IMG/VR virus record: IMGVR_UViG_3300035208_002115 | Length of the DNA: 64,000 nucleotides | Direction: 5' to 3' (one strand) | DNA from: a virus | Lineage: Duplodnaviria; Caudoviricetes | Shown: one piece after another, positions 1-64,000 of the stretch | How the letters are laid out: each line of letters begins with the position of its first letter | Numbering within the stretch: the stretch's first letter is position 1 | The notes under the pieces: generated by a model | Told to the model about the DNA's origin: nothing | What the model saw: the letters and a program-made list of their open reading frames with translations, nothing else | Database searches by the model: none | Translations under genes and position numbers: made by a program

Positions 1-731
1 AATGTTTCTTCTGAAGGAGTTTGACTACTTTTTATATCTTCCAATTCATCTTGTTTCTTCCAATATTCTATCGTGAATTCATAAAGTTCTTCATCAGTGA
101 GGTCTTTCTTCTCCCTGTGCTTATCTAACTGATATTGTAATTTATGAACTTCTCTTTCTAATTTTTCAATATCTTTTGTTAATTTCAAAGCATTTGGACT
201 TTTAATATAATCTATTATTTCAGGTAATTTATCCTGTGGTAATTCCTGTATGTAACAATAAGTAAAATCTGGTATATATGGATTCAATTCTTTTTCTTTA
301 TTAAGAAGTTTTTCAAATTCATCATCAATAGCGTCAGTCCACTGGTCATTCGGTATGTTTTTAAATTCATCCATCTTCTTTTTTATTTCTAAATATTCTT
401 CTAATCGGGGATTCTCAACTTCAAATTTTAACCAAAATGCTAATTCTTCACTCGAATTAACATCAACCCTATCCAAATAGACGTTTGAATATTTTAACAC
501 ATCACCTAAAAATATAGTTGGCCTAACATATACATCATATCCTACACCCAGTCCTTGTGGATAATTAGTTTTTATAAAAGAAACCATTTCTTTATACATA
601 GGATGTTTTGTCGATTCATCAAACCGCTTCATTGAGTCTTCAAATGACCTTTCTTTTGCCATAGAATGTTTAGCATTAAATTGCTTCCAATTTAACATAC
701 TTTCTTGATTGTTCTCTTTTATAAATCTCAT
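1..731 (-). CDS. hypothetical protein, partial (runs off window start)
   Basis: ATG at 731 on the minus strand reads MRFIKENNQESMLNWKQF... and appears open towards position 1; not in the ORF track because it is truncated. Confidence 0.6.
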   Translation of the reverse strand, partial: MRFIKENNQESMLNWKQFNAKHSMAKERSFEDSMKRFDESTKHPMYKEMVSFIKTNYPQGLGVGYDVYVRPTIFLGDVLKYSNVYLDRVDVNSSEELAFWLKFEVENPRLEEYLEIKKKMDEFKNIPNDQWTDAIDDEFEKLLNKEKELNPYIPDFTYCYIQELPQDKLPEIIDYIKSPNALKLTKDIEKLEREVHKLQYQLDKHREKKDLTDEELYEFTIEYWKKQDELEDIKSSQTPSEET

Positions 732-748
732 TATAATATAATAATTTT

Positions 749-1393
749 TTATTTTAATAAATGTCTCCAATAAACCAAAGGTGACCCGTGATAAAATATT
801 GGTTCTTCGTCTTCATCCTCATCATAATCACTACCACCAACAATTTCCTTTATCAACTCACCGTCCTCATATATTTCAACTTTAATAATATCATTAAATT
901 CAATCGACTTGACCCCTATCTCCGAATAACCCATATCATTTTCCTGTATGTAAGACCAATCATCTGGTGACATCATCGATAAATCATTCTTTTCAAATAG
1001 ATTTAAAACATATTCAATTTGACTAATATCTATGTCATTAACACCAATTCCACAAGCTTCCAATATTTCTCTCACAGAACTACTCACATCATATTCTTTA
1101 TCATTCTTTAAATTAGTAAGTTCTTCAATAACTTCATCCCGATAGCCACTTAACCAAACATCACCACCATAATGAGATGTGTTATCTTTTAAATGAACAT
1201 AAAATAAAACACCATCTTTTATTGGAAATTTATAAGCATGTGCTGACGAGGTTTGGCCATTGGCATATGCTATTGCATATGATTTATCTACACTCAAATA
1301 AACTAAAGGTGTGGATAAACCAGTACTTCTGGATTTATTAGGAAGTACCTGTAATAATGAATTATATTCTTCAAAAAGTTTTAGATGTTTCAT
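749..1393 (-). CDS. hypothetical protein with N-terminal MKHLKLFEEY motif; weak ADP-ribosyltransferase-like motifs
   Basis: 214-aa ORF; VYLSxDxxYAxxYA near the N-terminus, FYHGS at the C-terminus. Confidence 0.6.
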   Translation of the reverse strand: MKHLKLFEEYNSLLQVLPNKSRSTGLSTPLVYLSVDKSYAIAYANGQTSSAHAYKFPIKDGVLFYVHLKDNTSHYGGDVWLSGYRDEVIEELTNLKNDKEYDVSSSVREILEACGIGVNDIDISQIEYVLNLFEKNDLSMMSPDDWSYIQENDMGYSEIGVKSIEFNDIIKVEIYEDGELIKEIVGGSDYDEDEDEEPIFYHGSPLVYWRHLLK

Positions 1394-1968
1394 TTAGTTT
1401 TAATAGAATTTTTATCGAAAATAACATATGAATTTTTATCCCCCAACCCAACATCTTCTAAATCTTCTATCTCAGTAGTCGAATATTTTAATCCAACATA
1501 ACCCATTTTGTTTAAAGCCATGTTGATTACCGAACATACATTTGCATATGAATTAAAATTATTATAAATTAAATCATTCTTTTTAAGAACATCATAAAAT
1601 TCTGACCTTGAATCTAATGCCCAACTAAGACGAATATAATCAATATCAGTGTCCTTTGGTAGCTTTCCATCATTATAATCAATAACCTCTTGTAAATACT
1701 TAGAACATATGTTTGTTTTTAAAATATTATCTATATTAAAAAGAATTTTTCTGAATTCAGATGAGGTAAACGGTTTAGTCGTGTCGTATATTTTCCCTTC
1801 AATAACATATTCTCTTATCGTATCTCCGTAAAATTTAGCCACACCTAAATCATCAGTTAAATATAAACCCTTCCCAAATAAATCAACGTTACCACTATTA
1901 TTTTTACCTTCACCCCTTATAAGAGTTAATGGACTATTATATTCTTCAAAAAGTTTAATATATTTCAT
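1390..1968 (-). CDS. putative ADP-ribosyltransferase-like phage protein with MKYIKLFEEY N-terminus
   Basis: LIRGE...FGKGLYLTDD..VAKFYG...MGYVG motifs resemble ART-fold proteins of large phages. Confidence 0.5.
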   Translation of the reverse strand: MKYIKLFEEYNSPLTLIRGEGKNNSGNVDLFGKGLYLTDDLGVAKFYGDTIREYVIEGKIYDTTKPFTSSEFRKILFNIDNILKTNICSKYLQEVIDYNDGKLPKDTDIDYIRLSWALDSRSEFYDVLKKNDLIYNNFNSYANVCSVINMALNKMGYVGLKYSTTEIEDLEDVGLGDKNSYVIFDKNSIKTK

Positions 1969-2034
1969 ACCTGATATATATTAAAAATATAAAACTTTTT
2001 TAGATTTTAAAAATATATTAATAAAAGTATACCG

Positions 2035-2733
2035 ATGTCGTTTGATATAAAAAAATATATTTATAAAACTAAACCTGTGTTTAATAAACACCTTTTATTT
2101 CATCACACATATAATTACGCCTTACAAAAAATATTAAATACAGATACTTTACTGGTCAAACGTACATGTGATAAAGTCACTTCAATTTCTTTCACGAGAT
2201 GTTCATATTATTCAGATGAAAATGATGAAAGAATTGTATTAGATTATAATTTATTGAAAATAGATGGGTATAATACAACACCATATGATGAAGTCGCCAT
2301 TAATTGCAGACGATTTTTGAATAAAGATTCTTTTGAATCTAAAATGAAAGGATATTCTAAAGCTAACCCAGCAACAATCGGAAGATATATAAATAATAAA
2401 TTAAACACAAAAGTACCTAATAAAATGAAATCTGACCCATTGGAGTGGGAATACGAAGAACGCATTTTTAAAGACATAAAAAACCTTGGCAAATATATAA
2501 TCAGTATCGATATAAATATTAATGATTTAAAAGATTCCTCACATTTTATTAAAGATTACATTGATAAATATCCACACATTGAAATCACTATATTCGATGA
2601 ATCAAAACCTTACGATAGAAGATATAAAGTGGATTTTAATGAAATGTATAGTGATTATATTGAATATAGGAACTATATTAAAAAAATGGTAAGTGAAGAT
2701 TTGTTCATACGGTTAATTGTTGATGGTTCATAA
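2035..2733 (+). CDS. hypothetical protein
   Basis: 232-aa ORF followed by a hairpin terminator (about 2758-2792). Confidence 0.7.
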   Translation: MSFDIKKYIYKTKPVFNKHLLFHHTYNYALQKILNTDTLLVKRTCDKVTSISFTRCSYYSDENDERIVLDYNLLKIDGYNTTPYDEVAINCRRFLNKDSFESKMKGYSKANPATIGRYINNKLNTKVPNKMKSDPLEWEYEERIFKDIKNLGKYIISIDININDLKDSSHFIKDYIDKYPHIEITIFDESKPYDRRYKVDFNEMYSDYIEYRNYIKKMVSEDLFIRLIVDGS

Positions 2734-2852
2734 AAGGGCTATGTTATAGGTAATTGTTTGTCCAGTTTTTATTATTAAAAACTGGACATTTTTATTTTAA
2801 AAATACCAACTTTTCAATCACACCAGAATATATTGAGAAATAGAATTTTCAA

Positions 2853-3281
2853 ATGGCTATACTCAATTACACCACTTCAATAAAATGTGAAAAGACATTA
2901 ATGGAAATACAACAATGTCTGGTTAAACACGGTGCAACTAAAATTGTAACCGATTATAATAATCAAATACCAATAGCTGTCACGTTTTGTCTTACAATAA
3001 ATGATAAACTGATAGCTTATTCACTACCAGCTAATTATAAAGGTGTCCTGAATTCTATGAAAAAAGACCATAAAGTCCCTCGGAAATTAGTAACAGATGA
3101 ACAAGCTCTCCGAGTTAGCTGGAGAATTATAAAGGATTGGGTAGAAGCTCAATGTGCAATAGTAGATGCTCAACTGGCTGACGTGGCCGAAGTATTCCTA
3201 CCATACGCTGTTGCAAAAAGTGGTAAAACTCTTTATAATGAGATTAAAGATGGTGGAATGAAAATGTTGATGGAAGGGTAG
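2853..3281 (+). CDS. hypothetical phage protein
   Basis: 142-aa ORF (..RVSWRIIKDWVEAQ..EVFLPY..), directly upstream of iscB. Confidence 0.7.
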   Translation: MAILNYTTSIKCEKTLMEIQQCLVKHGATKIVTDYNNQIPIAVTFCLTINDKLIAYSLPANYKGVLNSMKKDHKVPRKLVTDEQALRVSWRIIKDWVEAQCAIVDAQLADVAEVFLPYAVAKSGKTLYNEIKDGGMKMLMEG

Positions 3282-3339
3282 ATTTTTTTATTTAATATTT
3301 TTTATTTACTTTCGTATATTATTTTTTATTTAATTTTAT

Positions 3340-4929
3340 ATGAAGAACAACCCAATTTATGTTATAGATTTCAACGGGCAACCATTAATGCCAACATTCA
3401 GATATGGTAAGGTTCGTCATATGCTTAAAAATAACCAAGCAAAAATAATAAAAAGAGACCCATTCTTTACTATTCAATTATTAACAAACACATCGTCATA
3501 TATACAGTATATTATTGGTGGTATAGATATTGGTGAAACCGTTGGAATATCGGTAATAAACCCAAAAAATAATACTGAAATATTGTCTGCCGAATTAAAA
3601 ACACGTAGTAAAGATATTCCAGATAAACTTAAAGAAAAAACTCAATATAGAAGAACCCGAAGAAATCATTTAAGATATAGAACAAAAAGATTTGAGAATA
3701 GGAAATCTTCATTAGGTAAATGTAAAGTGTGTGGTGGTAATACTAAAAGTGGAAAAGAATTTTGCTCAACATGCTTAGATACAGTTAATGGTAATCATAA
3801 TGCTTATAAAGATATTTCTAAAACTACATCACAAAAAAGACTTGCACCAAGCGTAAATCATTTAATTGATGCCAATCATAAAATTATAAATAAAATAAAT
3901 GAAATATTACCTATTAAAGAAGAAAATTGGATATACGAAAAAGTTAAATTCGATATACAGAAAATAGAAAATATTGATATATCAGGTGTTGGATATCAGC
4001 AAGGTGATATGTTTGGTTTTTCAAGTTTGAGAGAATATATATTAGAAAGAGATGAACATACATGTCAAAACCCCAACTGTAAACATAAGAATATTAAAAA
4101 CCTAAAAAAAGGTGAAAATGTTTATTTGAAAAATAATATTACATTAGTAACACATCATATAATATTCAGACATCTTGGTGGCACAGATAAACCAAGTAAT
4201 TATATTACGTTGTGTACTGATTGTCATATACCAACAAATCATCTAAAGGGTTATTTTTTATATGATTGGTGTATAAAAAAGAAAAAAGTTAAAAGTGATT
4301 ATAAAGCTGCTACTAAAATGAATGTGGTCGCTTCTTCTTTTGATGAAAAAAAGAATTTTATACCCACGTTTGGTTCTGAAACAAAAAGAAAAAGACAATT
4401 GATTGGTTTAGATAAAACCCATTCGAATGATGCCCTTTCTATTTGTATAGATAAAAATAATTTTGATTTGATTGATGATTCTGGAAAAAAGAAAGTTGTT
4501 TTAAAACGAGATTTCAATTTAAAAAAAATAGAACATCCTGATTATCTTATTCAAACAAATGGTCGTTCTAATGGTAGACGAGCATTAAGTACATTTCAGG
4601 ATTCTAAATATATTGATATCAGAGATGGAAAAGAAAAATCAGGAAAAGAGTTATCAAAAGAAATGGATAAACGAACACTTATAAATAATAATAGAATTTA
4701 TAGGGGAAAGAAAACAAGTAAAGGTTCTTTTGTTAAAAGAACTGGTATAAGTGAATTTCCAAATAATTCAATTATCGAATTTACATATAATGGTAAACAT
4801 TTTATTAAAGTGTGTGGTGGTGTAACTGGATATAATGTATATGTTAAAGATTTCGAGAAAAAAACAGTTGCAATAAAAAAATGTAATGTAAAAATAATCT
4901 GTAAAAGAAAAGGTGTTATTAAAAAATAA
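3340..4929 (+). CDS. iscB: IscB RNA-guided endonuclease (OMEGA; CRISPR-associated), 529 aa
   Basis: N-terminal GQPLMP; RuvC-I GIDIG (D63); Arg-rich bridge helix RRTRRNHLRYR; RuvC-II IYEKVKFD; HNH THHI..RHLGGTD..SNYITLCTDCH; RuvC-III KTHSNDA; extra CxxC-x10-CxxC insert after the bridge helix. Confidence 0.95.
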   Translation: MKNNPIYVIDFNGQPLMPTFRYGKVRHMLKNNQAKIIKRDPFFTIQLLTNTSSYIQYIIGGIDIGETVGISVINPKNNTEILSAELKTRSKDIPDKLKEKTQYRRTRRNHLRYRTKRFENRKSSLGKCKVCGGNTKSGKEFCSTCLDTVNGNHNAYKDISKTTSQKRLAPSVNHLIDANHKIINKINEILPIKEENWIYEKVKFDIQKIENIDISGVGYQQGDMFGFSSLREYILERDEHTCQNPNCKHKNIKNLKKGENVYLKNNITLVTHHIIFRHLGGTDKPSNYITLCTDCHIPTNHLKGYFLYDWCIKKKKVKSDYKAATKMNVVASSFDEKKNFIPTFGSETKRKRQLIGLDKTHSNDALSICIDKNNFDLIDDSGKKKVVLKRDFNLKKIEHPDYLIQTNGRSNGRRALSTFQDSKYIDIRDGKEKSGKELSKEMDKRTLINNNRIYRGKKTSKGSFVKRTGISEFPNNSIIEFTYNGKHFIKVCGGVTGYNVYVKDFEKKTVAIKKCNVKIICKRKGVIKK

Positions 4930-4967
4930 TTTTTTTATATCATTATTTTTTTTATTTTTACATTTAA

Positions 4968-4976
4968 GTTCTTTGA
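4968..4976 (+). promoter_or_regulatory. boxA-like antitermination element upstream of the CRISPR array
   Basis: GTTCTTTGA; the same 9-mer recurs at 6232 and 6585 inside the tRNA cluster. Confidence 0.5.
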
Positions 4977-5032
4977 AATTTTGTTAAATATCGATTAAGC
5001 AGTCACACCTTAAAAATGCGACTTTGTAACTT

Positions 5033-5504
5033 GTTGTGTATTGCTTTCAATTAATTAAGTAATTCAGTTATATAGTTGTGTATTGCTTTCAATTGATTGG
5101 GTAACTCAGTGGAGCAATATTTATATTAAATCAAAGCAGGGTTGTGTATTGCTTTCAATTGATTGGGTAACTCAGTATAAAATAATAGAATTAGAAAAGC
5201 GGTTAAGTTGTGTATTGCTTTCAATTGATTGGGTAACTCAGTGGTTGCTATTGATGGCATCGTGTTAGCTTTGTTGTGTATTGCTTTCAATTGATTGGGT
5301 AACTCAGTTTCTTCTTAGCAAGTTTAGTCGCATTCAGTGTTGTGTATTGCTTTCAATTGATTGGGTAACTCAGTTTATATCAGGTTTTACAAATGTGGCA
5401 ACGTTGTGTATTGCTTTCAATTGATTGGGTAACTCAGTAAGATATCTATGGTGATGAACCTTGGGATAGTTGTGTATTGCTTTCAATTGATTGGGTAACT
5501 CAGT
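5033..5504 (+). CRISPR. CRISPR array, 8 x 36-nt repeats GTTGTGTATTGCTTTCAATTGATTGGGTAACTCAGT
   Basis: Repeats start at 5033 (degenerate, 4 mismatches), 5075, 5141, 5207, 5273, 5339, 5403, 5469; spacers of 6, 30, 30, 30, 30, 28 and 30 nt. Confidence 0.98.
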
Positions 5505-5790
5505 ATAGCAATAAACAAATCGTTGTTAATCAATCATTTGAAACTAAAATCCGATGTAAAAAATCGAATTTTTTGAACACATTTAGACTAAGAGAAAGGA
5601 TTTTTCCAATCCTAATATCTACGTTATGTTAGAATGTGGATTAAACCACAAATAGGTACGTTAGTGTGATTCCCAAGCACTATCTTCTACGGTTGTTTTT
5701 TAAACATCTCTGTGCAATAGGAGAAGTGAAAACAACAATAAACCTAACAATAACTTTGTCAAAGGGAACTAACAGGATTTATTCCTGATT
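5505..5790 (+). ncRNA. omegaRNA/HEARO-like scaffold with 5' anti-repeat segments (tracr-like), contiguous with the last CRISPR repeat
   Basis: Ordered omegaRNA-type motifs AGACTAAG, CTACGTT, ATAGGTAC, CCCAAG, TCTACG, TAAACA, AGTG, AAACC, ATAACTTTGTCAAAGGG; 5507-5518 and 5525-5543 are complementary to the repeat; boundaries approximate. Confidence 0.8.
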
Positions 5791-5818
5791 TATTGATATT
5801 TAACAATTTCAAAGAAAT

Positions 5819-5857
5819 AATAAAAGCAGATGATTTATTTATCTGCTTTTATTTTTT
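5819..5857 (+). terminator. intrinsic terminator closing the CRISPR-omegaRNA transcript
   Basis: 13-bp stem AATAAAAGCAGAT/ATCTGCTTTTATT followed by a T-run. Confidence 0.75.
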
Positions 5858-5877
5858 AAAAATAATTGCAACAAAAA

Positions 5878-5908
5878 TTTGTTTATATCGTAATAAGTAT
5901 TACATTTG
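5878..5908 (+). promoter_or_regulatory. Bacteroidota sigma-A-type promoter for the tRNA operon
   Basis: TTTG (5878-5881), 19 nt, TACATTTG (5901-5908); matches the -33 TTTG / -7 TAnnTTTG consensus. Confidence 0.7.
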
Positions 5909-5984
5909 CAAAGTCAAAATGGAAAAAAGTGACCTTTTTGACTTAATATATAAGAAAACAAAAACAAATTTAAAATAACGCAAA

Positions 5985-6071
5985 ATGCTACTTTGTAATT
6001 TATATAATATGTATCTTAATAACTTAGAGAATGATAAAACTCTGGGCAGGGATATACTATGTATAAGTTAA
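5985..6071 (+). CDS. putative attenuator leader peptide MLLCNLYNMYLNNLENDKTLGRDILCIS (28 aa)
   Basis: ATG 5985 to TAA 6071 between the promoter and a terminator; overlaps GGCAGGG (6045-6051), which can pair with the terminator 5' arm. Confidence 0.7.
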   Translation: MLLCNLYNMYLNNLENDKTLGRDILCIS

Positions 6072-6100
6072 AAGCGGTAAAGCATTAAAATATACAACGG

Positions 6101-6130
6101 AAACCCTGCCAGATTTGGCAGGGTTTTTTT
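6101..6130 (+). terminator. intrinsic terminator / attenuator just before the first tRNA
   Basis: AAACCCTGCCA-GATT-TGGCAGGGTTT plus T-run; alternative pairing available with 6042-6051. Confidence 0.85.
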
Positions 6131-6139
6131 GTTTTATAC

Positions 6140-6220
6140 GGCTTCATGGTGGAATGGCAGACACGTTAGTCTTAGGAACTAATACCGAAAGGCGTGAGGG
6201 TTCAAGTCCCTCTGAAGTCA
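6140..6220 (+). tRNA. tRNA-Leu(UAG)
   Basis: GGCTTCA/TGAAGTC acceptor stem, loop CTTAGGA, long variable arm, GGTTCAAGTCC T-arm. Confidence 0.93.
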
Positions 6221-6365
6221 CTAAAAAAAGAGTTCTTTGAAGAAATAAGGTTAGTAATCTGGACGCTTAACCAGCAGAAGGGTGAAGTTTCCTTGGAAGA
6301 AATTGATACAAACAGGCTTTGGTGGTTCTTAGCAATGTGTTGATAAAGTGACCGAAAACATAAAT

Positions 6366-6438
6366 GGAGCGTGTGGCGTAATTGGTAACGTGTATCCCTG
6401 TCACGGATAAGTTCGGGGTTCGAGTCCCCCACGCTCCG
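6366..6438 (+). tRNA. tRNA-Asp(GUC)
   Basis: GGAGCGT/ACGCTCC stem, loop CTGTCAC, GTTCGAGTC. Confidence 0.9.
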
Positions 6439-6446
6439 CTTAATTT

Positions 6447-6521
6447 GGTGCATTGGGCTTCGAGAAGGAGAACATGGTTGTCACCCATGTAAAATTAACG
6501 GATTGTCACCGTTATGCACCG
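6447..6521 (+). tRNA. atypical tRNA-Asp(GUC)-like RNA
   Basis: Perfect GGTGCAT/ATGCACC acceptor stem and CATGG-TTGTCAC-CCATG anticodon arm, but non-canonical D arm and T loop. Confidence 0.55.
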
Positions 6522-6650
6522 CTTAAAATTCACAAAATGTGATTTACAAATTGTGAATTCTCGATTTGCTAATTGCGAATCGATGTTCTTTGACGTATTG
6601 GGAAAAGGTATTTAAAATACGCCAGTGTGGATAGGTTCACACTGGTAAAT

Positions 6651-6724
6651 GGGGGTGTAGCGTAGTTGGTTAGCGCAACTGACTGTTAATCAGTAGGTCG
6701 TAGGTTCAAGTCCTACCACCCCCG
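6651..6724 (+). tRNA. tRNA-Asn(GUU)
   Basis: GGGGGTG/CACCCCC stem, loop CTGTTAA. Confidence 0.93.
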
Positions 6725-6732
6725 CATAAAAT

Positions 6733-6817
6733 TTCGTTGTGGCAGAGTGGTCAATTGCAACAGGCTCATATCCTGTGGTTAGAAATAACTTCGTGGGTTC
6801 GAATCCCACTGACGAGA
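6733..6817 (+). tRNA. tRNA with CAU anticodon (Met/Ile2) and long variable arm
   Basis: ACAGG-CTCATAT-CCTGT anticodon arm, variable arm GGTTAGAAATAACTTC, GGTTCGAATCC T-arm. Confidence 0.8.
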
Positions 6818-6824
6818 CAATAAT

Positions 6825-6896
6825 GGACATGTAGCTCAGAGGCAGAGCGACACCCTGTTAAGGTGAGGGTCGGGATTTCGATATTCTCCTTGTCCG
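6825..6896 (+). tRNA. tRNA-Asn(GUU)
   Basis: GGACATG/CTTGTCC stem, loop CTGTTAA, T loop TTCGATA. Confidence 0.8.
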
Positions 6897-6910
6897 CTTT
6901 TTAAAATATA

Positions 6911-6998
6911 TGCGAGGTGGTGTAACTGTTAACACGCTTGGCTCATAACCAAGAGACATCAAATGCTTGTGTGGGTTAGAATCCCACCTTCGCTCCCA
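6911..6998 (+). tRNA. tRNA with CAU anticodon (Met/Ile2), extended variable region, encoded CCA
   Basis: CTTGG-CTCATAA-CCAAG; GTGGG-TTAGAAT-CCCAC. Confidence 0.75.
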
Positions 6999-7095
6999 TT
7001 AACAATTTTTGTCGTAGTGGACGACAACCATTCAGGTAAGCTGGGTATCAAAATTTAACCATCAAGAAAGTGAGAGGCTTTCATTAAAAATATAT

Positions 7096-7169
7096 CGCAG
7101 GGTAGAGCAGTTGGTAGCTCGTCAGACTCATAATCTGAAGGTCGTGGCGTTCAAATCCCACCCCTGCAA
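7096..7169 (+). tRNA. initiator-type tRNA-fMet(CAU)
   Basis: CGCAGGG/CCCTGCA with C1:A72 mismatch; loop CTCATAA. Confidence 0.85.
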
Positions 7170-7175
7170 CTAAAT

Positions 7176-7247
7176 GCTCGGTTCGTATAGTGGTTAGTAC
7201 ACAACACCTTCAATGTTGTTACAGGGGTTCAATTCCCCTACCGAGTA
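7176..7247 (+). tRNA. tRNA-Glu(UUC), C at position 33
   Basis: GCTCGGT/ACCGAGT stem; CAACA-CCTTCAA-TGTTG. Confidence 0.8.
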
Positions 7248-7255
7248 CAAAATTT

Positions 7256-7338
7256 GGATAGGTAGCGAAGTGGTCAAACGCAATTGACTGTAAATCAATC
7301 ACTTACGAGTTTCGCAGGTTCGAATCCTGCCCTGTCCA
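7256..7338 (+). tRNA. tRNA-Tyr(GUA)
   Basis: GGATAGG/CCTGTCC stem, loop CTGTAAA, long variable arm. Confidence 0.93.
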
Positions 7339-7349
7339 CTTACTTAAAT

Positions 7350-7424
7350 GTTCGGTTCGTCTAACGGTCAAGGACGGCAGGTTTTCATCCTGTTAATAGG
7401 GGGGTTCGATTCCCCTACCGAATA
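7350..7424 (+). tRNA. tRNA-Glu(UUC)
   Basis: GTTCGGT/ACCGAAT stem, loop TTTTCAT. Confidence 0.88.
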
Positions 7425-7427
7425 CTA

Positions 7428-7763
7428 TTATCTCTCAGTATTAATCCAATAAGATTTGATATTTTCCTTGGCATCTTCGTCATATTCGATATATACTTCG
7501 CCTAAAGTTCTACCGTATTTTGCTAACCAAATACGTTTTTCATCGGCTAAACGATACCTGTTTTTCTTATCATATTCGACCGTTTCTATTCTATCGAGTT
7601 TACTATATAATTGTTTCTCGAATTCTTCTTTGGATATATGTTTAAATTGATTGTCTTTATGTTGTTCAACATAGGTTAAATATATAGCACGGTCAAAACG
7701 TTGTTGGTGTGTTTCACCGAAATCTTCATTTAAGAATTGGGAAAAGGATTGAACATTTTTCAT
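7428..7763 (-). CDS. hypothetical protein with N-terminal FxxFLNE motif, antisense within the tRNA cluster
   Basis: 111-aa ORF MKNVQSFSQFLNE; AATATATA motif upstream. Confidence 0.7.
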   Translation of the reverse strand: MKNVQSFSQFLNEDFGETHQQRFDRAIYLTYVEQHKDNQFKHISKEEFEKQLYSKLDRIETVEYDKKNRYRLADEKRIWLAKYGRTLGEVYIEYDEDAKENIKSYWINTER

Positions 7764-7842
7764 GATAAATAAAAATATTTTTTATTATATATTAAACATC
7801 TTACCATAATTTGACTATTTATAGAAAAATATTTTAATTAAT

Positions 7843-8025
7843 ATGATGGATGTTTCAGAATATAAAAGAAGAAGAAGACGTGCTTTAAAAGCAGTAAAGG
7901 CTCATACAAAATATAACAAACAAGAAGTGAAAGAATATTATGCTACTTGTAAATCCTATAAACAAACAATGGAACATTTTGGGATGACAAGTAAAGGCAC
8001 ACTTCATTGGAATTTAAATAATTAG
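7843..8025 (+). CDS. small hypothetical protein
   Basis: 60-aa basic ORF. Confidence 0.45.
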   Translation: MMDVSEYKRRRRRALKAVKAHTKYNKQEVKEYYATCKSYKQTMEHFGMTSKGTLHWNLNN

Positions 8026-8108
8026 CCCTCATGTCGAAAGTTTGGTAGCCGAAGCAGTTTCAAACACTGTTGCTGAAAGGCGTGTAGGTTCGAGTCCTAC
8101 TGGGGGTA
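8025..8108 (+). tRNA. tRNA-Leu(CAA)
   Basis: GCCCTCA/TGGGGGT stem, loop TTCAAAC, long variable arm. Confidence 0.88.
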
Positions 8109-8140
8109 CATACTATATTGATAAAAAATAATAATTTTAT

Positions 8141-8995
8141 GTGATTAAAAAATGTGAGAATTATGATAAAGAAACATTAGATAAAATAATACAAAAATGT
8201 TTTTCAATAGCTGGAGTTTGTAGAGAATTAAATATAAAAGCAATTGGTGGTAATTATAAAACTATAAAATATTATATCAATGCTTATAATCTTGATATAT
8301 CACATTTTACTGGTAAAGGCTGGAATATAGGTGAAAGATATAATAACGTTAAAAATAAAATCCCTTTAAGTGAAATATTAGTTGAGAATTCCACATATAC
8401 AAATACACATTTATTAAAGAAAAGACTTGTTAAAGAAGGTTATTTTGAATATAAATGTAATGAATGTGGATTAACTGAATGGTGTAATAAACCAATTTCC
8501 TTGCATTTAGACCATATTAATGGCGATAATTTAGACCATAGAATAGAGAACCTAAGATTATTATGTCCGAATTGTCATAGTCAAACAGAAACTTACTGTT
8601 CTAAAAATAAAAAAAGTTCAAAAAATACATTAAGAATACATAATTTTATTGAAAATAAAGATTTCTTAATCAATAGAGAATCAAAGAAACAAAAACATTA
8701 TTGTGAATGTGGTAAAGAAATAGAAAAAAGGGCTAAAAAATGCAGAGAATGTTATAAAAAAGATAGAACTGAAAGTGTTAAACAAAAAAATCATTGTGCA
8801 TGTGGTAAAGTGATTAAAAATGAATCAGTGATGTGTTTGGATTGTTTACATAAACATAACAGAAAAGTGGAAAGACCATCATATGAACAATTAATTTTAG
8901 AAATTAATGAATCTTCTTATACCTCAGTGGGTAAAAAATATAATGTTGCAGCTAAAACCATTAAAAAATGGAAATTAGCTTATGAAAGAATTTAA
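8141..8995 (+). CDS. free-standing HNH (homing-type) endonuclease with C-terminal zinc-ribbon repeats
   Basis: CNEC...LHLDHINGDNLDHRIENLRLLCPNCHSQT; repeated CxCGK...CxxC units. Confidence 0.9.
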   Translation: MIKKCENYDKETLDKIIQKCFSIAGVCRELNIKAIGGNYKTIKYYINAYNLDISHFTGKGWNIGERYNNVKNKIPLSEILVENSTYTNTHLLKKRLVKEGYFEYKCNECGLTEWCNKPISLHLDHINGDNLDHRIENLRLLCPNCHSQTETYCSKNKKSSKNTLRIHNFIENKDFLINRESKKQKHYCECGKEIEKRAKKCRECYKKDRTESVKQKNHCACGKVIKNESVMCLDCLHKHNRKVERPSYEQLILEINESSYTSVGKKYNVAAKTIKKWKLAYERI

Positions 8996-8999
8996 AAAC

Positions 9000-9295
9000 G
9001 CTCCTATGGTGGAATGGCAGACACGATGGACTTATACAATTTGAGTGCTTATAGAGAAATCTGTAAAGTAGAACTTGTCAAATTCGATGAAACCTATAAA
9101 ATGGTAATATCGAGCCAACCCATCTTTTTTTAGATGGAAGTGTGTAGAGAGTAGACGGCAAGCACCTAAGTCGAAAGATATGGTGAAGGTGTATTCCAGA
9201 CCACAAAATCAATTTGATGCGATGAAAGTCGTAGTGGTAAGAAAATCCATTGGGCAGTAATGTTCGTATCGGTTCAAGTCCGATTAGGAGTACCA
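9000..9295 (+). tRNA. tRNA-Leu(UAA) interrupted by a group I intron; encoded CCA
   Basis: Exon 1 9000-9033 ends ATGGACTT; exon 2 9242-9295 starts AAAATCCAT; spliced loop CTTAAAA; acceptor GCTCCTA/TAGGAGT. Confidence 0.92.
9034..9241 (+). ncRNA. group I self-splicing intron (tRNA-Leu UAA type, 208 nt, no internal ORF)
   Basis: Inserted after U34 and ends in G; core CAAATTCGATGAAACC..GGTAATATCGAGCCAA..GTAGAGAGTAGACGG..AAGGTGTATTCC parallels cyanobacterial/plastid trnL introns. Confidence 0.9.
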
Positions 9296-9361
9296 AAAAA
9301 CAGGATAACAAATGGGTTATCCTGTTTTAAAACAAAACATTTTATTTTCACTATATTAATA

Positions 9362-9706
9362 ATGCAAAACATTGATGTTTTAATTTTCATAAAAAGTATA
9401 AGAGAATCCTTTAGTAGTTCAGTAACTGTTTATACATATGGTAATTGCTACCAATTTTATGAAATATTAAAAACAATATATCCAGAAGCCGAAGCTTATT
9501 ATGATGGCAGTCATGTCTGGACAAAAATAGGTGATAAATATTATGATATAACAGGTGAATTAAAGCTTGAAGGTAAGTTTGAAAACATAAATTTAAGACC
9601 AATTGTAGATAATGAACAAATTGCATCATTATCTAAGAATAAATGGTCAGATGAAAGAAGAAAAGATTATTGTCAAGAATACAAAAACAAATTATTAAAT
9701 AAATGA
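9362..9706 (+). CDS. hypothetical protein
   Basis: ATG at 9362 preferred because the track start (9260) overlaps the tRNA; GNCYQF..HVWTKI motif. Confidence 0.7.
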   Translation: MQNIDVLIFIKSIRESFSSSVTVYTYGNCYQFYEILKTIYPEAEAYYDGSHVWTKIGDKYYDITGELKLEGKFENINLRPIVDNEQIASLSKNKWSDERRKDYCQEYKNKLLNK

Positions 9707-9918
9707 AAAGAGGTACGATAGAGCAACAAGAAAGATTTTCTAAATTAGATATACAGAAAATGTATCCAAATGAATGTGAAAATTATGATATTGTAGCACT
9801 TATGGAAATGTGGCATTTATATAATAGTGAACCGAAACGTGGTGATTGGATTGATGGTAAAATAATTGAAGAAGTGACGAATGATGGGACAGCATACTTC
9901 ATCTTATTAAAGAAATAG
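9703..9918 (+). CDS. hypothetical protein
   Basis: 71-aa ORF overlapping the previous stop. Confidence 0.6.
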   Translation: MKRGTIEQQERFSKLDIQKMYPNECENYDIVALMEMWHLYNSEPKRGDWIDGKIIEEVTNDGTAYFILLKK

Positions 9919-9953
9919 ACAATATTTATAAAATATACTTGCAAGTCAAAGTG

Positions 9954-10069
9954 AAATACCCCAACCGAAAGACAAGTAGGTTACTGGTGCAGAGGTGGTT
10001 CGAGTCCCCGAACAGACCAAGGTCGTGCTTGGCTTGTGCAGGTTCGCAAAAAACAGTTTGGGGGTATTT
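9954..10069 (+). ncRNA. unassigned structured RNA with T-loop-like element
   Basis: Closing stem AAATACCCCAA/TTGGGGGTATTT; internal GGTTCGAGTCC; GC-rich relative to flanks. Confidence 0.5.
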
Positions 10070-10074
10070 TTAAT

Positions 10075-10149
10075 AGTGCGTTAGTTCAGTGGTAGAATAC
10101 AAGTTTGTCACACTTGGGGTCAGGGGTTCAAATCCCCTACGCACTGCCA
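10075..10149 (+). tRNA. tRNA-Asp(GUC), encoded CCA
   Basis: AGTGCGT/ACGCACT stem; CAAGT-TTGTCAC-ACTTG. Confidence 0.92.
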
Positions 10150-10334
10150 ATGAAAGCTGATAATAAAAACAACCCTTGAATAGGTTGTAAAGGTTGCTAA
10201 ATAATGGATGAATTGCAATCTAAAACAAGAATCGACTATTTCCATTATTATTTTCAGCTTTTATTTAAAACAAAATATTTATTTTTGTATATAAATAATA
10301 AATTTTTTTAGTTTAATTAATTAAGTAATAATTT

Positions 10335-10643
10335 ATGGCACAAATACCAAATGAAGTAATTGATGTTGTTAGAAAAAAACACAACGCTCAGATAACAACA
10401 ATTGAAAATGAATTTGATAATTATATATGGAGATTATCAGCAATAATTACAGGGAGTGCTAACAGAGCTGATAGTTCAAAAATAGCCACCGAAGTATCTA
10501 AATATTTGCAATTAGTTAAAAAAGAGTTTATTCTTAATTGGTGCAATGTTGAATTCTTAGAAGCTGTTTCTCAGCATCAAAGTGATTTTTTAGATAAAAA
10601 TGGGTTTGACTCTGAAGAAGTTGTTAAAGAATTTAAATATTAA
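10335..10643 (+). CDS. hypothetical protein
   Basis: 102-aa ORF. Confidence 0.65.
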   Translation: MAQIPNEVIDVVRKKHNAQITTIENEFDNYIWRLSAIITGSANRADSSKIATEVSKYLQLVKKEFILNWCNVEFLEAVSQHQSDFLDKNGFDSEEVVKEFKY

Positions 10644-10780
10644 AATTTATAACGGACTTTTGTTATTTCATTTTATAAATAAAAACGTTCTTTCAAATAA
10701 TCATTTCTAAAAAGTAGATTGGCCATACGAGTTAGTCGTGTCCCTTGGAGTTTCTTAGGTAAACAAAAAACACGAAACTT

Positions 10781-11170
10781 ATGGAAACAAACTATTTATT
10801 TTTAAATGATTACGCAGGGTTCACTTATGAAGCGGTTGTTGAGGACATAGTTGCCAACTATCAGGTGTCACAATCTTTTGTTGATAACTATCGTATCTTG
10901 GTGGCACATCTTTCTGGTGATGGTGGGTACGAAGAATCTTCTTATTTCTTATTGGTTGAGAAATCTACTGGTAATTTATTTGAAGTTTCTGGTGGTCACT
11001 GTTCCTGTTATGGTTTCGAAGGCCAGTTTGAGCCAGAGATTACTTCGATAGAGTATCTTATTTCAGAACAGTCCTACTTCGGTAGAGACCCTGAAGTAAA
11101 GAAACAAATCGAGATTTGTTTGGTGAAATGGATTCGTTACTTGAAATTGAAAGAAATATTCGAGTTCTAA
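10781..11170 (+). CDS. hypothetical phage protein with C-terminal RxxKL motif
   Basis: GGHCSCYG motif; ends IRYLKLKEIFEF. Confidence 0.7.
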   Translation: METNYLFLNDYAGFTYEAVVEDIVANYQVSQSFVDNYRILVAHLSGDGGYEESSYFLLVEKSTGNLFEVSGGHCSCYGFEGQFEPEITSIEYLISEQSYFGRDPEVKKQIEICLVKWIRYLKLKEIFEF

Positions 11171-11222
11171 ATGAAAGTTTAGGACTCGATTTTTTATATA
11201 TAAAAAGAAAACAACATATTAA

Positions 11223-11780
11223 ATGATTTTTAGTTATATATCATTTATCAAAGAAAACATAAAACATCAATATAAATTTTATAAAAATATTGATAATATT
11301 GTTGATGGTGAACCATTAGTTTATTATAATGTTCCATTTGAATTAGGCGAAAAAGGTATAGGTTTTAGTGATACAGAAGATTGGAAACATTATTTAGGTA
11401 ACCAATATGTTTATGATTATATTAAAGACATTGATATAAAAGAAGCTTTAAAAGAAGACTTATCTAATATAAATATATCTGTTGATTGGACTTCTATAAA
11501 AGAAGATGATATAATAAACAATATATCAGCATATCAAAATAAAAATAAACATTCTTTAAGAATTGCCAAATTAGTTAAAGAGATGTTAGATAACAAACCA
11601 ATAAGACCAGTTTCAATGTTTTTTGATGCGATGTCGTATAATTACGATATAAAGAATAACATTGAAGATGGAAATCATAGAATAAGAGCATTACAATATT
11701 TAAAATATGATGGGTTTCCAGCTTACATATATGGTGGACATTCAAAATATCTTATTGAATATTTAAATCAAAATATTTAG
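11223..11780 (+). CDS. ParB/sulfiredoxin-like domain protein
   Basis: IEDGNHRIRAL motif; N-terminal YxxFIKE motif. Confidence 0.65.
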   Translation: MIFSYISFIKENIKHQYKFYKNIDNIVDGEPLVYYNVPFELGEKGIGFSDTEDWKHYLGNQYVYDYIKDIDIKEALKEDLSNINISVDWTSIKEDDIINNISAYQNKNKHSLRIAKLVKEMLDNKPIRPVSMFFDAMSYNYDIKNNIEDGNHRIRALQYLKYDGFPAYIYGGHSKYLIEYLNQNI

Positions 11781-11891
11781 ATGGGTTTTTTATCAATCTA
11801 AGCATCTATATTTATTATAGAATTTTTTTTATAATATTTTTCATATTATTTTTGGTTCATTATTTTTACTACAAACCAAAAATTTACTACT

Positions 11892-12155
11892 ATGTTTGAG
11901 AACGTGATACTTGCAGAAATAGAAGGTGTTAAATATATACTTTCTGAAGATATAAAATATGGTGATAAAGTTGTTGGGTATTTTGAAGTTGGTAAATATT
12001 GGTTAACTGATTGTATAGCGAAGAACAACTTTGATGAAGGTGACATCAAAAACCAGTTTTTGATTTTCAAAGATGGTATTAGTTGTGGTGTAGCCAACAA
12101 TCCATTCAAACACCAAAGATGGTTCAAGGTAATAGGAACTCTTAAAGAAGTATGA
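11892..12155 (+). CDS. hypothetical protein
   Basis: 87-aa ORF. Confidence 0.55.
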   Translation: MFENVILAEIEGVKYILSEDIKYGDKVVGYFEVGKYWLTDCIAKNNFDEGDIKNQFLIFKDGISCGVANNPFKHQRWFKVIGTLKEV

Positions 12156-12210
12156 TGGTACTAATAAAATATTAGACTTCTTTTTATATATAGAAATAAA
12201 AATATTTTTT

Positions 12211-12966
12211 ATGGGGTATATTAAAAAATACGATGAAGTGGTTAATGAGCATAAATCCTCATTCAAGGTTTGTATAAAATGGGCGCATGGTGATGATGAT
12301 TTCTTCACCGATAAAATATATTATTTTTCTACTGAAGAAATGATGAGGAAGTATTTGGATTTTATTTTTGATGTTCGAAAATTTATACCAAACAGAGGTT
12401 ATAAAAATCTTGGTTATTTTGAAGATGGATACCACGAAGGAAAAGGAGAATGGGTTCGAAAAATAGCTGAAAAACACAATCCAGAATTTATTGATTATAT
12501 GGAGATTGACGGGTCTGGCCCAAGTGACCATTATGCAAATATTGAAGACATTTATGTTAAAATAGGTAATAAAAGAAAATTTATCGTCTGGTCAGAAGCA
12601 TTAAATACTAACATTATAAGTTTACCAGAAAAAGGTTCTATAATAGATACCAATTCTGGACAAATATGTGGACATGGTAAATACACATTTGGTGGTAAAA
12701 CCAGTGACTATTTATACCATTGGGATTTGAAAAAAATATATGATGAGAAAAAAGAAGGTAAATATACCCCAATGAAACTTGAAATATTAGATATTAAGAT
12801 AGCTAATTATAGCAATTATATTAAAGATTATGACGCTTTTAAATACGAGGTGTTGTGTAAGATACCAGAAGGATTAGTAACAACCGAAATTGATGGATAC
12901 GACCCAGATTTTGAGAAAAAGTATAATAAAGAAAAGTGGGATGGTATGTCACTATATTTAGTTTAG
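12211..12966 (+). CDS. hypothetical protein (N-terminal YIKKYDEVVNE motif)
   Basis: 251-aa ORF; TATATATA at 12185. Confidence 0.7.
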   Translation: MGYIKKYDEVVNEHKSSFKVCIKWAHGDDDFFTDKIYYFSTEEMMRKYLDFIFDVRKFIPNRGYKNLGYFEDGYHEGKGEWVRKIAEKHNPEFIDYMEIDGSGPSDHYANIEDIYVKIGNKRKFIVWSEALNTNIISLPEKGSIIDTNSGQICGHGKYTFGGKTSDYLYHWDLKKIYDEKKEGKYTPMKLEILDIKIANYSNYIKDYDAFKYEVLCKIPEGLVTTEIDGYDPDFEKKYNKEKWDGMSLYLV

Positions 12967-13082
12967 CGCATATTTTTGATTATATCATATTCAGCGCATA
13001 TTTTTATCATAGGATTTTTTTTACAGAACATTTCTTAATATTTTTGGTATGTTAATTTTATTACAAACCAAAAAGTTCTGAT

Positions 13083-14297
13083 ATGAAAAGGATTAGAAAA
13101 TTTAAAGTTACTTCGACCTTAAAAAGTGGTAAGACAGTAAGTCAGCCGTCTTTTGGTAGAAAAGATTTAAATGTTGTAATTTCAGCTTTAATATCAGATG
13201 TGGATGTAGAATCAGTGAACATTTCCAAGGAAGGTTTTGCCGATGCATCAGATATTAAGATTTGGAATTTATAATTTAAAAATATACTGATATGAAAACA
13301 CCGTTGAAATTCTACATTGGTGAAAGGAGTAATCCACAGTTAAAAAAGTCTTATTTTGTTACCTATGGCAGGTTAACAAAAAAGGATGCTCAGAAAAAGG
13401 AAGATTGTCTTTACGGCAGTATGTCTTTAACCCCGTATGAAACCGAGGAAGAATATAACACTGCAATATCAAAACTGGAAGAAGAAGGGTTTAATATTAA
13501 AAATAGTGTTTGAGTCATGAAAAAAGTAAGACTAATGAAACGGGTTATGAAATGTTTGATGATTTTTGTAGTATTGTCAATAGTTTCTATGATGTACATT
13601 GCTTTTAACTTCGAAGCGTATAGAGGTATTACGTTTTTACTATCGAGTTTATCGATTTTAACTACTGCTGTTATATTTTACACTTTTTATCTGGTTGTAA
13701 AATATGTCTTGAATCTTGACCAAGATACAGAAAAATCGGAAGATGTTGGTAATATATTAATGTCTTTTGTTTACAACGGGAAGAAACATATTAAAATTGT
13801 TTAACTATGAATATATTTAATTTTTTCAAAAGAAATTCATCATTTGAAATAGGTGAATATGTTCGCTTAGATAAAGGAAAAAGTAGTGACCAATTGGTTA
13901 AATTGACTGAAATATATGATGGTGGTAAGGTTTGTTATATTGAAGGACACTATTGGTCTGGTACAGTGGATATGAAACGAATAAGTAAAGAGGTATGAAA
14001 AAATTAAAAGATATCAAGTACGAAATACTTAATGATATACTTATTGTAGTATTCATTTTAAGCCAAGTAATACCCATTGTGTGGATGGGTGTATATTTGT
14101 ATAAGAATAGTGATAGGGTAGAGGAATATTACACAGTTACAGTCTCCAATATTGATGCTGACCATGTTATAATGAATAAGAGATTAGATGGTTATGAATT
14201 AATAGGTCGGGATTATTGTCAAAATGGTGAGCCAAATGAATTATATTCTGGTGATAATATGGTTACTATTTCGATGATTAAATTGAAAAACCCATAA
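13083..14297 (+). other. run of five small hypothetical CDS (13083-13274, 13292-13513, 13517-13804, 13807-13998, 13995-14297)
   Basis: Co-oriented, tightly packed ORFs; two have hydrophobic segments. Confidence 0.6.
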
Positions 14298-14304
14298 CAA
14301 AAAC

Positions 14305-14385
14305 GGTGGAATGCCTGAGTGGTTGAAGGGGGCGGTCTGCAAAACCGCTACGAAAGTCTCGTGGGTTCGAATCCCACTTCCACCT
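14305..14385 (+). tRNA. tRNA-Cys(GCA) with extended variable loop
   Basis: GGTGGAA/TTCCACC stem, U73, GCGGT-CTGCAAA-ACCGC. Confidence 0.9.
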
Positions 14386-14404
14386 CAAAACAAAAATTAT
14401 CAAT

Positions 14405-14659
14405 ATGACACCAGAAGATGTTCTAAAAAATTGCATTAAATTCGAGGTTAAAGATTTTGAACGAATCTTTATAGAATCTGGATATAAAAGTTCTGATAGT
14501 GTAATAAGTTTAGAGGATGCTATGTCAGCTATAAAAGAATATATGGAATATGCTGATAATGTTGCTCTACATTGTATCCAGTTGGCGACAAATTTAAACT
14601 ATGGTAGTAGATGCTCACTGGAATATTTGCAGAAAGCAAAAGATAAAATGAAAAAGTAA
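14405..14659 (+). CDS. hypothetical protein
   Basis: 84-aa ORF. Confidence 0.55.
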   Translation: MTPEDVLKNCIKFEVKDFERIFIESGYKSSDSVISLEDAMSAIKEYMEYADNVALHCIQLATNLNYGSRCSLEYLQKAKDKMKK

Positions 14660-14757
14660 AAAGAAAGGAGAATACAAATTATGATTGATTTTAGTTAGAT
14701 ACTCACCTACGTGGTGAGTTTTTTATTACGTATTATTAAAAAATTAAATACTAAAAA

Positions 14758-15408
14758 ATGAAACAATATCCACACATAGAGTATTGGAATCAATGTAAGT
14801 TTGGTTCTACCATCTGGGGATTTGATAAATTAGATGGCTCTAATATCCGAGCCGAGTGGAGAAAAAAAAGAGGGTTTTATAAATTCGGGACTAAACAACA
14901 AATGATTGATACCCGACACCCACAATTCGGTGAAGCTGTCACACTATTTCTAAACAAGTATAATGAAGGGTTATCTAAAATATTCACTGATGATAAGTAT
15001 TACAGAAACGTTCAAAACTTTGTAGTATTTTCAGAATATTTTGGTGAAAATTCATTTGCTGGATATCATATACCAGAAGATAAAAAAGACATTTTACTTT
15101 TCGATATCAGCCTTTATAAAAAAGGTTGGGTTAAACCAAAAGACTTTATAAACGATTTTGAGCATCTTGGGATACCAAGACTAATATATCATGGTAATTA
15201 TAATAAAAAGCTTATACGTGATGTAAAAGAAGGTATTTTTGATGTAAAAGAAGGTATAGTCGTTAAAGGTTTAAGACAAACAAAAGGTGACGAACTGGTT
15301 TGGTTAACTAAAATAAAGACCAATGAATGGTTAAAAAGATTGAAGAACAAATTCGGTGAGAAGTATCTTTTGAAAGAAGTAAATTACGATAAAGAATTGT
15401 TAGATTAA
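14758..15408 (+). CDS. RNA ligase-like nucleotidyltransferase (Rnl2-type adenylation domain)
   Basis: Motif I KLDGSN, FSEYFG, LLFDI, EGIVVK, KIK. Confidence 0.75.
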   Translation: MKQYPHIEYWNQCKFGSTIWGFDKLDGSNIRAEWRKKRGFYKFGTKQQMIDTRHPQFGEAVTLFLNKYNEGLSKIFTDDKYYRNVQNFVVFSEYFGENSFAGYHIPEDKKDILLFDISLYKKGWVKPKDFINDFEHLGIPRLIYHGNYNKKLIRDVKEGIFDVKEGIVVKGLRQTKGDELVWLTKIKTNEWLKRLKNKFGEKYLLKEVNYDKELLD

Positions 15409-15438
15409 TATGGGTGGGCTTTATGCCCACTCAAATAT

Positions 15439-15524
15439 GGATAGGTAGCAAAGTGGTTAAATGCGCTTGACTGTAAATCAAGTCCCTTCGGGGTTCGTAG
15501 GTTCGAATCCTACCCTGTCCACCA
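15439..15524 (+). tRNA. tRNA-Tyr(GUA), encoded CCA
   Basis: GGATAGG/CCTGTCC stem; CTTGA-CTGTAAA-TCAAG. Confidence 0.93.
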
Positions 15525-15528
15525 ATAT

Positions 15529-15611
15529 GAGTAGGTATGCAAATGGCGAAGCAAGCGGTCTGTAAAACCGTGACGTAAGAGACACTGGGGGTTCAAATCC
15601 CTCTCTACTCA
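15529..15611 (+). tRNA. tRNA-Tyr(GUA), divergent copy
   Basis: GAGTAGG/TCTACTC stem; GCGGT-CTGTAAA-ACCGT. Confidence 0.85.
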
Positions 15612-15708
15612 CTTTTAAATATCCTTTTACCCATACATGTCAATTATATCCCATAAAAATATTATTTCTTAATATATTTTTTCATATTTTTGTTTAATAA
15701 AACATGAT

Positions 15709-16080
15709 ATGGAATATATTACTATTACTGAGTATAGGGATGAAAAAATAGACAGGACTATCAGTAAGTCTTTGAATGATTATGTAGACTCATCAATAAA
15801 AAAATTAAAAGATGAGCTTATAGCCAATGAGTTCTCGATAAAATGTAAAAGAATAAATTCAAATTTATATCATTCTATTGGTGTTTGGGGTGTTTGGGGT
15901 GTATATGGTGATTTGAATTACAAAATAAAAAATTCAAAAATTTATTATGTTCAAATATCGTGGCGGGTATCGCATCAAATGAAATTGTATGTATTTACAC
16001 AATATAAAAAATTTGACACATATATAAATTCACTGGAAAGAGAGAGGGTTTTGAAAATAGAAGAATTAGAAATACTATGA
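15709..16080 (+). CDS. hypothetical protein, C-terminal RxxKI motif family
   Basis: ends ERVLKIEELEIL. Confidence 0.75.
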   Translation: MEYITITEYRDEKIDRTISKSLNDYVDSSIKKLKDELIANEFSIKCKRINSNLYHSIGVWGVWGVYGDLNYKIKNSKIYYVQISWRVSHQMKLYVFTQYKKFDTYINSLERERVLKIEELEIL

Positions 16081-16439
16081 CAAATATTGATTATATAGAT
16101 GATGTTGATATAAGAAATCATATAATAGTTTATATTGAGGTTACTTGTAAAATAATACAAAAATTTATCAGTGAACCGAGTTCTAAAGATGTAATAGAAA
16201 TGATGAAATTTATAGATGGTATTGAAACTTATAAATACAAAAATTATCGAGTAGTCTTGGTGTTAAATGATTATAGGGATACACCTAAAATATATAAAGT
16301 GGGATTAGAATTCAGTATAATTAAAGATGGTGATTGGAAAGATTGGAAGAATAGTGATGTAATACATATAATAAATCGTAAAGTGTATACCATATCAAAA
16401 GAAAGAATGATAAAGATTGAAAGATTGAAATTGTTATGA
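16077..16439 (+). CDS. hypothetical protein, C-terminal RxxKI motif family
   Basis: ends ERMIKIERLKLL; ATGA overlap with the previous gene. Confidence 0.75.
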   Translation: MTNIDYIDDVDIRNHIIVYIEVTCKIIQKFISEPSSKDVIEMMKFIDGIETYKYKNYRVVLVLNDYRDTPKIYKVGLEFSIIKDGDWKDWKNSDVIHIINRKVYTISKERMIKIERLKLL

Positions 16440-16801
16440 TTAAAATAGATTTATATAGTGCCACGACTAATAAGCGTATAGAGAATATTTTGAATTACAA
16501 ATTCAAAAGCTATTTATATACTTTGCATAAAAAATTATTAGATTGTAATTTTACGAGAGCTGGTATGATTACTGCGTTAGTATCAGATGATATAGATTAT
16601 CAGTATGATGGATATAATATTGTAATAAAAAAGAAATTTAATTCTTATGGTGAAAGTATTGATAGTGTTCAGGTTTTTTGTATTTTATATAAAATTGAAA
16701 ATGATAATTTAAAATATAAAAGATTACAATCTTTTAGTGTTGAAATACTCTCTCCGACCAGAGAAAGAAAGTTAAAAATTGAAAAACTTGGATTGGTATG
16801 A
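16436..16801 (+). CDS. hypothetical protein, C-terminal RxxKI motif family
   Basis: ends ERKLKIEKLGLV. Confidence 0.75.
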   Translation: MIKIDLYSATTNKRIENILNYKFKSYLYTLHKKLLDCNFTRAGMITALVSDDIDYQYDGYNIVIKKKFNSYGESIDSVQVFCILYKIENDNLKYKRLQSFSVEILSPTRERKLKIEKLGLV

Positions 16802-17160
16802 TTAAAATAACTGAATACAGTAAAAAGGTAAATTCTTTTATTGAAAACGAGTTCAATAATGCTATTGAAAAACAAGTAGATATTTTAGAACAATATTTCA
16901 AGAAAAATAATTATTCAAGTAAGGTTATATCAGCAAGGGCTAATTATATTGTAAATTTTTCATTATATGATTATCATCTTAGGGAAAGTATGCTTATAAA
17001 TTCAACAGAAGAATATCTGGAAGTAATCCATGTATCTTTTTCTTTGTATAGAAATAATTTTGATGGTATGGGTGAGACTATGGTGGATAGAATTACGTAT
17101 GATTTTTTATCTACAACCAAGAAACGGAAATTAAAAATTGAAAAATTAGGATTGGTATGA
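16798..17160 (+). CDS. hypothetical protein, C-terminal RxxKI motif family
   Basis: ends KRKLKIEKLGLV. Confidence 0.75.
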   Translation: MIKITEYSKKVNSFIENEFNNAIEKQVDILEQYFKKNNYSSKVISARANYIVNFSLYDYHLRESMLINSTEEYLEVIHVSFSLYRNNFDGMGETMVDRITYDFLSTTKKRKLKIEKLGLV

Positions 17161-17549
17161 CAGTTCACGATTACGATAAAGAGATTAAAATTCATATTTG
17201 TGGTTATGAATATGAAAAAAATAAAATAATAGAAAATGCTTTTGTTTATCATATTAAAAAAGAAATTTATAATTTCAGGCTTCGTCTTATAAAAACAAAT
17301 TACGCTGTTAAAACAGTTACAGATTATAATAAAAATCGATTTAATTATGATGAATATTATTTAGATATGTTTGCAACGGCCATTTGTGGTTATGAATTAT
17401 CACTGGAATATGTGTTATTTAGCTTTGAACTGCATAAAAGGACTCGAATCCATATACCAGTTGATATACGTGTGACTGATTTCTCCATTAAAATATATCC
17501 ACCGAATATGGAGCGAAAATTGAAGATAAAACAATTAGGGTTGATATGA
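17157..17549 (+). CDS. hypothetical protein, C-terminal RxxKI motif family
   Basis: ends ERKLKIKQLGLI. Confidence 0.75.
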   Translation: MTVHDYDKEIKIHICGYEYEKNKIIENAFVYHIKKEIYNFRLRLIKTNYAVKTVTDYNKNRFNYDEYYLDMFATAICGYELSLEYVLFSFELHKRTRIHIPVDIRVTDFSIKIYPPNMERKLKIKQLGLI

Positions 17550-17911
17550 TTACAATTTATAATCGGGTACGAATTTCGGTTGAGGACGAGTCAAAAATAA
17601 ACAATAAAATAAAAAATATTGTTGAAGAATTAAAATCATTTCTCATCAGAAACAAATTTTACACAGAATCGTTAAAAGATGTTATAATAAATAGTGTGAT
17701 TGATAATGATGATTTACAATTAAAAGTCGATATATATTACAAAAATGAAGATTTTGTAGATGAAGTGGGGTTGATTTTTAGTTTATTTTGGATGAAAAAT
17801 TTTTGGTTAAATGATGATGGTGTTAAACAATTGATAGGTAAAGAAGAAGTAATTATTTACACCAAAAAGAAAGAAAGAATGGTTAAGATTGAGAAACTTG
17901 GTTTGGTTTAA
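17546..17911 (+). CDS. hypothetical protein, C-terminal RxxKI motif family
   Basis: ends ERMVKIEKLGLV. Confidence 0.75.
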   Translation: MITIYNRVRISVEDESKINNKIKNIVEELKSFLIRNKFYTESLKDVIINSVIDNDDLQLKVDIYYKNEDFVDEVGLIFSLFWMKNFWLNDDGVKQLIGKEEVIIYTKKKERMVKIEKLGLV

Positions 17912-17912
17912 T

Positions 17913-18290
17913 ATGGAATATATTACAGCAAATATTCACAGAAAAGATTTGGAACTTATTAACAATCAAATTGATGGTTGGATTAAAGAAATATCAAAAA
18001 TGCTTGTTGAAGGTAAAATTGACAAAATAAATAATAAATATTGTACTTTTCAATATGGGAGATATGTTTTAGAGGGTTGGTCTCGTGGTTTTTTATTTTC
18101 TATACAAGAAAGATTTGAAAGAAAAAGAATAACCTCACGGTTTGGTTACTGCTTCAAATTAAAACATTATCCAGAATATATGAAAAGTAGGTATGAAGGT
18201 GTGTATGTTATTATTGCTGAATATAAACATGTATTTAATCTGATACACGAAGAACGAAAATATAAATTGGAACATCTCGGTATTATATAA
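17913..18290 (+). CDS. hypothetical protein, C-terminal RxxKL motif family
   Basis: ATG 17913 (MEYITA, like MEYITI at 15709); ends ERKYKLEHLGII. Confidence 0.75.
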   Translation: MEYITANIHRKDLELINNQIDGWIKEISKMLVEGKIDKINNKYCTFQYGRYVLEGWSRGFLFSIQERFERKRITSRFGYCFKLKHYPEYMKSRYEGVYVIIAEYKHVFNLIHEERKYKLEHLGII

Positions 18291-18493
18291 TGATTTTATT
18301 ATAATATATTTTTTTATATTTTTATTTTGTTTATTTTTGAAAAAACTAAAGACATGGAAAAGAAAGAAACTGAAAGTAATTTATTAGCTTTAGCAGTTTT
18401 TATATTTGGGTATATTGGTGTGATTTTTTCTTTATGTCTCGGTTACGAGGTTGATATTAAAGTTGTTAAAAAGAATATGAATACAACTTCCAA

Positions 18494-18814
18494 ATGATAT
18501 ATTTCGAATACAATATTGAACCAACGAGTGCAATAACCATAAACCAATGGATTGAAGATTATATCGAAAAAACCATTATTAATATCATTGGTGATAAGAA
18601 GCATGTGTTTATGCCTGTTCAGGAAATCTTTGAATTATTAGATTTTTATAAAGTAAACGCACATCGTATGTTTGATATAAATAGTGAATATTTGTTTATA
18701 TATTTTGATTTGTTCATCATGGAAGGAAAAACTGCTATATATGTAGATAGGTATATTCATGAATTAAATGTTCTTCATGAGCGCAGAAAATTGAAAATTA
18801 GAGATTTAGAATAG
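18494..18814 (+). CDS. hypothetical protein, C-terminal RxxKI motif family
   Basis: ends RRKLKIRDLE. Confidence 0.7.
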   Translation: MIYFEYNIEPTSAITINQWIEDYIEKTIINIIGDKKHVFMPVQEIFELLDFYKVNAHRMFDINSEYLFIYFDLFIMEGKTAIYVDRYIHELNVLHERRKLKIRDLE

Positions 18815-18819
18815 AATTA

Positions 18820-19170
18820 ATGATGGAAAATGATTATAGGATAAAGTTATATTTGTTGCCACATTTAATGGATAAGGTTTCGTACATTAAAAAAGTATTG
18901 AAACAATCAAAATGTACTTCTAAATTTATTGAAAACATTGAACTACCAAATTATGATGAATTAAATATTTTTAGGATACGATATGATTTAATATATTCTT
19001 CAACAAATGAAAAATTAACAGAAGCTAATTTAATTTGTCATGTTGAAGTTCGAACAAATTGTCATATATGTGAATCGGTTACATATAAACATTTAGAAAA
19101 TTTCAAATACAACATATATTCTATTCGTGAAGAAAGAAAACAAAAAATTAAGAAATTGAATTTAATATAA
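18820..19170 (+). CDS. hypothetical protein, C-terminal RxxKI motif family
   Basis: ends ERKQKIKKLNLI. Confidence 0.7.
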   Translation: MMENDYRIKLYLLPHLMDKVSYIKKVLKQSKCTSKFIENIELPNYDELNIFRIRYDLIYSSTNEKLTEANLICHVEVRTNCHICESVTYKHLENFKYNIYSIREERKQKIKKLNLI

Positions 19171-19174
19171 ATAT

Positions 19175-19522
19175 ATGAGCTGGTTTGCATACGGTAAAGA
19201 TTTGAATAATTCTTCATCTTTTCACAGAAAACGAAAAGGTGTTTGGTTAAGATATCATAGTAATCCAGATATTGTAAAGGCGGTCAAGAAAAATGGTAAC
19301 AAACGACTGTTTGAAACTGTTGTCAGAGTTGTTGTGGATGAGTATGATAAGAAAGAAGATAAAATCTGGTTAGAGGTCTGGTGTCAAAATATATTTGACC
19401 CGATTCGAAGGAAACACAGATATAATGTTTTTTATATCTTTGTATCTCCAGATGAAAGCTGGGTATGTGAAGGTGACTTGGGAAAAGGTTTAGAAAATTA
19501 TAAAGATAATAAAGTGTTATGA
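19175..19522 (+). CDS. hypothetical protein
   Basis: 115-aa ORF. Confidence 0.65.
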   Translation: MSWFAYGKDLNNSSSFHRKRKGVWLRYHSNPDIVKAVKKNGNKRLFETVVRVVVDEYDKKEDKIWLEVWCQNIFDPIRRKHRYNVFYIFVSPDESWVCEGDLGKGLENYKDNKVL

Positions 19523-19881
19523 AATATTTCGATGAGAAATTCACAAGAGCTGAGTATCGAGAGATTCATCAAATATTACAGCAAAATTTCAAATACATTG
19601 AAAATAAAATTATCAAGGGGTATAATTTTAACAATTATCAAAAAAGTATTAGATTCTCAAATAAGAAATATATCATTTTGATTCTTAATGCTTTTGATGA
19701 ATACAATATTGATAATGATAATTATTTTACTCTTGAATTACAATTGTTTACTATTAACTATGAAAGTAAAAGAATAGAAGATTTTTGGAAATTTATAGAA
19801 AATGATTACTATGATATACCTTTAATACCAATACGTAGAAGAATGAAAATTAAGAAATTGGGTTTATTAAAAGATAATTGA
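19519..19881 (+). CDS. hypothetical protein, C-terminal RxxKI motif family
   Basis: ends RRRMKIKKLGLLKDN. Confidence 0.7.
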   Translation: MKYFDEKFTRAEYREIHQILQQNFKYIENKIIKGYNFNNYQKSIRFSNKKYIILILNAFDEYNIDNDNYFTLELQLFTINYESKRIEDFWKFIENDYYDIPLIPIRRRMKIKKLGLLKDN

Positions 19882-19887
19882 TATAAT

Positions 19888-20616
19888 ATGAAAGTTTTAG
19901 ATGTCATCGATTTGTCGGTGTACAGAGGCAACAATAAAATTTTAAAATATGTTTCACTTGAAGTATATTCAAATGAAATAGTTGCTATTGTTGGTGCTAA
20001 TGGTTGTGGGAAAACTACATTATTTAATTCGATATCTGGTTTTTTAAGACCTGCCACTGGTAAAATTTTCATCAATGGAGTTGATACAACTTATTTAAAA
20101 CCTCATCAAATAGCAAAACTCGGTGTTAGTAGAACTTTCCAAGATAGGGGCATATTTGAAAATATGTCTATTATGGACGCAACTGAAATAACAGAAACAA
20201 GAAATAATAATTTATTAAAAGATATTTTTAATTTTAAATTAAGAAAAATAGTTAAAAGTAAAGCACTACATAAGTTGAACAAGTTTCTCCCCAATGTTGA
20301 TTATTCAAAAAATTGTGATGAGTTATCGACTGGGCAACAGGCCAAATTAAAATTAGCATCTTTATACACAGAATCCAAACTATTGTTATTAGATGAACCA
20401 ACGGCTGGTGTTGATAAAAATAGTAAGAAAGTTTTATTACAACACATTCAAGATATTTCAAAAAATTGTGCTGTATTGTTGATAGAACATGATATGAATT
20501 TTGTTAAAAAATGTGCTGACAGAATTCTTTATATGGACGATGGTAAATTTATTAGAGAAGTAAAACAGGTGAATAATATAAGAAAAAGGAAAATCGAGAA
20601 TATGGGGGTTTTATGA
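19888..20616 (+). CDS. ABC-type ATP-binding protein (LivG-like)
   Basis: Walker A GANGCGKT, Q-loop RTFQ, signature LSTGQ, Walker B LLLLDEPTAG, H-loop IEHD. Confidence 0.9.
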   Translation: MKVLDVIDLSVYRGNNKILKYVSLEVYSNEIVAIVGANGCGKTTLFNSISGFLRPATGKIFINGVDTTYLKPHQIAKLGVSRTFQDRGIFENMSIMDATEITETRNNNLLKDIFNFKLRKIVKSKALHKLNKFLPNVDYSKNCDELSTGQQAKLKLASLYTESKLLLLDEPTAGVDKNSKKVLLQHIQDISKNCAVLLIEHDMNFVKKCADRILYMDDGKFIREVKQVNNIRKRKIENMGVL

Positions 20617-20945
20617 ATTTTTTTAATATTGATATTGACAAAAATGTTTTAGATTGGGTAAATAATATTGTCAGACATTATATTGTTGAAATAACAAATG
20701 ATGTTCGGGAAAATAATTTTGAGGCTATGTCAATACAATCTTGTGGTTATAATGATAAATTTCTTGGTTATGAAATAATGGTTGACTTTTATATACCAGA
20801 GGCAATAAGCCCAGATGGTACGTATTTTATAACATTCATTTTATATAAGATTAATGAATTTAATGAAACTTATGTTCATCCAATTATACCATTAAGCGAA
20901 GAAAGAAAACAAAAAATTGAAAAATTAGGAATAGATGTTAGTTAA
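20613..20945 (+). CDS. hypothetical protein, C-terminal RxxKI motif family
   Basis: ends ERKQKIEKLGIDVS. Confidence 0.7.
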   Translation: MNFFNIDIDKNVLDWVNNIVRHYIVEITNDVRENNFEAMSIQSCGYNDKFLGYEIMVDFYIPEAISPDGTYFITFILYKINEFNETYVHPIIPLSEERKQKIEKLGIDVS

Positions 20946-21093
20946 AATTGTAAAAACCTCAATAATATTAAATGATGAAAAAGAGGGTAAAAAGTATTTA
21001 TGGGCTTTTGTTGATGAATATGATAGGACTATGGTTCAAATCTATTCCGAGAAATATCCAAAGGAATTGGAAGAATTTTTAAAACGTTAATTT

Positions 21094-21333
21094 ATGAAAA
21101 CATTTTATTCAAGAATAGAAGTCAAAAAAAGAAAAGGTAAAACATATTACCAACCACAACTAAAGAGAAAGGGTTTCTGGTTTATTCTTAATCAATGGGG
21201 TGGTTTAAGTATGTTAATTGTTAAACAAAATTCGTATGATTTAAAGATTTGGACTCTTAAAAAAGAGGAAGCTGAAGAAGAATTGAAACGTTTTGAATAC
21301 TTACATAAAGTCACTCTTATACCAATCGAATAA
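21094..21333 (+). CDS. hypothetical protein
   Basis: 79-aa ORF. Confidence 0.55.
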   Translation: MKTFYSRIEVKKRKGKTYYQPQLKRKGFWFILNQWGGLSMLIVKQNSYDLKIWTLKKEEAEEELKRFEYLHKVTLIPIE

Positions 21334-21660
21334 ATGAATGTAAAGGATAGACAGGTTATTTTAAGAGAATATGCTAAATATTTATGTGAAAAAATACTCA
21401 TTATTAACTCTGAGTATGAGAACGGGTCAATATATTTAGAATTAAAACATTTTTATGAAACTGGTGAAATGTCTTGTTTATTAAGCATACACCAATTCAT
21501 TTCAGCTCATATATCGAATATTCATGTTTTTTATAACGATATTAAAAAACTTCAGAAAGATTTTAACAAAGATTTGTACATTCAGTCTTATGATATATTC
21601 GAAAAAAATTACATTCGAATACTAAAACTAAAACAATTAGAAATAAATAAACTATTATGA
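21334..21660 (+). CDS. hypothetical protein, C-terminal RxxKL motif family
   Basis: ends IRILKLKQLEINKLL. Confidence 0.65.
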   Translation: MNVKDRQVILREYAKYLCEKILIINSEYENGSIYLELKHFYETGEMSCLLSIHQFISAHISNIHVFYNDIKKLQKDFNKDLYIQSYDIFEKNYIRILKLKQLEINKLL

Positions 21661-22052
21661 CAATACAAGAACAAATTCGTGGTGATATGATATCAGCCAT
21701 GAAAAGCAAAGAAACAGAAAAATTAACTCTATTAAGAGTTATAATTGGAGAATTCAGTAGAATCGGTAAGGATTTAAGTGATACCGAAGCCAGTAAGATT
21801 ATTCGAAAAATGTATGATAATGCCAAGGAACTTTCCAATACGTATGAAATGGGCGTACTTGATACGTATTTACCCAAAATGTTGAATACGGAACAGACAC
21901 GGAAAATTGTTTCTGATTTGATACAGACTGGTGGTTATAGTGGTATGAAAGATATGGGTAAAGTAATGGGGGATATTAAAAATAATCCACAATTTTCTCA
22001 AATAGATGGCAAAATATCCAGTCAGATAGTAAAAGAATTACTAAGTGTGTAA
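21657..22052 (+). CDS. GatB/YqeY domain protein
   Basis: DMISAMKSKE..LTLLR...E..VLDTYLPKML...MKDMGKVMG...DGKISSQIVKELL. Confidence 0.85.
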   Translation: MTIQEQIRGDMISAMKSKETEKLTLLRVIIGEFSRIGKDLSDTEASKIIRKMYDNAKELSNTYEMGVLDTYLPKMLNTEQTRKIVSDLIQTGGYSGMKDMGKVMGDIKNNPQFSQIDGKISSQIVKELLSV

Positions 22053-22098
22053 AAATATATTTTTATTTTTTATATATAATAAAAAATAAATTATTGTT

Positions 22099-22515
22099 AT
22101 GAATCACTTAAAAGATTATGATAGTTTTCACCTAAATGAAAATGCTGGCGGTAATGTTGAACATTACAGATATTTAGATATAGAAAAAGTTGAGGACGGG
22201 TTGAAGATTTCCTTAAATGAAGCTGGTAAACAGAACGTTGAGGATGAAGGTGGAATAGAAGAAAGTAAATTCTATGACTATTTCGAAGATGTTCGTGGTA
22301 ATTCTGAATATATTTACTTCGAAGATATGGGTGATGCTGGTTTTGGTTTGACTTCAGCACCAGGTATTACGGATGGCTACGAATATAATGATGATGGTGA
22401 ATTAACAGATGAAGGTCATACTGATAGTGAAGTATATTGGTTTCCAAATTATATGATTAGAGACTTCACCCAAGATATGTTGGAAGATGGATATGTGATT
22501 TTCACAAAAGCATAA
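22099..22515 (+). CDS. acidic hypothetical protein (N-terminal HLKDYDSFHLNE motif)
   Basis: 138-aa ORF; TATATATA at 22071. Confidence 0.7.
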   Translation: MNHLKDYDSFHLNENAGGNVEHYRYLDIEKVEDGLKISLNEAGKQNVEDEGGIEESKFYDYFEDVRGNSEYIYFEDMGDAGFGLTSAPGITDGYEYNDDGELTDEGHTDSEVYWFPNYMIRDFTQDMLEDGYVIFTKA

Positions 22516-22532
22516 AAAATAAAACACATGAT

Positions 22533-22772
22533 ATGGATTTTATAAAAACATTTGAGGATTTCGATAACATAATAAACGAAAAGAAAGAAACCATGAGTCT
22601 TGAAGATATAAAAAAACTGGATGGTGAAGAAGTGTCTGCAAAGCAATGGGAAGAAATAAGACATCATAAGAATACTAAAAAAGTTAGTATGTTGGGAAAA
22701 TCTAATAAAAACAAAAAAACAGAACATAGTGTTATCTTTGATGACAAAAGTTCAATCACGGTTTATGTGTAA
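22533..22772 (+). CDS. hypothetical protein (N-terminal FIKTFEDF motif)
   Basis: 79-aa ORF. Confidence 0.65.
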   Translation: MDFIKTFEDFDNIINEKKETMSLEDIKKLDGEEVSAKQWEEIRHHKNTKKVSMLGKSNKNKKTEHSVIFDDKSSITVYV

Positions 22773-22853
22773 TAACTTTTGATTAATAAAATAATGAATC
22801 CGATGAAATATTTTATCGGATTTTTTATTTATATTTGTTCTAAATATTTTATT

Positions 22854-23657
22854 ATGAAATTAGATAATCTTGGAGACTGGTGTAAGTGGCTGGAACGAAA
22901 TTTTTCCCCTGAAATTATGATACCAACTTTACCTGTTATTATTCGTCTGGATGGTCAGAATTTTAGCACTTGGACTAATGGTTTGGTTAAACCCTTTGAT
23001 GAGAATCTGACTGATTTAATGGTGGAATTAACAAAATTTTTGGTTAAAGAAACAAATGCTATTATCGGATACACTCAAAGTGATGAAATTACATTGATTC
23101 TATACACTGACGATAGAGATATACCATTATACAATGATGGTAAGAAACATAAGATATTATCAAAGTTAACTGGTAAATGTGTTACTTTTTTTAATACTAA
23201 GCGTGAGAAATACTTACCAAATCACAATAAATTTGCAAATTTTGATTGTAGGGTTTTTCAGACACCCACTTTAAATGACGCATGTCTCCAGTTATTATGG
23301 AGAGAAAATGATGCAGCTCGAAACAGTATTTCAATGCTTAGTTATAGTTTATTTTCTCACAATTCATTGCAAAATATGAACAGTGATGAGAAACAAGAAA
23401 AGATGATGACTGAAAGAGGTATCAACTGGAATGATTTACCAATTAAATTTAAACGGGGTACATATGTAAGACGTATTAAAACGTCAAAACCATTTACTCC
23501 AGAAGAATTGAGTAAACTCCCACCAAAACACAATGCTCACAAAAACCCAAACTTAATCATAGAAAGAAATGATATTTCGGTTCTGGAATTACCCATATTT
23601 AATAAAATAAAAAATAAAGTGGGTGTTGTATTTAACGGGGAAGATGTGATTATTTAA
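22854..23657 (+). CDS. Thg1-like tRNA(His) guanylyltransferase / 3'-5' polymerase
   Basis: IIRLDGQNFSTWT..KPFD, YTQSDEITL, FDCRV, WRENDAARNS, GINWNDLP..KRG; ATG at 22854 preferred. Confidence 0.9.
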   Translation: MKLDNLGDWCKWLERNFSPEIMIPTLPVIIRLDGQNFSTWTNGLVKPFDENLTDLMVELTKFLVKETNAIIGYTQSDEITLILYTDDRDIPLYNDGKKHKILSKLTGKCVTFFNTKREKYLPNHNKFANFDCRVFQTPTLNDACLQLLWRENDAARNSISMLSYSLFSHNSLQNMNSDEKQEKMMTERGINWNDLPIKFKRGTYVRRIKTSKPFTPEELSKLPPKHNAHKNPNLIIERNDISVLELPIFNKIKNKVGVVFNGEDVII

Positions 23658-24930
23658 AAAATAGGATGATTATCGGATTATTATCAAAAGAAATATAAAA
23701 CTTTCGGTAGATTATCGGATAAATAATAAAAAAGAAAATGTTATGACAGGGATTTTAATTTCATCAATAATAGTTTCAGTTTTGGTAGTATTAATAAAAA
23801 CACCCATTCTTATTAAATATATCAAAGAGAGTACACCAGACCCTAATGGATGGGAAAAACCAACTATAACTGGCATATTATTAATAATAGGGTTTTCGAT
23901 ATTATTAGGTGCTTCCACTACTATGCTCTTACTTTTATGATAACTGGCATTGATAGAGCCGAACTATTAAGAGGTTGTATATTAAGCATGACTAATATGG
24001 GTGCTGAGTATGTGAAGTGTGACGGATTTGATATATGTTTTAATATCCCCATACACAGGGAGATAAATGACATTGAAAAGTTAAGACGGTTAAGAGATTT
24101 ATTCTTCAAGGAATTTGGCCTCACATTAAAAGTAAAAAGAATTAAAATAACTTCATTTTAGAATTATAAATTAAATATGAAAAAAGAGAATATACCAGAT
24201 GATAGATTTAGCAATAAAATACGATTGAAATTCAAAGCTATTATTGATATTATTAAAAGTAAAAAATTTTATCTAATTACATTTACAGATAATGATGAAG
24301 TAAACTGGCGAACTCAATATAATATTAATGCTGATGATATTCATGATAAAATTTAATATTAAAATAGCATGAATTACTCATCACCTGAAATACAATATAA
24401 AAGATATATTGCCGAGGTCAATAGACAACTAAAACTTGCTAAACGTCAAGTTGAAAGAATACCAGAACTGAAAAAAATGAGTCAAATGTCATTTGATGAT
24501 TGGTTAACACAAAACAACAAAAAATAATATACAATGGAAGTACAGAAGTCAGACCTTAAATGGTTAATGGATAAAGTAGATTCATGTTCTCAGAGATATG
24601 TTGAATCTGAAAATTTCTTATTGGATATACTCGAAATGAATTTTTTCCAACGATTGTTCGTAAGAAGAAAAGCTTTAAGGTTTTTGAGGGAAAGAAAAAA
24701 ATATAATTTCTAAAATGATAGTAATAGTTGAGTTTAATCCGTTTGAATTTAGTATAGAACCAGATAAAAAACTCTGGGATGAAGCAAATTCTGAATCAAG
24801 AGAAATTTACATTAAAAACCAATTAACTGAATATTTAGAAAATAATATTGATGAATTGGTTAATTATTCGATTAAACGAATTACTATATAAATCATGAAA
24901 TTATATTACGAAAAGCACTAAAAATATAAA

Positions 24931-25161
24931 ATGAAAAAATTCGGAATAAAAATTCTAAATGAAAATATAGATAATTTTCATTCAGTTATTGTTGGTTTAA
25001 AAAAATTGGAGATTCGATTTCATGTTGATGGAGAATTTATATGGGTTTTTGAAAACGAATTAGATAAATTATCTACCGATAAAACTAATTATTTTTTATC
25101 TATGGATGATGGCTCAGTGTTCAGTTTCCATCAAATAGAAAATGATGATTTGAAATTATAA
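24931..25161 (+). CDS. hypothetical protein
   Basis: 76-aa ORF. Confidence 0.55.
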   Translation: MKKFGIKILNENIDNFHSVIVGLKKLEIRFHVDGEFIWVFENELDKLSTDKTNYFLSMDDGSVFSFHQIENDDLKL

Positions 25162-25208
25162 CCAGTTATTCATTAAATGATAATGGTTTAAAAAATTATT
25201 CACATAAT

Positions 25209-25712
25209 ATGACAGAGCATGAAAAGTATTTATACTGTTTAGATTATATTAAAAAATACGAAGAAAAACATATTAGAAAACTTATACGAAATGAAAATCA
25301 CACAAAGCAACTTATATCATTTGAAGGTTTAAATGTTGGTGATATGTACCCAACTGATATAGACGGGGCTTTAGAGTATGATGATATATATTTAATCCTT
25401 TTTGAAGTTAAACATAATAATAAAGAAATACCAACTGGGCAAAAAAAATTATTAAAAAGAATTGCTGATAGTTGGGTTGAATCTGGTTTATATACTGGTA
25501 TTGAAAAAAAATCGATTATTTTTAAAGTTTCACACAATACACCACTTGGTGAGTCAATAAAGTTAGCCGAAGGAATGGTGATTGATTATTATTATGATGG
25601 AAATTGGTTAAAAAAAGACAAACCAATAACTGCATTACAGGCTATCTATGATATAGCCAAAGAATGGAAAATTAACAAATTAAAATCTTGGTATTTACTT
25701 AATACCATTTGA
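25209..25712 (+). CDS. hypothetical protein, possible PD-(D/E)XK fold
   Basis: PTDIDG...LFEVKH....TGQ. Confidence 0.5.
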   Translation: MTEHEKYLYCLDYIKKYEEKHIRKLIRNENHTKQLISFEGLNVGDMYPTDIDGALEYDDIYLILFEVKHNNKEIPTGQKKLLKRIADSWVESGLYTGIEKKSIIFKVSHNTPLGESIKLAEGMVIDYYYDGNWLKKDKPITALQAIYDIAKEWKINKLKSWYLLNTI

Positions 25713-25757
25713 CTTATTATAAAAACGTATTAAATTAATATTAATATTGTAATAGAG

Positions 25758-26072
25758 ATGGATACAGGAGAATACATGGCTGGTCAAATGGATAGATTAA
25801 TTGAAGCAAGCCAATATCAAATGGAACAAGAATATGATGAAATGTGTGAATGCATCGAATCGTATATAAAGGAATGTAATTATACTTGGACGGTTGAAAA
25901 AATAATTGAACAATATCATAAACGTATGCATGGTGAATATATAAGTCACACAGCTAAAGATGTGGTAATCAAGTTTGAAAATGAGCTTAATAAATTTTAT
26001 AATAGAAAATATTATATATCATCCAATGAACAAACAACAACCACACCTGTTATAATAAAAAATAAAGTATAA
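25758..26072 (+). CDS. hypothetical protein
   Basis: 104-aa ORF. Confidence 0.6.
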   Translation: MDTGEYMAGQMDRLIEASQYQMEQEYDEMCECIESYIKECNYTWTVEKIIEQYHKRMHGEYISHTAKDVVIKFENELNKFYNRKYYISSNEQTTTTPVIIKNKV

Positions 26073-26082
26073 AGAATATTAT

Positions 26083-26915
26083 ATGAGAAATCTCCGTGAA
26101 ATGATTATTATGCAGATTGATGTCACTAATCATTGCAATAAAGAATGTTCTAATTGTACAAGACTTATAGGACATTATAGGAAAGACCAGTTGTATTTCA
26201 TGGATGTTGATTATTTCGAAAAAGCTGTTATTTCATTAAAATCTTTTAATGGTGTAATTGGTGTAATGGGTGGACAGCCTACTTTACATCCACAATTTCC
26301 AGAATTATGTAGAATTATAAAAAAACACATAACCCCTCAATCTCGTAGAGGATTGTGGTCAAATTATTTTAAACATGAAGAATATGCTGATATTATCAGG
26401 GAAACCTTTGGATATTTTTGTCTAAATGACCACATTTCAAGTATTTATCATACTCCTATGTTAGTGTCCAGTAAGTCAATTATTGAAGACGAGGATAAAC
26501 GTCAAAAATATATTGATAATTGTTGGGTTCAAAATACATGGTCTGGTACAATTAATCCCAAAGGTGGGTTCTTTTGCGAGGTAGCTGGGCATTATCAATG
26601 TTATTAGATGGTATAAAAGGATTTGATATAGAAAATGAACCACACTGGTGGAAAAGGCCGATTGGTGATTTTTCCGACCAGAGAAAATGGGCTTGCGATA
26701 AATGTGGTGCTGCAATACCTTTAAAACCAAGACGTTCAAATCTTGAAATAGATGACATCTCACTTGATAATTATGAATTACTGAAAGAGCAGTCTGGTAA
26801 AATAAAGAGAGAAAAATATAAAATATTCACAGGGGATATCGACACCAAACAAGAAAGAAATGCATGTTGGTATAGATATTATGGTCAGAATGCAGTTGTT
26901 AAAGTTAAGCCTTAA
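26083..26915 (+). pseudogene. radical SAM protein split by a single-base frameshift (or a sequence error)
   Basis: CNKECSNC and MGGQPTLHP in the first frame; FFCEVAG continues as ALSMLLDG..CDKCG in another frame if one G is added at 26587-26589. Confidence 0.7.
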
Positions 26916-27783
26916 CCACTAATGGTTTTTTAAGTGTTATACCTTCATCACTACCATATTTTACAATCTTATATATAAGAACTGGCGCACTATGTTCGAC
27001 TTCAATCTCTTTTTCATAGTTTAAATTCCAAGCTGATTTATAAACAGTTGCATTCCAATTTATATCTTCGGGTTTAACTTTTCCGTATAATATATAACAA
27101 TCTTCTCTTGAACCGCTATGTGGTTCTGCACCTTCTTCTTCATAAGACCAAAATAACCCTACACCGTTGAAAGTTTTAAACTGTGTATATGCGTCTACGA
27201 AACTACCTTTACTATATGATACAGCTCTGTAAATAGGTATTAATCCATTTTCATCCTGTTCATCAATTAGAATATCCAAGACGTTGTTTTCATGTAATTT
27301 TTCATAAAAAATATCATTCTTTATATCATTATCAATTTTTTCTAAATCTGGATTATCTTTAATAAGAAAATCTTGTAAGTCGTATAATAATTTAAATTCT
27401 TCTGTAATGTCACGAAGTGAACAATTCGGATTTTCTTTTATATAATTTTTTATTTCGTCATTATAATATTCTGGTTTATTTAGTGGACTATATCTATCTA
27501 AGAATACTGAATTAAATTGATATTGGATTGATTCACTGTCTATATCGCCATCTTTAAAAGATGTGAAAGCGTTATTTTCTTCATTTTCCCAAGCTTTTAT
27601 TATATCCTGTCTATCCCAATCAGAGGTGAAAGTTTCTGATTTAATTTTCAACTCATTAGATAATTCTTCCAATCTGTCTATAATGTGTACATGAGTTGGT
27701 TTATCATGTATAGGATGTTGACCTTTTAAAAAAGGTATTTCAAGTTGATTTCTAAATTCATTTAATGACAAAATATGTCTCAT
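26905..27783 (-). CDS. hypothetical protein (N-terminal HILSLNEF motif)
   Basis: 292-aa ORF; C-terminal IYRAV..GLFWS..EKEIEV resembles an ART-like R-S-E arrangement. Confidence 0.65.
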   Translation of the reverse strand: MRHILSLNEFRNQLEIPFLKGQHPIHDKPTHVHIIDRLEELSNELKIKSETFTSDWDRQDIIKAWENEENNAFTSFKDGDIDSESIQYQFNSVFLDRYSPLNKPEYYNDEIKNYIKENPNCSLRDITEEFKLLYDLQDFLIKDNPDLEKIDNDIKNDIFYEKLHENNVLDILIDEQDENGLIPIYRAVSYSKGSFVDAYTQFKTFNGVGLFWSYEEEGAEPHSGSREDCYILYGKVKPEDINWNATVYKSAWNLNYEKEIEVEHSAPVLIYKIVKYGSDEGITLKKPLVVKA

Positions 27784-27865
27784 TAGTCTTATAAATATAT
27801 TTTAATGTATATATAATTTTTTTCTGTGGAAAACCTTTTATATTTTTGTTAATTAAATTTATTAT

Positions 27866-28642
27866 ATGAACCCTGACATTATTGGCACATTGGTGGAATT
27901 TAAAATGGGTAATATCTCAATAGAAGAAGCCCATGATAGAATAAATAATAATAATTCTCTAAAATTAACAATTGATAAATTTTTAAATACTGATATAAGT
28001 TCAATATACTTACTGGGAAAAAGGTCGATTCGTGATTATAAAAAACTTTTTTCTATAATACTAAGATTGGAAGATGACATGCCTGAATTGAGAATAGAAC
28101 CAATAGAATACCAAATTTTTGCATACGAATTTCAACGAATGTTAATACCAAACCCAGCTTATCGGGAAATGATTAACAATGGTGACTCTTTTTTTAAATT
28201 AGGGTTTAAGGATTACGATGATGATACAATTATAAAAATATGTGAAAATTATGTTAAACTGACATTAAAAGAATATGAGAAGGTTGATACTAATGAAATC
28301 TCGCATATGTCAGTATTAATGAATATACTCGGATTCATTTTTGATGACGGTGATGGGTTTGAAAATGCTTTCCTTTATTTAATTAAAAAAATAAATTCTT
28401 TTCAATTTGGAACACAGTTTAATATATCTGATATTCTTTCATTTGATTTAAATTGGAAACACTTATTTCACAACTATATGGTAGATTTCACTAAGATTGG
28501 GTTTATGGTTAATAACCCGATTGGTATTTATACAAAACAGTATAATATACCAGAAAATTTATATTTTACAGATTTAGATACAGATGAAAAAATAATAAAA
28601 TTACGGAGAAAACTTAAACTTGAAGAAATATTAGAATACTAA
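27866..28642 (+). CDS. hypothetical protein, C-terminal RxxKL motif family
   Basis: ends RRKLKLEEILEY. Confidence 0.7.
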   Translation: MNPDIIGTLVEFKMGNISIEEAHDRINNNNSLKLTIDKFLNTDISSIYLLGKRSIRDYKKLFSIILRLEDDMPELRIEPIEYQIFAYEFQRMLIPNPAYREMINNGDSFFKLGFKDYDDDTIIKICENYVKLTLKEYEKVDTNEISHMSVLMNILGFIFDDGDGFENAFLYLIKKINSFQFGTQFNISDILSFDLNWKHLFHNYMVDFTKIGFMVNNPIGIYTKQYNIPENLYFTDLDTDEKIIKLRRKLKLEEILEY

Positions 28643-28652
28643 TAACTTTTTT

Positions 28653-29105
28653 ATGAACTTATTACACAACATAGATGAAGATTTAAACAAACTTTTGAGT
28701 AAATTATATGAATACATAATTTGTAGTAGTAGATATACATCTGGTCAATTTACAGTTTCATATGAAGCTAATGTCAAAAAAAAGATGAACCTGTATTTTT
28801 TTGGAAAAGGTTATAATACTAAACAATTAGTATTTGATATGTTTAATGATTGTAGAATAGGTGGTAAAATAATACCACAAAAAATAATACCATCAATTGT
28901 TTATGATATAAATAAGACATCCATAACTGGTTATCTTTCTTTTTTAGTTCGCTGTGGTTATATAACAAAATGTGACAATAAAACAGGAGAATATAAATTA
29001 AATTGTCGCATACCTGCCAATTTGAAATTAACAGATATTAAAGATAAAGACAATTTGAAAAAAATACAAAGGTCTGTAAAAATTAAAACACTTGGTATAA
29101 AATAA
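28653..29105 (+). CDS. hypothetical protein, C-terminal RxxKI motif family
   Basis: ends QRSVKIKTLGIK. Confidence 0.7.
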   Translation: MNLLHNIDEDLNKLLSKLYEYIICSSRYTSGQFTVSYEANVKKKMNLYFFGKGYNTKQLVFDMFNDCRIGGKIIPQKIIPSIVYDINKTSITGYLSFLVRCGYITKCDNKTGEYKLNCRIPANLKLTDIKDKDNLKKIQRSVKIKTLGIK

Positions 29106-29112
29106 TATTAAA

Positions 29113-29445
29113 ATGAATCATGATTTTGAAATGCCATTAAATTATTCTTTAAGATTCGAACAGAATTTAAAAGAATACAAATCGTTGAATGAATTTATAA
29201 CTTCAATGGAAAATTCTATGATGTCTATCGGTTCACTGATAGAATCTATACGGGTGGTGTGTGGTGGTTTTAAAACTGATGAAAGAATATATGTTATTAT
29301 AAGGAATTTAAAAGAAGGAAAAGTTATAGATTTTGAAGGGAATGTAGAAGATGTTGATAGGAATCAATCAGTGCTTATTTACCCATCAACCAGTTTGAAA
29401 CGCTTGGTTAAACTTGATGAAATATTTGGAGATGGACTTAAATGA
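29113..29445 (+). CDS. hypothetical protein, C-terminal RxxKL motif family
   Basis: ends KRLVKLDEIFGDGLK. Confidence 0.65.
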   Translation: MNHDFEMPLNYSLRFEQNLKEYKSLNEFITSMENSMMSIGSLIESIRVVCGGFKTDERIYVIIRNLKEGKVIDFEGNVEDVDRNQSVLIYPSTSLKRLVKLDEIFGDGLK

Positions 29446-29723
29446 AAAATAGTTCCAGAAATATTAATACATTGGCTAATATTTTAGCCATCTATTCAGA
29501 TGATAATGGAATCATTAGCTTCTCTAAACTACATGAGGTTATATCCAATACCATTAAAATATCCGAATCTGAAATACAATCATTCATACAACTATTAGAA
29601 GAAAAGAACATAATAACTCTTATAACTAATAATATGGTTGTTGGTGATATAAATTTTAAAGTCAAAACAATAAAAGAAATAAGACAACTAAAGATAAACG
29701 AAATTTTTGATATTAATGAGTGA
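29442..29723 (+). CDS. hypothetical protein, C-terminal RxxKI motif family
   Basis: ends IRQLKINEIFDINE. Confidence 0.65.
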   Translation: MKNSSRNINTLANILAIYSDDNGIISFSKLHEVISNTIKISESEIQSFIQLLEEKNIITLITNNMVVGDINFKVKTIKEIRQLKINEIFDINE

Positions 29724-30750
29724 TATTCAATATATAACCAGAGATGAATTTAGAGAAAGTGTCTTAAAAAGAGATTCATATAAATGTGTTGTCTGTGGAC
29801 AACCAGCAAAAGACGCACATCACATTTTAGAACGAAAGCTTTTCGGTGAATCGGGTGGATATTTTCTTGATAACGGAGCATCACTTTGTGGAAAACATCA
29901 TATTGAAGCCGAACAAACTATTATCACTTGTGATTTTTTGAGGGAAAAATGTCAAATTAAAAATATTATTTTACCAGAACATTTCGAAAACGAATATAAA
30001 TATGATAAGTGGGGTAATGTCTTACTACCTAATGGTAATAGATTAAAAGGTGAATTATTTTTTGATGAATCTGTTCAAAAGATACTTGGAGAAGCTGGTA
30101 TTCTTAACACTTTTCAGAAGTATATAAAATATCCTCGGACATATCATGTTCACTGGAGTAATTTATCATCAGACGACAAAATGCTTAAAGATGATAGTAT
30201 TTTTATTGATAAAAATGTAGTATGCAGTCTTAAAATGGATGGGGAGAACACTACATGTTATAACGATTATATTCATGCTCGTTCTTTAGATTCAAATAAT
30301 CATGAAAGCCGTAATTGGGTGAAAGGAATGTTGGCTAAAGTGTCTTATCTACTGGATGATAATATGCGAATATGTGGAGAAAACTTATATGCAGTTCATA
30401 CAGTTCGATATAATATTCTTAAAAGCTATTTCTACATGTTTTCTTTCTGGATTGATAATAAGTGCTTGTCATGGGAAGAAACTGTTCAATACGCTTCTAT
30501 TTTAGATTTAGAAACAGTTCCTGTGTTTTATGATGGTATATATGATAAAGAAAAGATTATAGCTGCCTTTTCTCCATATGAAAAAGAAAATGAGGGATAT
30601 GTTATAAGACTTTCGGATGAATTTGATTATATCAATTTCCGAAAATCTGTCGCCAAATATGTTCGGCCAGAATTCCGAAACACATTGAATGAAAAGGATG
30701 AACATTGGATAACCAAAAAAGTAGAAAAGAATAATTTAATTATAATATGA
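29716..30750 (+). CDS. HNH-domain / RNA ligase fusion protein
   Basis: N-terminal RDSYKCVVC..DAHHI..NGASLCGKHH; C-terminal KYPRTYH, KMDGENTT, CGENL, EGYVIR, AKYVR. Confidence 0.85.
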   Translation: MSDIQYITRDEFRESVLKRDSYKCVVCGQPAKDAHHILERKLFGESGGYFLDNGASLCGKHHIEAEQTIITCDFLREKCQIKNIILPEHFENEYKYDKWGNVLLPNGNRLKGELFFDESVQKILGEAGILNTFQKYIKYPRTYHVHWSNLSSDDKMLKDDSIFIDKNVVCSLKMDGENTTCYNDYIHARSLDSNNHESRNWVKGMLAKVSYLLDDNMRICGENLYAVHTVRYNILKSYFYMFSFWIDNKCLSWEETVQYASILDLETVPVFYDGIYDKEKIIAAFSPYEKENEGYVIRLSDEFDYINFRKSVAKYVRPEFRNTLNEKDEHWITKKVEKNNLIII

Positions 30751-30962
30751 GACCGAATTGGAAAGATGGTGATAAATGTTTAGTTTTCGATTATAAAACT
30801 TGGCAAAAAACTGGTGATATAGGAAACAACGAACAGTTCTTTAAAGAGGCCACTATTGAAAAGGTATATTTTTTAAAAGGTGAATATGTAGCAGATATAT
30901 TCTGGACTCATGCCAATGAGATGAGCAAAGGACATTTTTTAAAATGTATAAAACCTTTCTAA
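30747..30962 (+). CDS. hypothetical protein
   Basis: 71-aa ORF. Confidence 0.55.
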   Translation: MRPNWKDGDKCLVFDYKTWQKTGDIGNNEQFFKEATIEKVYFLKGEYVADIFWTHANEMSKGHFLKCIKPF

Positions 30963-31391
30963 ATAATTAAAACTTTTTTATTTTTTCATTCTATAAGAAT
31001 AAAAATAATGGAGTTTTTATGAAAACATTAAAGAAAAACGATGAAATTATCAGAGTTACAGAAGAAAAAGTTAAGAATTATTTAAACATGGGTTACAACT
31101 ACTGCCCGAAAGACGAATGGAAAAAGAACGTTCGTGATGTGGATAGAAAACCCAAAAATGACAACCCTAAAACGGGAAATAAAAAATAATAATCATAAAG
31201 TGAAAAGAAAGCATATATTTTTTGGATTATTAATTTTAGTATTTAGCATTGCATTAATATTAATAAATAGTTTTCTCCCTGCTTATACTGAAGCCTGTGC
31301 ATATGTTTTTTCATTTACAGCCTTATTTTTAGGATTTATTAAATGGCTTCCAAGATTGAACACTTGGTTTGAACATATGGTATTATAAATT

Positions 31392-31754
31392 ATGAAATTA
31401 ATATTATTTGGATTTTTATTTGGCTTATTTTCAGCACTATACTTCAGTTATCTGACGTATAGTGCTATTTTTTTTACTATTAAAAAATTTTTCATAATGT
31501 TATTTAGTATTAGATATCTTTTTAAAATATTTAAAAAGAAAAATAATAAAAAAATCGCAAAGGTCGGTGATTGTATACAATGGACGATGCCTGATAATTG
31601 TGGCAGACTATCAAATAAGGTATATGAAAGTGAAGTTGTGATGGTTGATTTAAAAGAACAACATTATGGGGTATACGCAGAATATGGTCAGGATTTAATA
31701 CCATTTGAGTCTGCGGTGAATATTGATGTTATTCACCGCAAATTTTGCGGTTAA
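31392..31754 (+). CDS. membrane-anchored hypothetical protein
   Basis: Hydrophobic N-terminus, 120 aa. Confidence 0.6.
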   Translation: MKLILFGFLFGLFSALYFSYLTYSAIFFTIKKFFIMLFSIRYLFKIFKKKNNKKIAKVGDCIQWTMPDNCGRLSNKVYESEVVMVDLKEQHYGVYAEYGQDLIPFESAVNIDVIHRKFCG

Positions 31755-31806
31755 TAAGTGAAGAAGTTGGGTTTAAAATAAAAATATATATAATAAAAAT
31801 ATTATT

Positions 31807-32766
31807 ATGAGATATAAAACCCCACTTCAAAAAGAATATAATACTAAGGATTATCATTTTATCCGAAATAATATGATGTTAGGTCATAGTTATATATGGG
31901 ATAACTCTGGTGGTTGTGGTGAAGGTGATGCATTGTGGAGAACTGGTTGGGCATACATTACATATGGTGATAAGTGTTTTAAAGACGGTATACTTTCTTG
32001 TTTTACTGATGAGGTTGATAATAAAGGAAAGAAATACATTCAAGCCCATAGATATCCAAATTATGGTGAAGAAGATGTCAGTCGAGACCAAATAACTGGA
32101 GCATTATGTGGATTAAAAGTTAATGGAGATATTGATGATTTGAAACGAATCATAAAGGGATTAAAATGGAGAATATCCAAAAAATTCCAACTCACACCAG
32201 ATACATGGATGTGGATGCAAGCTTTAAAAGGTAGTTTATTCTGGTCAATCATGTTTTGTTTCATCGATATGATATTTGTAGCACCTTGGTCAGTATTATA
32301 TGATAAATTTTTATATAAATGGGCTGGTTTAATACAAGTGTCACCTGAAGAAAAGGTTGGTGAGATAAACGTAGAAACTAATAAAAAAAAGAAATTTGCT
32401 ACGGATGTTCATTATCCAATGTATGCACGACATCTATTCGCATGGCAATTACACACTGTAAGAAATAATCCCTTTAAATGGGTATGTCAAAAATGTTTGT
32501 TGATTGGATTACACGATTCTAACATTTTAATGAAACTATTAGCAGGGAAAAAGGTTAAATTATCAGACGTTTATCATTATAAAGCAATGACTGGTTTTCC
32601 TTGGCAAAATATTTTTTTTAAATATAATTATAGTGCATGTGAAATAATTGAATTACATAAAGGGTATAAAGAACTTTATAATAATTCAGCTAATGTTTTG
32701 GATAATGATGTTCTTTGGTATATGTATGAAAAATATCCAGAATTATTTATAAATGATATTGATTAA
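31807..32766 (+). CDS. hypothetical protein
   Basis: 319-aa ORF; GEGDALW, SRDQ motifs. Confidence 0.7.
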   Translation: MRYKTPLQKEYNTKDYHFIRNNMMLGHSYIWDNSGGCGEGDALWRTGWAYITYGDKCFKDGILSCFTDEVDNKGKKYIQAHRYPNYGEEDVSRDQITGALCGLKVNGDIDDLKRIIKGLKWRISKKFQLTPDTWMWMQALKGSLFWSIMFCFIDMIFVAPWSVLYDKFLYKWAGLIQVSPEEKVGEINVETNKKKKFATDVHYPMYARHLFAWQLHTVRNNPFKWVCQKCLLIGLHDSNILMKLLAGKKVKLSDVYHYKAMTGFPWQNIFFKYNYSACEIIELHKGYKELYNNSANVLDNDVLWYMYEKYPELFINDID

Positions 32767-32768
32767 AA

Positions 32769-33194
32769 ATGAAAATAAAATTTTTTAATAATTTTATTAA
32801 TGAGAATAACCAGAGTCCAATTATATCTGATGCTGTTAAGCTGATGACAAAAAAATATAACGATGAATACGGTGTTTCATGTGATATAATAAATCAGGGT
32901 GATTGTTCAAATTTTGCTGAAGAACTATATGATTATTTAAAAGAAACAGGTATTAATGGTGAGATATTAAGTGATGGTTTATTTTATGACCCATTTAATG
33001 ATGTAGAACCAGAGATGTTATTAGACGTGAATGAGTATGGGAATAAACCAATTGATTTTGAAAAAATTGGTCTACCTTCGCATTATTGGTATTATTACGA
33101 TAGAAAACATTATGACAGTGATACACCTGAAGGTGTAACAGATATGTTTGAATTACCAATTATTAAAAAATTCTATTTAAAATATAGAAAATAA
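32769..33194 (+). CDS. hypothetical protein (N-terminal FNNFINE motif)
   Basis: INQGDCSNFA...HYWYY..KHYD. Confidence 0.7.
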   Translation: MKIKFFNNFINENNQSPIISDAVKLMTKKYNDEYGVSCDIINQGDCSNFAEELYDYLKETGINGEILSDGLFYDPFNDVEPEMLLDVNEYGNKPIDFEKIGLPSHYWYYYDRKHYDSDTPEGVTDMFELPIIKKFYLKYRK

Positions 33195-33198
33195 TAAA

Positions 33199-33396
33199 AT
33201 GTCTAAAAAGTCTAAAAATAAAAAAACTTTTAGCTTCGAAGATTATATAAAAGCTAATAGACGTGGTTCAAGAGAAGCAGAGCTTGAAGATTCTACGGGG
33301 TGGAATAGTGTACATAAAGCACACGCCACGCCAAAGGATTATAAAAGAAAGGGTAAACATAATAAACCGCTTCTGGATGAAGAAGATGAAGATTAA
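33199..33396 (+). CDS. small basic hypothetical protein
   Basis: 65-aa ORF, YIKANRRGSREAE. Confidence 0.65.
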   Translation: MSKKSKNKKTFSFEDYIKANRRGSREAELEDSTGWNSVHKAHATPKDYKRKGKHNKPLLDEEDED

Positions 33397-33427
33397 TTTT
33401 ATATTTATATTTTTTAAATTTTATATT

Positions 33428-33841
33428 ATGAAAAAGTTAGGTTATATTATTTTTACGTTGATATCATTATCATTTATGGTATCATGTGGGTTTTTTCAAC
33501 AAAATATCCATGAAATTTCAACTATTGATTCTAATAATTTTTATCAGGTTTTTGATAGTGCAAAATATCGTACACCAAAACCAGTGGCGTGTTCCGATTC
33601 TATTTATATATCTAAAGGGTCATTATACACAATTACCAAATTAAAAGCTGCTAATTTGGATTCTAACAATATGTCAGAATTATCTTTTAAATTATTTGTT
33701 ACTTATTCAAATTTAATAGAATCTATTATGATGAACAGTAAAGATTCAACTATTATTTTAGTTCACCATAAATATTGCTTAACTAACTATGAAATAATGG
33801 AGAATCTTGTTATGAACGGTGCAATTTTAGTAAGAAAATAA
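33428..33841 (+). CDS. putative lipoprotein
   Basis: MKK plus hydrophobic stretch and lipobox-like MVSC; ATG at 33428. Confidence 0.6.
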   Translation: MKKLGYIIFTLISLSFMVSCGFFQQNIHEISTIDSNNFYQVFDSAKYRTPKPVACSDSIYISKGSLYTITKLKAANLDSNNMSELSFKLFVTYSNLIESIMMNSKDSTIILVHHKYCLTNYEIMENLVMNGAILVRK

Positions 33842-33963
33842 ATTTTTACTGAATGTGTATTTAATATAGAATAAATAATTATATTTGTTGAGTGATATTT
33901 TAAATATCCGCATATTGTATATTTTTGGTTTGTAAACCAGCTTTCGAAATGGAGCTGGTTTAT

Positions 33964-34497
33964 TTAATTAAAGTTGCGATGCTTCTTAAAAACTTCGTAG
34001 GCAGCATTTAACTTCTGAAAATTTCTTTTGGATATTTCTTGATTTTCTACTGTATCGATTGACCATTTATCTGGATGCCAAATGGTAGCAAATTTTCTAT
34101 AAGTTTTTTTAATATCTTCAATAGTACATTCAGGTTTTAATTTAAATAATTGATATGCTTCGGCTAAGTTATCTCTTGTACGAGGTGTTAATATTTGTTG
34201 TTGATAATGATATTTATATTTATTCTCCATATCATTAAACATATCTTTAATAAACTTCTGGTAATACTCTTTATTGTATTGATACTGTTTATTATTTCTA
34301 AGTTCTTGTAATCTTTTATTGGAGTAATATTCGACAATATTGCCAATTAAAGAAGCCAACTGTATGAAAAAAAATACAAATAAACATATTGTAGTAAAAT
34401 GATTACTACTATAATAAAAAGATATTAAAAATATAACAGACCATATAGAATTTTTAATTATTTTCCTTCTTATTGTAAGTAGTGTGTTTTTATCCAT
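33964..34497 (-). CDS. membrane-anchored DnaJ (J-domain) protein
   Basis: Two N-terminal TM segments; IKKTYRKFATIWHPDK...FQKLNAAYE. Confidence 0.85.
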   Translation of the reverse strand: MDKNTLLTIRRKIIKNSIWSVIFLISFYYSSNHFTTICLFVFFFIQLASLIGNIVEYYSNKRLQELRNNKQYQYNKEYYQKFIKDMFNDMENKYKYHYQQQILTPRTRDNLAEAYQLFKLKPECTIEDIKKTYRKFATIWHPDKWSIDTVENQEISKRNFQKLNAAYEVFKKHRNFN

Positions 34498-34560
34498 AGT
34501 ATTTTTAATTATTAGACAAATATATCTAAAAAATAAAAATATAAAAAATTAAATATAATA

Positions 34561-35196
34561 TTAACTTAAAATATCGTTAATTTTAAGGTCTCTTATTAAG
34601 ATAGATAATTCTTTCTGTATTTCTTTATCATGTATTGACCTTATTATTTCATATAATTTATTTACTTCATATGAATGACCATGTTTTGAATACAAATATT
34701 CAGATACTTTCTTAACGAGTAAACCTCGTTCGGTATAATTGTTTTTTGATTCGATAGTTTTTATAACATGACAAGTCCTATCTTCATCATCATTCACATA
34801 CAATGAAATAGTAGCATTAATCAAAACATTTGTACTTAATTTGTAATCATCGTGTACAATAACCTTATCAATAAATTTATAATCAACAAGTGTTGCTGGT
34901 ATTGCTAAGACTGATGTAGTATTATAAAAAGTTGACGGCTTATGTGAGAAGTTAGATGATACAAATGGATAATATACACCTTTTAAGAATGATGAATTTA
35001 TGCGTTTTTTATAATATATAATATCACAACCAAAATGATAACTTTTAACCATTTGTAAATCGTTATCTTCGTCTGAATTTTTAACGTACAAATATTTATA
35101 ATCATTATTAAAAATTATTTCACCAGTAACTGGGTCAAATATTATAATGGTATAAAATCGGTATTTATCGTTTAGTTTATTGAATTTGATAATCAC
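34561..35196 (-). CDS. hypothetical protein, C-terminal RxxKI motif family
   Basis: ends IRDLKINDILS. Confidence 0.65.
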   Translation of the reverse strand: MIIKFNKLNDKYRFYTIIIFDPVTGEIIFNNDYKYLYVKNSDEDNDLQMVKSYHFGCDIIYYKKRINSSFLKGVYYPFVSSNFSHKPSTFYNTTSVLAIPATLVDYKFIDKVIVHDDYKLSTNVLINATISLYVNDDEDRTCHVIKTIESKNNYTERGLLVKKVSEYLYSKHGHSYEVNKLYEIIRSIHDKEIQKELSILIRDLKINDILS

Positions 35197-35427
35197 ATTT
35201 AATCATGAGGGGGCATTACATTTAGCATTGGGGTCTTTTCGACCATGACCATATTTACATTCTTCACAGGTTAAAATAGATTCGTATTCACAATCGAATT
35301 CGTATCCCCATGATGTCCAATATTTATATCCTTTACAATTTGGATTTGTACTGGTAAATTCTGGTGAAAATATACTCATATCAAAAGCTTTGTGATATGT
35401 ATAGTTTAAAAAAGTGAAAAGGTCGAA

Positions 35428-35721
35428 TTATTTTTCGTCTTTTTCTTTAATATTTTGAATAGTTTTTAATGCTGAGTCTAATACATTGTCAGACTTATCT
35501 ATATTGGCTGCAAACGCTAACATACTTGTAGCTTCTTTTCTATCCCCCACCTTTTTTAATAAATCGGATGCTAATTTTTTACCAGACGTATAAACATCAG
35601 TTATCTTTTTATCTTCTGGGATACCAAGAATTTTATGCATTTTACCTTTTTTAGGTTCAACATCTGCTGTCCATTTTTCTTCATTAATAAATAAATCAAA
35701 TGTTTTAACAATTCTGTTCAT
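35428..35721 (-). CDS. hypothetical protein (N-terminal VKTFDLFINE motif)
   Basis: 97-aa ORF; AATATATA upstream. Confidence 0.7.
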   Translation of the reverse strand: MNRIVKTFDLFINEEKWTADVEPKKGKMHKILGIPEDKKITDVYTSGKKLASDLLKKVGDRKEATSMLAFAANIDKSDNVLDSALKTIQNIKEKDEK

Positions 35722-35767
35722 TTTATATTTTTATTTTAGGTATATATTAAATATCAATTTTTCTATA

Positions 35768-36742
35768 TTATTTAAACCATTTTTTCCTTATATCATATTT
35801 ACCAGTATCATTCTTCTTTAAATTATATTTGATAACAGCATTTTCACTATTCAATTCAGAAAGAGATTTTTTACTACCGTCTTCTTTCAAATCAAAATTA
35901 TAACCCATTTCCCACCATTTTTTCATCATAACTGGGTCAAAAACAACTGTACCAGCACCCACATTAAAATTATCTGGAAGATAATAATAATTTATATTTA
36001 TATTTTTAAGTTCTCCTTCTATTTTTCCTAAGTGTACATCATCTCGTGTAACACCCAATGATAATATATCTAAAATTCTAAACATAACATTAAAAATATT
36101 TTTAGATTTCCATTTAGACATATCCTTATTTTTTTCAGATAAAATAACAACATCTATTTCTTCAGCTCCCAAATCTATGGCTCTTTGTATGGGGACATTA
36201 TCAAAAATTCCACCGTCTAAATATTCAAAACCATTTTTTTTAAATACTTCAAATGCAATAGGTACAGAACAAGAAGCTAACATCCAATCGCAGAAATCTT
36301 CATAATTACATTCTTTTTGAGATTTATATTCTGAATTAGCGGTGGTCACGTTACCAACTGTAATATTGATTAGTTTATTCATTTCAATAGATTTATTATA
36401 ATCTTCTTTGGTGAAAATATTTTCAATATTTTTTCTTAAATTTTTTCCTTGCCCTATTGAGGTTTTCCCTGTAATTACACGCATTAAAAGATTAAATATT
36501 CTAACTTTTCCATTTTGTTTAAATGGCCTGATATTAAAAATATCTTTATTTGAAACATTTGTATATTTTTCTTTTAATTTGTCAATTGATTTAATAGAGA
36601 TAAGTGGGACTAATAAACTACCAGTAGATGTTCCAATAAAAATTTCCCATTCTTTGTTTTTTAGTTTCATTAAATTTTCGACCAAACCACCACCAAATGC
36701 TCCACGACTACCGCCCCCCGACACTACTAATGCCTTTTTCAT
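35768..36742 (-). CDS. patatin-like phospholipase
   Basis: SGGGSRG, GTSTG nucleophile elbow, YLDGG. Confidence 0.92.
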   Translation of the reverse strand: MKKALVVSGGGSRGAFGGGLVENLMKLKNKEWEIFIGTSTGSLLVPLISIKSIDKLKEKYTNVSNKDIFNIRPFKQNGKVRIFNLLMRVITGKTSIGQGKNLRKNIENIFTKEDYNKSIEMNKLINITVGNVTTANSEYKSQKECNYEDFCDWMLASCSVPIAFEVFKKNGFEYLDGGIFDNVPIQRAIDLGAEEIDVVILSEKNKDMSKWKSKNIFNVMFRILDILSLGVTRDDVHLGKIEGELKNININYYYLPDNFNVGAGTVVFDPVMMKKWWEMGYNFDLKEDGSKKSLSELNSENAVIKYNLKKNDTGKYDIRKKWFK

Positions 36743-36950
36743 AAATAAGAATTAATTTTTATTTGTGTTAATTATAACAGTATTACAAACATTACATATC
36801 ATACAGTCACAAGTATCTGGCATATATAATACTTCACCGCAAGAACAAACAACCGTGTTTTTCATAATAAATTTTTAATTTTATATATAAATAAACATAA
36901 AATGAAAAAGAGGCTTTTGGCCTCTTTTTTCAATAAAATTATTTTTATTT

Positions 36951-37526
36951 TTATTCCACAGCTAATCGAGTAGTCCAACAAAGTTTTTGATTATCCAAAA
37001 TCATAATGTTTTGTACCACTATATATAAAAATATTTTTTTATTTTCATTTTCTTCAACAAGTTTATTTATATATTCAGCAGTAATCGAGCAGATATATTT
37101 TTCTATTCCATCTAAATCCTCTAAAGAAAAATTAGTATTTTTGTCTTTAAACGATTCGTCTGGGTCTCTTAATATTTCTGATAATTGTCGGGTAAAGTAA
37201 ATATTACCAGCTCTAATATTCTTATCATAGTATGAGTATAATGGAGCATTGACTATAATTATATTTTTAAAATTATTTATTTCTTTAAGAATTTTCAATG
37301 ACACTGGAAGTGTTGTTGAATTTAGTCTACTCTCATCTGATAGTTGGTCAAACGTGGTCATACCACCACCTACACTTTCTGATATATCATGATAGTGTGC
37401 GTATAAACACATTTTTTCTTTTTTTGTTAATTTTTCAACATCTATCTCTGGGTCACTATTCAATTCATCGATTATAGGTGACCATTTTTTAAAAACATTT
37501 AGTAATTCAGATATTTTCATTTTCAT
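36951..37526 (-). CDS. hypothetical protein
   Basis: 191-aa ORF, KKWSPIID. Confidence 0.65.
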   Translation of the reverse strand: MKMKISELLNVFKKWSPIIDELNSDPEIDVEKLTKKEKMCLYAHYHDISESVGGGMTTFDQLSDESRLNSTTLPVSLKILKEINNFKNIIIVNAPLYSYYDKNIRAGNIYFTRQLSEILRDPDESFKDKNTNFSLEDLDGIEKYICSITAEYINKLVEENENKKIFLYIVVQNIMILDNQKLCWTTRLAVE

Positions 37527-38647
37527 TATTTTATTTTATAATACGCCCTTAACATTTTTTTAGCTGTATCAAGATTCATTGCCAGTAAACGTTTATTACC
37601 TCTACGCTCAATAATTTTTAAGTAAGTAGTCATTTTAAAGAAACGTTCCAAATCATAATTAGAAGATTTTAAATCACTCAATTTTGCAATTTCTTGAATC
37701 GCTGCTGCTGTTGGAAGTTCATCGTTAATATCCATCCCCTCAAAAAATATATCCATCATTTTATCATACATCATCCATTTCTTAAATGTTGGTGTATCCA
37801 TCACTTCAGTTCGATATTCTGCCAGTATCTTACAATTAAAGAACTGTGTGAAATATATACCAAATAATATAAACGATTCAATAATAAATGATAACAATAT
37901 AAAAATTAAAACATTATATTTATTTTCCGATTTAAAAGAGTCTAATTTTGTTTGTTCAGCTTGTGTTATACCAGCAATTTTAACATCTCGCTGGTCTTCA
38001 TAATACCTTATATTTTCTAAATTTTTATCAATTTTTATATTATTTTGTTTAATAAGGTCACCATACATTCGAGCATACTTTTCTTTTGAAATTTCAGCAT
38101 ACTGATTATTTTGGTCAGTCAACTTTTTATTTTCTTCCTGAAGTGCATTAATATAAGTTGTCATATAATAAGCATTAATAGAGTCAGCCTTATTGTTGAC
38201 AACGACTTCGGTTTGTGTTGTCACGGTTTTTTCTCTATTTATAAATTCTTGCGCCCCATTTAGTGATAAATAAAAAGAAATAATAATTACAGCAAATACT
38301 CCAACTACTAATATAGAACTTGTTTTTTTCTCATCATCAGTTCGTGATTGAATTAAATCGATTGAAAACTGTCTGAATATATATCTTTTTAATAATTCAA
38401 AAAATGATAGAAATACAACAACTAAAAAACTCATTAATAACATTCCACTTCCAGCCGTAACAATACCCATGAATAACTCACGTACAAAAAAGTAAGCTAA
38501 AAACACGGATATACTATTACCAAACCATGAAAAATAATACAACAATTTTTGAGCAGCACCAAATCTCTCACCATAACTTTGGCGCAGTGTATTTTTTTCA
38601 AGTCTTAAAAACTCATCATGTGATAAAAATCCCCTTTTTGTTGACAT
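37526..38647 (-). CDS. multi-pass membrane protein with coiled-coil region
   Basis: Four hydrophobic segments flanking a helical soluble region. Confidence 0.7.
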   Translation of the reverse strand: MSTKRGFLSHDEFLRLEKNTLRQSYGERFGAAQKLLYYFSWFGNSISVFLAYFFVRELFMGIVTAGSGMLLMSFLVVVFLSFFELLKRYIFRQFSIDLIQSRTDDEKKTSSILVVGVFAVIIISFYLSLNGAQEFINREKTVTTQTEVVVNNKADSINAYYMTTYINALQEENKKLTDQNNQYAEISKEKYARMYGDLIKQNNIKIDKNLENIRYYEDQRDVKIAGITQAEQTKLDSFKSENKYNVLIFILLSFIIESFILFGIYFTQFFNCKILAEYRTEVMDTPTFKKWMMYDKMMDIFFEGMDINDELPTAAAIQEIAKLSDLKSSNYDLERFFKMTTYLKIIERRGNKRLLAMNLDTAKKMLRAYYKIK

Positions 38648-38663
38648 TTTATATTTTTATTTT

Positions 38664-39542
38664 TTACAGTATGTTTTTAATTTTAGCCATTCGAGACAAA
38701 TTCTTTATACTCTTTTCATCTGAAATATTTATTCGTCTAAACCCTTTATAAGAAACACTCCCATTGTCTATTATCATATATCTATTTTCATCCACAAACA
38801 AAGCATCAATATCCATATCAATATTAAATTTGAAGAAACTGCCTATATTTGTTTCGAAATATTTTTCGATACTAATTGATTCAAATTCTCTTTTTTTAAC
38901 ATTTGCGAATATCAGACAATCAGTTTTATAAAAAACCAAAAAATCGCCAAAATATTCTATTAAAGCTTTATAAATGTATTGGTTATAAAGATTTAACACA
39001 TTTAAACCATTAAAGTCACACTGGTATATATTAATTTTCTTATTATAATAAAGAACAAATAGATAGTTTATAAAATCTTTGATTAATTTGAAATTATCCG
39101 ACTTTTGTAAATAATCAATATGTTCTAATATATTGTGTATTATAATACCAAAACATTCATCATCAAAAATTATTTTATCATTTAACCAAAATGTATTTAA
39201 TATGTTTGGATATAATAAATCAATATCCATTTTATTAGAATTAACTATTCTATTCTCATAAACCTTATTTAAGTAAACAATATTTTTTTTATCATTCACA
39301 ACTTCCATATTGGATATAGTCTGTAAAAATTTATCATAAATGAAATCAAAATATTTTGTTTTTCGAGTTTCTTTATAATCAGAAATCTGATATGATGACA
39401 CCGACACATGGGCTAATAATTCCTTACGAATATTATACCATGTATCGTAATCTATTTTTATATCATCTTCCAAGTGTTCAAAAACCGATAATATAACATC
39501 TATTATGTGCTTTTTACTGTCCATTACTCTTTTTAAATCCAA
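38664..39542 (-). CDS. hypothetical protein with degenerate family-B polymerase palm-like motifs; C-terminal RxxKI motif
   Basis: DIDLLYPNIL, KDFINYLF, YKTDCLIF; ends SRMAKIKNIL. Confidence 0.45.
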   Translation of the reverse strand: MDLKRVMDSKKHIIDVILSVFEHLEDDIKIDYDTWYNIRKELLAHVSVSSYQISDYKETRKTKYFDFIYDKFLQTISNMEVVNDKKNIVYLNKVYENRIVNSNKMDIDLLYPNILNTFWLNDKIIFDDECFGIIIHNILEHIDYLQKSDNFKLIKDFINYLFVLYYNKKINIYQCDFNGLNVLNLYNQYIYKALIEYFGDFLVFYKTDCLIFANVKKREFESISIEKYFETNIGSFFKFNIDMDIDALFVDENRYMIIDNGSVSYKGFRRINISDEKSIKNLSRMAKIKNIL

Positions 39543-40698
39543 TAGGTTCGATGCTACTTTTGTTTAATTCGTTGGCTTCAACTAAATCAGTTGATTCCGA
39601 ATTGAATATTTCAGCAAGAGAAACATCTTTTTTAAATTCCATAATTATATTATTTTTTTCAGCTACTAAACTGGCTTCCTTGGGTGTTAATTTTCTAAAC
39701 ATATGATTTACTCTTAATCTTCCTTTTCTTGTTAAAGCCTCATCTATAATTTTTTTAGCCACATTGAAGGTTGCTATTATTTGAATATCTATGGCATCAT
39801 TAAGTAAACCATCACTCATATTAAGTATATTAGAAACGGCCTGATTTCTATCCTGTTGACTTAATCCAAGAACATTTTCAGCATCTTCCAGAATTAATAT
39901 AGAATCTTTAAATTGAGATATAAATGAAATTAAATCTGGGTTTGCTAATTCGTACATAAGATATGAAGGTATATAAATGAATGTTTTATCTTCACTTAAT
40001 TCTGATATTATTCTACGAATATATGTAGTCTTACCAACACCTGAATCACCATGAAATAAATAAAGACCTTTAGAAGATTTTCTCATATCATCAACTATCT
40101 TCTTGTGTTTCTTAGAAAATCCTTCACCATAATTTAAATCCAAATCAACATCTATTTTTCTAATATATGAACCTCTCAGTTCATATCCACCCATACTGTT
40201 TATTGATATAATAAAAAATTGATTCTTAATACTTGGGAAGTGAATCAATTTTTTAATTTCGGGTATTAAAGTTTCAGTTACAAATTTTGTATTTGTATTA
40301 GTATAATAAATTTTTAATGAATTTATTTTATTACTTTTTTCCGATTCTGCTACTAATTCTAAGAAATCGTTATCATCTAAATTTTTTTCTTCATCAAAGA
40401 ATGATAAATACACACCTTCAGTTTCCAGATATATTAAATATCTGTGTGTCTTCTGTTCTCTGTTTTTTAAATCGACTGTGAAATCTGTTGATATATGAAC
40501 ATTTTCATTTGTTATTTTATATGTCTCATTTAAATACGCCCAGAAATTTGCTGAATAAATTTCGTGAAGTATATTATAACAATTTGGTAGACGATTGAAA
40601 TCCATAGCAATTAATGTATATTCATTATCTACACTGGTTTGTGATACATTAAAAATGTTAATCTTAGTACGTAAATCGAAATTTTTTAATAAACCCAT
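39514..40698 (-). CDS. AAA+ ATPase
   Basis: GDSGVGKT, LILEDAE, LNMSDG, ATFN, ALTRKGR. Confidence 0.88.
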   Translation of the reverse strand: MGLLKNFDLRTKINIFNVSQTSVDNEYTLIAMDFNRLPNCYNILHEIYSANFWAYLNETYKITNENVHISTDFTVDLKNREQKTHRYLIYLETEGVYLSFFDEEKNLDDNDFLELVAESEKSNKINSLKIYYTNTNTKFVTETLIPEIKKLIHFPSIKNQFFIISINSMGGYELRGSYIRKIDVDLDLNYGEGFSKKHKKIVDDMRKSSKGLYLFHGDSGVGKTTYIRRIISELSEDKTFIYIPSYLMYELANPDLISFISQFKDSILILEDAENVLGLSQQDRNQAVSNILNMSDGLLNDAIDIQIIATFNVAKKIIDEALTRKGRLRVNHMFRKLTPKEASLVAEKNNIIMEFKKDVSLAEIFNSESTDLVEANELNKSSIEPIGFKKSNGQ

Positions 40699-40729
40699 AA
40701 AATTATTCTTTGTTTTTATTTATATATTT

Positions 40730-41398
40730 TTAGTATCGGGTTCTAAGTAAAGAAATAATATCCCATGCATCAGAAAGTGCATTATGTTTTACTTCACCTT
40801 CAATTTTAGCTCTTTCTTTACATCTCGATAAAGATGGGACTTCCATATCATTCTTCCAATCAATAAAATATAACGCTGGGTCTATTGCTCTATGTGAAAT
40901 ATTCATAAATTTATTCCACTGTGGTAATTTCTTTAATAATGGAATATCTTTTGAGAATAAATTCTTACCAGCCAATATTAAATTGAAAGGTGGTATTCCT
41001 TTTTGGTTTATATCGGGAATCATTTTATCCTCAACTCTTTTAATATACTGTAAATTAAGCAATTCCATATTTTTAGATAATGGGTAATTGTTTAAAAACA
41101 AAAATTCCCACATTTTCCCTGCTATTTCATAATCGTTTAAGATATCGTGTTCTTTACGATAATCATTTACATTTTCTGCTCGTTCTAAACCAGCTAAAAC
41201 TTTTAGTATATTAGCATTCATACTTAATGCTGCTGGTGACCCAATAATTGTTTTGTAGTTAATTAAACAATGAAACTTTGGACATTCTTCATAAGATAAT
41301 TTTTTAGTTGTATCTTCTAAGATGATTCCAATTTCTAATAATTGAGCTTCCTCTAATTCCAAAGAAGTAAACTCAGTGTCTATTGATAAATATTTCAT
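40730..41398 (-). CDS. DEDDh 3'-5' exonuclease
   Basis: SIDTEFT, AGKN..SKD, HNALSDA. Confidence 0.82.
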   Translation of the reverse strand: MKYLSIDTEFTSLELEEAQLLEIGIILEDTTKKLSYEECPKFHCLINYKTIIGSPAALSMNANILKVLAGLERAENVNDYRKEHDILNDYEIAGKMWEFLFLNNYPLSKNMELLNLQYIKRVEDKMIPDINQKGIPPFNLILAGKNLFSKDIPLLKKLPQWNKFMNISHRAIDPALYFIDWKNDMEVPSLSRCKERAKIEGEVKHNALSDAWDIISLLRTRY

Positions 41399-41455
41399 AT
41401 AAAATGTTTTCTTTTTATATTAAAAATAAATGTCTTTGTTTTAATATATAGATAC

Positions 41456-42106
41456 ATGAAATACCTAAATAATTATATAGATTTTGTGTCTGAATCAGTT
41501 GAAGAATTTGTAGAATTGGCTGCTGATGTGAATATATTAGAATCAATTGTAACTGATTCAGAATCGTTATTAAAATCTATTCAAGCTAAAGAAGAAGATT
41601 TATATAGTACATTTGAGTTGAATCCAGAAAAATTCCCTCGTAATATGATAATTGAAAAATTATATAATTCACCGACATTCAATAAAAAGTTAGTTTCTAA
41701 GAAATTGAAAAAGTCAACAATGGAAGAAACTGAGGATATGGAAACTTTTTTGGAAAACATTTTAGATGTCAAATTTTTTTTGATACACGAACAAGATAAA
41801 AGTAATTTGGATAAACCAGAATTTATTGTTTTCCAATCTAAAAAAAGAGAAAGTTCAACATGGACTGAAATAAAATTATATTCAGTTCATGATGACATTA
41901 GAAATTTTTATGATAGATTAACTAATAAAACAGTGGAGTTGAAAAAGGGTGATAAGACCTATATTTATTTTACCAGTAATTCAGGTAACAACTGGCAGCT
42001 TCAGAATCTTGAAGTTGCTGATAATATATTTAAAGATTTACTGGATAATGAAGAAATAAAAATGATTTTAAGAGATAAAGATATTACTATTACAATTATA
42101 TCATAA
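41456..42106 (+). CDS. hypothetical protein (N-terminal YLNNYIDFVSE motif)
   Basis: 216-aa ORF; AATATATA at 41443. Confidence 0.7.
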   Translation: MKYLNNYIDFVSESVEEFVELAADVNILESIVTDSESLLKSIQAKEEDLYSTFELNPEKFPRNMIIEKLYNSPTFNKKLVSKKLKKSTMEETEDMETFLENILDVKFFLIHEQDKSNLDKPEFIVFQSKKRESSTWTEIKLYSVHDDIRNFYDRLTNKTVELKKGDKTYIYFTSNSGNNWQLQNLEVADNIFKDLLDNEEIKMILRDKDITITIIS

Positions 42107-42123
42107 AAAATAAATAAATAAAC

Positions 42124-42336
42124 ATGAAACATTTAAAAACATTTGAATCCTATCAAGATACGAACGAAAGTACGGACTTAGAAGTTTGGTTCGCACAATT
42201 ACCATTAAAACAACAATTAGAAATAACTGGGATTAAAAATACAGGTAAAACAGAAGCACTCTGGCATGAAGCTGAATCAGAATGGTATGCAATGCCAGAA
42301 GATAAAAAGAAAGAATGGTACGATAAATTAAATTAA
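42124..42336 (+). CDS. hypothetical protein (MKHLKTFESY)
   Basis: 70-aa ORF. Confidence 0.7.
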   Translation: MKHLKTFESYQDTNESTDLEVWFAQLPLKQQLEITGIKNTGKTEALWHEAESEWYAMPEDKKKEWYDKLN

Positions 42337-43444
42337 TCATTTATTCCTACATAACCCTTTACAATCACATCTGGTTACAGTATCAGAATAACACCAATCA
42401 AGGCCATCTTTTTCATCGAAGACGGCCTGAATTTTTTTAATAGGTATTTGTACTCGTTGACCTTTTTTATATCGTTCGAAATCCCATTCACAACGTTCCA
42501 GTTCACCAATGAATAGGTTTTTATTAAAATCTATTGATTTAATTCTGAACCACACATTTCGTTTACCATCACTGTGAGACAATCTAACAGACACCAATTG
42601 GTCACATAGAAACTCCACCACCATGTCCACCAGTCCCCATTTTTTCTTTGGTTTTTTGTTTATCTTTTGGATATTTACTATTAAAATAATACTTGAATAT
42701 TCTTTCTATTCCAGAAACAATTATACCAACTAATACTAATATAAACACCCCATACCAAAAAAGAGTAGAACTATCTTGGCTTTTTAAAAATTCGTATAAA
42801 TTATTCATATATTTATTTTTATTAATTACCAAATTCACCAGATACAGCATTATACAGACTTTGAAATATTTCTTTTATCTCGTCAGCCGATAACCCTTTA
42901 GATAATAATGTCTCAGATGCTTCATGAAATGCATCAGCATTTGAATCATCCCACCATTGACCATCATTTGGAAGGTCACTGTTTATAAACTCTTTTAATT
43001 TTTTGTTTGTCATAATTCAATTATTTTATTACAATTCATTTATTTCACCAAGGTCATTTGGTTCTTCAGTAACTTTTCTAAATGATTCAATCCAACCACC
43101 ATTACAACATGCCATAATATGGATAGCTCCAGTACTATGACAAGAACAATTACAAGGGTAATAATCAACAATATATTCAACCCCATTTATCACCCTGCGT
43201 TCTGGGTCTGGCTTTAATATTGGATAGAAATTTTTCATTTTCTTGATTTCTTTTTATAATTATTAATATCAATCGGATGTTTATCTAAAAACAATGATTT
43301 AAATGCTCGTTTAATATTTTTAAATCCACTTTCCAGTGGTAATTTTCTGGATACCTTGGCACACTGACGTTTATCTTTCAGATTTCCCTTTCTTCCAGCG
43401 AAATGGGACACACTTACTTCATTTGTATACCTGCTCCGTGACAT
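42337..43444 (-). other. run of small hypothetical CDS (42337-42630, 42602-42850, 42822-43013, 43029-43238, 43235-43444)
   Basis: Co-oriented packed ORFs. Confidence 0.55.
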
Positions 43445-43935
43445 TATAAATCATCAAAAATAGATTCCAAAATATTTTTCCTATATAATTTAGTAAAATC
43501 TTTTATTGGTAAACTAACGATATCTGCGTTATTAAAATAATTTTTCTTAAATCTTGAAAAATAATATTTATCATTAATTTTTAAAATAAAGAAAAAAAGT
43601 ATTGAATTTAATGCCGTATTATATATGTTGAAATATTCTCTCGTTTCAGCATCTAAAGCATTAACATCATATTTAATTTTTAAATCATCAACTTTAACAA
43701 GATGGTATTCTATTTTTTCTTCAAATTCAACAAGTGATATACCTTTTATTTCGATAATGGGTAAATCCAATAAAGAATTTAAAATATTATCATTAATACC
43801 AACAAAAGAAAATAAATCGATTTCTTGGTCTGAATATTCATACATTTTATATATGGATAAAAAAAACATTTCTTTATCAATCTTCGAATGAATATTAGTA
43901 AACACCTTTTTAATCAAAATATCCATACTATTCAT
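43444..43935 (-). CDS. hypothetical protein
   Basis: 163 aa; ends YRKNILESIFDDL (variant of the C-terminal motif). Confidence 0.6.
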   Translation of the reverse strand: MNSMDILIKKVFTNIHSKIDKEMFFLSIYKMYEYSDQEIDLFSFVGINDNILNSLLDLPIIEIKGISLVEFEEKIEYHLVKVDDLKIKYDVNALDAETREYFNIYNTALNSILFFFILKINDKYYFSRFKKNYFNNADIVSLPIKDFTKLYRKNILESIFDDL

Positions 43936-44854
43936 TTGATAAATATAGATAATTATTATTTATTTTATAAGTAAGAACAGACATTTCATTCATACCAGAA
44001 AAAACAATAACATCATAATTATAATTATTTATATTTGAATAAATTTTATCAGATGATTCATATTTTTTAGCTGAATCATCTTCATATTTATTTCTACTAT
44101 CCATATAATGAACCAAGGGTTTAATACTATTTTCCCATGTAGATAATGATAGATTTAAAGCTTCTTTTTCTGATAAATGTCCTGAAAGATTATCATGATA
44201 TAATTTATTAAAAACAATAGGGGTTCTTATTCTAAGATATAACAAATTATAAAGTTCTTGAACTGTATAACCACCCGTTTTATAATCATTCGTTAAAGCC
44301 AATCGTTTACGAGCATTCTCTGATAACGTAAAGTATAATTCACAGAATCTATCACACGCAATATATTTATTATTATAAGAACCACCCACAAATGTGATTA
44401 TAGTATAGTAATCAATTGCTGGTAATCCCATATAATCAAAAAAAGATGATATTTTATCTATTTCTGATTTAGATGATAACGCAACATTAGAAACATTCGA
44501 AGATAATTTACATGATTTAGATGTTTGTATAGAAACTCTAAGTTTATTAATTTTAATAAAACTCCCCAACCCCCTAAGTTTTCTTTTAATAATAAAAGAT
44601 TTTGGTAAGTCATTTATATTAAAATCAATATTAACTGGGAAAAAATCGAATGGTAACGAATAGTTATATATACCATGATACATATTCCATTCGAACACTT
44701 TAAGCAGAACATTTATATTATTATTTATAACACTGTAAACTAAATCTAAACCGTGTTTTTCGAATTGTTTATTGGTAATTTTTTTAAATTTGAAATCCTT
44801 GCGAAATAAAGTCAGGTTTTCACCCTCATAACCAATAAAAAAGTGTTGTTCCAT
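43928..44854 (-). CDS. hypothetical protein
   Basis: 308-aa ORF. Confidence 0.65.
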   Translation of the reverse strand: MEQHFFIGYEGENLTLFRKDFKFKKITNKQFEKHGLDLVYSVINNNINVLLKVFEWNMYHGIYNYSLPFDFFPVNIDFNINDLPKSFIIKRKLRGLGSFIKINKLRVSIQTSKSCKLSSNVSNVALSSKSEIDKISSFFDYMGLPAIDYYTIITFVGGSYNNKYIACDRFCELYFTLSENARKRLALTNDYKTGGYTVQELYNLLYLRIRTPIVFNKLYHDNLSGHLSEKEALNLSLSTWENSIKPLVHYMDSRNKYEDDSAKKYESSDKIYSNINNYNYDVIVFSGMNEMSVLTYKINNNYLYLSNE

Positions 44855-45157
44855 TTTGAACTATTTATTTTTGAAGAATACATCTAAATCGAAGGACACC
44901 ATTTATTCTATTATATTACCTGCTTTTTTTGAACATCTTCAATCACTCTTTTTTATCTATATCTATATCTATATTTGTGACTGAATAATGTTCGCAGAAT
45001 AATATATATTCTCCTAAATCGTAACGAATTTTTTGTCTGATTTCGCACAGCAAATATCTAATATCTTCGGTTTTACGATTTAAATGTATTCATTAATCAT
45101 ATATACAAAATTACTAAAAAGTTTTAATTAAATATATGTTCAAATATACTAAAAGTT

Positions 45158-45490
45158 TTAATAATCAAATATTTCTTTTAATTTTTTCTTTCGTTCTTCA
45201 ACTAAATAATATCGTTTCAATTTATTTTTCAAAACACCATCTTTGGTGTATTCTAATATATTTGTAGTGTTAATAAATGGTGGTATATCATGAATCTTCC
45301 TGTATTCACCTCGTATTACATCTTCCAGAACACCCAATAATGTTAAGCTCCGTCTATACACATCTAAACTTGGTGAAGGAAAATAATTTACCAAATCTTT
45401 TCTCAAAATTAATACACCAACTTCTAATTTATTGATGTATTCTACAATTTCAGAAAAATAACTATAATCACTTAATTTATTCTTTGCCAT
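45158..45490 (-). CDS. hypothetical protein, C-terminal RxxKL motif family
   Basis: ends ERKKKLKEIFDY. Confidence 0.65.
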   Translation of the reverse strand: MAKNKLSDYSYFSEIVEYINKLEVGVLILRKDLVNYFPSPSLDVYRRSLTLLGVLEDVIRGEYRKIHDIPPFINTTNILEYTKDGVLKNKLKRYYLVEERKKKLKEIFDY

Positions 45491-45948
45491 GTTTGAATAG
45501 TAAAGGGTATTTCATCAAGAATAATTTCTGAATTAATAAGCTCGAATTCTTTTTCATTTATCTCTGGGAAAAAAACATCACCATCTAATATATCTATATC
45601 GATTAAACTACGATAAATTCTTGTCACGTATGGCATGGCTTGTTTATATATCTCACCCCCACCAATTACAAAAATATCACGGGTAGCCTTTTCAAAAGCC
45701 TTTTCTAACGAATTGACTACAATAACATCACCATGTATGCTATCTGAGTTTCTTGTTATAACTATGTTTTCTCTATTTTTAAGAGGTTTTCCTAACGTAT
45801 CCCAAGTTTTTCTACCCATAAGAATACTATTTTCAGTTGTCATTCGTCTGAAAAACTTCATATCTTCTGAACAATGCCAAGGAATCGTTCCATTTTTAGC
45901 AATCACGTTATTCTTCGATGTTGCTACTATTAGTGAAATTGTTTTCAT
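45472..45948 (-). CDS. folA: dihydrofolate reductase
   Basis: IVA..NNVI...IPW..SEDMKFFR..T...ILMGRKTW...PL.NRENIVITR, VIGGGEIY. Confidence 0.95.
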   Translation of the reverse strand: MKTISLIVATSKNNVIAKNGTIPWHCSEDMKFFRRMTTENSILMGRKTWDTLGKPLKNRENIVITRNSDSIHGDVIVVNSLEKAFEKATRDIFVIGGGEIYKQAMPYVTRIYRSLIDIDILDGDVFFPEINEKEFELINSEIILDEIPFTIQTWQRIN

Positions 45949-46558
45949 GTCTATAATGATAATTATGTGTTTTTGTTTTTATTACATTGTAATTATATCG
46001 GGATAATAATTCCTCAATTGCCTTAACTTCTTCATCCAAGCTTCTAATATTTTCGAAAATTATAATTTTTGGGATTGGGTTACAACGAACGACCTGAGAT
46101 AAAATTATTCTATTATAACCCTCGGTGTTTAAATATAAAATATCATATTTATTAATAAAATATTTTTTTATAATATGTTCATATGGTACACATTCAACTG
46201 GTGTCGATACAATATTATCTTCAGATATTCTATGTCTTATTAAATTAATCTTATCTAATGATGAAATGTGTTTGGTTATTTCTTTAGTGACAGTTGAAAC
46301 TTTAAACAATTCCTGTGTACCATAATTCTTAGAAATGGCAACATTCTCAAAATATAATTTATAATAACCAGTATAGTTGTCAATAAGCTTTAAAAACATA
46401 TCCTGATTTGGTTCTATTAATACACCTTCCCAATCATGTTTTGTTATGTATGGGTATAAAATATCATTATATATACCATCACTTGCACCTATTTCAACAA
46501 AAAATACACTATGGTACAAGATATTCATCTTGCTTAATATCAATTCTATCGTCTTCAT
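45908..46558 (-). CDS. FkbM-family methyltransferase
   Basis: FVEIGASDG, WEGVLIEP, ENVAIS, LNTEGY. Confidence 0.8.
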   Translation of the reverse strand: MKTIELILSKMNILYHSVFFVEIGASDGIYNDILYPYITKHDWEGVLIEPNQDMFLKLIDNYTGYYKLYFENVAISKNYGTQELFKVSTVTKEITKHISSLDKINLIRHRISEDNIVSTPVECVPYEHIIKKYFINKYDILYLNTEGYNRIILSQVVRCNPIPKIIIFENIRSLDEEVKAIEELLSRYNYNVIKTKTHNYHYRHENNFTNSSNIEE

Positions 46559-48275
46559 TTGTTTTAATATCGGAAAATTGTGTGTTTATTACTTTAATAA
46601 CTCGGTCAAAATTGTTAGTATCAACATCTAAAATACCGTGATGCATAGTTATGACATTCGTATTAAGGTCTATCGATAACTTTTTCAGTAATTTAATAAG
46701 CATTGATATGTATTCAGTGTCAATAGATACAAATATTTCGTCTAAGAACAAAATGTTAATAGATTTCATACTTCTTATCATCTTAATATAAGAAAATGCT
46801 ATTATAATATTTATAATTTTCATTTCACCATTCGATAATACTTCTGGATTGATTTTAGTGATGCCAAACTCATAAACAGTGGCGTTGAAATCGTCATTCA
46901 ATACTGCCCTGTATTTAAAATCAATTTCATTTAAAAATTCATCAATATATTGATTTATAGGTTTGACCAAACTTCTAATAATACTTTTCCTTATTCCAGT
47001 ATCATCGAATAGATTTATTAATTTTTCATAATCATCTTTTTTCTTATTGGACTTGTCCAATTCAGTAGTTAAAATAATATTTTTATTTTTTAGTTCTGTG
47101 ATTTTATTCTGTAAACTGTCGGCTGTGATATTATTAGTATCAGATTTTTCTGCTGACAGATATTCTTTTTTTATATTTTCAAGTTCCAACTTTAATTTAT
47201 TATTCAATTCCGCATAATTATTACGTTTTCTGATAACAACATTATAAGAAACCTCAGTTTCTCTACCTTCACGGTTAACCTTATTTATTTCTTCGTTGAG
47301 GTATTCAACTCTTTTATTGTTTGATTCTTTAGTTTTATAATAAACAGTTAATTGTTCTATGTGTGAATGGTCTTTTAACTTAGTATTACATAAAGGACAA
47401 TTTCCAGATTCAAATACTTTTATTTTTTCATCAAGAAGTGAATTATCATTTGTTAAGGCCGATATTTCTTCTTTTAATATTTTTATTTTATTTTTTAGTT
47501 CTTGTAATTTTTCACTTATCGTGGAATATTCGATATCAATTTTTCTAACTTCTTCTTTTATATGTTTACGTTTTTCCGATTTTTCCTGACCATCTTTAAT
47601 CAATGCAACCATTTTTTCCTGTTTAGAAGTGGACACTTGTGCATAAATTATTTCAATAGTGGATGAATATTCTTCTATTAGATTATTATTGTTTAATATT
47701 TCATCTGTTAGAGCTTCAATTTTTTTCAATAAATTTTTAAGTAAATCCTTTGTAATAGATAAATATGAATCTAATTTTTCAAGATTGAATATTTTATTCA
47801 ATAGATTTTTCTTATCAACTGATTGTAATTGAATAAAATTTAAGAAATCATTTATACTCATCGATATAAATGATTTAAACGTATCGTAGTTGAACCCTAT
47901 AAGTTTATCTCTATCATCATCAGTTAGGGTCTTAAATCGTTCTGTATATGGCTTGTCGTTTAATTTAACATCAAATGCATTGGGGTTGACATTTCGTTGG
48001 ATATTTATTTTCTGTTCGTTGTTGTTAATAAAATCAACAATAACTTCAAGATTCTTATTTCTTCTGTTTGGTAAATCGATAAGAGGAATTGACTTTTTAT
48101 TTTTCCCTCTTACTTTGGAATAAATAGCCAAATCTATCGATTCTAAAATAGACGACTTACCAGCACCAGTTCTACCTTGTAATAGAATTAGTTCTGGCTT
48201 CTCAGAAAACTTAACAACCTGTTGTTTATTTCCGTAAGACTTAAAATTTTTGAATCTTATTTCTTTTATAATCAT
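46509..48275 (-). CDS. SbcC/Rad50-like (T4 gp46-type) recombination ATPase
   Basis: FKNFKSYGN, GRTGAGKS, coiled coil with CPLC zinc hook, LSNGE, LFLDE. Confidence 0.92.
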   Translation of the reverse strand: MIIKEIRFKNFKSYGNKQQVVKFSEKPELILLQGRTGAGKSSILESIDLAIYSKVRGKNKKSIPLIDLPNRRNKNLEVIVDFINNNEQKINIQRNVNPNAFDVKLNDKPYTERFKTLTDDDRDKLIGFNYDTFKSFISMSINDFLNFIQLQSVDKKNLLNKIFNLEKLDSYLSITKDLLKNLLKKIEALTDEILNNNNLIEEYSSTIEIIYAQVSTSKQEKMVALIKDGQEKSEKRKHIKEEVRKIDIEYSTISEKLQELKNKIKILKEEISALTNDNSLLDEKIKVFESGNCPLCNTKLKDHSHIEQLTVYYKTKESNNKRVEYLNEEINKVNREGRETEVSYNVVIRKRNNYAELNNKLKLELENIKKEYLSAEKSDTNNITADSLQNKITELKNKNIILTTELDKSNKKKDDYEKLINLFDDTGIRKSIIRSLVKPINQYIDEFLNEIDFKYRAVLNDDFNATVYEFGITKINPEVLSNGEMKIINIIIAFSYIKMIRSMKSINILFLDEIFVSIDTEYISMLIKLLKKLSIDLNTNVITMHHGILDVDTNNFDRVIKVINTQFSDIKTNEDDRIDIKQDEYLVP

Positions 48276-48411
48276 TGTATGTTATAGTCTAATATGAGAA
48301 AAATGTTTATAAAAAAGGGGCTTCCTGAGAAGCCCCCGTTCGAAATGGAAATGTATAACATGCGTGGGGAAATGTCATACTTAACTATATATTAATTTTT
48401 TCAAAAAATAA

Positions 48412-48678
48412 TTACATTATTCGACCATTGGAAATTAATTTCCCCTTTTCATTAGTATATTTATATCTAATATCGTCCTCGGTTTTTAAAATAACAAATG
48501 AGTTACCTTTCCATATCTTTTTTTGGTCTGGTTTATTTAAGTATTTTTCAGCATCGGTGGAGTTTTTAATTTCTTCACCCGTTACTGTAATAGTAATAGT
48601 TTTCTCACCTGTCCAACCAGATTTTGTCTTTTCTATTTTATTTTTTTCATTCAAAAAATTTCCAAATTTAGTTTCCAT
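48412..48678 (-). CDS. hypothetical protein (N-terminal FGNFLNE motif)
   Basis: 88-aa ORF. Confidence 0.65.
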   Translation of the reverse strand: METKFGNFLNEKNKIEKTKSGWTGEKTITITVTGEEIKNSTDAEKYLNKPDQKKIWKGNSFVILKTEDDIRYKYTNEKGKLISNGRIM

Positions 48679-48694
48679 CTTTATTATTTTTTTT

Positions 48695-48928
48695 TTAATT
48701 TCTTAATTTAAATCCAAGTTGTTCTCTTTCCTTGGGTGAAAGTACAATTTCATTCTGGTCTAATTCTACATATTGACCATCATTTCCTTCCCACACATCA
48801 AAAACAGTGTCTAAAGACTTCACACCATCATCACCCATAAAAGTGACTTTATCACCAACTTTATATTTGTATTCACTTTCTGAGTTGGTTTCATTGATAA
48901 AATTAATAAAATTCAATAATTGTTTCAT
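48695..48928 (-). CDS. hypothetical protein (N-terminal FINFINE motif)
   Basis: 77-aa ORF. Confidence 0.65.
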   Translation of the reverse strand: MKQLLNFINFINETNSESEYKYKVGDKVTFMGDDGVKSLDTVFDVWEGNDGQYVELDQNEIVLSPKEREQLGFKLRN

Positions 48929-48939
48929 ATTTATTTCTT

Positions 48940-49383
48940 TTATTTTGTTATTTCAGTTTCTTTAAAATAATCGTCAGGACTATTTTCATTTACTTTCCAT
49001 TCATCGTGAGACATCAATTTAGTAGTGAAAAAATCTAATTCTTCTATTTTAATAATTTTGAACTTCTGTGGATGTAAATAATAAATATTTAATAGTCTGT
49101 CAAATGCGAATTGCAATCTCTTATAAGTTCTTGGGGATATCATACCACTTGGATATGGTAGTACTACTATATTATTAATTTCATCAATATTATCGAAAAA
49201 ATTTGTATGCTGTTCCTGTATATTATATACAACTGGATTATCAAAATAAATATTAATGAGTTCTATTGATTGTTCTTCAGTCCTACTACCATATGTTAAT
49301 TTAGGATGGAAAAAATAAATATGTATTTTTTCGGTAATATCTTCTTTTAAAAAATTTATAAAATTATTAACCTTTTTCATCAT
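48940..49383 (-). CDS. hypothetical protein (N-terminal FINFLKE motif)
   Basis: 147-aa ORF. Confidence 0.65.
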   Translation of the reverse strand: MMKKVNNFINFLKEDITEKIHIYFFHPKLTYGSRTEEQSIELINIYFDNPVVYNIQEQHTNFFDNIDEINNIVVLPYPSGMISPRTYKRLQFAFDRLLNIYYLHPQKFKIIKIEELDFFTTKLMSHDEWKVNENSPDDYFKETEITK

Positions 49384-49391
49384 GTAGTATT

Positions 49392-50243
49392 TTATTTTAA
49401 AATCGTACTGGTAGCAATTAAATCTACATAATCATAAAATTCTTCAACTTGGGATATGTTTCTTATACCACCACTTACAACAATTTTAATATGTTCTGGA
49501 AGAATTTCTCTCATATATTTCACTTTAGTTAAATCAGCACCTTTCATATTACCAGTAGATGTCATTACGCATTCTGCACCACCTACATCACATAATTCAC
49601 AAGCCTTTTTTAACTCATCTGTTGTTAATTCACCAGCCTCAACAATAACTCTTAAAACTACACCGTTTTTAGTACAAATTTCAGCGACATCTTTTATCTT
49701 AATTTCAATCTTATCATACATACTTTGAATAGTTTCCTGTTCATCTTTTATTTCTTCTTTTGTCAATTCGTTTTTCTTGATATTTGAACTTAAAATATTT
49801 TCCAGAACTTTTGCTTCTTTTAAAACTTTATAATCTATCACAAAATTAACTATATCAGCACCTTCGGATATAGTATCCAAAGCCTCTTTTATATTTTTTT
49901 CTGAATTATTTTCACCAGTTGGATAATTAACCACCGTTGATATTTTAACATCATCTTCTTCAAGAAAAGCATAAGCTTCTGGTACATAGTATGGTAGAAT
50001 ACAAATAGAATAATAACCTTTATCTTGGGCTATCTGACATAATTCTTTTATCTTATCCAAATTGATATCTTCTTTAAGATAAGTATATTCTATCATATCA
50101 TTATATTTATTCAATTTTTCTTCTTCTTTTTCGGAAACTTTTTTTGCAGGTGTTTCTACTTCTGGTTCTTCTGATTGAGTTTGACCAGTTACACCGCTTG
50201 TCTGAATGTTTTCTACTAAAAATTGTAAATAATTCTTAATCAT
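49392..50243 (-). CDS. deoxyribose-phosphate aldolase (DeoC)-like protein, catalytic residues substituted
   Basis: LC..A..KGYYSICILP, STVVNYPTG, GAD, VIVE.GEL, TSTG, SGGIR retained; Lys before TSTG is Met. Confidence 0.8.
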   Translation of the reverse strand: MIKNYLQFLVENIQTSGVTGQTQSEEPEVETPAKKVSEKEEEKLNKYNDMIEYTYLKEDINLDKIKELCQIAQDKGYYSICILPYYVPEAYAFLEEDDVKISTVVNYPTGENNSEKNIKEALDTISEGADIVNFVIDYKVLKEAKVLENILSSNIKKNELTKEEIKDEQETIQSMYDKIEIKIKDVAEICTKNGVVLRVIVEAGELTTDELKKACELCDVGGAECVMTSTGNMKGADLTKVKYMREILPEHIKIVVSGGIRNISQVEEFYDYVDLIATSTILK

Positions 50244-50336
50244 AATAAAAAATTATGTTTTTCTCTATATATAAAATATAGACTATGAAAAAAATATTTT
50301 TATATATAACAATAAATTATTAATAGATATATTTTT

Positions 50337-51377
50337 ATGAAATATTTATTCGAATTTAAAGAATATTTAAATAAGAATTTCTGGGTGTGGTTTGAGAATT
50401 CAAAAGTAGTTGATAAAAAAGGTAACCCCCTAATTGTTTATCATGGAAGTTCTGTAAATAAACTTTTTAATAAATTTAATGAAAATAGTCCCATATGGTT
50501 TTCTACATATAAAGGATACGCAGATGCATTCACTGACTATAAAGGTAAACTGTTTAGCGTATATTTAAAATTAGAAAATCCAATATATGTTGGTTTTATA
50601 GATGGTATTGCAAATGACAATAGTATAAAGCACTTATCTGAATTAACAAATATAGATTTCGACACCTTAAAAGAAATATTAAAAAAATCAAATGGTGTTA
50701 ATTTATTTAAAATTACAAACAGTTTAGAATTTAAAGAGCTGGTACAAGAAATGGGTTATGATGGCATTGAAGCAAAAGAAGGTGGTGGTCTAACCTCATT
50801 TGCTGTTTTTTCTTCAAAGCAAATAAAATCTGCAACAAATAACAATGGTAATTTTGATTTAAAAAGTCAGAACATTAATGAAAACACCAATAAAAAATTA
50901 CAAAATATAAATCAGAATATGAAACATTTAAAAATATTTGAAGGATTTAATTATGATAAATCACGGTATGTTGAAATTCTTAACAAAATAAATAGTGCTA
51001 AAGTCGGTGATATTTTACCAGAAGATATAGTGTATCAATATGTTGAATATTTAGTTGTTTCTGGGTCTTTGACACAAGATTATGGAAGCTCTTTTGTAGA
51101 TGGTGATTTAGGTGAAAGAATAGAAAAATATCCAAGTTATAAATTAATGGAATTACCGATTGGTGAGATAGATTTAGATGAATTTGAATTAGATGAAGAA
51201 ATTGCTGATGAATATGCTGAAAAATTTGAAAAGACAAAATACTATCCACCTCTTGTAGTTGGAGCAAAAAACCCAAAATTTGGAACATACAGAATAATAG
51301 ATGGTAACCATAGAGGAAATGGTTTAAAAATAGCTGGTGAAGAATTTGTACTTGCATTTGTTGGAATTAAAAATTAA
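50337..51377 (+). CDS. two-domain protein: ART-like (polyvalent-protein type) domain plus ParB/Srx-like domain
   Basis: SKVVDKKGNPLIVYHGS, WFST, GYDGI, QIKSATNNNGNFD; internal MKHLKIFEGF; IIDGNHR. Confidence 0.65.
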   Translation: MKYLFEFKEYLNKNFWVWFENSKVVDKKGNPLIVYHGSSVNKLFNKFNENSPIWFSTYKGYADAFTDYKGKLFSVYLKLENPIYVGFIDGIANDNSIKHLSELTNIDFDTLKEILKKSNGVNLFKITNSLEFKELVQEMGYDGIEAKEGGGLTSFAVFSSKQIKSATNNNGNFDLKSQNINENTNKKLQNINQNMKHLKIFEGFNYDKSRYVEILNKINSAKVGDILPEDIVYQYVEYLVVSGSLTQDYGSSFVDGDLGERIEKYPSYKLMELPIGEIDLDEFELDEEIADEYAEKFEKTKYYPPLVVGAKNPKFGTYRIIDGNHRGNGLKIAGEEFVLAFVGIKN

Positions 51378-51404
51378 TATATAAATAAAAAACAATTTCT
51401 GATA

Positions 51405-52208
51405 ATGGAATATCTAAAGACATTTGAATCTTTTTTATCTAAAGACATTAGAAAAGAGTTGGATAAATTGATAAAGAAAAGAAAAAATTTATTAAAATCA
51501 GATAAATCTGATAAAAGTATTAATAAATTGAATTCTGAAATTAAAGAATTAAAAGAAGATTTATTTTATCAGAATGATGATAAATACTATAAAAAATTTA
51601 TATCTCTTTCAAAAGAAAAAATTGAAGATTTGAAAAAGGAATACCGAGAATTAAAAAAAGAAGGTATCAAAAAGCTAAATGATGAATTGAAAGAAGAAGG
51701 TCATGAAGGTAGTATAACTGCAATAGACCTATCCGATAGTGAAATATTTTATTATTTAGATAAAGCGGAATCAGAAAAGTTTAATGAATATGCCAGAATA
51801 CTTGATTTTGTAGATGGTTATAAACCTAAAAAATCTAAAAAGGTGAATGAAAATGTTGAAACTTCTGACAAATTAATCAAAACAACATATCAAACAGTAA
51901 CACCAGAAAGTGCAGCTAAAGGTGGTTTTGAAGACCAAGGTTGGGAAGATGAAGAAGGTAAATCTATGTCACCTGATGAATATGATATAGAAGAAGGTGT
52001 AACTGCTATTGATAAAGCAGTTGAATTTTTAAAAGATAATGGTGCTAATGAACCATCATCATCACAGTTTAATACTGGTGTATGGTATTCAACTCCTGAT
52101 GGTGAAAAAAATTATACAACGGGAGAAGAAAAATTTCATAGTTTTCATTTAAAAGGTTTTACACCAGAGGAAGAAGAAGAAATTTACAATAGAATGAAAC
52201 TAAGATAA
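51405..52208 (+). CDS. hypothetical protein (MEYLKTFESF)
   Basis: 267-aa ORF; AATATATA at 51376. Confidence 0.7.
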   Translation: MEYLKTFESFLSKDIRKELDKLIKKRKNLLKSDKSDKSINKLNSEIKELKEDLFYQNDDKYYKKFISLSKEKIEDLKKEYRELKKEGIKKLNDELKEEGHEGSITAIDLSDSEIFYYLDKAESEKFNEYARILDFVDGYKPKKSKKVNENVETSDKLIKTTYQTVTPESAAKGGFEDQGWEDEEGKSMSPDEYDIEEGVTAIDKAVEFLKDNGANEPSSSQFNTGVWYSTPDGEKNYTTGEEKFHSFHLKGFTPEEEEEIYNRMKLR

Positions 52209-52335
52209 AATACCAAAACAAATTTTTTTATAAATATATTTTAAAAATCCATCAAATTTTGGTGGATTTTTTATTTTAATTAAAAACAAAGCATCAATAA
52301 CTAAATATAATATGAAATTAAAATAATAAATCCGT

Positions 52336-53163
52336 ATGACAGAATTTAAAAGTTTCTATAAAAAAGTTGGTGGTAATGAAGGAAGTAAGTGTGTGTATAA
52401 CGAACGTCTTGATACTTATGGTTGTGGGTGTCAGCATGATTGTTCTTATTGTTACGCAAAAAGTTTATTAGAATTTCGCAATTTATGGAATGCTGAAACA
52501 CCTAAAGTTGCAGATATAAATAAAATAAAGAAAATTATACCAAAGTTGACAAAAACTATTCGGTTGGGTGGTATGACTGATTGTTTTCAGCCTTTAGAAC
52601 AAAAAGAAAAGGTAACATACAATACAATAAAATTATTAAATGCTGCTGATAAAAGTTATCTTATTGTAACCAAATCAGACTTAGTGGCGACTGATGAATA
52701 TGTTGAAATTTTAGATAAAAAATTGGCACACATACAAATATCAGTCACTTCTACTGGTGCAGAATTGTCCAGAAAAATGGAAAAGGCTGTGTTACCAGAA
52801 CGAAGATTAAAAGCTGTCGAAAAATTATCCGAGTTGGGATTTGATGTGACTATGAGATTGTCTCCATTTATACCAGAAATACAGGATGTGGATATTCTTA
52901 ATAATGTTAAATGTGATAAAGTCTTAGTTGAATTTTTACGAGTTAATCACTGGATTAAAAAATGGTTTGATATTAATTATGATTTATACACACTCAAAGA
53001 AGGTGGGTATAATCATTTACCACTGAATATAAAATTAGAATATTTGAAAATGTTAACTCATAAAAACATCTCAATATGTGAAGATGTTACTGAACATTAC
53101 GAATATTTTAAGAATAATATTAATCCAAATAAAACCGATTGTTGTAATTTAAATCAATATTAA
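52336..53163 (+). CDS. radical SAM protein (SPL-like family)
   Basis: LDTYGCGCQHDCSYCYA, RLGGMTDCFQP, LIVTKS. Confidence 0.85.
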   Translation: MTEFKSFYKKVGGNEGSKCVYNERLDTYGCGCQHDCSYCYAKSLLEFRNLWNAETPKVADINKIKKIIPKLTKTIRLGGMTDCFQPLEQKEKVTYNTIKLLNAADKSYLIVTKSDLVATDEYVEILDKKLAHIQISVTSTGAELSRKMEKAVLPERRLKAVEKLSELGFDVTMRLSPFIPEIQDVDILNNVKCDKVLVEFLRVNHWIKKWFDINYDLYTLKEGGYNHLPLNIKLEYLKMLTHKNISICEDVTEHYEYFKNNINPNKTDCCNLNQY

Positions 53164-53164
53164 T

Positions 53165-53530
53165 ATGTTTGTAAATTGTTTCGATTGTAACTGGAGTCAA
53201 GATGATTTCTGGGATTATCATATAAAATGGAAAAAGATTTTAAAATGGAGAAGTAGGCCGTTTGGTTATAATCCATTATCTATCTTATTGGAAGATATAG
53301 CCACTTATTGGTTTCCAAGAAAAATAAATATGGATTCATATTGGGCAAGAGAAAAAGGATTTAAAACAAATCGTGTCCATTCTTGGTGGTTTTTTAGAGA
53401 GGGGTTTAGACGATATAAAAAGGTTAAAAAAAGTATGGTATATAAAACATATGATGAATATGAAAAAGCAAGGAAATTGGGTAAAACTAAATGCCCAAAA
53501 TGTGGAAGTTACCATTTAGATGTTGATTAA
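53165..53530 (+). CDS. zinc-ribbon hypothetical protein
   Basis: CFDC ... CPKC. Confidence 0.65.
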   Translation: MFVNCFDCNWSQDDFWDYHIKWKKILKWRSRPFGYNPLSILLEDIATYWFPRKINMDSYWAREKGFKTNRVHSWWFFREGFRRYKKVKKSMVYKTYDEYEKARKLGKTKCPKCGSYHLDVD

Positions 53531-53573
53531 AAAATATTTTTATTTTAATATATAATAGAAAATATTTTTTCTT

Positions 53574-53948
53574 ATGAAACATCTCGAAACTAACATAAAT
53601 GAGTATTTGAATCTTTTTCAAAATAAACCACAAACTATTTCTGAATTATCTAAGGAAATAGAGATAAAGGTTTATAAGAATAATATTTCCAAATTATTTT
53701 CATTTGTTGGGGATGGTATTTGGGATGTTAAATTTATATCCCATAAAGATAAACATGATAAATATAAGAATGAAATAACTGTCAAATTTCACTCAGATTC
53801 TGGTATATCAAGTTCGGTGTGGGATAAAGTAAGAATGATATTAGATAAACTTAAAGGTGAAGGTGGTTTTGAAGATTATAATATTAATCAGGGTATTGAT
53901 AGTATAGTATTAATATTTAATTCTGACTTCCCAATGATAGAACATTAA
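53574..53948 (+). CDS. hypothetical protein (MKHLETNINEY)
   Basis: 124-aa ORF; AATATATA at 53547. Confidence 0.65.
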   Translation: MKHLETNINEYLNLFQNKPQTISELSKEIEIKVYKNNISKLFSFVGDGIWDVKFISHKDKHDKYKNEITVKFHSDSGISSSVWDKVRMILDKLKGEGGFEDYNINQGIDSIVLIFNSDFPMIEH

Positions 53949-53961
53949 ATGTTTTAATTTT

Positions 53962-54324
53962 ATGATTATAAATAATAAATTAACTTACCAAGAAGCAACC
54001 GACTTAATCAATATTTATATTACAAAAACTTTAAATGAAAAGGAACAAATTGATGATAAAGTTTTTAATCAATATATAGCTGACAAGTTCAAAAACATTT
54101 TAAAGTATTTAGAACTCGAATTGAACCATCCAGAAGAATTTGAAAAATACGGCTTTAAAATATTACCAATTATTCATGAATATTTTAATATTACATGGTT
54201 AGAAAAAAATGAATATTACGAAATATATCGTTTATATCATTTGTTGATAAACAATCATGATGATTATTTAAATTGTACATTAAAACTTATAAATATTAAA
54301 CTTAAATATTTAATTCAAAAATAA
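53962..54324 (+). CDS. hypothetical protein
   Basis: 120-aa ORF. Confidence 0.6.
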   Translation: MIINNKLTYQEATDLINIYITKTLNEKEQIDDKVFNQYIADKFKNILKYLELELNHPEEFEKYGFKILPIIHEYFNITWLEKNEYYEIYRLYHLLINNHDDYLNCTLKLINIKLKYLIQK

Positions 54325-54334
54325 AAATATAGTT

Positions 54335-54541
54335 ATGGATATATACGGAGATTATGAACAGACAAAAAAGATTAAATATAAATGTCCAGTTTGTCTAAGT
54401 GAAGATATAAAAGACATTAGCACATATAAAAGTAATGGTATTATAGGTTCGGGTTCTTCATCGTGGAAAACATCTGATTTAAGGGGTTGTAATAATTGTG
54501 GGGTTATATTTATGCCAACCAAAGGAAACACAATCGAATAA
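54335..54541 (+). CDS. small zinc-ribbon protein
   Basis: CPVC...CNNC. Confidence 0.6.
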   Translation: MDIYGDYEQTKKIKYKCPVCLSEDIKDISTYKSNGIIGSGSSSWKTSDLRGCNNCGVIFMPTKGNTIE

Positions 54542-55251
54542 AATAATATATAATATCAAAATAAAAATCATAACATGAATTTTTTAAGTTGGATACCAAA
54601 TGAATATTTCAATCAAAATAACAATTCAAGTCTTGAATATTTTTATTACTATGAATTAATTGAAGAATATACACCTGAACATCCAGATTTTAATACGTGT
54701 CCTCTTAAATTAAGAAAAATATTAAAATGGGCGAAAATTTCAAACGGTGAACACACAGTAATTGTGGCTTGTAATGAACGGACTGATAGTACTATAATAA
54801 TTATGAAAAAAATATTAATATAATAGTTTAGCCTTTTATGGTCTCGGAATTTTTTGTAAAGCCTCTTGCATGATGCAACGTAACAAATGCCAAGGTGAAG
54901 ACGTTCACTATACTATTTTTAACTCATACTATCAAGTATGAGTTTTTTATTTTAAACAAAAAATATATTTTTATCTATAATAAATATTCAAATTAATAAA
55001 TATCTTTGATTAATTTTTTATAAACTAAATCTATGAAATCAATTAAAAATTATTTTCATGAAGTAATATTCAATACATCTTGGGTATTCGTTGGATTAAT
55101 TGTATTCTGGGTTAATATTATTTCATTATTTTCCCACTCATTTTTTAATTATAAATTAAACTTGGGGATTTTATTATTGGTTTTATTATTTCATCTTTAC
55201 AAAAAGATTTAATTATTCTAAAATCATTTATTATAAAATGAAAAATTTTTA

Positions 55252-56124
55252 ATGATAAGTAAGTTTACGCCATATGAATTTGAGTGTGAATTATATAAAC
55301 ATAATAATAAGTTAACTATTATAGGTGACTATAAATCGACTCATAAAAAATTATTTGTAAAAGATGAAGATGATATTATCTATTATATATCTCCTAAAGA
55401 ATTATTAAAGATAAAACACCCAACTATACGAACAGCTATAAATAAAACTAAAGCTTTTAATATTAAATTAAGTAAAATTTTACACGGTTATAAATTAATT
55501 GAATATACAGTTGGGAGTGTTAAATCTTTAGTAGTAGACGAGTTAGGAATAAAATATCTTGTAAAACCAGAAAGTTTATTAACAGGTTCTAAACCAACTT
55601 TAATCACCGCAATAGATAAAAATGACGCATTTAAAAAATTAGCTAAATGTATACACGGTGAAAAATATAATTATGATTTAGTTAATTATATAGGCAATAA
55701 AGTTGATGTTTTTATAATCTGTAAAAAATGTAACACAACATTTAAACAAAGACCTAATAATCATTTATGTGGACAGGGGTGTCCGAATTGCGTAAAATCA
55801 AGAGGTTGGTCTAAGAAAGAATGGTGTAAACACTCAAAAGATAAACAATGTACGTTTTATATAATAAAATGCTACAATAATGAAGAAGAATTTATAAAAT
55901 TTGGAATAACAACAAAAACAATTAAACATCGTTTCTTTTATAAGAAATATATGCCATATAATTATGATATAATATATAATGTTAATGGTTCACCCGAAGA
56001 TGTTTGGGATATGGAAAAGAAATTTGACAAGGAATTTAAGAAGTATAAATATACACCAAAATTTTATTTTAAAGGTTACACTGAATGTTATAATATAAAT
56101 GTTCAAAAATTTTTTGAAACATGA
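55252..56124 (+). CDS. putative homing endonuclease-like protein (zinc ribbon plus GIY-YIG-like C-terminus)
   Basis: HGEKYNY, CKKC..F.Q.PNNHL.GQGCPNC, FYIIK..FIKFGIT...RF...E...GYTECY. Confidence 0.65.
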   Translation: MISKFTPYEFECELYKHNNKLTIIGDYKSTHKKLFVKDEDDIIYYISPKELLKIKHPTIRTAINKTKAFNIKLSKILHGYKLIEYTVGSVKSLVVDELGIKYLVKPESLLTGSKPTLITAIDKNDAFKKLAKCIHGEKYNYDLVNYIGNKVDVFIICKKCNTTFKQRPNNHLCGQGCPNCVKSRGWSKKEWCKHSKDKQCTFYIIKCYNNEEEFIKFGITTKTIKHRFFYKKYMPYNYDIIYNVNGSPEDVWDMEKKFDKEFKKYKYTPKFYFKGYTECYNINVQKFFET

Positions 56125-56375
56125 CACCTACACAATTGAGAGAGATAGGTACTATCGAATTACTGGAAATATTAAAAGTCAAAGGTAGGTGTATACATAG
56201 TGAGATTATTGCTAAGAAAGTTTTAAAAGAACTTAAAAGAAGATTGGGTGGTGAGATAGTATGGCATATTGAACTCGAAATGAATCATGTGTTATTAGGT
56301 GAAAGAGATGCTGAATTCAATGATAGTTGTGATGAATTAATTAATGCAATAAAAAATTTAAAACATGGAAACTAA
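56121..56375 (+). CDS. hypothetical protein
   Basis: 84-aa ORF. Confidence 0.55.
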   Translation: MTPTQLREIGTIELLEILKVKGRCIHSEIIAKKVLKELKRRLGGEIVWHIELEMNHVLLGERDAEFNDSCDELINAIKNLKHGN

Positions 56376-56589
56376 TAATATAGAATTTTATATTATTCTT
56401 CAGGAATTTAACAGTCCATTACTTAGTGATAACAGAAAAGTTATATCATCTGTTAAAAAGGATAAAGTTGTTATCATTAACAATGATGTTTGGATTGAAG
56501 ACAAAAGTCAGGGTGACGATGTATTTGTAAAACCCATATATAGTGTTGCTTTTGTTAGAATCAATAAAAAAATTTTCAAAAAACAGTAA
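56365..56589 (+). CDS. hypothetical protein
   Basis: 74-aa ORF. Confidence 0.55.
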   Translation: METNNIEFYIILQEFNSPLLSDNRKVISSVKKDKVVIINNDVWIEDKSQGDDVFVKPIYSVAFVRINKKIFKKQ

Positions 56590-56613
56590 TGTAATTCAAA
56601 AAAAAATTATTTT

Positions 56614-57474
56614 ATGTTCAGGGAAATAAACAATATTTATCTTTTAAATTTAGAAAAACGAGCTGACCGTTTAAATGATTGTATAATGCAATCATTAAAA
56701 TACGATTTCACACTTGATATAGTAAAGGGTGTGGACGGGGATGAACTGAATTTAAAAGAACTGTTGAAAAATAAAACTATTAATGATGAATTTTTTTCAC
56801 CAGATGGTCACCATCTTTCTATGGGTGTATACGGATGTGCGCTGTCACACTATAATGCATATTTGAAGATGATTCAAGATGATGTTGAAATGGCTTTAAT
56901 ATTCGAAGACGATTTTGTAATAAATACAATATTCAATGCCCAAAGGTATTATGAGAATATAAAGGAAGAAATATTTGCATCAGATTGGGATATATTATTC
57001 TTAGGTAAAAATAAAACCCACGTTGTAGGTGAACATATAACTGAGCATTTAATAAAGACCGATGAAAGTTGGGTTCATAAACCAGTCGATGAACGGGAAA
57101 TGGCAACAGCACCATTTCAACTTTGGGGCGCACATGCTTATATTGTAAGACGAAAAGCTGCTGAATATTTAATGGAAAACACATTACCCATCAGAATGCC
57201 AGCCGATGTGTGGTTACAATATCTTTCATACAAAAGTGACCTTAAAATATATTGCACTGACCATTCTATTGTTATGCAGAATTCTGAACACGAAGTAGAA
57301 AAAAGGGAATTGGAAGGATATGAATTTTCTTATCAGGAAGAAAAATTGATGATTGATTCAGATACCATCTGGAACAGAAATAAACGTGGTGATTTATATT
57401 GGTTACAAATGCCAGACTTTACTGAGTCAATAAGAAAAGATAAAGAATTTTTTGTATTTAAATTAAAGAAATAA
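56614..57474 (+). CDS. glycosyltransferase family 25
   Basis: YLLNLEKRADR, GVDG, GCALSH, LIFEDD, GAHAYIV, PADVW. Confidence 0.88.
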   Translation: MFREINNIYLLNLEKRADRLNDCIMQSLKYDFTLDIVKGVDGDELNLKELLKNKTINDEFFSPDGHHLSMGVYGCALSHYNAYLKMIQDDVEMALIFEDDFVINTIFNAQRYYENIKEEIFASDWDILFLGKNKTHVVGEHITEHLIKTDESWVHKPVDEREMATAPFQLWGAHAYIVRRKAAEYLMENTLPIRMPADVWLQYLSYKSDLKIYCTDHSIVMQNSEHEVEKRELEGYEFSYQEEKLMIDSDTIWNRNKRGDLYWLQMPDFTESIRKDKEFFVFKLKK

Positions 57475-57834
57475 TTATGGATATTGCAGGTAAATATGGT
57501 GAAAATGGTATTATAATTAACAAATTAGTACAACGAATTTTGTCTATTGTAGTAGTGCGTTATTTAATCAGCAAATTCACAATGAAAAATACAGGTAAAT
57601 GCTTATTTGTGGATAAAGTGAACGGTAGAGAAGTTTGGTTATACATCGACTGTTTCAAAAAAGAATATATGGCTCAATCAAAATGGGAAATGCGTTGTGA
57701 ACGTGCTTAATACCCCATAAATACTCATAAAAATGGAGAACTATATATTGTGAATACTTAAATATTGTATATCCAACTAAATAATTTTTTTAGTATTTTT
57801 TTTTCTATTATATTTGTAAAAAAAAATTATCTAT

Positions 57835-58347
57835 ATGTCTGAAAACGTACAAAAAATAAAAGAAGAAAATGCTGAGATAATGGAAATGCCTCTATTTAAA
57901 GATATGTATAGTAGATTGGTAGATGGTTATAAATACAAATCTCGGACAGATGATGAGTTAAAAGAAATAGCAAAATGTTTATATCATGGTAGTATCTTTA
58001 GTGATAGACATTTAGGTACACATAATCAACATATGCTTCCAAGCATCTTTATGCCCTTGGCTTTAGGTGCATTTCCAGATATAACATGGGACATGGAAAG
58101 CCGAGAAGGTAAAATTATTAATTTAATTTTATGTGATTTAGAACCAGAATATAATAAACGCAGGGATAAATATAAAAAGGATATAGGATTTATTTACGAA
58201 TACGTTAAAAACGCTGGCCCGATGGCTATCAACGGGTTTCCCATCTTCACATCCTTTAATATGTTATCAAAAAAAGATACAGATAGAATGTTCTTATATT
58301 ACGATAAATATAAAGAACTTCAAGAAAAAATAAATGACCAACTATGA
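57835..58347 (+). CDS. hypothetical protein
   Basis: 170-aa ORF, IFMPLALG..AGPMAINGFPIF. Confidence 0.7.
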   Translation: MSENVQKIKEENAEIMEMPLFKDMYSRLVDGYKYKSRTDDELKEIAKCLYHGSIFSDRHLGTHNQHMLPSIFMPLALGAFPDITWDMESREGKIINLILCDLEPEYNKRRDKYKKDIGFIYEYVKNAGPMAINGFPIFTSFNMLSKKDTDRMFLYYDKYKELQEKINDQL

Positions 58348-58913
58348 GTAATACCGACAATGAACTCATATTTAAAAGTATTCAAAAAAGTCATTTAAGT
58401 GGTTGGTATTACGAATCACCCTATAAAACATTAGGTTGTATATTACACTGGTTGTGTGTATTTGGTTTAATTGAATTAAAAGAACAGACCATTATTACAA
58501 ATGATGAAATAATTTGTGACGGTGATATCATTCTTAAATATACATGGGACGACCAATTTCTCATGCCTGTTTTTCAAACAATAAATGCAGAATATTTTTT
58601 TATTGAAGAAAAGCAAATGATATTTATAGAACAAGCCAAATTAAAAGCTAATGTCGTATTGGAGCATTTGACGTTACCAGACAGGGGATTTAGGTTTTGG
58701 TCTCAGAATACTGATAATAATACAAAATTATATACAGGTGAAATAGTATATAGTCCAATATTATATACAGATGATAATGATGAAGCTATTCAATTTTCCA
58801 GATATACCAACTCTAAAGAAGTAGCATCATTTAGTGAAATGATGAAGTATTACAAAAATCTATATAAAAATTATTACGATGAAGAAGAAACAACGGATGA
58901 TATACTCGATTAA
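58344..58913 (+). CDS. hypothetical protein
   Basis: 189-aa ORF. Confidence 0.65.
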   Translation: MSNTDNELIFKSIQKSHLSGWYYESPYKTLGCILHWLCVFGLIELKEQTIITNDEIICDGDIILKYTWDDQFLMPVFQTINAEYFFIEEKQMIFIEQAKLKANVVLEHLTLPDRGFRFWSQNTDNNTKLYTGEIVYSPILYTDDNDEAIQFSRYTNSKEVASFSEMMKYYKNLYKNYYDEEETTDDILD

Positions 58914-59373
58914 TAATATATCTGAGGAACAAATAATGGTCATTGCAAAAGCATTGGATACTTATTGTAGACTTGGCCTGTTACAATTAGACCATGCAAT
59001 CATTGATGATATACGTTTTGGTGAAAATTTTGATTTTACAAAAAATCTAACAGCTATTGATAATCATATAACTGAAATAAAAAGATTAATTATACAAAAC
59101 AATTCCAAGGAATCAATAAAAGAAGCATCGTTGTTAGGTGATTTGAGAGGCTGGAGTTTGGGTATAACCAGTGATGGTGTACCTGAAAATGCTCTTAGAG
59201 CATATGAAATGAGTAAAGCTATTTATCATAAACGGTGGAAAGAAAATCCACCAAAACATTATTCTGTTGATGGTAATGAAGGTTTAAAGTTGACATCTGA
59301 TATGAGTATAGTTGTTGAAAGTGAGTCTGAAAGACAAGTTAAAATAAAAAATATATTAAATGATGCTGTTTAA
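58879..59373 (+). CDS. hypothetical protein, C-terminal RxxKI motif family
   Basis: ends ERQVKIKNILNDAV. Confidence 0.65.
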   Translation: MKKKQRMIYSINNISEEQIMVIAKALDTYCRLGLLQLDHAIIDDIRFGENFDFTKNLTAIDNHITEIKRLIIQNNSKESIKEASLLGDLRGWSLGITSDGVPENALRAYEMSKAIYHKRWKENPPKHYSVDGNEGLKLTSDMSIVVESESERQVKIKNILNDAV

Positions 59374-59447
59374 TTTTTTTTTATAATAAATTATGAATAT
59401 TTTTGGTGAATTAATTGAAAGATTAAAACAATTGAAAAAAGATAAAA

Positions 59448-61151
59448 ATGGCTGAAGAACTTAACAATACGGGAGAACATCTATCACCAATAGAGATAGA
59501 AGATATATCATCTAAGGCACAAGTAGCTAAAGTGGTATCTGATATCATTCTTACTATTACAGGTCAACAAAAAGTTATTAAACGTAACATAATTCACCCA
59601 AAATTTGAGGCTGCAAATATTGAAATGCTTTCAACTGGTAATTTACCTTATTATGGTGAATTTAATTTGTTTGTTAATTTTCATGAAGCTAATATTGGCA
59701 CATGTGGTGTAAATGTTACCAGTACTGGTATGCACTTTTATTGGGATAGAGGGTTTGTAGATTCGTTAGAACCTAAAGAAGCCAACTTTTTACTTATTCA
59801 CGAAGATTGTCATTTACTATTTGACCACATTAAAAGAACTGTTGGTTATGACCAAAAATTAGCAAACATAGCCCAAGATATGATTATCAATCAAATCATA
59901 CATGATGATATCATGCAGTCATCTTCTCTGAAAGGTTTCATAACAATACCAGTAAGCCATGATGAATTCATTAAACGACCAGATGGAACATTTGTATTTG
60001 ATAAAAAAGGAAACACAATAAAGAATCCAAATTTTGGTCGTAATACTGCAATGTTTGTACCTAAGAAATATAAAGGTGTATTAATATTTGAAGAATTATA
60101 TGAGTGGTTAGTTGAAGAACTTCAAAAATATAAAGACCGTCAAAGGGGCGGTCAAAATAAAAAACAAAACCAGAATCAACAAAGTAACGGTAACCAAAAT
60201 GGTGACAAAAAAGGTAACCAAGATGGTCAAGGGGGTCAACAACAAGACCCCAATGGTAAAGGTAAACCTAACGGTGATGGTCAAGGTGGCAGTGACCAGC
60301 AAGATGACCAAAGTAATGACGGTAATGGAAACGATGGTCAACAAGATAAGCAAAATGGTAAAGGTAATAAACCTAATAATTGTGGTGAAGGTGGTAATGA
60401 ACCAGATTATGGCAATTACGGACAGAACGACCTTGATATGTGTCATCTTGACAAGATTTTTGAAGACCTCGACACATCTAAAGGTGAAACCTTAGATAGA
60501 CATTTAACTGATGAAGTTCCAGAAGAACTTAGAAAGGAAATCATTCGGGATATAATGGAAAACCTAAAGAGTCGTGGTTTGGAATCTGGTGAAATGGAAT
60601 CTATTCTTCAAAAATTGAGAAAATCAAGAAAAGATTATCTCAAAAAAATTAAGAGAGTTATCACCAACGAAATTTTTGGTTCGATTAAAGAAAAAACCAT
60701 AACTCGACCAAACAGACGTACTATTCAAGGATTAAAAGGTAAGAAAAAATATCAGAACTGTATTAATGCAATTCTTGATACATCTGGTTCTATGAGTGGT
60801 GAGTTTGAAAAGGTTTTGGCGTACATATTCCAGAATGATGTCAATATTAATTTGATTCAAATTGATACCCGTATTCAAGATGTTGTAAAAATAAAGAATA
60901 AAAAAGAACTTGAAAAAATGAGAATTAAAGGTCATGGGGGTACGACTATTCAACCATCTATTGACTATATTGTTGATAAAAAGAATGGACTTAATAAATA
61001 CAATACTATCATTCTGACTGATGGTTGCACTGATAGTTTGAATTTTAAGGGTGTAAAAGGTAAATCTTTAATATTATCAACATCCACAGAATGCCCCATT
61101 GATTATAATAATGGTCGTTTGAAACAAATTATAATTGAAAAGAATAGTTGA
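59448..61151 (+). CDS. metallopeptidase-like plus vWA domain protein (DUF2201-type)
   Basis: HEDCH (HExxH), NIAQDMIIN, Q/N/G/D-rich linker, MIDAS DTSGSM, GGT, LTDG. Confidence 0.85.
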   Translation: MAEELNNTGEHLSPIEIEDISSKAQVAKVVSDIILTITGQQKVIKRNIIHPKFEAANIEMLSTGNLPYYGEFNLFVNFHEANIGTCGVNVTSTGMHFYWDRGFVDSLEPKEANFLLIHEDCHLLFDHIKRTVGYDQKLANIAQDMIINQIIHDDIMQSSSLKGFITIPVSHDEFIKRPDGTFVFDKKGNTIKNPNFGRNTAMFVPKKYKGVLIFEELYEWLVEELQKYKDRQRGGQNKKQNQNQQSNGNQNGDKKGNQDGQGGQQQDPNGKGKPNGDGQGGSDQQDDQSNDGNGNDGQQDKQNGKGNKPNNCGEGGNEPDYGNYGQNDLDMCHLDKIFEDLDTSKGETLDRHLTDEVPEELRKEIIRDIMENLKSRGLESGEMESILQKLRKSRKDYLKKIKRVITNEIFGSIKEKTITRPNRRTIQGLKGKKKYQNCINAILDTSGSMSGEFEKVLAYIFQNDVNINLIQIDTRIQDVVKIKNKKELEKMRIKGHGGTTIQPSIDYIVDKKNGLNKYNTIILTDGCTDSLNFKGVKGKSLILSTSTECPIDYNNGRLKQIIIEKNS

Positions 61152-61176
61152 TATTTAAAAATCTAATTTATTCAAT

Positions 61177-61692
61177 ATGAAAGCATTATATCTTTTAATT
61201 AAATTTTATTTTCGGACACATTTTCCGAGTATGTTTTCACCATATGTTAGTTTAAAACTAATATTAAGAGAAAATATAAATAACACAATCAATGTTATTA
61301 TTGATACATCTGGTTCTTGTATTATGCCAGAGTATAAAATTAGAAATGATTTTTTTAATATTTTATTTTATATTTTAAATAAAAAATATTCAATCAATCT
61401 TATTCAAATAGATACCCAGATAAATTCTATATCGACCTTAAAAGGATTTGAAGATTTATTAAATCTTAAATTAAGTGGTGGTTGTGGTACAAAATTACAA
61501 CCTGCCATAGATTATATTGTTGATTCACGAAACAGATTGAATACAAATTCGACTGTATTATTAACTGATTCATTATTCGATACTTTAAATTTCAAACATT
61601 ATCACAATAATGTCTTGATTGTCGTGGATGAAATAATCGAGAACCGTATAATTGGTAACTCAAAATTTGTTAAACAGGTTTTAAGTAAATAA
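61177..61692 (+). CDS. stand-alone vWA domain protein (paralogue of the previous gene's C-terminus)
   Basis: IIDTSGS, INLIQIDT, QPAIDYIVD, LLTD shared with the 59448 ORF. Confidence 0.8.
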   Translation: MKALYLLIKFYFRTHFPSMFSPYVSLKLILRENINNTINVIIDTSGSCIMPEYKIRNDFFNILFYILNKKYSINLIQIDTQINSISTLKGFEDLLNLKLSGGCGTKLQPAIDYIVDSRNRLNTNSTVLLTDSLFDTLNFKHYHNNVLIVVDEIIENRIIGNSKFVKQVLSK

Positions 61693-61793
61693 ACCTCATT
61701 AATAAAAAATATTAAAATCCGAATTTTTATAAGCTCGGATTTTTTTTATTCATGTATACCTTGTATTTTTGATATGAATTAAAAATATGTGAT

Positions 61794-62192
61794 ATGGAAA
61801 ATATAGAAAATATTTTAAGAAAGATAATCTTTACTGTAATGATTATAGTTGCATCGATATTGATATTTAATCAGTATGATATATCCCACAATCAGAAAAA
61901 AGGAACTACTACCAGTATGTTCAGCCAGATAATATTTAAAGGTGTTCCTAAAATATTCAAAGAAATTTTTAATAGTGGTATTAAGCAAGAAATAAAAGAA
62001 GGATATCAAATAATAAAAACTGATATTAAAGAGGGGAATAATGGTATCTACAATGATGTTGATTCCACTAAAATTAATTTGAAAAAAATAAATAATGAAA
62101 AAAATATTGAAAGTGAAGACGGTCTTGTAAGTGTTGAACCTGCTACTGAAAAAGAATTGAGAGAATATAATATATACATTGAAAAAAATTAA
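61794..62192 (+). CDS. membrane-anchored hypothetical protein
   Basis: N-terminal TM segment. Confidence 0.6.
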   Translation: MENIENILRKIIFTVMIIVASILIFNQYDISHNQKKGTTTSMFSQIIFKGVPKIFKEIFNSGIKQEIKEGYQIIKTDIKEGNNGIYNDVDSTKINLKKINNEKNIESEDGLVSVEPATEKELREYNIYIEKN

Positions 62193-62348
62193 AAACTTTC
62201 TTTAATTTTTACGGTAATAAAATATTATTTACTTTATATTTGTATAGATGAAACACTTTTTAATTATACAATTTTTTTTCCTTAATTATAATACTTAATT
62301 TTATTGCTAATTAAAATAATTAAAATATAACTTCAAATATTAATACTT

Positions 62349-63641
62349 ATGGTTATTAAAGATGCACTAACAATGTTCACGGGGGTCACGAAACCCGAAC
62401 TTTTGAAAAAGATGAACACTCTTAATAAAAAAGAGTTGACTTATTTCAAAATAATGCTTGCTAAGTCTGGTGTGCTGGAAATCCGTTCGAAACCCGGTAT
62501 TGCTAAATCTGCTATCATGAAAGAGGTTGCAGATAAAATGGGATTCAGATTTTTTGATATACGTTTGTCAATGGTCGATGAAACTGATGTTGGTTTATAT
62601 CCCATTGTCACTACAAAAACGGAAAATGATGTAGAAATGAAATTCATTGAACACGTACCACCATTGTGGGCTTATGAAGCAAATCAAAACCCATCTATAA
62701 TTTTCTTCGAGGAAATGAATAGGGCTAATTTAGCTGTTCGTAACGCTGCCCTTCAAATCCTTCTGGAACGTACCATAGGTTATAATTTCAAGTTTAACAA
62801 TAATGTTTTGATGTGTGCCTCTGGTAATCTTGGTGAAGAAGATGGTACAGATGTTGAAGAATATGACTCAGCATTGAACAACCGTCTTATTCATATGAGA
62901 CACGACCTTAATATTAAGGAATGGAAAAGTGGTTTTGCTGATGATTTTGTTCTACCAACCATCGTAAGTTTCTTAACAAGTCACGGTGAACATTATTACA
63001 AAACAAAAGGTGATAAAGAAAATGATGCTATGGCTGCTTATGCAACCCCACGTTCATGGACATTCTTGTCAGATTATATTTTGACTAATTATCCACCAAC
63101 TATTGATACTGATGCACACGGTAATTCATTATTTATCAATGATAAAGAAGAAATCGTTGAAGGTGGAACTAAAGGTGCAATGCCAAAATTGGTTTATCCA
63201 CCTATTAGAGATTGGTTACCTGATATCAAAGAAATTTCGATTAGTTACGTAGGTGCTTCTGCACACAGATTTATTCGCTATTGCGAAGAATCACTCAGGA
63301 TTGGTGTTGATGATGTTATAAATCGTTACCCTGAAATCGCAGAAGACCTTAAACGATTCAACAGGGATAAAAATAGCGAACTTTTGAACGGTCTTAAAAA
63401 GTACAAAATTCCTGATTGGGATAAAAAACAGAGTGAGAATGTTAAAAACTTCCTACTCACCGTTTCTAAGGACGAATTAACTGGTTACCTGATATATGTA
63501 TTGGATGACCATTACCGTCTAAATGATGATAGCAATGACAAGAACACTAAGATTGTCAAAGAATTCATCAAAGACCCAAGGTTCAAAGAGGAATTCAGGA
63601 CTATTTACAAACATTGCGACCATAACAATGAGACTAAATAG
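62349..63641 (+). CDS. MoxR-like AAA+ ATPase
   Basis: SKPGIAKS, DIRLS, FFEEMNRA, ASGN, ALNNR, TPRSW. Confidence 0.85.
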   Translation: MVIKDALTMFTGVTKPELLKKMNTLNKKELTYFKIMLAKSGVLEIRSKPGIAKSAIMKEVADKMGFRFFDIRLSMVDETDVGLYPIVTTKTENDVEMKFIEHVPPLWAYEANQNPSIIFFEEMNRANLAVRNAALQILLERTIGYNFKFNNNVLMCASGNLGEEDGTDVEEYDSALNNRLIHMRHDLNIKEWKSGFADDFVLPTIVSFLTSHGEHYYKTKGDKENDAMAAYATPRSWTFLSDYILTNYPPTIDTDAHGNSLFINDKEEIVEGGTKGAMPKLVYPPIRDWLPDIKEISISYVGASAHRFIRYCEESLRIGVDDVINRYPEIAEDLKRFNRDKNSELLNGLKKYKIPDWDKKQSENVKNFLLTVSKDELTGYLIYVLDDHYRLNDDSNDKNTKIVKEFIKDPRFKEEFRTIYKHCDHNNETK

Positions 63642-63732
63642 ATAGATATTCATACATTCATTATAAAAAAATCTGAATTATTTTTAGTTCGGATTTTTTT
63701 ATTTTATACATTTGGAGAATAAAAATTTATTT

Positions 63733-64000
63733 ATGGAAAATAATTTATTAAAAAATGTTAATGATGTAATTCTAAAACAAATCATTTTCATATCAGAAAA
63801 TTATAAACCTGCTTATTTTTGTGGTAGTATAGCACTTAACACTTTTGGAATAATAAATAGACCAGTCAAGGATATTGATGTGTGTGTTCACCATTCGGAA
63901 GCCGAATCAGCTAAGAGTTATTTTAAATCACTTGAAGATAATAAATGGGATATAATGAAAATTAGGAAACCTCGTAGAAACAATTCTCATATAAGATTTG
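63733..64000 (+). CDS. nucleotidyltransferase-like protein, partial
   Basis: MENNLL...FCGSIAL...RPVKDIDV (GS..DxD); runs off the window end. Confidence 0.55.
   Translation, partial: MENNLLKNVNDVILKQIIFISENYKPAYFCGSIALNTFGIINRPVKDIDVCVHHSEAESAKSYFKSLEDNKWDIMKIRKPRRNNSHIRF

Follow-up and report, generated by a model that had tools for sequence, protein, structure and literature searches.

CRISPR-associated IscBs have been described and engineered, for example DelIscB (PMC12660989, citing Altae-Tran et al. 2021, Science 374:57), and CRISPR-guided IscBs were termed CasIscBs in PMC13180657, where TbaIscB is treated as the founding member of the Cas9 lineage. As described in PMC12660989, DelIscB is a small IscB with PLMP, RuvC and HNH and with no cas1 or cas2 nearby, and the last repeat of its CRISPR-like array is followed by an anti-repeat fused to the omegaRNA scaffold; array and non-coding RNA are placed upstream of the ORF. 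Canonical OMEGA IscBs, such as OgeuIscB (PDB 7xht/8csz), use a single guide from transposon-flanking DNA and an upstream omegaRNA with a 5' hairpin, and they are often mobile with TnpA.

The locus studied here was located in a window of 64,000 nt (the whole stretch of DNA analysed) from the virus record IMGVR_UViG_3300035208_002115. All parts of a guided nuclease system were present, intact and co-linear, and they were kept in related loci (Table 1). With a probability of roughly 0.7, we interpret the locus as a CasIscB, an IscB effector encoded by the phage and guided by CRISPR RNAs: the array lies beside iscB, and the 5' end of the scaffold carries an anti-repeat that pairs with the array repeat. 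Protein fold, catalytic residues and the HEARO (RF02033) scaffold core resembled those of OgeuIscB. In contrast to canonical OMEGA loci, the guides were arranged in an array, the omegaRNA was downstream, and the 5' hairpin of the HEARO model was missing, with the repeat:anti-repeat duplex in its place. In contrast to DelIscB as described in PMC12660989, array and omegaRNA followed the ORF, both in the window and in relatives (including L004, L010, L090 and L171), and the protein had 529 aa and a zinc-finger insert rather than 457 aa. The phage locus further differed from DelIscB in its location on a 675-kb phage and in repeats whose 5' sequence is that of Bacteroidota type II repeats. The preliminary description had reported a complete IscB with all RuvC and HNH catalytic motifs, a 58-nt upstream gap too short for an omegaRNA, an array about 100 nt past iscB with 36-nt repeats and mostly 30-nt spacers, and an omegaRNA-like scaffold and terminator behind it. 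Each of these agreed with the coordinates obtained here, and the complete unit with its RNA genes downstream on a huge phage was supported.

Table 1. Features of the IscB locus; positions refer to the window unless given as residues of IscB.
Feature	Position	Strand	Details
Intergenic gap	3282-3339	+	AT-rich, exactly 58 nt; separates the upstream ORF (2853-3281) from iscB; no omegaRNA
iscB	3340-4929	+	Full-length ORF of 529 aa
IscB, N-terminal part			PLMP motif at residue 15; GIDIGE with RuvC-I D63; arginine-rich bridge helix
IscB, middle part			RFENR (117-121); CxxC..CxxC zinc-finger insert (128-145); LAPSV (168-172); RuvC-II E200
IscB, HNH and RuvC-III			HNH H272/H273, C292/C295, H296; RuvC-III H361/D364
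IscB, C-terminus			Beta-rich domain, aligning with TbaIscB up to residue 527
Candidate array-transcript start	4959-4979	+	TACATTTA box, directly followed by AAGTTCTTTGAAAT; putative function
Degenerate repeat	5033-5068	+	Nearest the ORF, 4 mismatches; 103 nt after the iscB stop codon
CRISPR array	5075-5504	+	Seven identical 36-nt repeats (GTTGTGTATTGCTTTCAATTGATTGGGTAACTCAGT), six unique spacers
Linker	5505-5524	+	20 nt from last repeat to anti-repeat; loop when both pair in cis
Anti-repeat	5525-5555	+	31 nt; imperfect pairing with repeat nt 1-31, RNAduplex -18.3 kcal/mol
omegaRNA scaffold core	5575-5773	+	Rfam HEARO (RF02033), 67 bits, E 1.8e-12
Small 3' scaffold hairpin	5773-5787	+	CAGGATTTATTCCTG
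Terminator	5822-5857	+	Hairpin and T-run; predicted end of the array-omegaRNA transcript

Sequence, profile and fold all identify the encoded protein as an IscB. It matched Pfam RRXRR (PF14239; 5e-42, residues 6-124) and HNH, and sequence matches to solved IscB structures ranged from E 8e-36 to 1e-30. TbaIscB was the best single-sequence match among these (E 8e-36) and the only one aligning over the full length (residues 9-527); both proteins have the RFxNR motif, the CxxC zinc-finger insert and the LxPS motif, and they differ in the HNH region. The best Foldseek matches of the AF2 model (pLDDT 73) were OrufIscB, OgeuIscB and TbaIscB (E 1e-23 to 4e-17). An HNH domain was inserted into a split RuvC domain (D, E, H/D), and the RuvC and HNH residues fell into the catalytic columns of an alignment with OgeuIscB. 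D63, E200, H361, D364, H272/H273 and H296 were invariant in 15 of 15 members of the clade described below, and the zinc ligands were all conserved in the clade alignment.

The preliminary description had also regarded the locus as an IscB-to-Cas9 intermediate. This applied to its organisation, with a type II-like repeat and repeat:anti-repeat (crRNA:tracrRNA) geometry, but not to the protein. Whereas Cas9 has a REC lobe and has lost PLMP, the phage IscB kept PLMP and had only a small zinc-finger insert at the site of the REC lobe, together with a full-size omegaRNA; neither a large REC lobe with PLMP loss nor a cas1 gene in the locus or record was found. Against the clade profile, TbaIscB scored 205 bits, with more than 150 ordinary IscB clusters matching better, and a type II-D Cas9 (YnpsCas9) scored 52 bits, compared with about 200 bits for IscBs.

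The full repeats began with GTTGTG, at positions 5075, 5141, 5207, 5273, 5339, 5403 and 5469, and the spacers began at 5111, 5177, 5243, 5309, 5375 and 5439 (30, 30, 30, 30, 28 and 30 nt, respectively). Only 6 nt (TATATA) separated the degenerate repeat from the first full repeat. Between iscB and the array, the TACATTTA box differed at a single base from the Bacteroidota -7 motif TAnnTTTG, and the core GTTCTTTGA of this candidate transcript start occupied the same place in 5/6 distinct aligned loci, L010 being divergent. As a general promoter, ATGCNACTTTGTAA was ruled out, with two occurrences only in the whole genome. Counts of TTTG-N17-21-TAnnTTTG promoters failed to indicate the host phylum, as the 38 sites observed equalled the approximately 38 expected from base composition by a rough estimate.

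An anti-repeat was found just past the last repeat in the window, L004, L090 and L010, and the three duplex energies computed were -18.3, -21.4 and -19.7 kcal/mol. The repeat:anti-repeat energy alone was about 2.3 sd better than that of shuffled sequences, 4/200 of which were equally good. The last array unit folded with a z-score of -4.3, and RNAalifold on four loci predicted 73 pairs, of which 32 had compensatory changes, some of them in the repeat:anti-repeat stem. The HEARO score of 67 was below the Rfam gathering score of 83, which we counted against the interpretation as a CRISPR-guided effector. A simple consensus scan missed the terminator, whose large loop is the probable reason.

The order iscB, then array, was seen in four relatives at 43-62% protein identity, three of which also had the anti-repeat and omegaRNA. 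The full order with HEARO last occurred in L004/5/6, L010/11 and L090; in L171 the array followed iscB and the contig ended ahead of the scaffold. No spacer was common to different loci among the 33 of the window and the four relatives. In a 145-row IscB tree, which left out Cas9, TbaIscB and DelIscB, the IscBs with a downstream array formed one clade (support 100). Eleven further loci (L025, L037, L038, L040, L043, L049, L093, L095, L102, L103 and L122) had the array upstream of iscB, and CRISPR-linked IscBs with this DelIscB-like order were placed elsewhere in the tree. Here the preliminary description overstated its case: CRISPR-associated IscBs have already been described and engineered, and they were also found on several IMG/VR viral contigs. 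What was previously unreported is the gene order of this phage lineage, with the array downstream of iscB; it defines a second architecture for CRISPR-linked IscBs. An IMG/VR search for related loci with the single IscB protein gave no match, and a search with the clade profile retrieved distant IscBs only.

As a CRISPR-guided effector, the locus would operate as follows. A single transcript would start just 3' of iscB (approximately 4959-4979) and run through array, anti-repeat and scaffold to the terminator. The last repeat would fold back on the anti-repeat over the linker, giving a natural single-guide omegaRNA in which spacer 6 is the guide, and the remaining spacer-repeat units may pair in trans with the anti-repeat of further omegaRNA molecules and be trimmed by a host RNase in the fashion of type II systems. 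No separate omegaRNA promoter was identified at the locus, which bears on the supply of scaffold for pairing in trans and was counted against this interpretation. Scaffold-bound IscB is predicted to cut, via RuvC and HNH, TAM-flanked DNA with a match to the part of the spacer nearest the repeat. The phage has no Cas1; spacers might be supplied in trans by the type II Cas1-Cas2 of a Bacteroidota host, or the array might be static.

The likeliest targets would be rival phages or other mobile elements that share the host, a use that is the least supported step since no protospacer was found; for the same reason no TAM was inferred. Blastn searches with the arrays of the window, L010 and L090 gave no credible match among cultured phages, and a match to a Flavobacterium phage, which spanned a spacer end plus repeat (87% identity, E 0.04), was therefore attributed to chance. 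Exact 20-mers of spacers 3, 4 and 6 found no target in IMG/VR, and none was present in any of the retrieved loci, searched with 33 spacers, or in the sister phage G001. With no target found, the use against rival elements that the preliminary description had proposed stays conjectural.

The virus record comprised 675,678 bp and carried a Gp23-type capsid gene; 16 tRNAs were located in the window, and 16S rRNA was not found in the 675-kb record. Another clade member adjoined a T4-type portal gene. Cas1 (PF01867) and Y1 transposase (PF01797) were absent not only from the window, where cas1 and tnpA had already been reported missing, but from the whole 675,678-bp record. Because cas1 and a transposase were absent and relatives kept the same arrangement, the system appears domesticated rather than mobile, as had been suggested. 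The locus was syntenic in a second, complete phage of 640 kb (G001, metagenome IMG 3300037067), in which most of iscB was deleted: only about the first 104 codons remain, joined to a repeat, and two repeats and the omegaRNA were still present at 82% identity. The system is therefore dispensable, which was counted against the effector interpretation.

The state of the sister phage also raises the question of a recently inactivated or decaying relic, in which the parts are readable but no longer serve defence or attack. The failure of any spacer to find a target in the searches made and the degenerate ORF-nearest repeat with its 6-nt stub would fit such decay. We consider it unlikely, as the ORF is full length with all catalytic and zinc ligands conserved, the seven repeats are perfectly identical, and relatives at 43-62% protein identity retain the anti-repeat and scaffold with covariation. 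On the effector interpretation, a CRISPR-fed IscB is a maintained tool of a phage lineage with at least two very large members and not a one-off.

CRISPR systems have been reported on huge phages. The guides could be aimed at the host chromosome or at the phage's own genes, for takeover or regulation, instead of at rival elements. This reading is improbable: the phage's own 675-kb genome contained no protospacer with up to 7 mismatches, and the listed matches between the array and five sampled Bacteroidota genomes were mostly repeat-to-repeat, with no clear spacer match. The intact RuvC and HNH sites, moreover, favour cleavage over binding alone.

The first 18 nt of the repeat (GTTGTGnnTTGCTTTCAA) were common to more than 120 Bacteroidota arrays, and the two of these that were checked were both cas9-cas1-cas2 loci. 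Bacteroidota type II (II-C) systems, for example that of Flavobacterium cellulosilyticum (L173), also had 30-nt spacers, repeat decay only at the 5' end in the crRNA sense, and a same-strand anti-repeat, in many cases approximately 25 nt past the last repeat. They differed from the phage locus in encoding a Cas9 of 1200-1350 aa with cas1 and cas2 and in repeats of mostly 46-47 nt compared with 36 nt. Rfam searches of seven host type II loci found neither a tracrRNA nor a HEARO-like scaffold. The shared repeat start, spacer length, decay polarity and array-then-anti-repeat order suggest that a type II RNA module was captured, or that the host assists spacer uptake, and not that the locus lies on the Cas9 stem. 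Judged from sequence likeness, later capture fits better than ancestry, since the repeats resemble those of present-day Bacteroidota. More specifically, and tentatively, the IscB lineage may have taken over the II-C guide module of a Bacteroidota host (repeat, anti-repeat position and array polarity), with host Cas1-Cas2 still extending the array in trans; we regard this as possible but doubtful. If true, the phage would be arming a miniature nuclease by means of its host's adaptation machinery, and the IscB-to-Cas9 step would have a parallel in the present day. The tie between an IscB array and contemporary Cas9 arrays of the likely host phylum makes two questions testable: whether an effector without adaptation genes can be fed spacers by a foreign Cas1-Cas2, and how readily an omegaRNA splits into crRNA and tracrRNA-like parts. 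For practical purposes, the locus combines a predicted nuclease of 529 aa with an array that naturally provides several guides and with a defined scaffold for them.

The identity of the first 18 nt with Bacteroidota Cas9 arrays would also suit an RNA decoy, in which repeat mimics soak up tracrRNA or Cas9 of the host, or the anti-repeat soaks up crRNA, and IscB is secondary; so would the two repeats and omegaRNA retained in G001 despite the largely deleted iscB. Host repeats, however, did not pair clearly better with the phage anti-repeat than shuffled ones (median -12.9 versus -10.6 ± 3.0 kcal/mol), the anti-repeat covaried with the phage's own repeat, and an intact iscB lay beside the array wherever the flank was visible in the clade, which makes a decoy quite improbable. 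An ordinary mobile IscB (IS200/IS605, OMEGA) element that by chance lies beside a repeat array is very improbable: IscB and HEARO are families typical of such elements, but each occurred in one copy only in the 675-kb genome, with no TnpA or other Y1 transposase, the omegaRNA was downstream and without its own 5' guide hairpin, the position was syntenic in two megaphages, and the anti-repeat matched the array repeat.

The iscB gene of the window encoded a complete IscB with Pfam matches to RRXRR (5e-42) and HNH. Sequence matches to solved structures ranged from E 8e-36 (TbaIscB) to 1e-30 (OgeuIscB), and structure matches of an AlphaFold model (pLDDT 73) ranked IscB first, then IsrB and then type II-D Cas9s. 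D63, E200, H361 and D364 were invariant, as were the HNH residues and two clusters of four cysteines each, in a 15-member alignment of the clade formed by this IscB and its closest relatives, in agreement with the RuvC and HNH motifs noted in the preliminary description. The spacing to the upstream ORF was exactly 58 nt, as described there, and no omegaRNA was found in this gap by Rfam. IscB and HEARO (Rfam RF02033, the IscB omegaRNA family) each occurred once in the 675,678-bp record containing the window. Neither Cas1 nor a Y1 transposase was found across this record, extending the absence of tnpA and cas1 previously noted for the window.

Features of the window (positions in the window) and arrays at the loci of related IscBs
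Feature	Position or locus	Strand	Details
iscB	3340-4929	+	ORF, 529 aa
Degenerate repeat	5033-5068	+	ahead of full repeats
Linker	between last repeat and anti-repeat	+	20 nt
Anti-repeat	5525-5555	+	pairs with repeat nt 1-31, -18.3 kcal/mol
HEARO scaffold	5575-5773	+	Rfam 67 bits, E 1.8e-12; gathering score 83
Terminator hairpin and T-run	5822-5857	+	
Array after iscB, protein P0002	L004/5/6		3 repeats of 36 nt; HEARO 71 bits
Array after iscB, protein P0011	L010		11 repeats of 45 nt; HEARO 72 bits
Array after iscB, protein P0008	L090		12 repeats of 36 nt; scaffold recognised by visual inspection
Array after iscB, protein P0013	L171		6 or more repeats of 36 nt; contig stops before any scaffold

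The array reported 3' of iscB consisted, after the degenerate repeat, of seven identical 36-nt repeats and six spacers (30, 30, 30, 30, 28 and 30 nt). The scaffold match, below the gathering score, lacked the 5' hairpin of the HEARO model; it is precisely this hairpin that is replaced by the duplex of repeat and anti-repeat (the segment pairing with the repeat). From the last spacer through to the terminator, the RNA folded with z = -4.3, and the repeat:anti-repeat stem formed in cis. The observed layout of IscB, array, scaffold and terminator was confirmed. The oldest spacer (5111-5140, GGAGCAATATTTA...AATCAAAG) resembled the linker and anti-repeat start after the last repeat (5505-5540, ATAGCAATAAACA...AATCAATCA), and in L010 the sequence in the first 'spacer' position had likewise diverged from a copy of sequence lying upstream. 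Such resemblances may be traces of the first origin of the arrays.

The closest proteins, P0002-P0017 (42-62% identity), were encoded on short metagenomic contigs, of which L007-L009 stopped 160-180 nt past the iscB relative. Wherever the 3' flank was visible, the order was the same as in the window. In the window, L004, L010 and L090, the degenerate repeats were those closest to the ORF, with progressive decay in L090, and an anti-repeat followed the last repeat; duplex energies were calculated for the window, L004 and L010. RNAalifold analysis of the four RNAs yielded 73 pairs, 32 of them with compensatory changes, including pairs of the repeat:anti-repeat stem and of the terminator. Since the arrangement is conserved in relatives, their sequences argue that it is more than chance. 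Alignment of six distinct loci revealed a short motif containing GTTCTTTGA 40-100 nt past the iscB stop codon in five; the sixth, L010, was divergent at this position. An exact TAnnTTTG box preceded the motif in L004, L090 and L171, and the window copy had one mismatch; the array transcript would start at this motif or box. One clade member of 616 aa, P0122, adjoined a T4-type portal gene (L168). Its locus (L169:2308-2790) contained a downstream omegaRNA and a GTTCTTTGAAAT motif; no array was visible, and approximately 240 nt of unique sequence occupied its expected place.

The clade was small, with approximately 10 clusters at 50% identity in an exhaustive profile search, and no long Cas9-like proteins were among the best 150 matches to its profile. 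In a FastTree phylogeny of 145 IscBs, constructed without Cas9, TbaIscB and the published CRISPR-associated DelIscB, all proteins of the window group were placed in one clade (18 rows, support 100); the downstream array layout was verified for five members only. The sister group (support 98) contained P0125, with a canonical upstream omegaRNA (L170), and L025, a 248-kb viral contig with the array upstream of iscB. This DelIscB-type order was found at a minimum of five separate positions in the phylogeny, which is consistent with IscB having become linked to CRISPR arrays independently and more than once. TbaIscB scored 205 bits against the clade profile over its full length, OgeuIscB about the same over residues 9-365 only, and the type II-D enzyme YnpsCas9 52 bits. 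The window IscB and TbaIscB had the RFxNR motif, the CxxC zinc-finger insert and the LxPS motif in common. These are described as flanks of REC-like inserts (PMC13180657), so there is a likeness to the Cas9 lineage at its base; evidence of membership in that lineage was not found. The earlier interpretation was partly supported: the array-linked IscB unit on a very large phage stood, and the IscB-to-Cas9 intermediate stood in organisation only.

The sister phage G001 (IMGVR_UViG_3300037067_007156; 639,979 bp, direct terminal repeats, rated 100% complete) had a syntenic locus, L304 (G001:394218-397529, minus strand). Its iscB ended after approximately codon 104, fused directly to a repeat, with the remainder deleted. 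The locus retained two repeats (two changes versus the window repeat) and one 30-nt spacer of different sequence, together with anti-repeat and omegaRNA, at 82% identity to window 5403-6444. The CRISPR-IscB system is therefore older than the split of the two phages and can be lost. The scaffold-proximal spacer differed between the phages, and that of G001 had no match in the 675-kb genome of the window phage. G001 also encoded another IscB (L046, near 351 kb), of the canonical type with its omegaRNA upstream. This different IscB, also present on a 422-kb phage contig (L054), had approximately 32% identity (tblastn); the upstream HEARO matches of 89 (L046) and 103 bits (L054) exceeded the gathering score. 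The six window spacers and 27 spacers of relatives had no match in the 675-kb genome itself, in that of G001, among cultured phages or at any locus retrieved, and exact 20-mers of three spacers had none in IMG/VR.

One genome per prokaryotic species was scanned for two copies of GTTGTGnnTTGCTTTCAA 40-70 nt apart. At least 120 loci were found, almost all from Bacteroidota among the matches listed, which included Flavobacterium, Chryseobacterium, Bacteroides, Prevotellaceae, Chitinophagaceae, Algoriphagus and others. Both examples checked were cas9-cas1-cas2 loci. The host repeats measured 46-47 nt except at three loci, where they were 36 nt, and the spacers were 30 nt long; decay in crRNA sense was at the 5' end in 17 arrays and at the 3' end in none. 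Many had an anti-repeat on the strand of the array, beginning approximately 25 nt past the last repeat, among them the cas9 loci L173, L175, L194, L198 and L208, where the terminal repeat and tracrRNA could thus together make up a natural single guide. The phage array thus shared GTTGTGnnTTGCTTTCAA, spacer length, 5'-end decay and anti-repeat placement with Bacteroidota type II arrays. When paired directly with the phage anti-repeat, host repeats did not clearly outperform shuffled repeats. Type II-like repeats also occurred with other CRISPR-linked IscBs (GTTGTA...ACAAC in L025; GTTTTAGAG...AAAAC in L038 and L043). The repeat GTTTTAGAGGTAAGTAATTTCAGAGGGTTACAAAAC of the upstream arrays in L038 (92-kb viral contig, 4508-4749) and L043 (175-kb viral contig, 4562-4736) presumably resembles type II-A Cas9 repeats of Firmicutes. 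On the simplest reading, co-resident Cas9 systems would repeatedly have supplied IscB lineages with type II modules of repeat and anti-repeat, in which case host Cas1-Cas2 could extend the array of a phage without Cas1.

CRISPR-associated IscBs, named 'CasIscBs' in PMC13180657, are already known, having been reported by Altae-Tran et al. 2021 according to a citing passage in PMC12660989. DelIscB was engineered and shown to cleave DNA, and its ncRNA, with spacers, repeats and anti-repeat, lies upstream of the ORF (PMC12660989), whereas array and omegaRNA are downstream in the window clade. We regard the phage CasIscB clade, with its downstream layout and Bacteroidota type II-like repeats, as a new form of this known type. 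None of the full-text matches listed mentioned IscB alongside jumbo or huge phages, which is weak evidence of absence. The function of the window system, like its targets, is inferred.

The window corresponded to bases 125,370-189,369 of a single IMG/VR record labelled 'provirus' (G+C 27.4%, CheckV completeness estimate 98%). We accept a very large phage as its source because of the record size, a Gp23-type major capsid gene (543,360-543,989 of the record), no 16S rRNA found in the record, 16 tRNA genes in the window alone, and nearby ORFs matching phage HNH endonucleases, an SbcC-like protein and ATPases. The standard code 11 fitted; stop-codon reassignment gained little extra open reading frame. 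Downstream of the omegaRNA terminator was a dense run of 12 tRNA genes (6140-8109), and an HNH homing-endonuclease-like ORF (phrog_10822, 6e-51) lay within the tRNA gene region (8141-8995). A promoter-like site, TTTG-N19-TACATTTG, was located directly past the terminator (5878-5908), ahead of these genes; its pattern occurred 38 times genome-wide, approximately the number expected from base composition. The 14-nt motif ATGCNACTTTGTAA had only two copies in the 675-kb genome, one immediately ahead of the first repeat of the array (5016-5029) and the other approximately 140 nt ahead of the first tRNA gene (5985-5998).

Follow-up and report, generated by a model that had tools for sequence, protein, structure and literature searches.

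An IscB-linked CRISPR array on a huge phage, built like Bacteroidota type II-C arrays and possibly filled by a host integrase

How does a CRISPR array that guides an IscB nuclease come by its spacers? Such CRISPR-associated IscBs are viewed as capturing the passage from transposon nuclease to Cas9. The question is raised here by a virus record of 675,678 bp (27% G+C; 98% complete by CheckV), within which we analyzed a window of 64,000 nucleotides (bases 125,370-189,369 of the record); the whole genome contained a single iscB and a single HEARO match. On the plus strand of the window, iscB is followed in order by a decayed repeat, a 6-nt remnant, a CRISPR array, an omegaRNA and a hairpin with a T-run:

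3340-4929, plus strand: iscB, encoding a predicted RNA-guided RuvC-HNH nuclease of 529 aa (Pfam, NCBIfam and PDB matches)
4966-4979, plus strand: conserved motif GTTCTTTGA(A/C)AT, about 55 nt 5' of the first repeat
5033-5068, plus strand: R1, a decayed repeat that marks the array's old end (four transitions relative to the consensus)
5069-5074, plus strand: TATATA, a 6-nt remnant in the place of a spacer
5075-5504, plus strand: seven identical 36-nt repeats and six spacers
5111-5140, 5177-5206, 5243-5272, 5309-5338, 5375-5402 and 5439-5468, plus strand: the six spacers
5505 to about 5800, plus strand: tracr-like omegaRNA scaffold, joined to the last repeat without a gap (HEARO match, consensus fold)
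5822-5857, plus strand: hairpin and T-run, the likely terminator of an array-omegaRNA transcript (minimum-free-energy fold)

The 529-aa open reading frame matched Pfam RRXRR (5e-42, 144 bits) and HNH, scored 240 bits against the NCBIfam equivalog guided_IscB (cut-off 175) and matched the solved structures of TbaIscB (8e-36) and OgeuIscB (8e-31) in the PDB; judged from these matches, it is an IscB RNA-guided nuclease. Its RuvC and HNH residues D63, E200, H361, D364, H272 and H273 were invariant across 15 members of its clade; identity within the close clade is 42-63%. A single-protein locus search of IMG/VR returned nothing, whereas alignment-based searches did yield matches. In canonical IS200/IS605 IscB-omegaRNA loci (HEARO, RF02033), the protein family, the RNA core and the placement of the guide directly 5' of helix P1 are the same as here; the phage locus differs in that iscB precedes its RNA, a repeat:anti-repeat duplex prolongs P1 and an array replaces the single guide. 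No Pfam family for the IS200/IS605 TnpA was found among the four open reading frames upstream of iscB, and none was evident downstream, where only RNA genes and tRNAs immediately follow the locus, so that it does not appear to be an IS200/IS605 transposon with an adjacent TnpA.

CRISPR-associated IscBs, of which DelIscB is an example (Altae-Tran et al. 2021, as described in PMC12660989 and PMC10734277), arose several times among IscBs and, in the accounts given there, resemble the phage locus in that a short array running into an anti-repeat-bearing omegaRNA guides IscB at a locus without cas1 and cas2. Compared by description only, DelIscB differs in having its array and omegaRNA upstream, overlapping the iscB start (PMC12660989), and not downstream as here. 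The downstream order is common to the close clade (L012, L094 and L293-L296), where every sufficiently long contig (L012-L014, L094 and the ends of L293-L296) read iscB-array-omegaRNA; in most other CRISPR-linked IscBs of the sample, the array and RNA lay upstream of iscB. Further differences from the described CRISPR-associated IscBs are the carrier, a 676-kb phage, and the repeats, which in their start resemble the Bacteroidota II-C family.

The HEARO model (Rfam RF02033) matched positions 5575-5773 with 67 bits (E 7e-13), under its gathering score of 83; HEARO RNA was also present in L012-L014 (71 bits) and in the sister phage G006, and the fold of the scaffold had a z-score of -4.3. A consensus fold built from the last repeat and scaffold of the phage, of L012 (IscB 62% identical) and of L094 (50%) comprised 85 pairs, 21 of them with compensatory changes on both sides. 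Repeat nt 2-7 pair in this fold with a conserved ACACA(A/T) segment at 5577-5582, directly 5' of the HEARO core, and the duplex corresponds to helix P1 of ordinary omegaRNA; nt 8-12 stay single-stranded and are conserved; an anti-repeat at 5531-5543 pairs with nt 13-25, and this pairing covaries; and the rest of the repeat forms a loop in the cis form. An A6 run at 5558-5563, +54 from the repeat/scaffold junction, also falls in a hairpin loop of the scaffold and could exist there for RNA reasons. The locus has the makeup of an OMEGA system, namely, a cognate omegaRNA with the guide directly 5' of its first helix. Under this pairing scheme, the last spacer, the last repeat and the scaffold constitute a natural single guide, while the upstream units can reach the anti-repeat only in trans, as a crRNA does with tracrRNA.

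The array is best understood as the store of guides for a CRISPR-associated IscB system carried by the phage. Expression can be pictured as one transcript that would start at a promoter just after iscB, run through the array into the cis-fused omegaRNA and stop at the terminator. The motif at 4966-4979, which recurs at the equivalent place in L012, L293/L294 and L295/L296, is a candidate Bacteroidota-type -7 promoter element for this array-omegaRNA transcript; a sigma-70 promoter scan is uninformative where the host is of Bacteroidota type. At the distal end, the minimum-free-energy fold of 5822-5857 is a 15-bp hairpin followed by a T-run, which a simple terminator scan did not call because the hairpin has few G-C pairs. 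The last spacer, last repeat and scaffold would then act as a cis single guide, the earlier spacer-repeat units would use repeat nt 13-25 to bind the anti-repeat on separate scaffold molecules, and the upstream units would presumably be trimmed by host RNase III, by analogy with type II biology.

The eight 36-nt repeats start at 5033, 5075, 5141, 5207, 5273, 5339, 5403 and 5469. R1 differs from the others at four positions, all transitions and all within its 3' half; the remaining seven are identical, including the copy at 5469-5504 that abuts the scaffold. The preliminary description had placed a degenerate repeat and a collapsed 6-nt spacer at the iscB-proximal end and a perfect repeat next to the scaffold, and the repeat alignment agrees with it in every detail. 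The six spacers are all unique and measure, in order, 30, 30, 30, 30, 28 and 30 nt; in four of them the G+C content is 32-43%, against 27% for the genome. With at least three near-identical direct repeats of 23-55 nt and unique spacers of uniform length, the stretch is a CRISPR array by the usual definition. The exact repeat occurred seven times in the 675,678-bp genome, each time at this array (reversed-pattern control, 0), and the exact 36-nt sequence had no match in IMG/VR. At nt 31, R1 and the repeat of the sister phage carry T and all seven perfect copies carry a derived C, which points to duplication of the repeat after the split from the sister phage. One Logan contig (L011) has the same flanks around a shortened array that consists of R1, the remnant and a single repeat. 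Other Logan contigs break at these arrays; L011 could represent a genuine variant, spacer-less or deleted, or else an assembly artefact, and it was left out of the evidence.

The preliminary description further proposed that the repeat resembles Bacteroidota type II-C repeats, giving for these both a consensus start and growth at the crRNA-sense 3' end. One genome from each of 185,579 species was scanned for the 18-nt repeat start with positions 7-8 left free, and at least 120 loci were found; among the matches listed, nearly all were from Bacteroidota, mostly in arrays with 76-77-nt periodicity, and positions 7-8 read AT in 61 and AA in 52, as in the consensus given there. The start of the phage repeat agrees with the AA form at 17 of 18 positions, which upholds the resemblance. 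Its own form, TA at positions 7-8, was found in none of the II-C arrays scanned (the matches listed and an even sample of 401 Bacteroidota genomes); the motif was present in 18 of those 401 genomes and its reversed control in 0. Two motif loci that were checked (L179 and L258) had the order cas9-cas1-cas2-array and are type II-C. Because the repeats in these and other loci read GTTGTG on the strand opposite the cas genes, cas2 and the leader lie at the crRNA-sense 3' end.

Statistics were drawn from arrays with at least six repeat copies among the motif loci listed. Repeat length in these arrays was 46-47 nt in 54 of 63 and 36 nt in 3 of 63, and spacers were of 30 nt in 949 of 1165 cases and of 29 nt in 180. 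Decay was concentrated at the crRNA-sense 5' end, where 14 of 40 arrays had a decayed copy; only 1 of 38 had one at the 3' end. This accords with the published account that expression of II-C arrays proceeds to their variable end (PMC8092290). Since the leader and cas2 of II-C arrays lie at the 3' end and decay at the 5' end, the phage array has II-C polarity: it is read in the direction of growth, and the decayed copy occupies the opposite end. The flanks agree as well. The first run of at least five A's fell at +51 to +57 in 24 of 40 II-C leaders, and the scaffold run lies at +54 in the phage, +54 in the sister phage and +55 in L012; in random 120-mers of the phage genome, the first such run fell within +45 to +65 in 8%. 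The flank starts with ATA in 10 of 40 II-C leaders and in all phage flanks, and the repeat-leader junction CAGT/ATA is common to the phage and two II-C arrays (L173 and L214). No longer motif was shared between the scaffold start and II-C leaders beyond ATA and the A-run.

The phage array thus has in common with Bacteroidota II-C arrays a repeat start matching at 17 of 18 positions, 30-nt spacers, an A-run near +54 in the flank, and a crRNA that consists of a spacer followed by a repeat and pairs with a trans-acting RNA. It differs from them in several respects: the repeat is of 36 nt, the length of the short II-C and VI-B class, and not the usual 46-47 nt, its 3' half is unrelated (the 3' 11 nt resemble II-C only in the last 4 nt) and it has no internal TAnnTTTG promoter box. 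Compared as a whole with 36-nt II-C repeats, it gave z-scores of 3.1-3.5. Nor is the locus itself a type II-C system, which would have cas9, cas1 and cas2 beside the array; here none of the three was found, the effector is the 529-aa IscB and an omegaRNA stands in the place of a leader.

Two further arrays elsewhere in the genome extend the comparison:

513,180-513,478 of G000 (L310:2681-2979): array C, one decayed and four perfect 36-nt repeats
486,785-487,017 (L311:2286-2518): array B, three perfect 36-nt repeats, one decayed copy and an older remnant

Array C, with spacers of 30, 30, 30 and 29 nt, lies 217 nt from a minus-strand gene for a 446-aa protein of the TnpB/Cas12f family (117 bits for NCBIfam guided_TnpB, whose cut-off is 100; Pfam Cas12f1-like TNB); array B is an orphan with no effector alongside. 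The three phage arrays were compared after each repeat had been oriented to start with GTTG or GATG. In all three, the decayed copy comes first, the far flank starts with ATA(C/G) and an A-run lies at +53 to +55 (A7, A6 and A4). Their repeats were similar to one another (z 4.1-5.7 against shuffles) and to 36-nt II-C repeats (z 2.3-4.2). As arrays B and C have no omegaRNA, this shared build is not explained by pairing between repeat and IscB scaffold; a shared integrase could explain it. The IscB array is read toward its ATA flank, and array C is presumably read away from its own because of the orientation of the TnpB/Cas12f-like gene.

That the II-C similarity is a coincidence of AT-rich sequence is extremely unlikely. 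The 18-nt start does turn up by chance: eight other IMG/VR matches to it were single, lay inside genes and lacked the omegaRNA core, and these were rejected as candidates. The 17 of 18 positions, however, match the most conserved repeat start of the phylum, spacer length, polarity and leader features agree in addition and do so in three arrays, and the reversed-pattern control was empty in the 401 genomes.

In type II systems, the guide-proximal part of the repeat pairs with tracrRNA. The 18 nt in which the phage repeat matches II-C (17/18) are this very part, so phage crRNAs might pair with a host II-C tracrRNA and either load host Cas9 or act as a decoy; for arrays of huge phages, use or silencing of the host's Cas proteins has indeed been suggested (PMC7162821). 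We hold such cross-talk to be very improbable as the explanation for the array, given that the phage supplies both an intact effector and an anti-repeat of its own, that the 3' half of the repeat is unlike II-C, and that the leader-like features, the polarity and the Cas12f-side array would all be left unexplained.

The IscB relatives bear on how old the resemblance is. The repeat start of L012 agrees with that of the phage at 17 of 18 positions and those of L094, L293 and L295 agree less, so that conservation drops with protein distance; the 3' half of the repeat varies freely in the clade together with the anti-repeat. Other IscB clades have other repeat types, either II-A-like or with type I/III-like repeat ends. 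The suggestion in the preliminary description that the array was captured from a host array does not stand if a recent event is meant: clade members from unrelated samples have kept the repeat start, which marks it as a long-standing trait of the IscB clade. Pairing with the omegaRNA moreover fixes repeat nt 2-7 and 13-25, which gives part of the repeat conservation a structural cause, and pairing and inherited clade motif together mean that part of the II-C resemblance needs no present-day host interaction.

Carried further, the same evidence could be given a different reading, in which the II-C look is inherited and structural (the P1 strand and a protein-contacted loop), stems from an ancient capture or from shared type II ancestry, and the spacers are renewed by a route other than II-C, whether another CRISPR type of the host or exchange of spacer-repeat cassettes between co-infecting phages. 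It is favored by the pairing of nt 2-7 with a conserved scaffold segment and the covariation of nt 13-25 with the anti-repeat, by the retention of the repeat start in clade members from other samples and by the other repeat types of other clades, which imply that IscB can pair with many arrays. We nevertheless consider it unlikely. Arrays B and C, without an omegaRNA, share the repeat family, repeat length, polarity, ATA and A-run position; the exact 30-nt spacers find no explanation in it; and cassette exchange with host arrays would bring in host-type repeat 3' halves, of which none were seen.

If spacers are acquired at all, the machinery appears to lie outside the phage. The preliminary description had noted that the window contains no adaptation genes, and the statement extends to the whole genome, since a six-frame search of all 675,678 bp yielded no match to the Cas1, Cas2 or Cas4 Pfam families. 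The Cas9 RuvC_III family had no match in the phage genome either, a weak result in that the control set of the search was empty. Signals upstream of phage genes point to a host of Bacteroidota type: a Shine-Dalgarno-like motif preceded 2.6% of 627 long open reading frames, against 5.1% in a control window, the region from -18 to -10 was A-rich, and TAnnTTTG was enriched 2.8-fold, as in Bacteroidota. The spacers themselves had no protospacer in the phage's own genome, INPHARED, PLSDB, the 401 Bacteroidota genomes or the sister genome, nor did exact 22-mers of spacers 3-6 in IMG/VR, and 1216 spacers from the II-C loci listed (at least 120) gave only chance-level matches to the phage.

Evidence for spacer turnover came from relatives. 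The sole true relative in IMG/VR, the sister phage G006, is a complete 639,979-bp genome with terminal repeats that is syntenic with the phage and 76-82% identical in the array region. In G006, iscB is truncated after codon 103, where it is joined to a repeat; two repeats (with two changes relative to the phage), one spacer and an intact scaffold are kept. The deletion junction shows an ATATAG microhomology with the remnant and the base that opens the repeat after it, suggesting that the TATATA remnant predates the split of the two phages. Since G006 has lost most of iscB, the IscB system is dispensable. Array B is present in G006 with three spacers, and array C with its Cas12f-like gene was not found there; no spacer was shared between the two phages in either the IscB array or array B, and neither Cas1 nor Cas4 was found in the G006 genome. 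In another IscB clade, gut-phage loci that are 98-99.5% identical had different spacers and no Cas1 in their five records, indicating that such arrays turn over without adaptation genes in cis.

The direction of growth can be read from the decay of repeats. Counted from the iscB side, mismatches to the scaffold-proximal copy were 4 and then seven zeros in the phage and 12, 5, 0, 0 in L012; the series for L094 was (10), 2, 4, 6, 3, 1, 0, 0, 1, 0, 0, 0. The decay gradient is thus directed away from the scaffold in all three complete clade arrays. In the 62%-identical relative, L012-L014 span the same array in three samples; a fourth contig, L015, ends inside the array.

Some of these observations would also suit a frozen relic, that is, an array filled in an ancestor, perhaps with adaptation genes of its own, and no longer updated, so that differences between relatives reflect loss and old histories. 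The array is small (six spacers) with a decayed first repeat and a collapsed spacer, G006 has lost most of its iscB, one array is the same in three samples of L012-L014, and no protospacer was found in the collections searched. This history is nonetheless improbable, because seven identical repeats carry a derived base that is missing from R1 and from G006, two homologous arrays have no spacer in common with G006 despite flanks that are 76-82% identical, and the catalytic residues of IscB are intact.

The locus displays the marks expected of adaptation in trans: no adaptation genes in cis, spacer turnover between relatives, a GTTGT end and a positioned poly(A). With an array build of II-C type and no cas1, cas2 or cas4 in the phage, its spacers most likely come from a host II-C Cas1-Cas2. 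We regard this as the best-supported model and put the probability that a Bacteroidota II-C Cas1-Cas2 of the host fills the array in trans at the scaffold end at about 0.6. The host integrase would insert new spacers at the 5504/5505 junction, with the scaffold acting as the leader; each new spacer would land in the cis single-guide position, and older units would act in trans.

A precedent exists in Flavobacterium columnare, where the II-C Cas1 acts in trans to fill a VI-B array that has 36-nt repeats but lacks cas1, the likeness between the VI-B and II-C arrays being limited to a leader-distal GTTGT and a poly(A)/poly(T) in the leader, and where transcription of II-C arrays runs in the direction of the variable end (PMC8092290). 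The phage array is alike in being a 36-nt-repeat array without adaptation genes that has the GTTGT end and the positioned poly(A)/poly(T). F. columnare, moreover, reads its II-C and VI-B arrays in opposite directions relative to their leaders, as presumably holds for the IscB and Cas12f-side arrays here. In contrast to the phage, both F. columnare arrays are chromosomal and trans-adaptation was proven by deletion of cas1 (PMC8092290); the recipient arrays on the phage serve IscB and TnpB/Cas12f-like effectors, and adaptation in trans is proposed from their sequence.

The same host integrase would also feed arrays B and C. Taken to its full extent, this would mean a single host integrase that supplies different effectors through three phage arrays, with the orientation of each array doing the sorting and the omegaRNA doubling as an integration leader, a possibility that we put forward only tentatively. 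In the IscB array, read toward the flank, the II-C acquisition motif would come to lie 3' of the target, at the IscB TAM; in the TnpB/Cas12f-side array, read away from the flank, it would lie 5' of the target, at the Cas12 PAM.

Several elements of this picture are already known, namely, CRISPR-associated IscB, arrays without Cas1, Cas2 or Cas4 on huge phages and II-C trans-adaptation (PMC12660989, PMC10734277, PMC7162821, PMC8092290). Huge phages in particular carry compact arrays without Cas1, Cas2 or Cas4, with a median of six repeats, some of them host-like, and use of host Cas proteins has been proposed (PMC7162821); the present phage agrees with these in its size, its small arrays and its lack of adaptation genes, and differs in that neither IscB-guided arrays nor a II-C adaptation signature across several arrays is described in that study. 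What is new is the combination of a megaphage IscB array having a II-C adaptation signature with an omegaRNA in the leader position, and the recurrence of that signature in two further arrays, one beside a TnpB/Cas12f-like gene and one an orphan.

To the question of where such arrays obtain their spacers, the locus offers a concrete and testable answer, in that the array carries the recognition features of a specific integrase family, that of Bacteroidota II-C. As the omegaRNA occupies the leader's position, every spacer added would serve as the cis guide. The signature on three arrays suggests that giant phages can run several minimal RNA-guided nucleases on a memory written by the host, and it may lead to compact IscB and Cas12f enzymes with a TAM or PAM fitted to the PAM of a Cas9. 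If the model is true, trans-adaptation extends from chromosomal VI-B arrays to viruses and to effectors of the OMEGA type, and a II-C Cas1-Cas2 together with this array would make a simple experimental system for the origin of type II CRISPR. If the reading of array orientation is also true, the locus would be a living model of how an IscB-omegaRNA first became coupled to Cas1-Cas2 on the way to type II.

Beyond the IscB array of the window (5033-5504), which lies between iscB and the omegaRNA scaffold, arrays were identified at two other places in the 676-kb phage genome (G000), and a remnant of an iscB locus was identified in its sister megaphage of ~640 kb (G006):

G000:C1:513180-513478 (L310:2681-2979): array C, one decayed and four perfect 36-nt repeats, with spacers of 30, 30, 30, and 29 nt
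L310:3197-4537, minus strand: TnpB/Cas12f-family gene (446 aa), 217 nt from array C
G000:C1:486785-487017 (L311:2286-2518): array B, the third array of the genome, 36-nt repeats
G006:C1:393197-397217 (L306), minus strand: iscB remnant locus of the sister phage

Array C was like the IscB array in repeat, polarity, and flank (ATACC..., with A7 at +53), and neither this array nor the 446-aa TnpB/Cas12f-family gene was present in the sister phage. Array B had no adjoining effector gene and extended over the 3' end of a small ORF on the minus strand, a member of a multi-copy family; its homologue in the sister phage (in L314) had three spacers, all different from those of array B, and a repeat starting GTTGTGT. 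The sister phage iscB was cut off after codon 103, with an ATATAG microhomology at the point where it joined a repeat, and the omegaRNA at this locus was still intact despite the truncation of the gene. An additional, distant IscB of the sister phage (L050; 32% identity) was absent from the 676-kb phage. A reduced form of the IscB array of the 676-kb phage was found in a Logan contig (L011, from SRR18595299; positions 3600-3760), in which both flanks were identical to those of the window and the decayed repeat and its 6-nt remnant were followed by a single perfect repeat joined to the scaffold; the contig may represent a variant that lacks spacers or has undergone deletion, or else an assembly artefact.

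Two spacers of the IscB array had partial matches. The start of spacer 1 (window 5111-5119) was identical to the scaffold start (5505-5513) at 7 of 9 nt (15/30 over the whole spacer). This spacer may have arisen when the junction of repeat and scaffold was duplicated early on, and be what is left of that copy, or the likeness may be due to chance. Window positions 5259-5297, which run from spacer 3 (its last 14 nt) into the repeat that follows (its first 25 nt), matched gp001 of Flavobacterium phage hemulen6-1 (L317:401-438) at 34 of 39 positions (E = 0.07), within a gene that 28 related Flavobacterium phages have in common; it is odd that such a match crosses a spacer-repeat border.

Around the array, the motif AAATGC(G/T)ACTTTGTAA occurred twice, directly 5' of the first repeat (window 5013-5030) and ahead of the downstream tRNA cluster (5975-5995), and may be a promoter element of phage or Bacteroidota type. 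The tRNA genes (n = 16; window 6140-15612), many of them in tandem immediately 3' of the omegaRNA terminator, included several duplicates (Asp, Asn, Met, Glu, and Tyr).

Directly 3' of the gene for P0003, an IscB relative at 58% identity (L292:1696-3279), lay ordinary genes, with neither an array nor an omegaRNA core within 1.4 kb downstream; the array is thus not kept by every member of the clade. The iscB genes of gut phages from IMG/VR (L039-L044) were 98 to 99.5% identical and were preceded by arrays (~2900-3300 of each locus) with 36-nt, type II-A-like repeats (GTTTTAGAG...CAAAAC). Spacers were mostly unlike one another among these arrays, and the scaffold-proximal spacers of two loci, which differed at 5 of 30 positions, look like independent captures of one target; Cas1 was found in 0 of 5 records of this set. 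Further IscB loci (L097:1-260; L099, L106, and L107, upstream of iscB) had repeats with type I/III-like ends (ATTGAAAC) or ~30-nt repeats with ~35-nt spacers. IscB omegaRNAs seem to have become linked to arrays of several CRISPR types.

Follow-up and report, generated by a model that had tools for sequence, protein, structure and literature searches.

The stretch of viral DNA analysed here (64,000 nucleotides, referred to as the window) lies within a virus record of 675,678 bp, i.e., a 676-kb phage, and carries an iscB gene, an eight-repeat CRISPR array, an anti-repeat and an omegaRNA, in this particular order. The same IscB protein is also encoded on a contig of 678,337 bp. The landfill megaphage genome paper (PMC12607003) gives a predicted CRISPR array only. 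The main features of the locus are the following:

3340 to 4929, plus strand: iscB, 529 amino acids, with a CxxC...CxxC insertion at residues 128-145
4957 to 4979, plus strand: promoter-like TACATTTA, then the leader motif GTTCTTTGAAAT (4968-4979); the motif is conserved, the promoter role putative
5033 to 5504, plus strand: CRISPR array, 8 repeats of 36 nt with six real spacers of 28-30 nt
5439 to 5468, plus strand: last spacer (spacer 6), directly 5' of the repeat strand of helix P1a (below) and the presumed guide of the cis form
5469 to 5504, plus strand: last repeat, 36 nt
5575 to 5773, plus strand: HEARO-type omegaRNA core (Rfam RF02033, 67 bits, E 2.2e-12)
5586 to 5590, plus strand: pseudoknot strand GACUA, inside the omegaRNA core
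5773 to 5857, plus strand: 3' hairpin (5773-5787) and intrinsic terminator (to 5857), the terminator stem being read from the sequence and from comparison with a sister phage

The IscB protein scores 240.3 bits with the NCBIfam model guided_IscB (NF040563), for which the cut-off is 175, and contains the Pfam domains RRXRR (E 5e-42) and HNH; its nearest solved relatives are TbaIscB (9k30) and OgeuIscB. The gene begins 58 nt after the upstream ORF. Residues D63, E200, H272/H273, H361 and D364, at the presumed RuvC/HNH catalytic positions, are invariant in an alignment of 15 family sequences. The family comprises about 15 proteins with 42-62% identity and is known from metagenomes only; no member above 39% identity was found in the species-genome collection.

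Array, leader and relatives of the locus

Neither Cas1 nor Cas2 family proteins were found in the 676-kb genome, and outside the locus it contains no second HEARO match and no further copies of the repeat. A scan of IMG/VR for the repeat pattern recovered the sister phage as the sole locus, and a scan for the scaffold motif recovered 26 loci, with an omegaRNA in the sister phage alone. Among the related metagenomic loci, L001/L002, L003, L169 and L160/L161 share the order ORF, leader, array, anti-repeat and omegaRNA; L162 has the ORF-array-scaffold order too, its contig ending inside the scaffold, and the contigs of L158, L159, L164 and L170 stop at the first repeat. L167 is arranged as array, omegaRNA and ORF. 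Neither an array nor a HEARO match was detected within the contig of L157, the IscB of which (1696-3279) is 58% identical to that of the window; a tRNA gene ends 20 nt upstream of its iscB start codon.

The leader motif is kept in ten of ten family loci, and all array-bearing loci have it in the form GTTCTTTGA[AC]AT. A TAnnTTTG box precedes it by 13-28 nt in eight of nine related loci; the window has a one-off variant of this box only, TACATTTA. The motif GTTCTTTGA at 4968 is found again at 6232 and 6585, inside a tRNA cluster downstream, and occurs genome-wide 5 times on the plus strand and 15 times on the minus strand, where some 4 would be expected on each. It may serve the phage as a promoter or as a signal for RNA processing. 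The dense tRNA cluster itself (5901-8109) lies directly downstream of the scaffold terminator, is headed by the promoter box TACATTTG at 5901 and consists of 12 genes (Leu, Asp x2, Asn x2, Met/CAU x3, Glu x2, Tyr and Leu), with an additional tRNA-Asp at 10075. This arrangement of terminator and tRNA cluster is kept in the sister phage.

Seven of the eight repeats are identical. Repeat 1 (window 5033-5080) is degenerate and is followed by a spacer of just 6 nt (TATATA) and then by the next repeat. The degenerate repeats of the window, L001, L003, L160 and L169 all lie nearest the promoter, a polarity suggestive of array growth at the scaffold end. No spacer has a second match in its own phage genome or in any related locus examined, and exact 20-mers of three spacers gave no match in IMG/VR. 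The sole GenBank phage match (39 nt, 87% identity, E 0.04) spans a spacer-repeat boundary and was taken as chance. At the other end of the locus, the terminator stem is formed by pairing of 5826-5831 with 5841-5846, followed by a T-run to 5857, and has undergone compensatory changes relative to the sister phage (GCAGAT/ATCTGC against GTGGAT/ATCCAC).

The sister phage (G001, 640 kb) has a syntenic locus on its minus strand (L281, G001:C1:391000-397500), in which iscB is truncated after about codon 104 and continues directly as a repeat; the array is reduced to two repeats and one spacer, and the scaffold persists. The arrangement reflects either a deletion of recent date or continued use of the scaffold. 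A second IscB of 465 aa is encoded elsewhere in the same phage (G001:351145-352038).

The possibility has to be weighed that the window locus, too, is a decaying remnant, the pairings of which are no longer under selection. The fusion of the truncated sister gene into a repeat, the lack of a detectable target for any spacer and the lack of cas1 and cas2 in the genome all speak in its favour. On the other hand, iscB of the window is of full length, the residues at the presumed catalytic positions do not vary in the family, seven of the eight repeats do not differ, and the window and the sister phage share 96.7% identity in the omegaRNA core, with compensatory changes, as compared with about 80% in the flanks. 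We consider decay very unlikely.

The junction formed by the last repeat and the scaffold

The preliminary description of this DNA had placed omegaRNA core motifs behind the last repeat. This was borne out by the match to the HEARO model at 5575-5773, which covers model positions 1-211 with an E value of 2.2e-12, although its 67 bits stay under the gathering score of 83; relatives score 71-80 bits. Locally, the 5' stem of the model, P1, is unmatched, and the repeat and 5577-5581 are predicted to form an equivalent stem; the missing match agrees with a P1 that draws its 5' strand from the repeat, some 100 nt further upstream. The elements of this part of the locus are:

5471 to 5475, plus strand: 5' strand of P1a, repeat nt 3-7 (TGTGT), paired with 5577-5581 in minimum-free-energy folds
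5481 to 5499, plus strand: 5' strand of P1b, repeat nt 13-31, paired with segB
5500 to 5524, plus strand: apical loop of P1b, 25 nt, holding the segment segA (next section); unpaired in the minimum-free-energy fold
5525 to 5543, plus strand: segB, the main anti-repeat and 3' strand of P1b (duplex -14.1 kcal/mol)
5546 to 5572, plus strand: P1c, an A/U-rich hairpin that splits the anti-repeat halves, present in all seven folded loci
5577 to 5581, plus strand: 3' strand of P1a (ACACA), the nested second half of the anti-repeat, identified by covariation across 13 loci

The minimum-free-energy fold of 5439-5800 yields P1a, P1b and P1c with a z-score of -2.6. Seven related loci with differing repeats, folded singly, give the same nested three-way junction, and so does RNAalifold on the five closest loci, where 11 of the 32 pairs show compensatory changes. 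In the consensus structure of these five loci, 85% of the cells pair, against 36-55% in slid registers, and none of 500 shuffles matched the observed values. The earlier proposal that the last spacer, repeat and scaffold can fold in cis as a single guide RNA is thus upheld by the individual fold, by the seven loci, by RNAalifold and by the compensatory changes.

The segB strand of P1b had been described as matching the reverse complement of repeat nt 13-31 at 16 of 19 positions, which is exact, one of the mismatches being a G.U wobble, and the helix is the best duplex that the repeat can form within the following 296 nt. In the main helix, 7 of 13 pairs are changed on both sides (alignment columns 13-25 with 63-75), as are 3 of 8 pairs in P1c by compensatory changes. 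In the sister phage, repeat nt 30-31 have gone from AC to GT, matched by a change of GT to AT in segB. Among the seven loci, the loop that joins repeat and anti-repeat is 41 nt long in L162 and 10-20 nt in the other six, and the distance from the repeat end to the TTAGAC motif is 77-78 nt in the five closest loci.

P1a is shorter (5 bp and -5.3 kcal/mol in the window). Its ACACA strand lies immediately 5' of the TTAGAC pseudoknot strand, and in every locus the P1a 3' strand occupies positions 2-6 before TTAGAC, in the same register. P1a is the same throughout the five closest loci, so that the evidence for its covariation comes from more distant ones, which were aligned by the TTAGAC landmark. 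Across 13 loci, about 5.4-5.6 of 6 positions are paired on average within a locus, as compared with 3.55 in cross-locus controls. The pairs of strands, with the repeat given first and the six (or five) nucleotides before the pseudoknot motif second, are:

repeat nt 2-7 TTGTGT, with ACACAA
repeat nt 2-7 TTGAAG, with TTTCAA
repeat nt 2-7 TTGTTG, with CAACGA
repeat nt 2-7 TTGTAA, with TTACAA
repeat nt 2-7 TTTTAG, with TTAAAA or CTAAAA
repeat nt 1-5 CTATT, with AATAG

A pairing of GTTGTT (5522-5527) with 5576-5581 was also considered and was rejected, as it comprises 3 bp only.

Two relatives bear on the origin of this helix. L166 (1-300) is a family member with a plain omegaRNA, the P1 hairpin of which begins with TTGTGT and finishes with ACACAA; its contig starts close to the hairpin. 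In L167 (1-700), the array closes with a direct degenerate repeat, which folds into the guide-adaptor hairpin on its own. Taken together, L167 and L166 resemble steps by which the repeat could have arisen from the first stem of the omegaRNA. P1a is the counterpart of the basal part of the guide-adaptor hairpin of IscB, and from its covariation and from the hairpins of L166 and L167 we infer that the 5' end of the repeat is the 5' strand of that hairpin. Kato et al. have equated the repeat:anti-repeat duplex of Cas9 with the guide-adaptor hairpin of IscB (PMC9640706).

The anti-repeat of the locus is split, yet nested and colinear: segB comes first and ACACA (5577-5581) follows. The preliminary description had recognised the split, and in this it was right; it had, however, taken segA as the second half, a role that falls to the nested ACACA, since this strand pairs with repeat nt 3-7 and covaries with them.

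A second complementary segment in the joining loop

SegA (5507-5518, AGCAATAAACAA) matches the reverse complement of repeat nt 2-13 (AGCAATACACAA) at 11 of 12 positions; the count given in the preliminary description proved exact. Its observation that the two matches are swapped, with the complement of the 5' half of the repeat preceding that of the 3' half, is likewise correct. When the 20-nt loop was shuffled 2000 times, 0.5% of the shuffles attained 11 of 12 Watson-Crick pairs (p 0.005), and the segA of the sister phage makes 12 of 12 pairs, three of them G.U (p 0.0035). The complementarity of segA to the repeat is non-random. What it means is uncertain, and we regard it as doubtful that segA has a real function, i.e., that it serves as an additional anti-repeat segment in its own right.

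A somewhat smaller likelihood still attaches to two specific forms of such a role, in which segA would be a functional second anti-repeat or a co-transcriptional placeholder of the guide adaptor. In the former, segB would bind the 3' two-thirds of one repeat and segA of the same scaffold the 5' third of the next, so that one spacer is looped out for processing. In the latter, the 5' half of the repeat would be held in cis by segA until the distal ACACA strand has been transcribed. Bridging of two repeats by one scaffold is suggested by spacing: by hand count, segA, a 6-nt linker and segB are spaced as two directly abutting anti-repeat copies would be, and 22 of 29 positions are identical to the predicted junction of two copies. 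If true, bridging by segA would loop out exactly one spacer, a bridging or measuring way of recognising pre-crRNA that is undescribed for tracrRNAs. A working segA is also favoured by the predicted folds of nascent transcripts: those ending at 5520 or 5530 fold as a segA hairpin and switch to P1b once segB is present; the segA helix is worth -9.2 kcal/mol, and enforcing it costs just 2.4 kcal/mol over the minimum.

The complementarity of segA is shared with the two nearest relatives and is weak in those further removed. L001 retains the segA register with nine Watson-Crick pairs and one G.U, including one compensatory change (G11:C to A11:T), and on the alignment, with G.U allowed, 83% of the cells of the segA helix pair, against 32-48% when slid; both speak for a working segment. 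Against it, L003 and L169 form four of 12 Watson-Crick pairs each in the segA register (hand count), the Watson-Crick match of loop to repeat is, even at its best, without significance in L003, L160 and L162, and the best loop-repeat match of L169 lies in another register. The observed values did not exceed those of the column-shuffle control (256/500), because the repeat side barely varies. Compared with the sister phage, segA is 75% identical and the post-repeat loop (5505-5524) 70%, as against 79-83% in flanking non-coding DNA, so that segA diverges at a near-neutral rate, about that of its non-coding surroundings.

Geometry also argues against a working segA. Pairing of segA (12 bp) and segB (19 bp) with one and the same repeat would be a pseudoknot crossing P1b with linkers of 0, 7 and 6 nt, and we judge such simultaneous pairing sterically implausible. 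Moreover, a cut of RNase III type in the P1b duplex would discard segA together with the loop. SegA is thus probably outside the mature architecture, as the remnant of a second, abutting anti-repeat copy or as a transient or alternative pairing.

Two further readings of this region were set aside. If the loop and segB had been copied, in inverted orientation, from repeats 1 and 2 and the 6-nt spacer between them, the spacing would be 12 nt, not 6, and a trans cofold that used segA was disregarded, as it depended on the 3' end of spacer 5. As a separate observation, the first full repeat and the last one, with their surroundings (5072-5119 and 5466-5513), are 96% identical over 48 nt, a stretch that takes in 3 nt before the repeat and 9 nt after it. 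Spacer 1 starts with GGAGCAATA and the loop with ATAGCAATA; spacer 1 may therefore be related to the loop/segA sequence.

Proposed mode of action and relation to known systems

Altogether, we think it likely that the locus is a phage-borne CRISPR-associated IscB system, the last array unit of which folds as a natural single guide, the other units being served in trans. Array and omegaRNA would most likely be made as one transcript, from the promoter/leader near 4957-4979 to the terminators after 5773 (5773-5787 and 5823-5857). The last unit would fold in cis, with spacer 6 leading into a long interrupted guide-adaptor stem in the form of the three-way junction: P1a from repeat nt 3-7 and 5577-5581, P1b from nt 13-31 and segB, and P1c inserted between the anti-repeat halves. 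The pseudoknot strand and the HEARO core would come directly after the junction. IscB is expected to bind this single guide and to cut DNA matching the spacer beside a target-adjacent motif. Upstream spacer-repeat units could form the same P1a and P1b in trans, in the manner of crRNA and tracrRNA, with a scaffold whose cis repeat had been cut away.

An opposing reading has the scaffold act in trans only, from a separate tracrRNA-like transcript with its own promoter, the cis hairpin being an accident of adjacency. There is one sigma-70-like match at 5523-5550, and an additional scaffold would be useful, as seven repeats per transcript share a single one. Promoter-like matches, however, show no excess (7 against 6.1 in shuffled sequence), which left an internal sigma-70 promoter unsupported; the stretch from the last repeat to the core is free of TAnnTTTG boxes, and the short loop between repeat and anti-repeat is retained in most relatives. 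We consider this trans-only reading improbable.

On this interpretation, the locus would be a natural stage between an omegaRNA and a crRNA:tracrRNA pair, in which the 5' strand of the IscB guide-adaptor stem is now supplied by the CRISPR repeat and the anti-repeat has not yet parted from the scaffold. The required pairs are defined by covariation as nt 3-7 with 5577-5581 and nt 13-31 with 5525-5543, and these offer a direct design for minimal single guides for this family of 529-aa nucleases. The phage is also a clear case of a megaphage with a guide-RNA nuclease and an array and with no adaptation genes. As for the source of spacers, the repeat matches the pattern GTTGTGNNTTGCTTTCAA in its first 18 nt, and 32 of the 301 Bacteroidia genomes sampled contain this pattern in arrays that have a period of 76-77 nt. 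Since these 18 nt match Bacteroidia arrays, use of host adaptation proteins by the array is plausible, and the shared sequence makes the borrowing of host Cas1-Cas2 testable. If spacers enter at the scaffold end via a host II-C Cas1-Cas2, the natural single guide would at all times carry the newest spacer.

CRISPR-associated IscB systems were reportedly described by Altae-Tran et al. in 2021. The window locus agrees with them in having an array beside iscB and a guide RNA that consists of spacers, repeats and an anti-repeat, and in a repeat/anti-repeat hairpin that is continuous with an omegaRNA-like scaffold and so acts as a natural single guide. As a general claim the natural single guide is not new, because a repeat/anti-repeat hairpin fused to the scaffold RNA has been published for the CRISPR-associated DelIscB (PMC12660989), and it is documented that IscB-CRISPR associations arose independently (PMC10734277). 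In DelIscB, the RNA lies upstream of the ORF, whereas array and scaffold are downstream in the window, L001, L003, L169, L160 and L162. The window locus further differs in its place in a 676-kb phage, its 529-aa protein with a zinc-finger-like insertion and its anti-repeat interrupted by a hairpin. New are the position of array and scaffold downstream of the ORF in the clade of the window, the megaphage setting without adaptation genes, and the anti-repeat split by a hairpin, together with the covariation that places its true second half at 5577-5581. The order-swapped segA is a real sequence feature, albeit of uncertain meaning.

With canonical HEARO/omegaRNA the window RNA shares the pseudoknot, the core helices and the 3' region, all of which align, and a guide located 5' of a guide-adaptor stem that ends just before the pseudoknot strand. 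The compact P1 hairpin of the canonical RNA is, in the window, a three-way junction of 110 nt with a CRISPR repeat as its 5' strand, and the canonical RNA lies upstream of its ORF, while that of the window lies downstream.

The type II-C systems of Bacteroidia have 30-nt spacers as well, a repeat:anti-repeat duplex in the same role and a degenerate repeat at the transcription-proximal end, a polarity typical of II-C arrays. They differ in using Cas9 with a REC lobe, as opposed to a 529-aa IscB without one, in their cas1/cas2, absent in the phage, and in a repeat of 47 nt; the repeat of the window has 36 nt and is joined in cis to an omegaRNA scaffold of about 200 nt. At the Bacteroidia locus L304 (G070:C51:95883-98796), the 47-nt repeat has a partial complement of its 3' end about 38 nt past the last repeat, and a terminator-like hairpin comes after this complement.

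Finally, engineered sgRNAs have the same succession of spacer, repeat, loop, anti-repeat and scaffold on one strand. There the loop is a tetraloop, whereas the RNA of the window is natural, with a loop of 25 nt and an anti-repeat split by a hairpin.

Follow-up and report, generated by a model that had tools for sequence, protein, structure and literature searches.

The window (the whole stretch of DNA that was analysed, 64,000 nt) belongs to a 676-kb phage genome whose tRNA genes lie in three clusters, A, B and C, that jointly cover 20/20 amino acids. Cluster A, inside the window, specifies Leu, Asp, Asn, Met, Glu, Tyr and Cys; clusters B (Thr, Gly, Ala, Gln, Pro and Arg) and C (Ser, Arg, Ile, Lys, Phe, His, Val and Trp) belong to the same genome and lie outside the window. 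Genome-wide, each of the three clusters is headed by a paralogous arrangement of promoter, conserved module, short ORF and terminator. The features found at cluster A are collected in Table 1.

Table 1. Features at and around tRNA cluster A, in window coordinates.
Feature	Position	Strand	Details
Intrinsic terminator of preceding unit	5820..5857	+	hairpin of -15.6 kcal/mol, then T run
Bacteroidota-type promoter	5878..5908	+	-33 TTTG 5878-5881; 19-nt spacer; -7 TAcaTTTG 5901-5908
Conserved 34-nt module	5920..5953	+	TGGAAAAAA-N16-AATATATAA
Leader ORF A	5985..6071	+	28 codons, ATG start, TAA stop
Sensor segment	5988..6035	+	codons 2-17; solely Leu, Cys, Asn, Tyr, Met, Glu and Asp codons
Predicted antiterminator, 5' strand (region 2)	6042..6052	+	inside the ORF at codons 20-23
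Predicted antiterminator, inner helix	6060..6096	+	6060-6065 with 6091-6096; stop codon 6069-6071 enclosed
Intrinsic terminator	6099..6130	+	13-bp stem; 5' arm 6099-6111, loop 6112-6115, 3' arm 6116-6128; T run 6124-6130 (T7)
Contiguous cluster A tRNA operon	6140..7425	+	Leu(TAG), Asp x2, Asn, CAT, Asn, CAT x2, Glu, Tyr, Glu; ARAGORN and Rfam tRNA matches
tRNA-Leu(TAG)	6140-6221		first gene of the operon
Dispersed rest of cluster A	8025..15612	+	Leu(CAA) 8025-8109, Asp 10075-10149, Cys 14305-14386, Tyr 15439-15524 and 15529-15612; ORFs between

The preceding unit carries a CRISPR-like array and a HEARO-like RNA, and its terminator sets the leader apart as its own transcription unit. An earlier sequence-only reading of this DNA had proposed a promoter at 5878-5908, and its TTTG and TAcaTTTG elements do fit the Bacteroidota consensus. 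Since the pattern by itself shows no enrichment across the window (4 matches vs 5.0 expected), the call rests on conservation in paralogues and orthologues: the promoter is kept in the sister phage and, within this genome, also before leaders B and C. A generic sigma-70 promoter scan was uninformative in this AT-rich DNA (73 matches vs 68 expected). The 34-nt module precedes all three leaders of the genome, the sister-phage leaders and, among the matches listed, about 18 metagenomic leader loci. It also stands before the gene for the major head protein and before capsid-like genes in LR756501/LR756504, so its occurrence is not confined to attenuators; it could serve as a promoter particular to the phage or as a 5'-UTR element.

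The ORF at 5985-6071 and the first tRNA at 6140 were found exactly where the earlier reading had put them. That tRNA begins 10 nt past the terminator T run, which leaves no space for a separate tRNA promoter. The specificities listed earlier for the downstream tRNAs held up, apart from a count of three Leu genes: ARAGORN and Rfam found no third Leu tRNA in the window, where TAG and CAA alone are present. Other sequence occupies the place of the sister phage's Leu(TAA) gene in this genome. The tRNA-Cys gene sits 8 kb downstream, past intervening ORFs and other terminators, and no attenuator or leader was found before the dispersed sub-clusters (window positions 8025, 10075, 14305 and 15439, and genome position 606113). 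A strong hairpin at genome positions 642839-642865, 6 nt ahead of tRNA-Ile(TAT), was considered as an extra attenuator and rejected, as it is preceded by an ordinary ORF and not by a leader. The genome also encodes a suppressor-like tRNA with anticodon TTA. Stop-codon recoding was rejected too, since ORF coverage was nearly unchanged with readthrough of TAG or TGA and nonsensical with TAA, and the standard code was therefore assumed.

Codon content of the leaders and tRNA content of the clusters

The earlier reading had remarked that the first 17 codons of leader A use only amino acids specified by the tRNAs downstream. This is correct: codons 2-17 are restricted to seven amino acids, and all seven have tRNAs downstream. 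Twelve of the 16 sensor codons are decoded by a cluster A tRNA under standard wobble rules, two CTT codons only through four-way U34 reading, and two TTA codons have no phage-encoded reader in the genome. Among the genome's 3,252 ATG-started ORFs of 20-60 codons, leader A is the sole case with a 16-residue in-set prefix (the runner-up reaches 8), and each of leaders A, B and C ranks first among these small ORFs for its own tRNA set.

The match extends to the other two clusters, as the sensors of leaders B and C fit their own tRNA sets and not those of other clusters. Sensor residues in the own set number 16/16 for leader A, 24/27 for B and 22/23 for C, and whole-peptide 3x3 set counts are 20/3/5, 10/27/9 and 10/4/25. 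A cognate codon is present in the own leader for 27 of the 29 tRNA species; Leu-CAA and Lys-CTT have none. Arginine is divided at the codon level: leader B contains AGG and AGA and is followed by Arg-CCT and Arg-TCT, and the Arg codon of leader C is CGC, with an Arg-ACG tRNA in the cluster downstream. The leaders likewise sample both Gln codons, both Ile tRNAs and three Ser tRNAs.

We then compared relatives of this phage. Exact-pattern scans of IMG/VR returned two sister records only, of 640 kb and 422 kb, and blastn matches of the leader DNA in the GenBank phage collection were confined to its tRNA part. A metagenome scan gave at least 120 loci, mostly unrelated AT-rich matches or ordinary genes, from which we analysed those followed by tRNAs. 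Most substitutions in the sister leaders are silent or exchange one in-set residue for another. In the sister leader A the 28 codons are retained through in-frame indels (+3, -6 and +3 nt), and the new codons are in the set. In the sister leaders B and C, 6/8 sensor differences are synonymous and both frame and stop codon are retained.

Among the matches listed, about 20 further leaders, from the two sister phages, metagenomic contigs and a 735-kb Mahaphage genome, head other partitions of the tRNA genes with matching peptides. A Ser-only array is preceded by a leader with a run of seven Ser codons, Leu/Gln/Met arrays by Q/L-rich leaders, and an Asp/Asn/Cys/Met array by a leader rich in N, M, C and D. 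Val tRNA is grouped with Thr/Gly/Ala/Arg in some phages and with Ser/Lys/Phe here, and the leaders track the grouping; more widely, where different phages distribute Gln, Val, Glu, Leu and Ser differently over their clusters, the leaders mirror the change. On distant, independent contigs, 137 of 306 residues fall in the local set vs 67.6 +/- 13.1 under permutation, and none of 200,000 permutations scored as high. In the published 735-kb genome (LR756501.1), a leader of this type stands before 5/5 multi-tRNA clusters, as had been predicted beforehand. The match is looser in places: some distant leaders hold out-of-set stretches, and one Leu-only cluster has a leader that is merely 33% Leu. The proposal that leader codons covary with tRNA content across clusters is borne out at three levels, namely this genome, its sister phages, and the distant contigs together with the 735-kb phage. 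The design is common to related huge phages in the Mahaphage clade, whose predicted hosts are Bacteroidota.

Predicted terminator and antiterminator of the leader

The strong terminator proposed at 6101-6130 proved to be a stem at 6099-6128 followed by T7, with a folding energy of -20.4 kcal/mol and a sequence identical in the sister phage. The core of region 2, GGCAGGG (6045-6051), is a near-copy of the terminator 3' arm. Its suggested pairing with the terminator 5' arm, through CCCTGCC (6104-6110), gave -15.9 kcal/mol vs -6.7 kcal/mol for shuffled sequences (z -4.4), and 0/300 shuffles did as well. In the sister phage this core is identical and its flanks have diverged. The inner helix that the earlier reading had drawn around the stop codon is also present, with a compensatory G-C to U-A swap in the sister phage.

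Equilibrium folding of the full leader returned the terminator every time and did not discriminate between the states. Because of this, we folded truncated transcripts with a masked ribosome footprint; the antiterminator (core plus inner helix) is the MFE structure of the transcript truncated before the terminator 3' arm. A trp-type 1:2 anti-antiterminator was not found in the eight leaders that we folded: the partner of region 2 is the terminator arm rather than the sensor segment, even in ribosome-free RNA. The trp/his-type reading offered earlier is supported in its codons, terminator and antiterminator; the analogy with trp is imperfect in that no 1:2 anti-antiterminator is evident. Such a structure is a feature of the trp subtype and is not required of the whole attenuator class. 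In the absence of 1:2 pairing, termination must need a ribosome that occludes or topologically blocks region 2, and an untranslated leader is predicted to read through. The stop codon of leaders A, B and C lies 17-31 nt beyond region 2, so that a ribosome parked there would leave region 2 uncovered; we infer that its clearing by the ribosome is a question of timing.

The same geometry recurs among the relatives. A strong terminator lies 20-47 nt past the stop codon in 23/23 leaders, and an intrinsic terminator is present in 5/5 leaders of LR756501.1. In 19/23 leaders the complementarity between a site in the ORF and the terminator 5' arm reaches p < 0.05, with two more close. This site is always downstream of the sensor codons, and the paired sequences vary from leader to leader. 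Differing paired sequences in a constant geometry are, as far as comparison of the predicted pairings goes, a three-way covariation.

Altogether, these features suggest with good confidence that the element is a ribosome-mediated leader-peptide transcription attenuator that gates the phage tRNA operon and senses decoding capacity for the very tRNA identities that follow it. Most likely, the tRNA set would be made only when ribosomes slow on its codons. Transcription would start at the promoter or the upstream module, and a ribosome would translate the 28-codon leader. If all sensor codons are decoded fast, the ribosome would cross 6045-6051 and halt at the stop codon, which falls within the loop of the potential antiterminator. 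This would leave the terminator 5' arm free for its 3' arm, and RNA polymerase would halt some 10 nt short of tRNA-Leu. Should the tRNA for even one sensor codon be in short supply, uncharged or cleaved, as the earlier reading suggested for host anticodon nucleases or starvation, decoding would be slow and the ribosome would stall upstream of region 2. GGCAGGG could then pair with CCCTGCC as soon as the latter is transcribed, no terminator would form and the tRNA genes would be transcribed. A leader that is not translated at all should likewise give read-through. Since host and phage tRNAs read the same codons, such a device would exert negative feedback on their combined supply and would follow OR logic across the cluster's tRNAs. 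It would require transcription and translation to be tightly coupled in the infected Bacteroidota host and, if the conserved module is a promoter for a phage polymerase, a response of that polymerase to the hairpin terminator.

Alternative readings of the leader

Of the alternatives, the one that survives best, and which we nonetheless consider improbable, accepts a translated, codon-selected ORF and gives it another output, either in the processing or stability of tRNA precursors or as a trans-acting leader RNA, with the terminator as a constitutive, leaky insulator. In some cases 100-390 nt, with small protein genes, separate the leader from the first tRNA, and sRNAs derived from attenuators are known in Sinorhizobium (rnTrpL, PMC6614838). 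A constitutive terminator would, however, leave unexplained why antiterminator complementarity is significant, position-conserved and covarying in nearly all leaders.

A switch of reversed polarity is less probable again. Here a stall in the leader would uncouple ribosome and polymerase and bring about termination (intrinsic or Rho-dependent), and the tRNAs would be expressed only under efficient decoding, in a feed-forward and not a homeostatic arrangement. The ORF, the terminator and the codon match alone leave the sign of the response unset, and the missing 1:2 hairpin is in keeping with such a switch. The position of the in-ORF strand argues for the opposite sign: it lies downstream of the sensor, would be free on an upstream stall and would be removed by a passing ribosome, so that stalling gives read-through. 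That the antiterminator is the default fold argues the same way.

Very little weight is left for functional micropeptides, or for an untranslated, independent small RNA gene, whose resemblance to the tRNA sets would come from shared ancestry or base composition. Leaders of one type are homologous across phages, and part of the leader/tRNA association is therefore inherited. This reading was already disfavoured by several observations. The set match is frame-specific, at 66% in the ORF frame vs 25% and 24% in the other two frames, and it reaches the codon level, as in the Arg split between B and C. The leaders follow the tRNAs through their re-partitioning across phages, leader A is unique among the small ORFs, and leader B is GC-rich despite a genome GC content of 27%. 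Furthermore, the short gap between terminator and first tRNA leaves the operon no room for a promoter of its own.

The weakest candidate, T-box-like sensing by direct RNA-tRNA contact, with no ribosome and with the leader codons as anticodon-binding specifiers, has the same output logic of a tRNA-dependent terminator/antiterminator switch and is considered very improbable: within 5878-6139 Rfam gave no match to any family, T-box included, at E up to 1 (across 4800-8500 a T-box match is absent even at that threshold, and ncr1575 and rnk leader are chance matches far below their gathering scores), ATG, stop and frame are kept through in-frame indels and synonymous changes, and the leaders present 16-27 different codons, not one specifier.

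Relation to known attenuators and significance

Leader-peptide attenuators of amino-acid biosynthetic operons are represented in enterobacteria by trpL, hisL, leuL, pheL, thrL and ilvL, among which the thr and ilv leaders are multivalent; known leader peptides carry runs of 1-3 amino acids. The phage units resemble the trpL/hisL type in having a short ORF between promoter and regulated genes, with regulatory codons that name the sensed molecule. They also share an intrinsic terminator and an alternative hairpin on the terminator 5' arm, set by ribosome position, and stalling is proposed to lead to read-through here as it does there. They differ in other respects. The genes under control encode tRNAs, so that the switch would sense their own product in place of an amino acid pathway. 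The sensor covers 6-8 amino acids and up to 12 anticodons, chosen to fit the cluster, and the antiterminator strand lies within the ORF, upstream of the stop codon. Unlike in trp, no 1:2 pairing was found in the phage leaders, and the untranslated state is predicted to be ON and not super-attenuated. The context also differs from that of the enterobacterial leaders, being a phage with a host in the phylum Bacteroidota.

The E. coli pheST attenuator, with its pheM leader, controls phenylalanyl-tRNA synthetase. It is similar in that leader-peptide attenuation there controls part of the translation machinery according to the supply of charged tRNA; unlike the phage units, it concerns one amino acid and a synthetase, not tRNA genes, and is cellular, not viral. 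T-box riboswitches of Firmicutes also make a tRNA-dependent choice between terminator and antiterminator upstream of translation-related genes. They bind uncharged tRNA directly through one specifier codon and use no ribosome, whereas the phage leader ORF is conserved as a reading frame and lacks an Rfam T-box match. Li et al. 2015 (PMC4824070), on ribosome occlusion of terminators close to stop codons, showed that the efficiency of a Rho-independent terminator depends on where the ribosome stands relative to it, and that stop codon distance matters; in the phage leaders the spacing between stop codon and terminator is 20-47 nt throughout. Theirs was an engineered E. coli system and no natural regulatory element, and it lacked an antiterminator, unlike the phage leaders.

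Our literature searches found no description of tRNA-gene control by leader-peptide attenuation; the sequence-only reading had likewise stated that no multi-tRNA attenuator was known for a phage tRNA operon. The putative phage tRNA attenuators would extend trp/his-type attenuation. If the assignment is right, this would be the first case known to us of leader-peptide attenuation acting on tRNA genes and sensing their own product. The design occurs unannotated in published genomes, including that of LR756501.1, the largest reported phage genome, and it suggests an annotation rule by which a leader peptide predicts the content of its tRNA cluster, and vice versa. With three orthogonal leaders in a single genome, read-through is predicted to be triggered by three non-overlapping sets of amino-acid or tRNA withdrawals, and such leaders would be compact natural elements with which to report how available selected tRNAs are.

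Phage tRNA genes are usually explained by codon-usage matching, replacement of degraded host tRNAs or evasion of tRNA-targeting defences. If the attenuator reading holds, the output of these genes would be driven by demand, cluster by cluster. A broader picture, which we put forward tentatively and with well under even confidence, is that huge Bacteroidota phages have a modular, self-tuning tRNA supply, with one multi-codon ribosomal sensor per operon that evolution rewrites when tRNA genes change operon. Being ON by default, the operons would be on when decoding is compromised by host defences (anticodon nucleases, tRNA depletion or translation shut-off) or by phage-induced host shut-off, and the leaders may be counter-defence sensors as well as natural, programmable detectors of individual tRNA availability.

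Leaders of the three tRNA clusters

The window is a segment (125370-189369) of a virus record of 675,678 bp with a GC content of ~27%. In GenBank its nearest relatives are genomes of 634-735 kb from Al-Shayeb et al. 2020, with 44-50% identity at the protein level; that study assigns them to the Mahaphage clade and predicts Bacteroidetes as their hosts (PMC7162821). The standard genetic code fits this genome: its ORF statistics show no sign of stop-codon recoding, despite a tRNA outside the window (G000:C1:37754-37827, -) whose anticodon TTA would decode the TAA stop. Two anticodon-CTA tRNAs are found in the published 735-kb Mahaphage genome LR756501.1, at 690585-690738.

ARAGORN finds 16 tRNAs in the window (Leu-TAG, Leu-CAA, Asp x3, Asn x2, CAT x3, Glu x2, Tyr x3, Cys). 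Ahead of them lie a promoter, a short ORF (leader A) and a terminator, then the first tRNA at 6140, in the order described by the sequence-only reading. That reading also held the leader codons to be limited to the seven downstream tRNA identities, and codons 2-17 are indeed drawn solely from those amino acids; its count of Leu tRNAs was one too high, there being two. In Rfam, no family matched leader A. A gap of 128 nt separates tRNA-Asp from tRNA-Asn; it contains two GC-rich hairpins, at 6561-6583 (+) and 6645-6622 (-), both of them kept in a sister phage.

Across the whole genome ARAGORN detects 40 tRNAs, comprising three clusters, which jointly cover all 20 amino acids, and one isolated suppressor-like gene. 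A DNA search with leader A gave a promoter match just upstream of cluster B, revealing leader B, while a motif scan revealed leader C upstream of cluster C; both repeat the part order of leader A (promoter, module, short ORF, terminator, first tRNA). When we compared the "sensor" codons of each leader with its tRNA set, the agreement extended to isoacceptors. Leader B carries Arg codons AGG and AGA and cluster B encodes Arg-CCT and Arg-TCT; leader C carries CGC and cluster C encodes Arg-ACG. Similarly, where both Gln tRNAs are encoded the leader has both CAA and CAG, where Ile-GAT and Ile-TAT are encoded it has ATT and ATA, and where three Ser tRNAs are encoded it has AGY, TCA and TCC. Overall, the leaders contain a cognate codon for 27/29 of the tRNA species encoded behind them, and among the small ORFs of the genome (n=3,252) each leader is the top or sole one for its own set. 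The sensor of leader B is markedly GC-rich against the 27% of the genome.

Features of the leader units, tRNA clusters and neighbouring elements (window coordinates unless marked)
Feature	Position	Strand	Details
IscB-like locus, compact	3340-5773	+	
IscB-like ORF	3340-4929	+	529 aa; RRXRR (E 5e-42) and HNH domains
CRISPR-like array	~5033-5510	+	7-8 copies of 36-nt repeat, 66-nt period
HEARO / omega-RNA-like element	5575-5773	+	67 bits, under gathering score 83
Upstream-unit terminator	5820-5857	+	closes preceding unit
Bacteroidota-type promoter	TTTG 5878-5881, 19 nt, TAcaTTTG 5901-5908	+	sequence
Conserved 34-nt module	5920-5953	+	TGGAAAAAA-N16-AATATATAA; sequence
Module, leader and other loci	window 5920-5953; genome 544981-545013 (-), 555247-555278 (-); L155, L156, L158		GGAAAAAA-N17-ATATATAA, central T run
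Leader A ORF	5985-6071	+	28 codons; sensor 2-17; in own set 16/16; out-of-set none; sequence
Intrinsic terminator	6099-6130	+	13-bp stem, T7 tail; -20.4 kcal/mol
tRNA-Leu(TAG)	from 6140	+	10 nt past terminator; ARAGORN
Cluster A	window	+	Leu, Asp, Asn, CAT, Glu, Tyr, Cys
Leader B	genome 608676-608542	-	44 codons; sensor 2-28; in own set 24/27; out-of-set Met, Asn, Tyr
Cluster B	genome 605885-608458	-	Thr, Gly, Ala, Gln, Pro, Arg(CCT, TCT)
Leader C	genome 648092-647973	-	39 codons; sensor 2-24; in own set 22/23; out-of-set one Leu
Cluster C	genome 641904-647883	-	Ser, Trp, Ile, Val, His, Phe, Lys, Arg(ACG)
tRNA-Ser(TGA)	genome 647801-647883	-	first gene after leader C
HNH-endonuclease-like ORF and 77-aa ORF	genome 647054-647800	-	between tRNA-Ser(TGA) and tRNA-Trp
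Met/Gln/Ile/Glu leader	LR756501.1, ORF start 174214	-	I/M/Q/E-rich
Ile/Cys/Asp/Asn/Tyr leader	LR756501.1, ORF start 188505	-	core YNDYCIND
bL12-like ribosomal-protein ORF	LR756501.1, ~187732-188440	-	between second leader and its tRNAs
Leu x5 leader	LR756501.1, ORF start 195157	-	33% Leu vs ~8% genome-wide; also N, I
Trp/His/Phe/Lys/Ser leader	LR756501.1, ORF start 207491	-	matches own set
Arg/Thr/Val/Ala/Gly/Pro leader	LR756501.1, ORF start 367596	-	matches own set

Genes are inserted within these attenuator-tRNA units in this genome (cluster C), in a sister phage (a ~140-aa ORF between the promoter and module of leader B; L022 1578-2010) and in the second cluster of LR756501.1. The tRNA-Ser(TGA) of cluster C was missed by default ARAGORN and recovered with relaxed settings; its sister-phage orthologues were found at default.

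Covariation of leader codons with tRNA sets

Orthologous leaders are carried by two sister phages, a 640-kb record and a 422-kb fragment from another sample. The sister leader A also has 28 codons, its mid-sensor reshuffled through in-frame codon indels, and the new codons all belong to set A bar one Gln at codon 2. Promoter, module, GGCAGGG and terminator show no differences, in contrast to the remainder of the ORF, which has diverged. For leaders B and C, 6/8 sensor differences are synonymous; AGC->AGT and TCA->TCG, for instance, retain the same reading tRNA.

For LR756501.1 the presence of leaders was predicted in advance: we catalogued the tRNA clusters first and examined the upstream regions afterwards. 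A short ORF and terminator precede 5/5 multi-tRNA clusters, and in a 5x5 leader-by-set table the own set comes top for 4/5 leaders.

Scanning metagenomes with the 34-nt module gave, among the matches listed, at least 18 loci where a tRNA on the + strand lies no more than 600 nt from the module; of these we analysed 16, in which a short ORF lies between the two. Their tRNA partitions are unlike those of this genome, and the leaders follow the local partition: a Ser-only array has a leader with seven Ser codons in a run, Leu/Gln/Met arrays have Q/L-rich leaders, an Asp, Asn x3, Cys, Met array has the core NMNCNNDMD, Lys/His/Phe/Trp/Ser arrays have K/H/F/S/W-rich leaders and Arg/Thr/Val/Ala/Gly arrays T/P/V/A/R/G-rich ones. 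Gln, Val and Glu thus fall in different clusters in different phages, and each time they occur in the matching leader. Shuffling tRNA sets among 11 independent contigs (conservatively, as whole peptides and truncated tRNA sets were used) gave 67.6 +/- 13.1 in-set residues against 137/306 observed, with 0/200,000 permutations as high. The signal is frame-specific, with 66% of sensor residues in set in the ORF frame; the two alternative frames give 25% and 24%. The covariation across clusters that the sequence-only reading had proposed as its check is therefore borne out.

Terminator, antiterminator and proposed switch

A strong terminator (-11 to -23 kcal/mol) begins 20-47 nt past the stop codon in 23/23 leaders analysed. 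In 19/23 at p<0.05, and nearly so in 2 more, its 5' arm finds its best partner in a 7-13 nt site in the 3' part of the ORF, located directly after the sensor codons. In leader A this in-ORF strand ("region 2") is GGCAGGG (6045-6051), a near-copy of the terminator 3' arm, and its duplex with the 5' arm reaches -15.9 kcal/mol vs -6.7 in shuffles, upholding the pairing first proposed from sequence alone. Since the paired sequences vary by leader (GGCAGGG, GCTGAGTG, CTGGACT, GACTGGCTTT, GTCGGGGT and others), region 2, 5' arm and 3' arm show three-way covariation; the five LR756501.1 leaders have the same pairing and covariation pattern. The inner antiterminator helix of leader A has a compensatory pair change in a sister phage.

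We folded transcripts ending before the terminator 3' arm, with a ribosome footprint masked over sensor codons 5-14 or with none. The antiterminator was the MFE structure in both cases, and no trp-type 1:2 anti-antiterminator was found in these folds. The default state would be read-through. An undelayed ribosome would cross the sensor, melt region 2 and halt at the stop codon within the antiterminator loop, allowing the terminator to form; a ribosome stalled on any sensor codon would leave region 2 free to build the antiterminator, and transcription would continue into the tRNA genes. The 20-47 nt gap should be long enough to spare the terminator from occlusion by the terminating ribosome, judging from the abstract of PMC4824070, in which terminators only a few bp from a gene are reported to be repressed and efficiency to climb with distance, with no threshold given. 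Timing must be regarded as the weak spot of the model: in leaders A, B and C the stop codon lies 17-31 nt beyond region 2, so occlusion of region 2 by a stop-parked ribosome would be incomplete, and steric or topological blocking or trailing ribosomes would be needed.

Neighbouring elements and meaning

The module is not confined to the tRNA leaders: it also stands before the gene for the major head protein (phrog_138, E 1e-19) and, in LR756501 and LR756504, before capsid-like genes; upstream of the capsid-gene copy there is no Bacteroidota -7 box. The module could be a phage-specific (perhaps late) promoter or a strong 5' UTR, in which case tRNA expression would be tied to structural-gene expression. 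The 9-mer GTTCTTTGA stands beside tRNA genes and after the IscB-like ORF (window 4968, 6232, 6585, +), with further copies flanking the cluster C tRNAs, and might be a processing or promoter element; its three window copies vs 0.9 expected are weak enrichment (>=3 in 10/100 shuffles). At the IscB-like locus, sister-phage homology begins only at ~5403, so the array spacers probably differ between the phages. The combination of an IscB and a repeat-spacer array, here carried by a huge phage, merits separate attention.

Full-text literature searching turned up no account of tRNA genes controlled by leader-peptide attenuation, whether in phages or in other systems, in line with the earlier remark that no multi-tRNA attenuator was known for a phage tRNA operon, and neither "attenuat" nor "leader" occurs in the text of Al-Shayeb et al. 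2020 (PMC7162821). The mechanism proposed for the leader element belongs to a classical class, attenuation. Its novelty lies in the target, in a multi-codon sensor tailored to the cluster, in wiring predicted to be ON by default and in its occurrence in a phage. Because tRNA genes are the target, the element would be sensing what its own operon makes.
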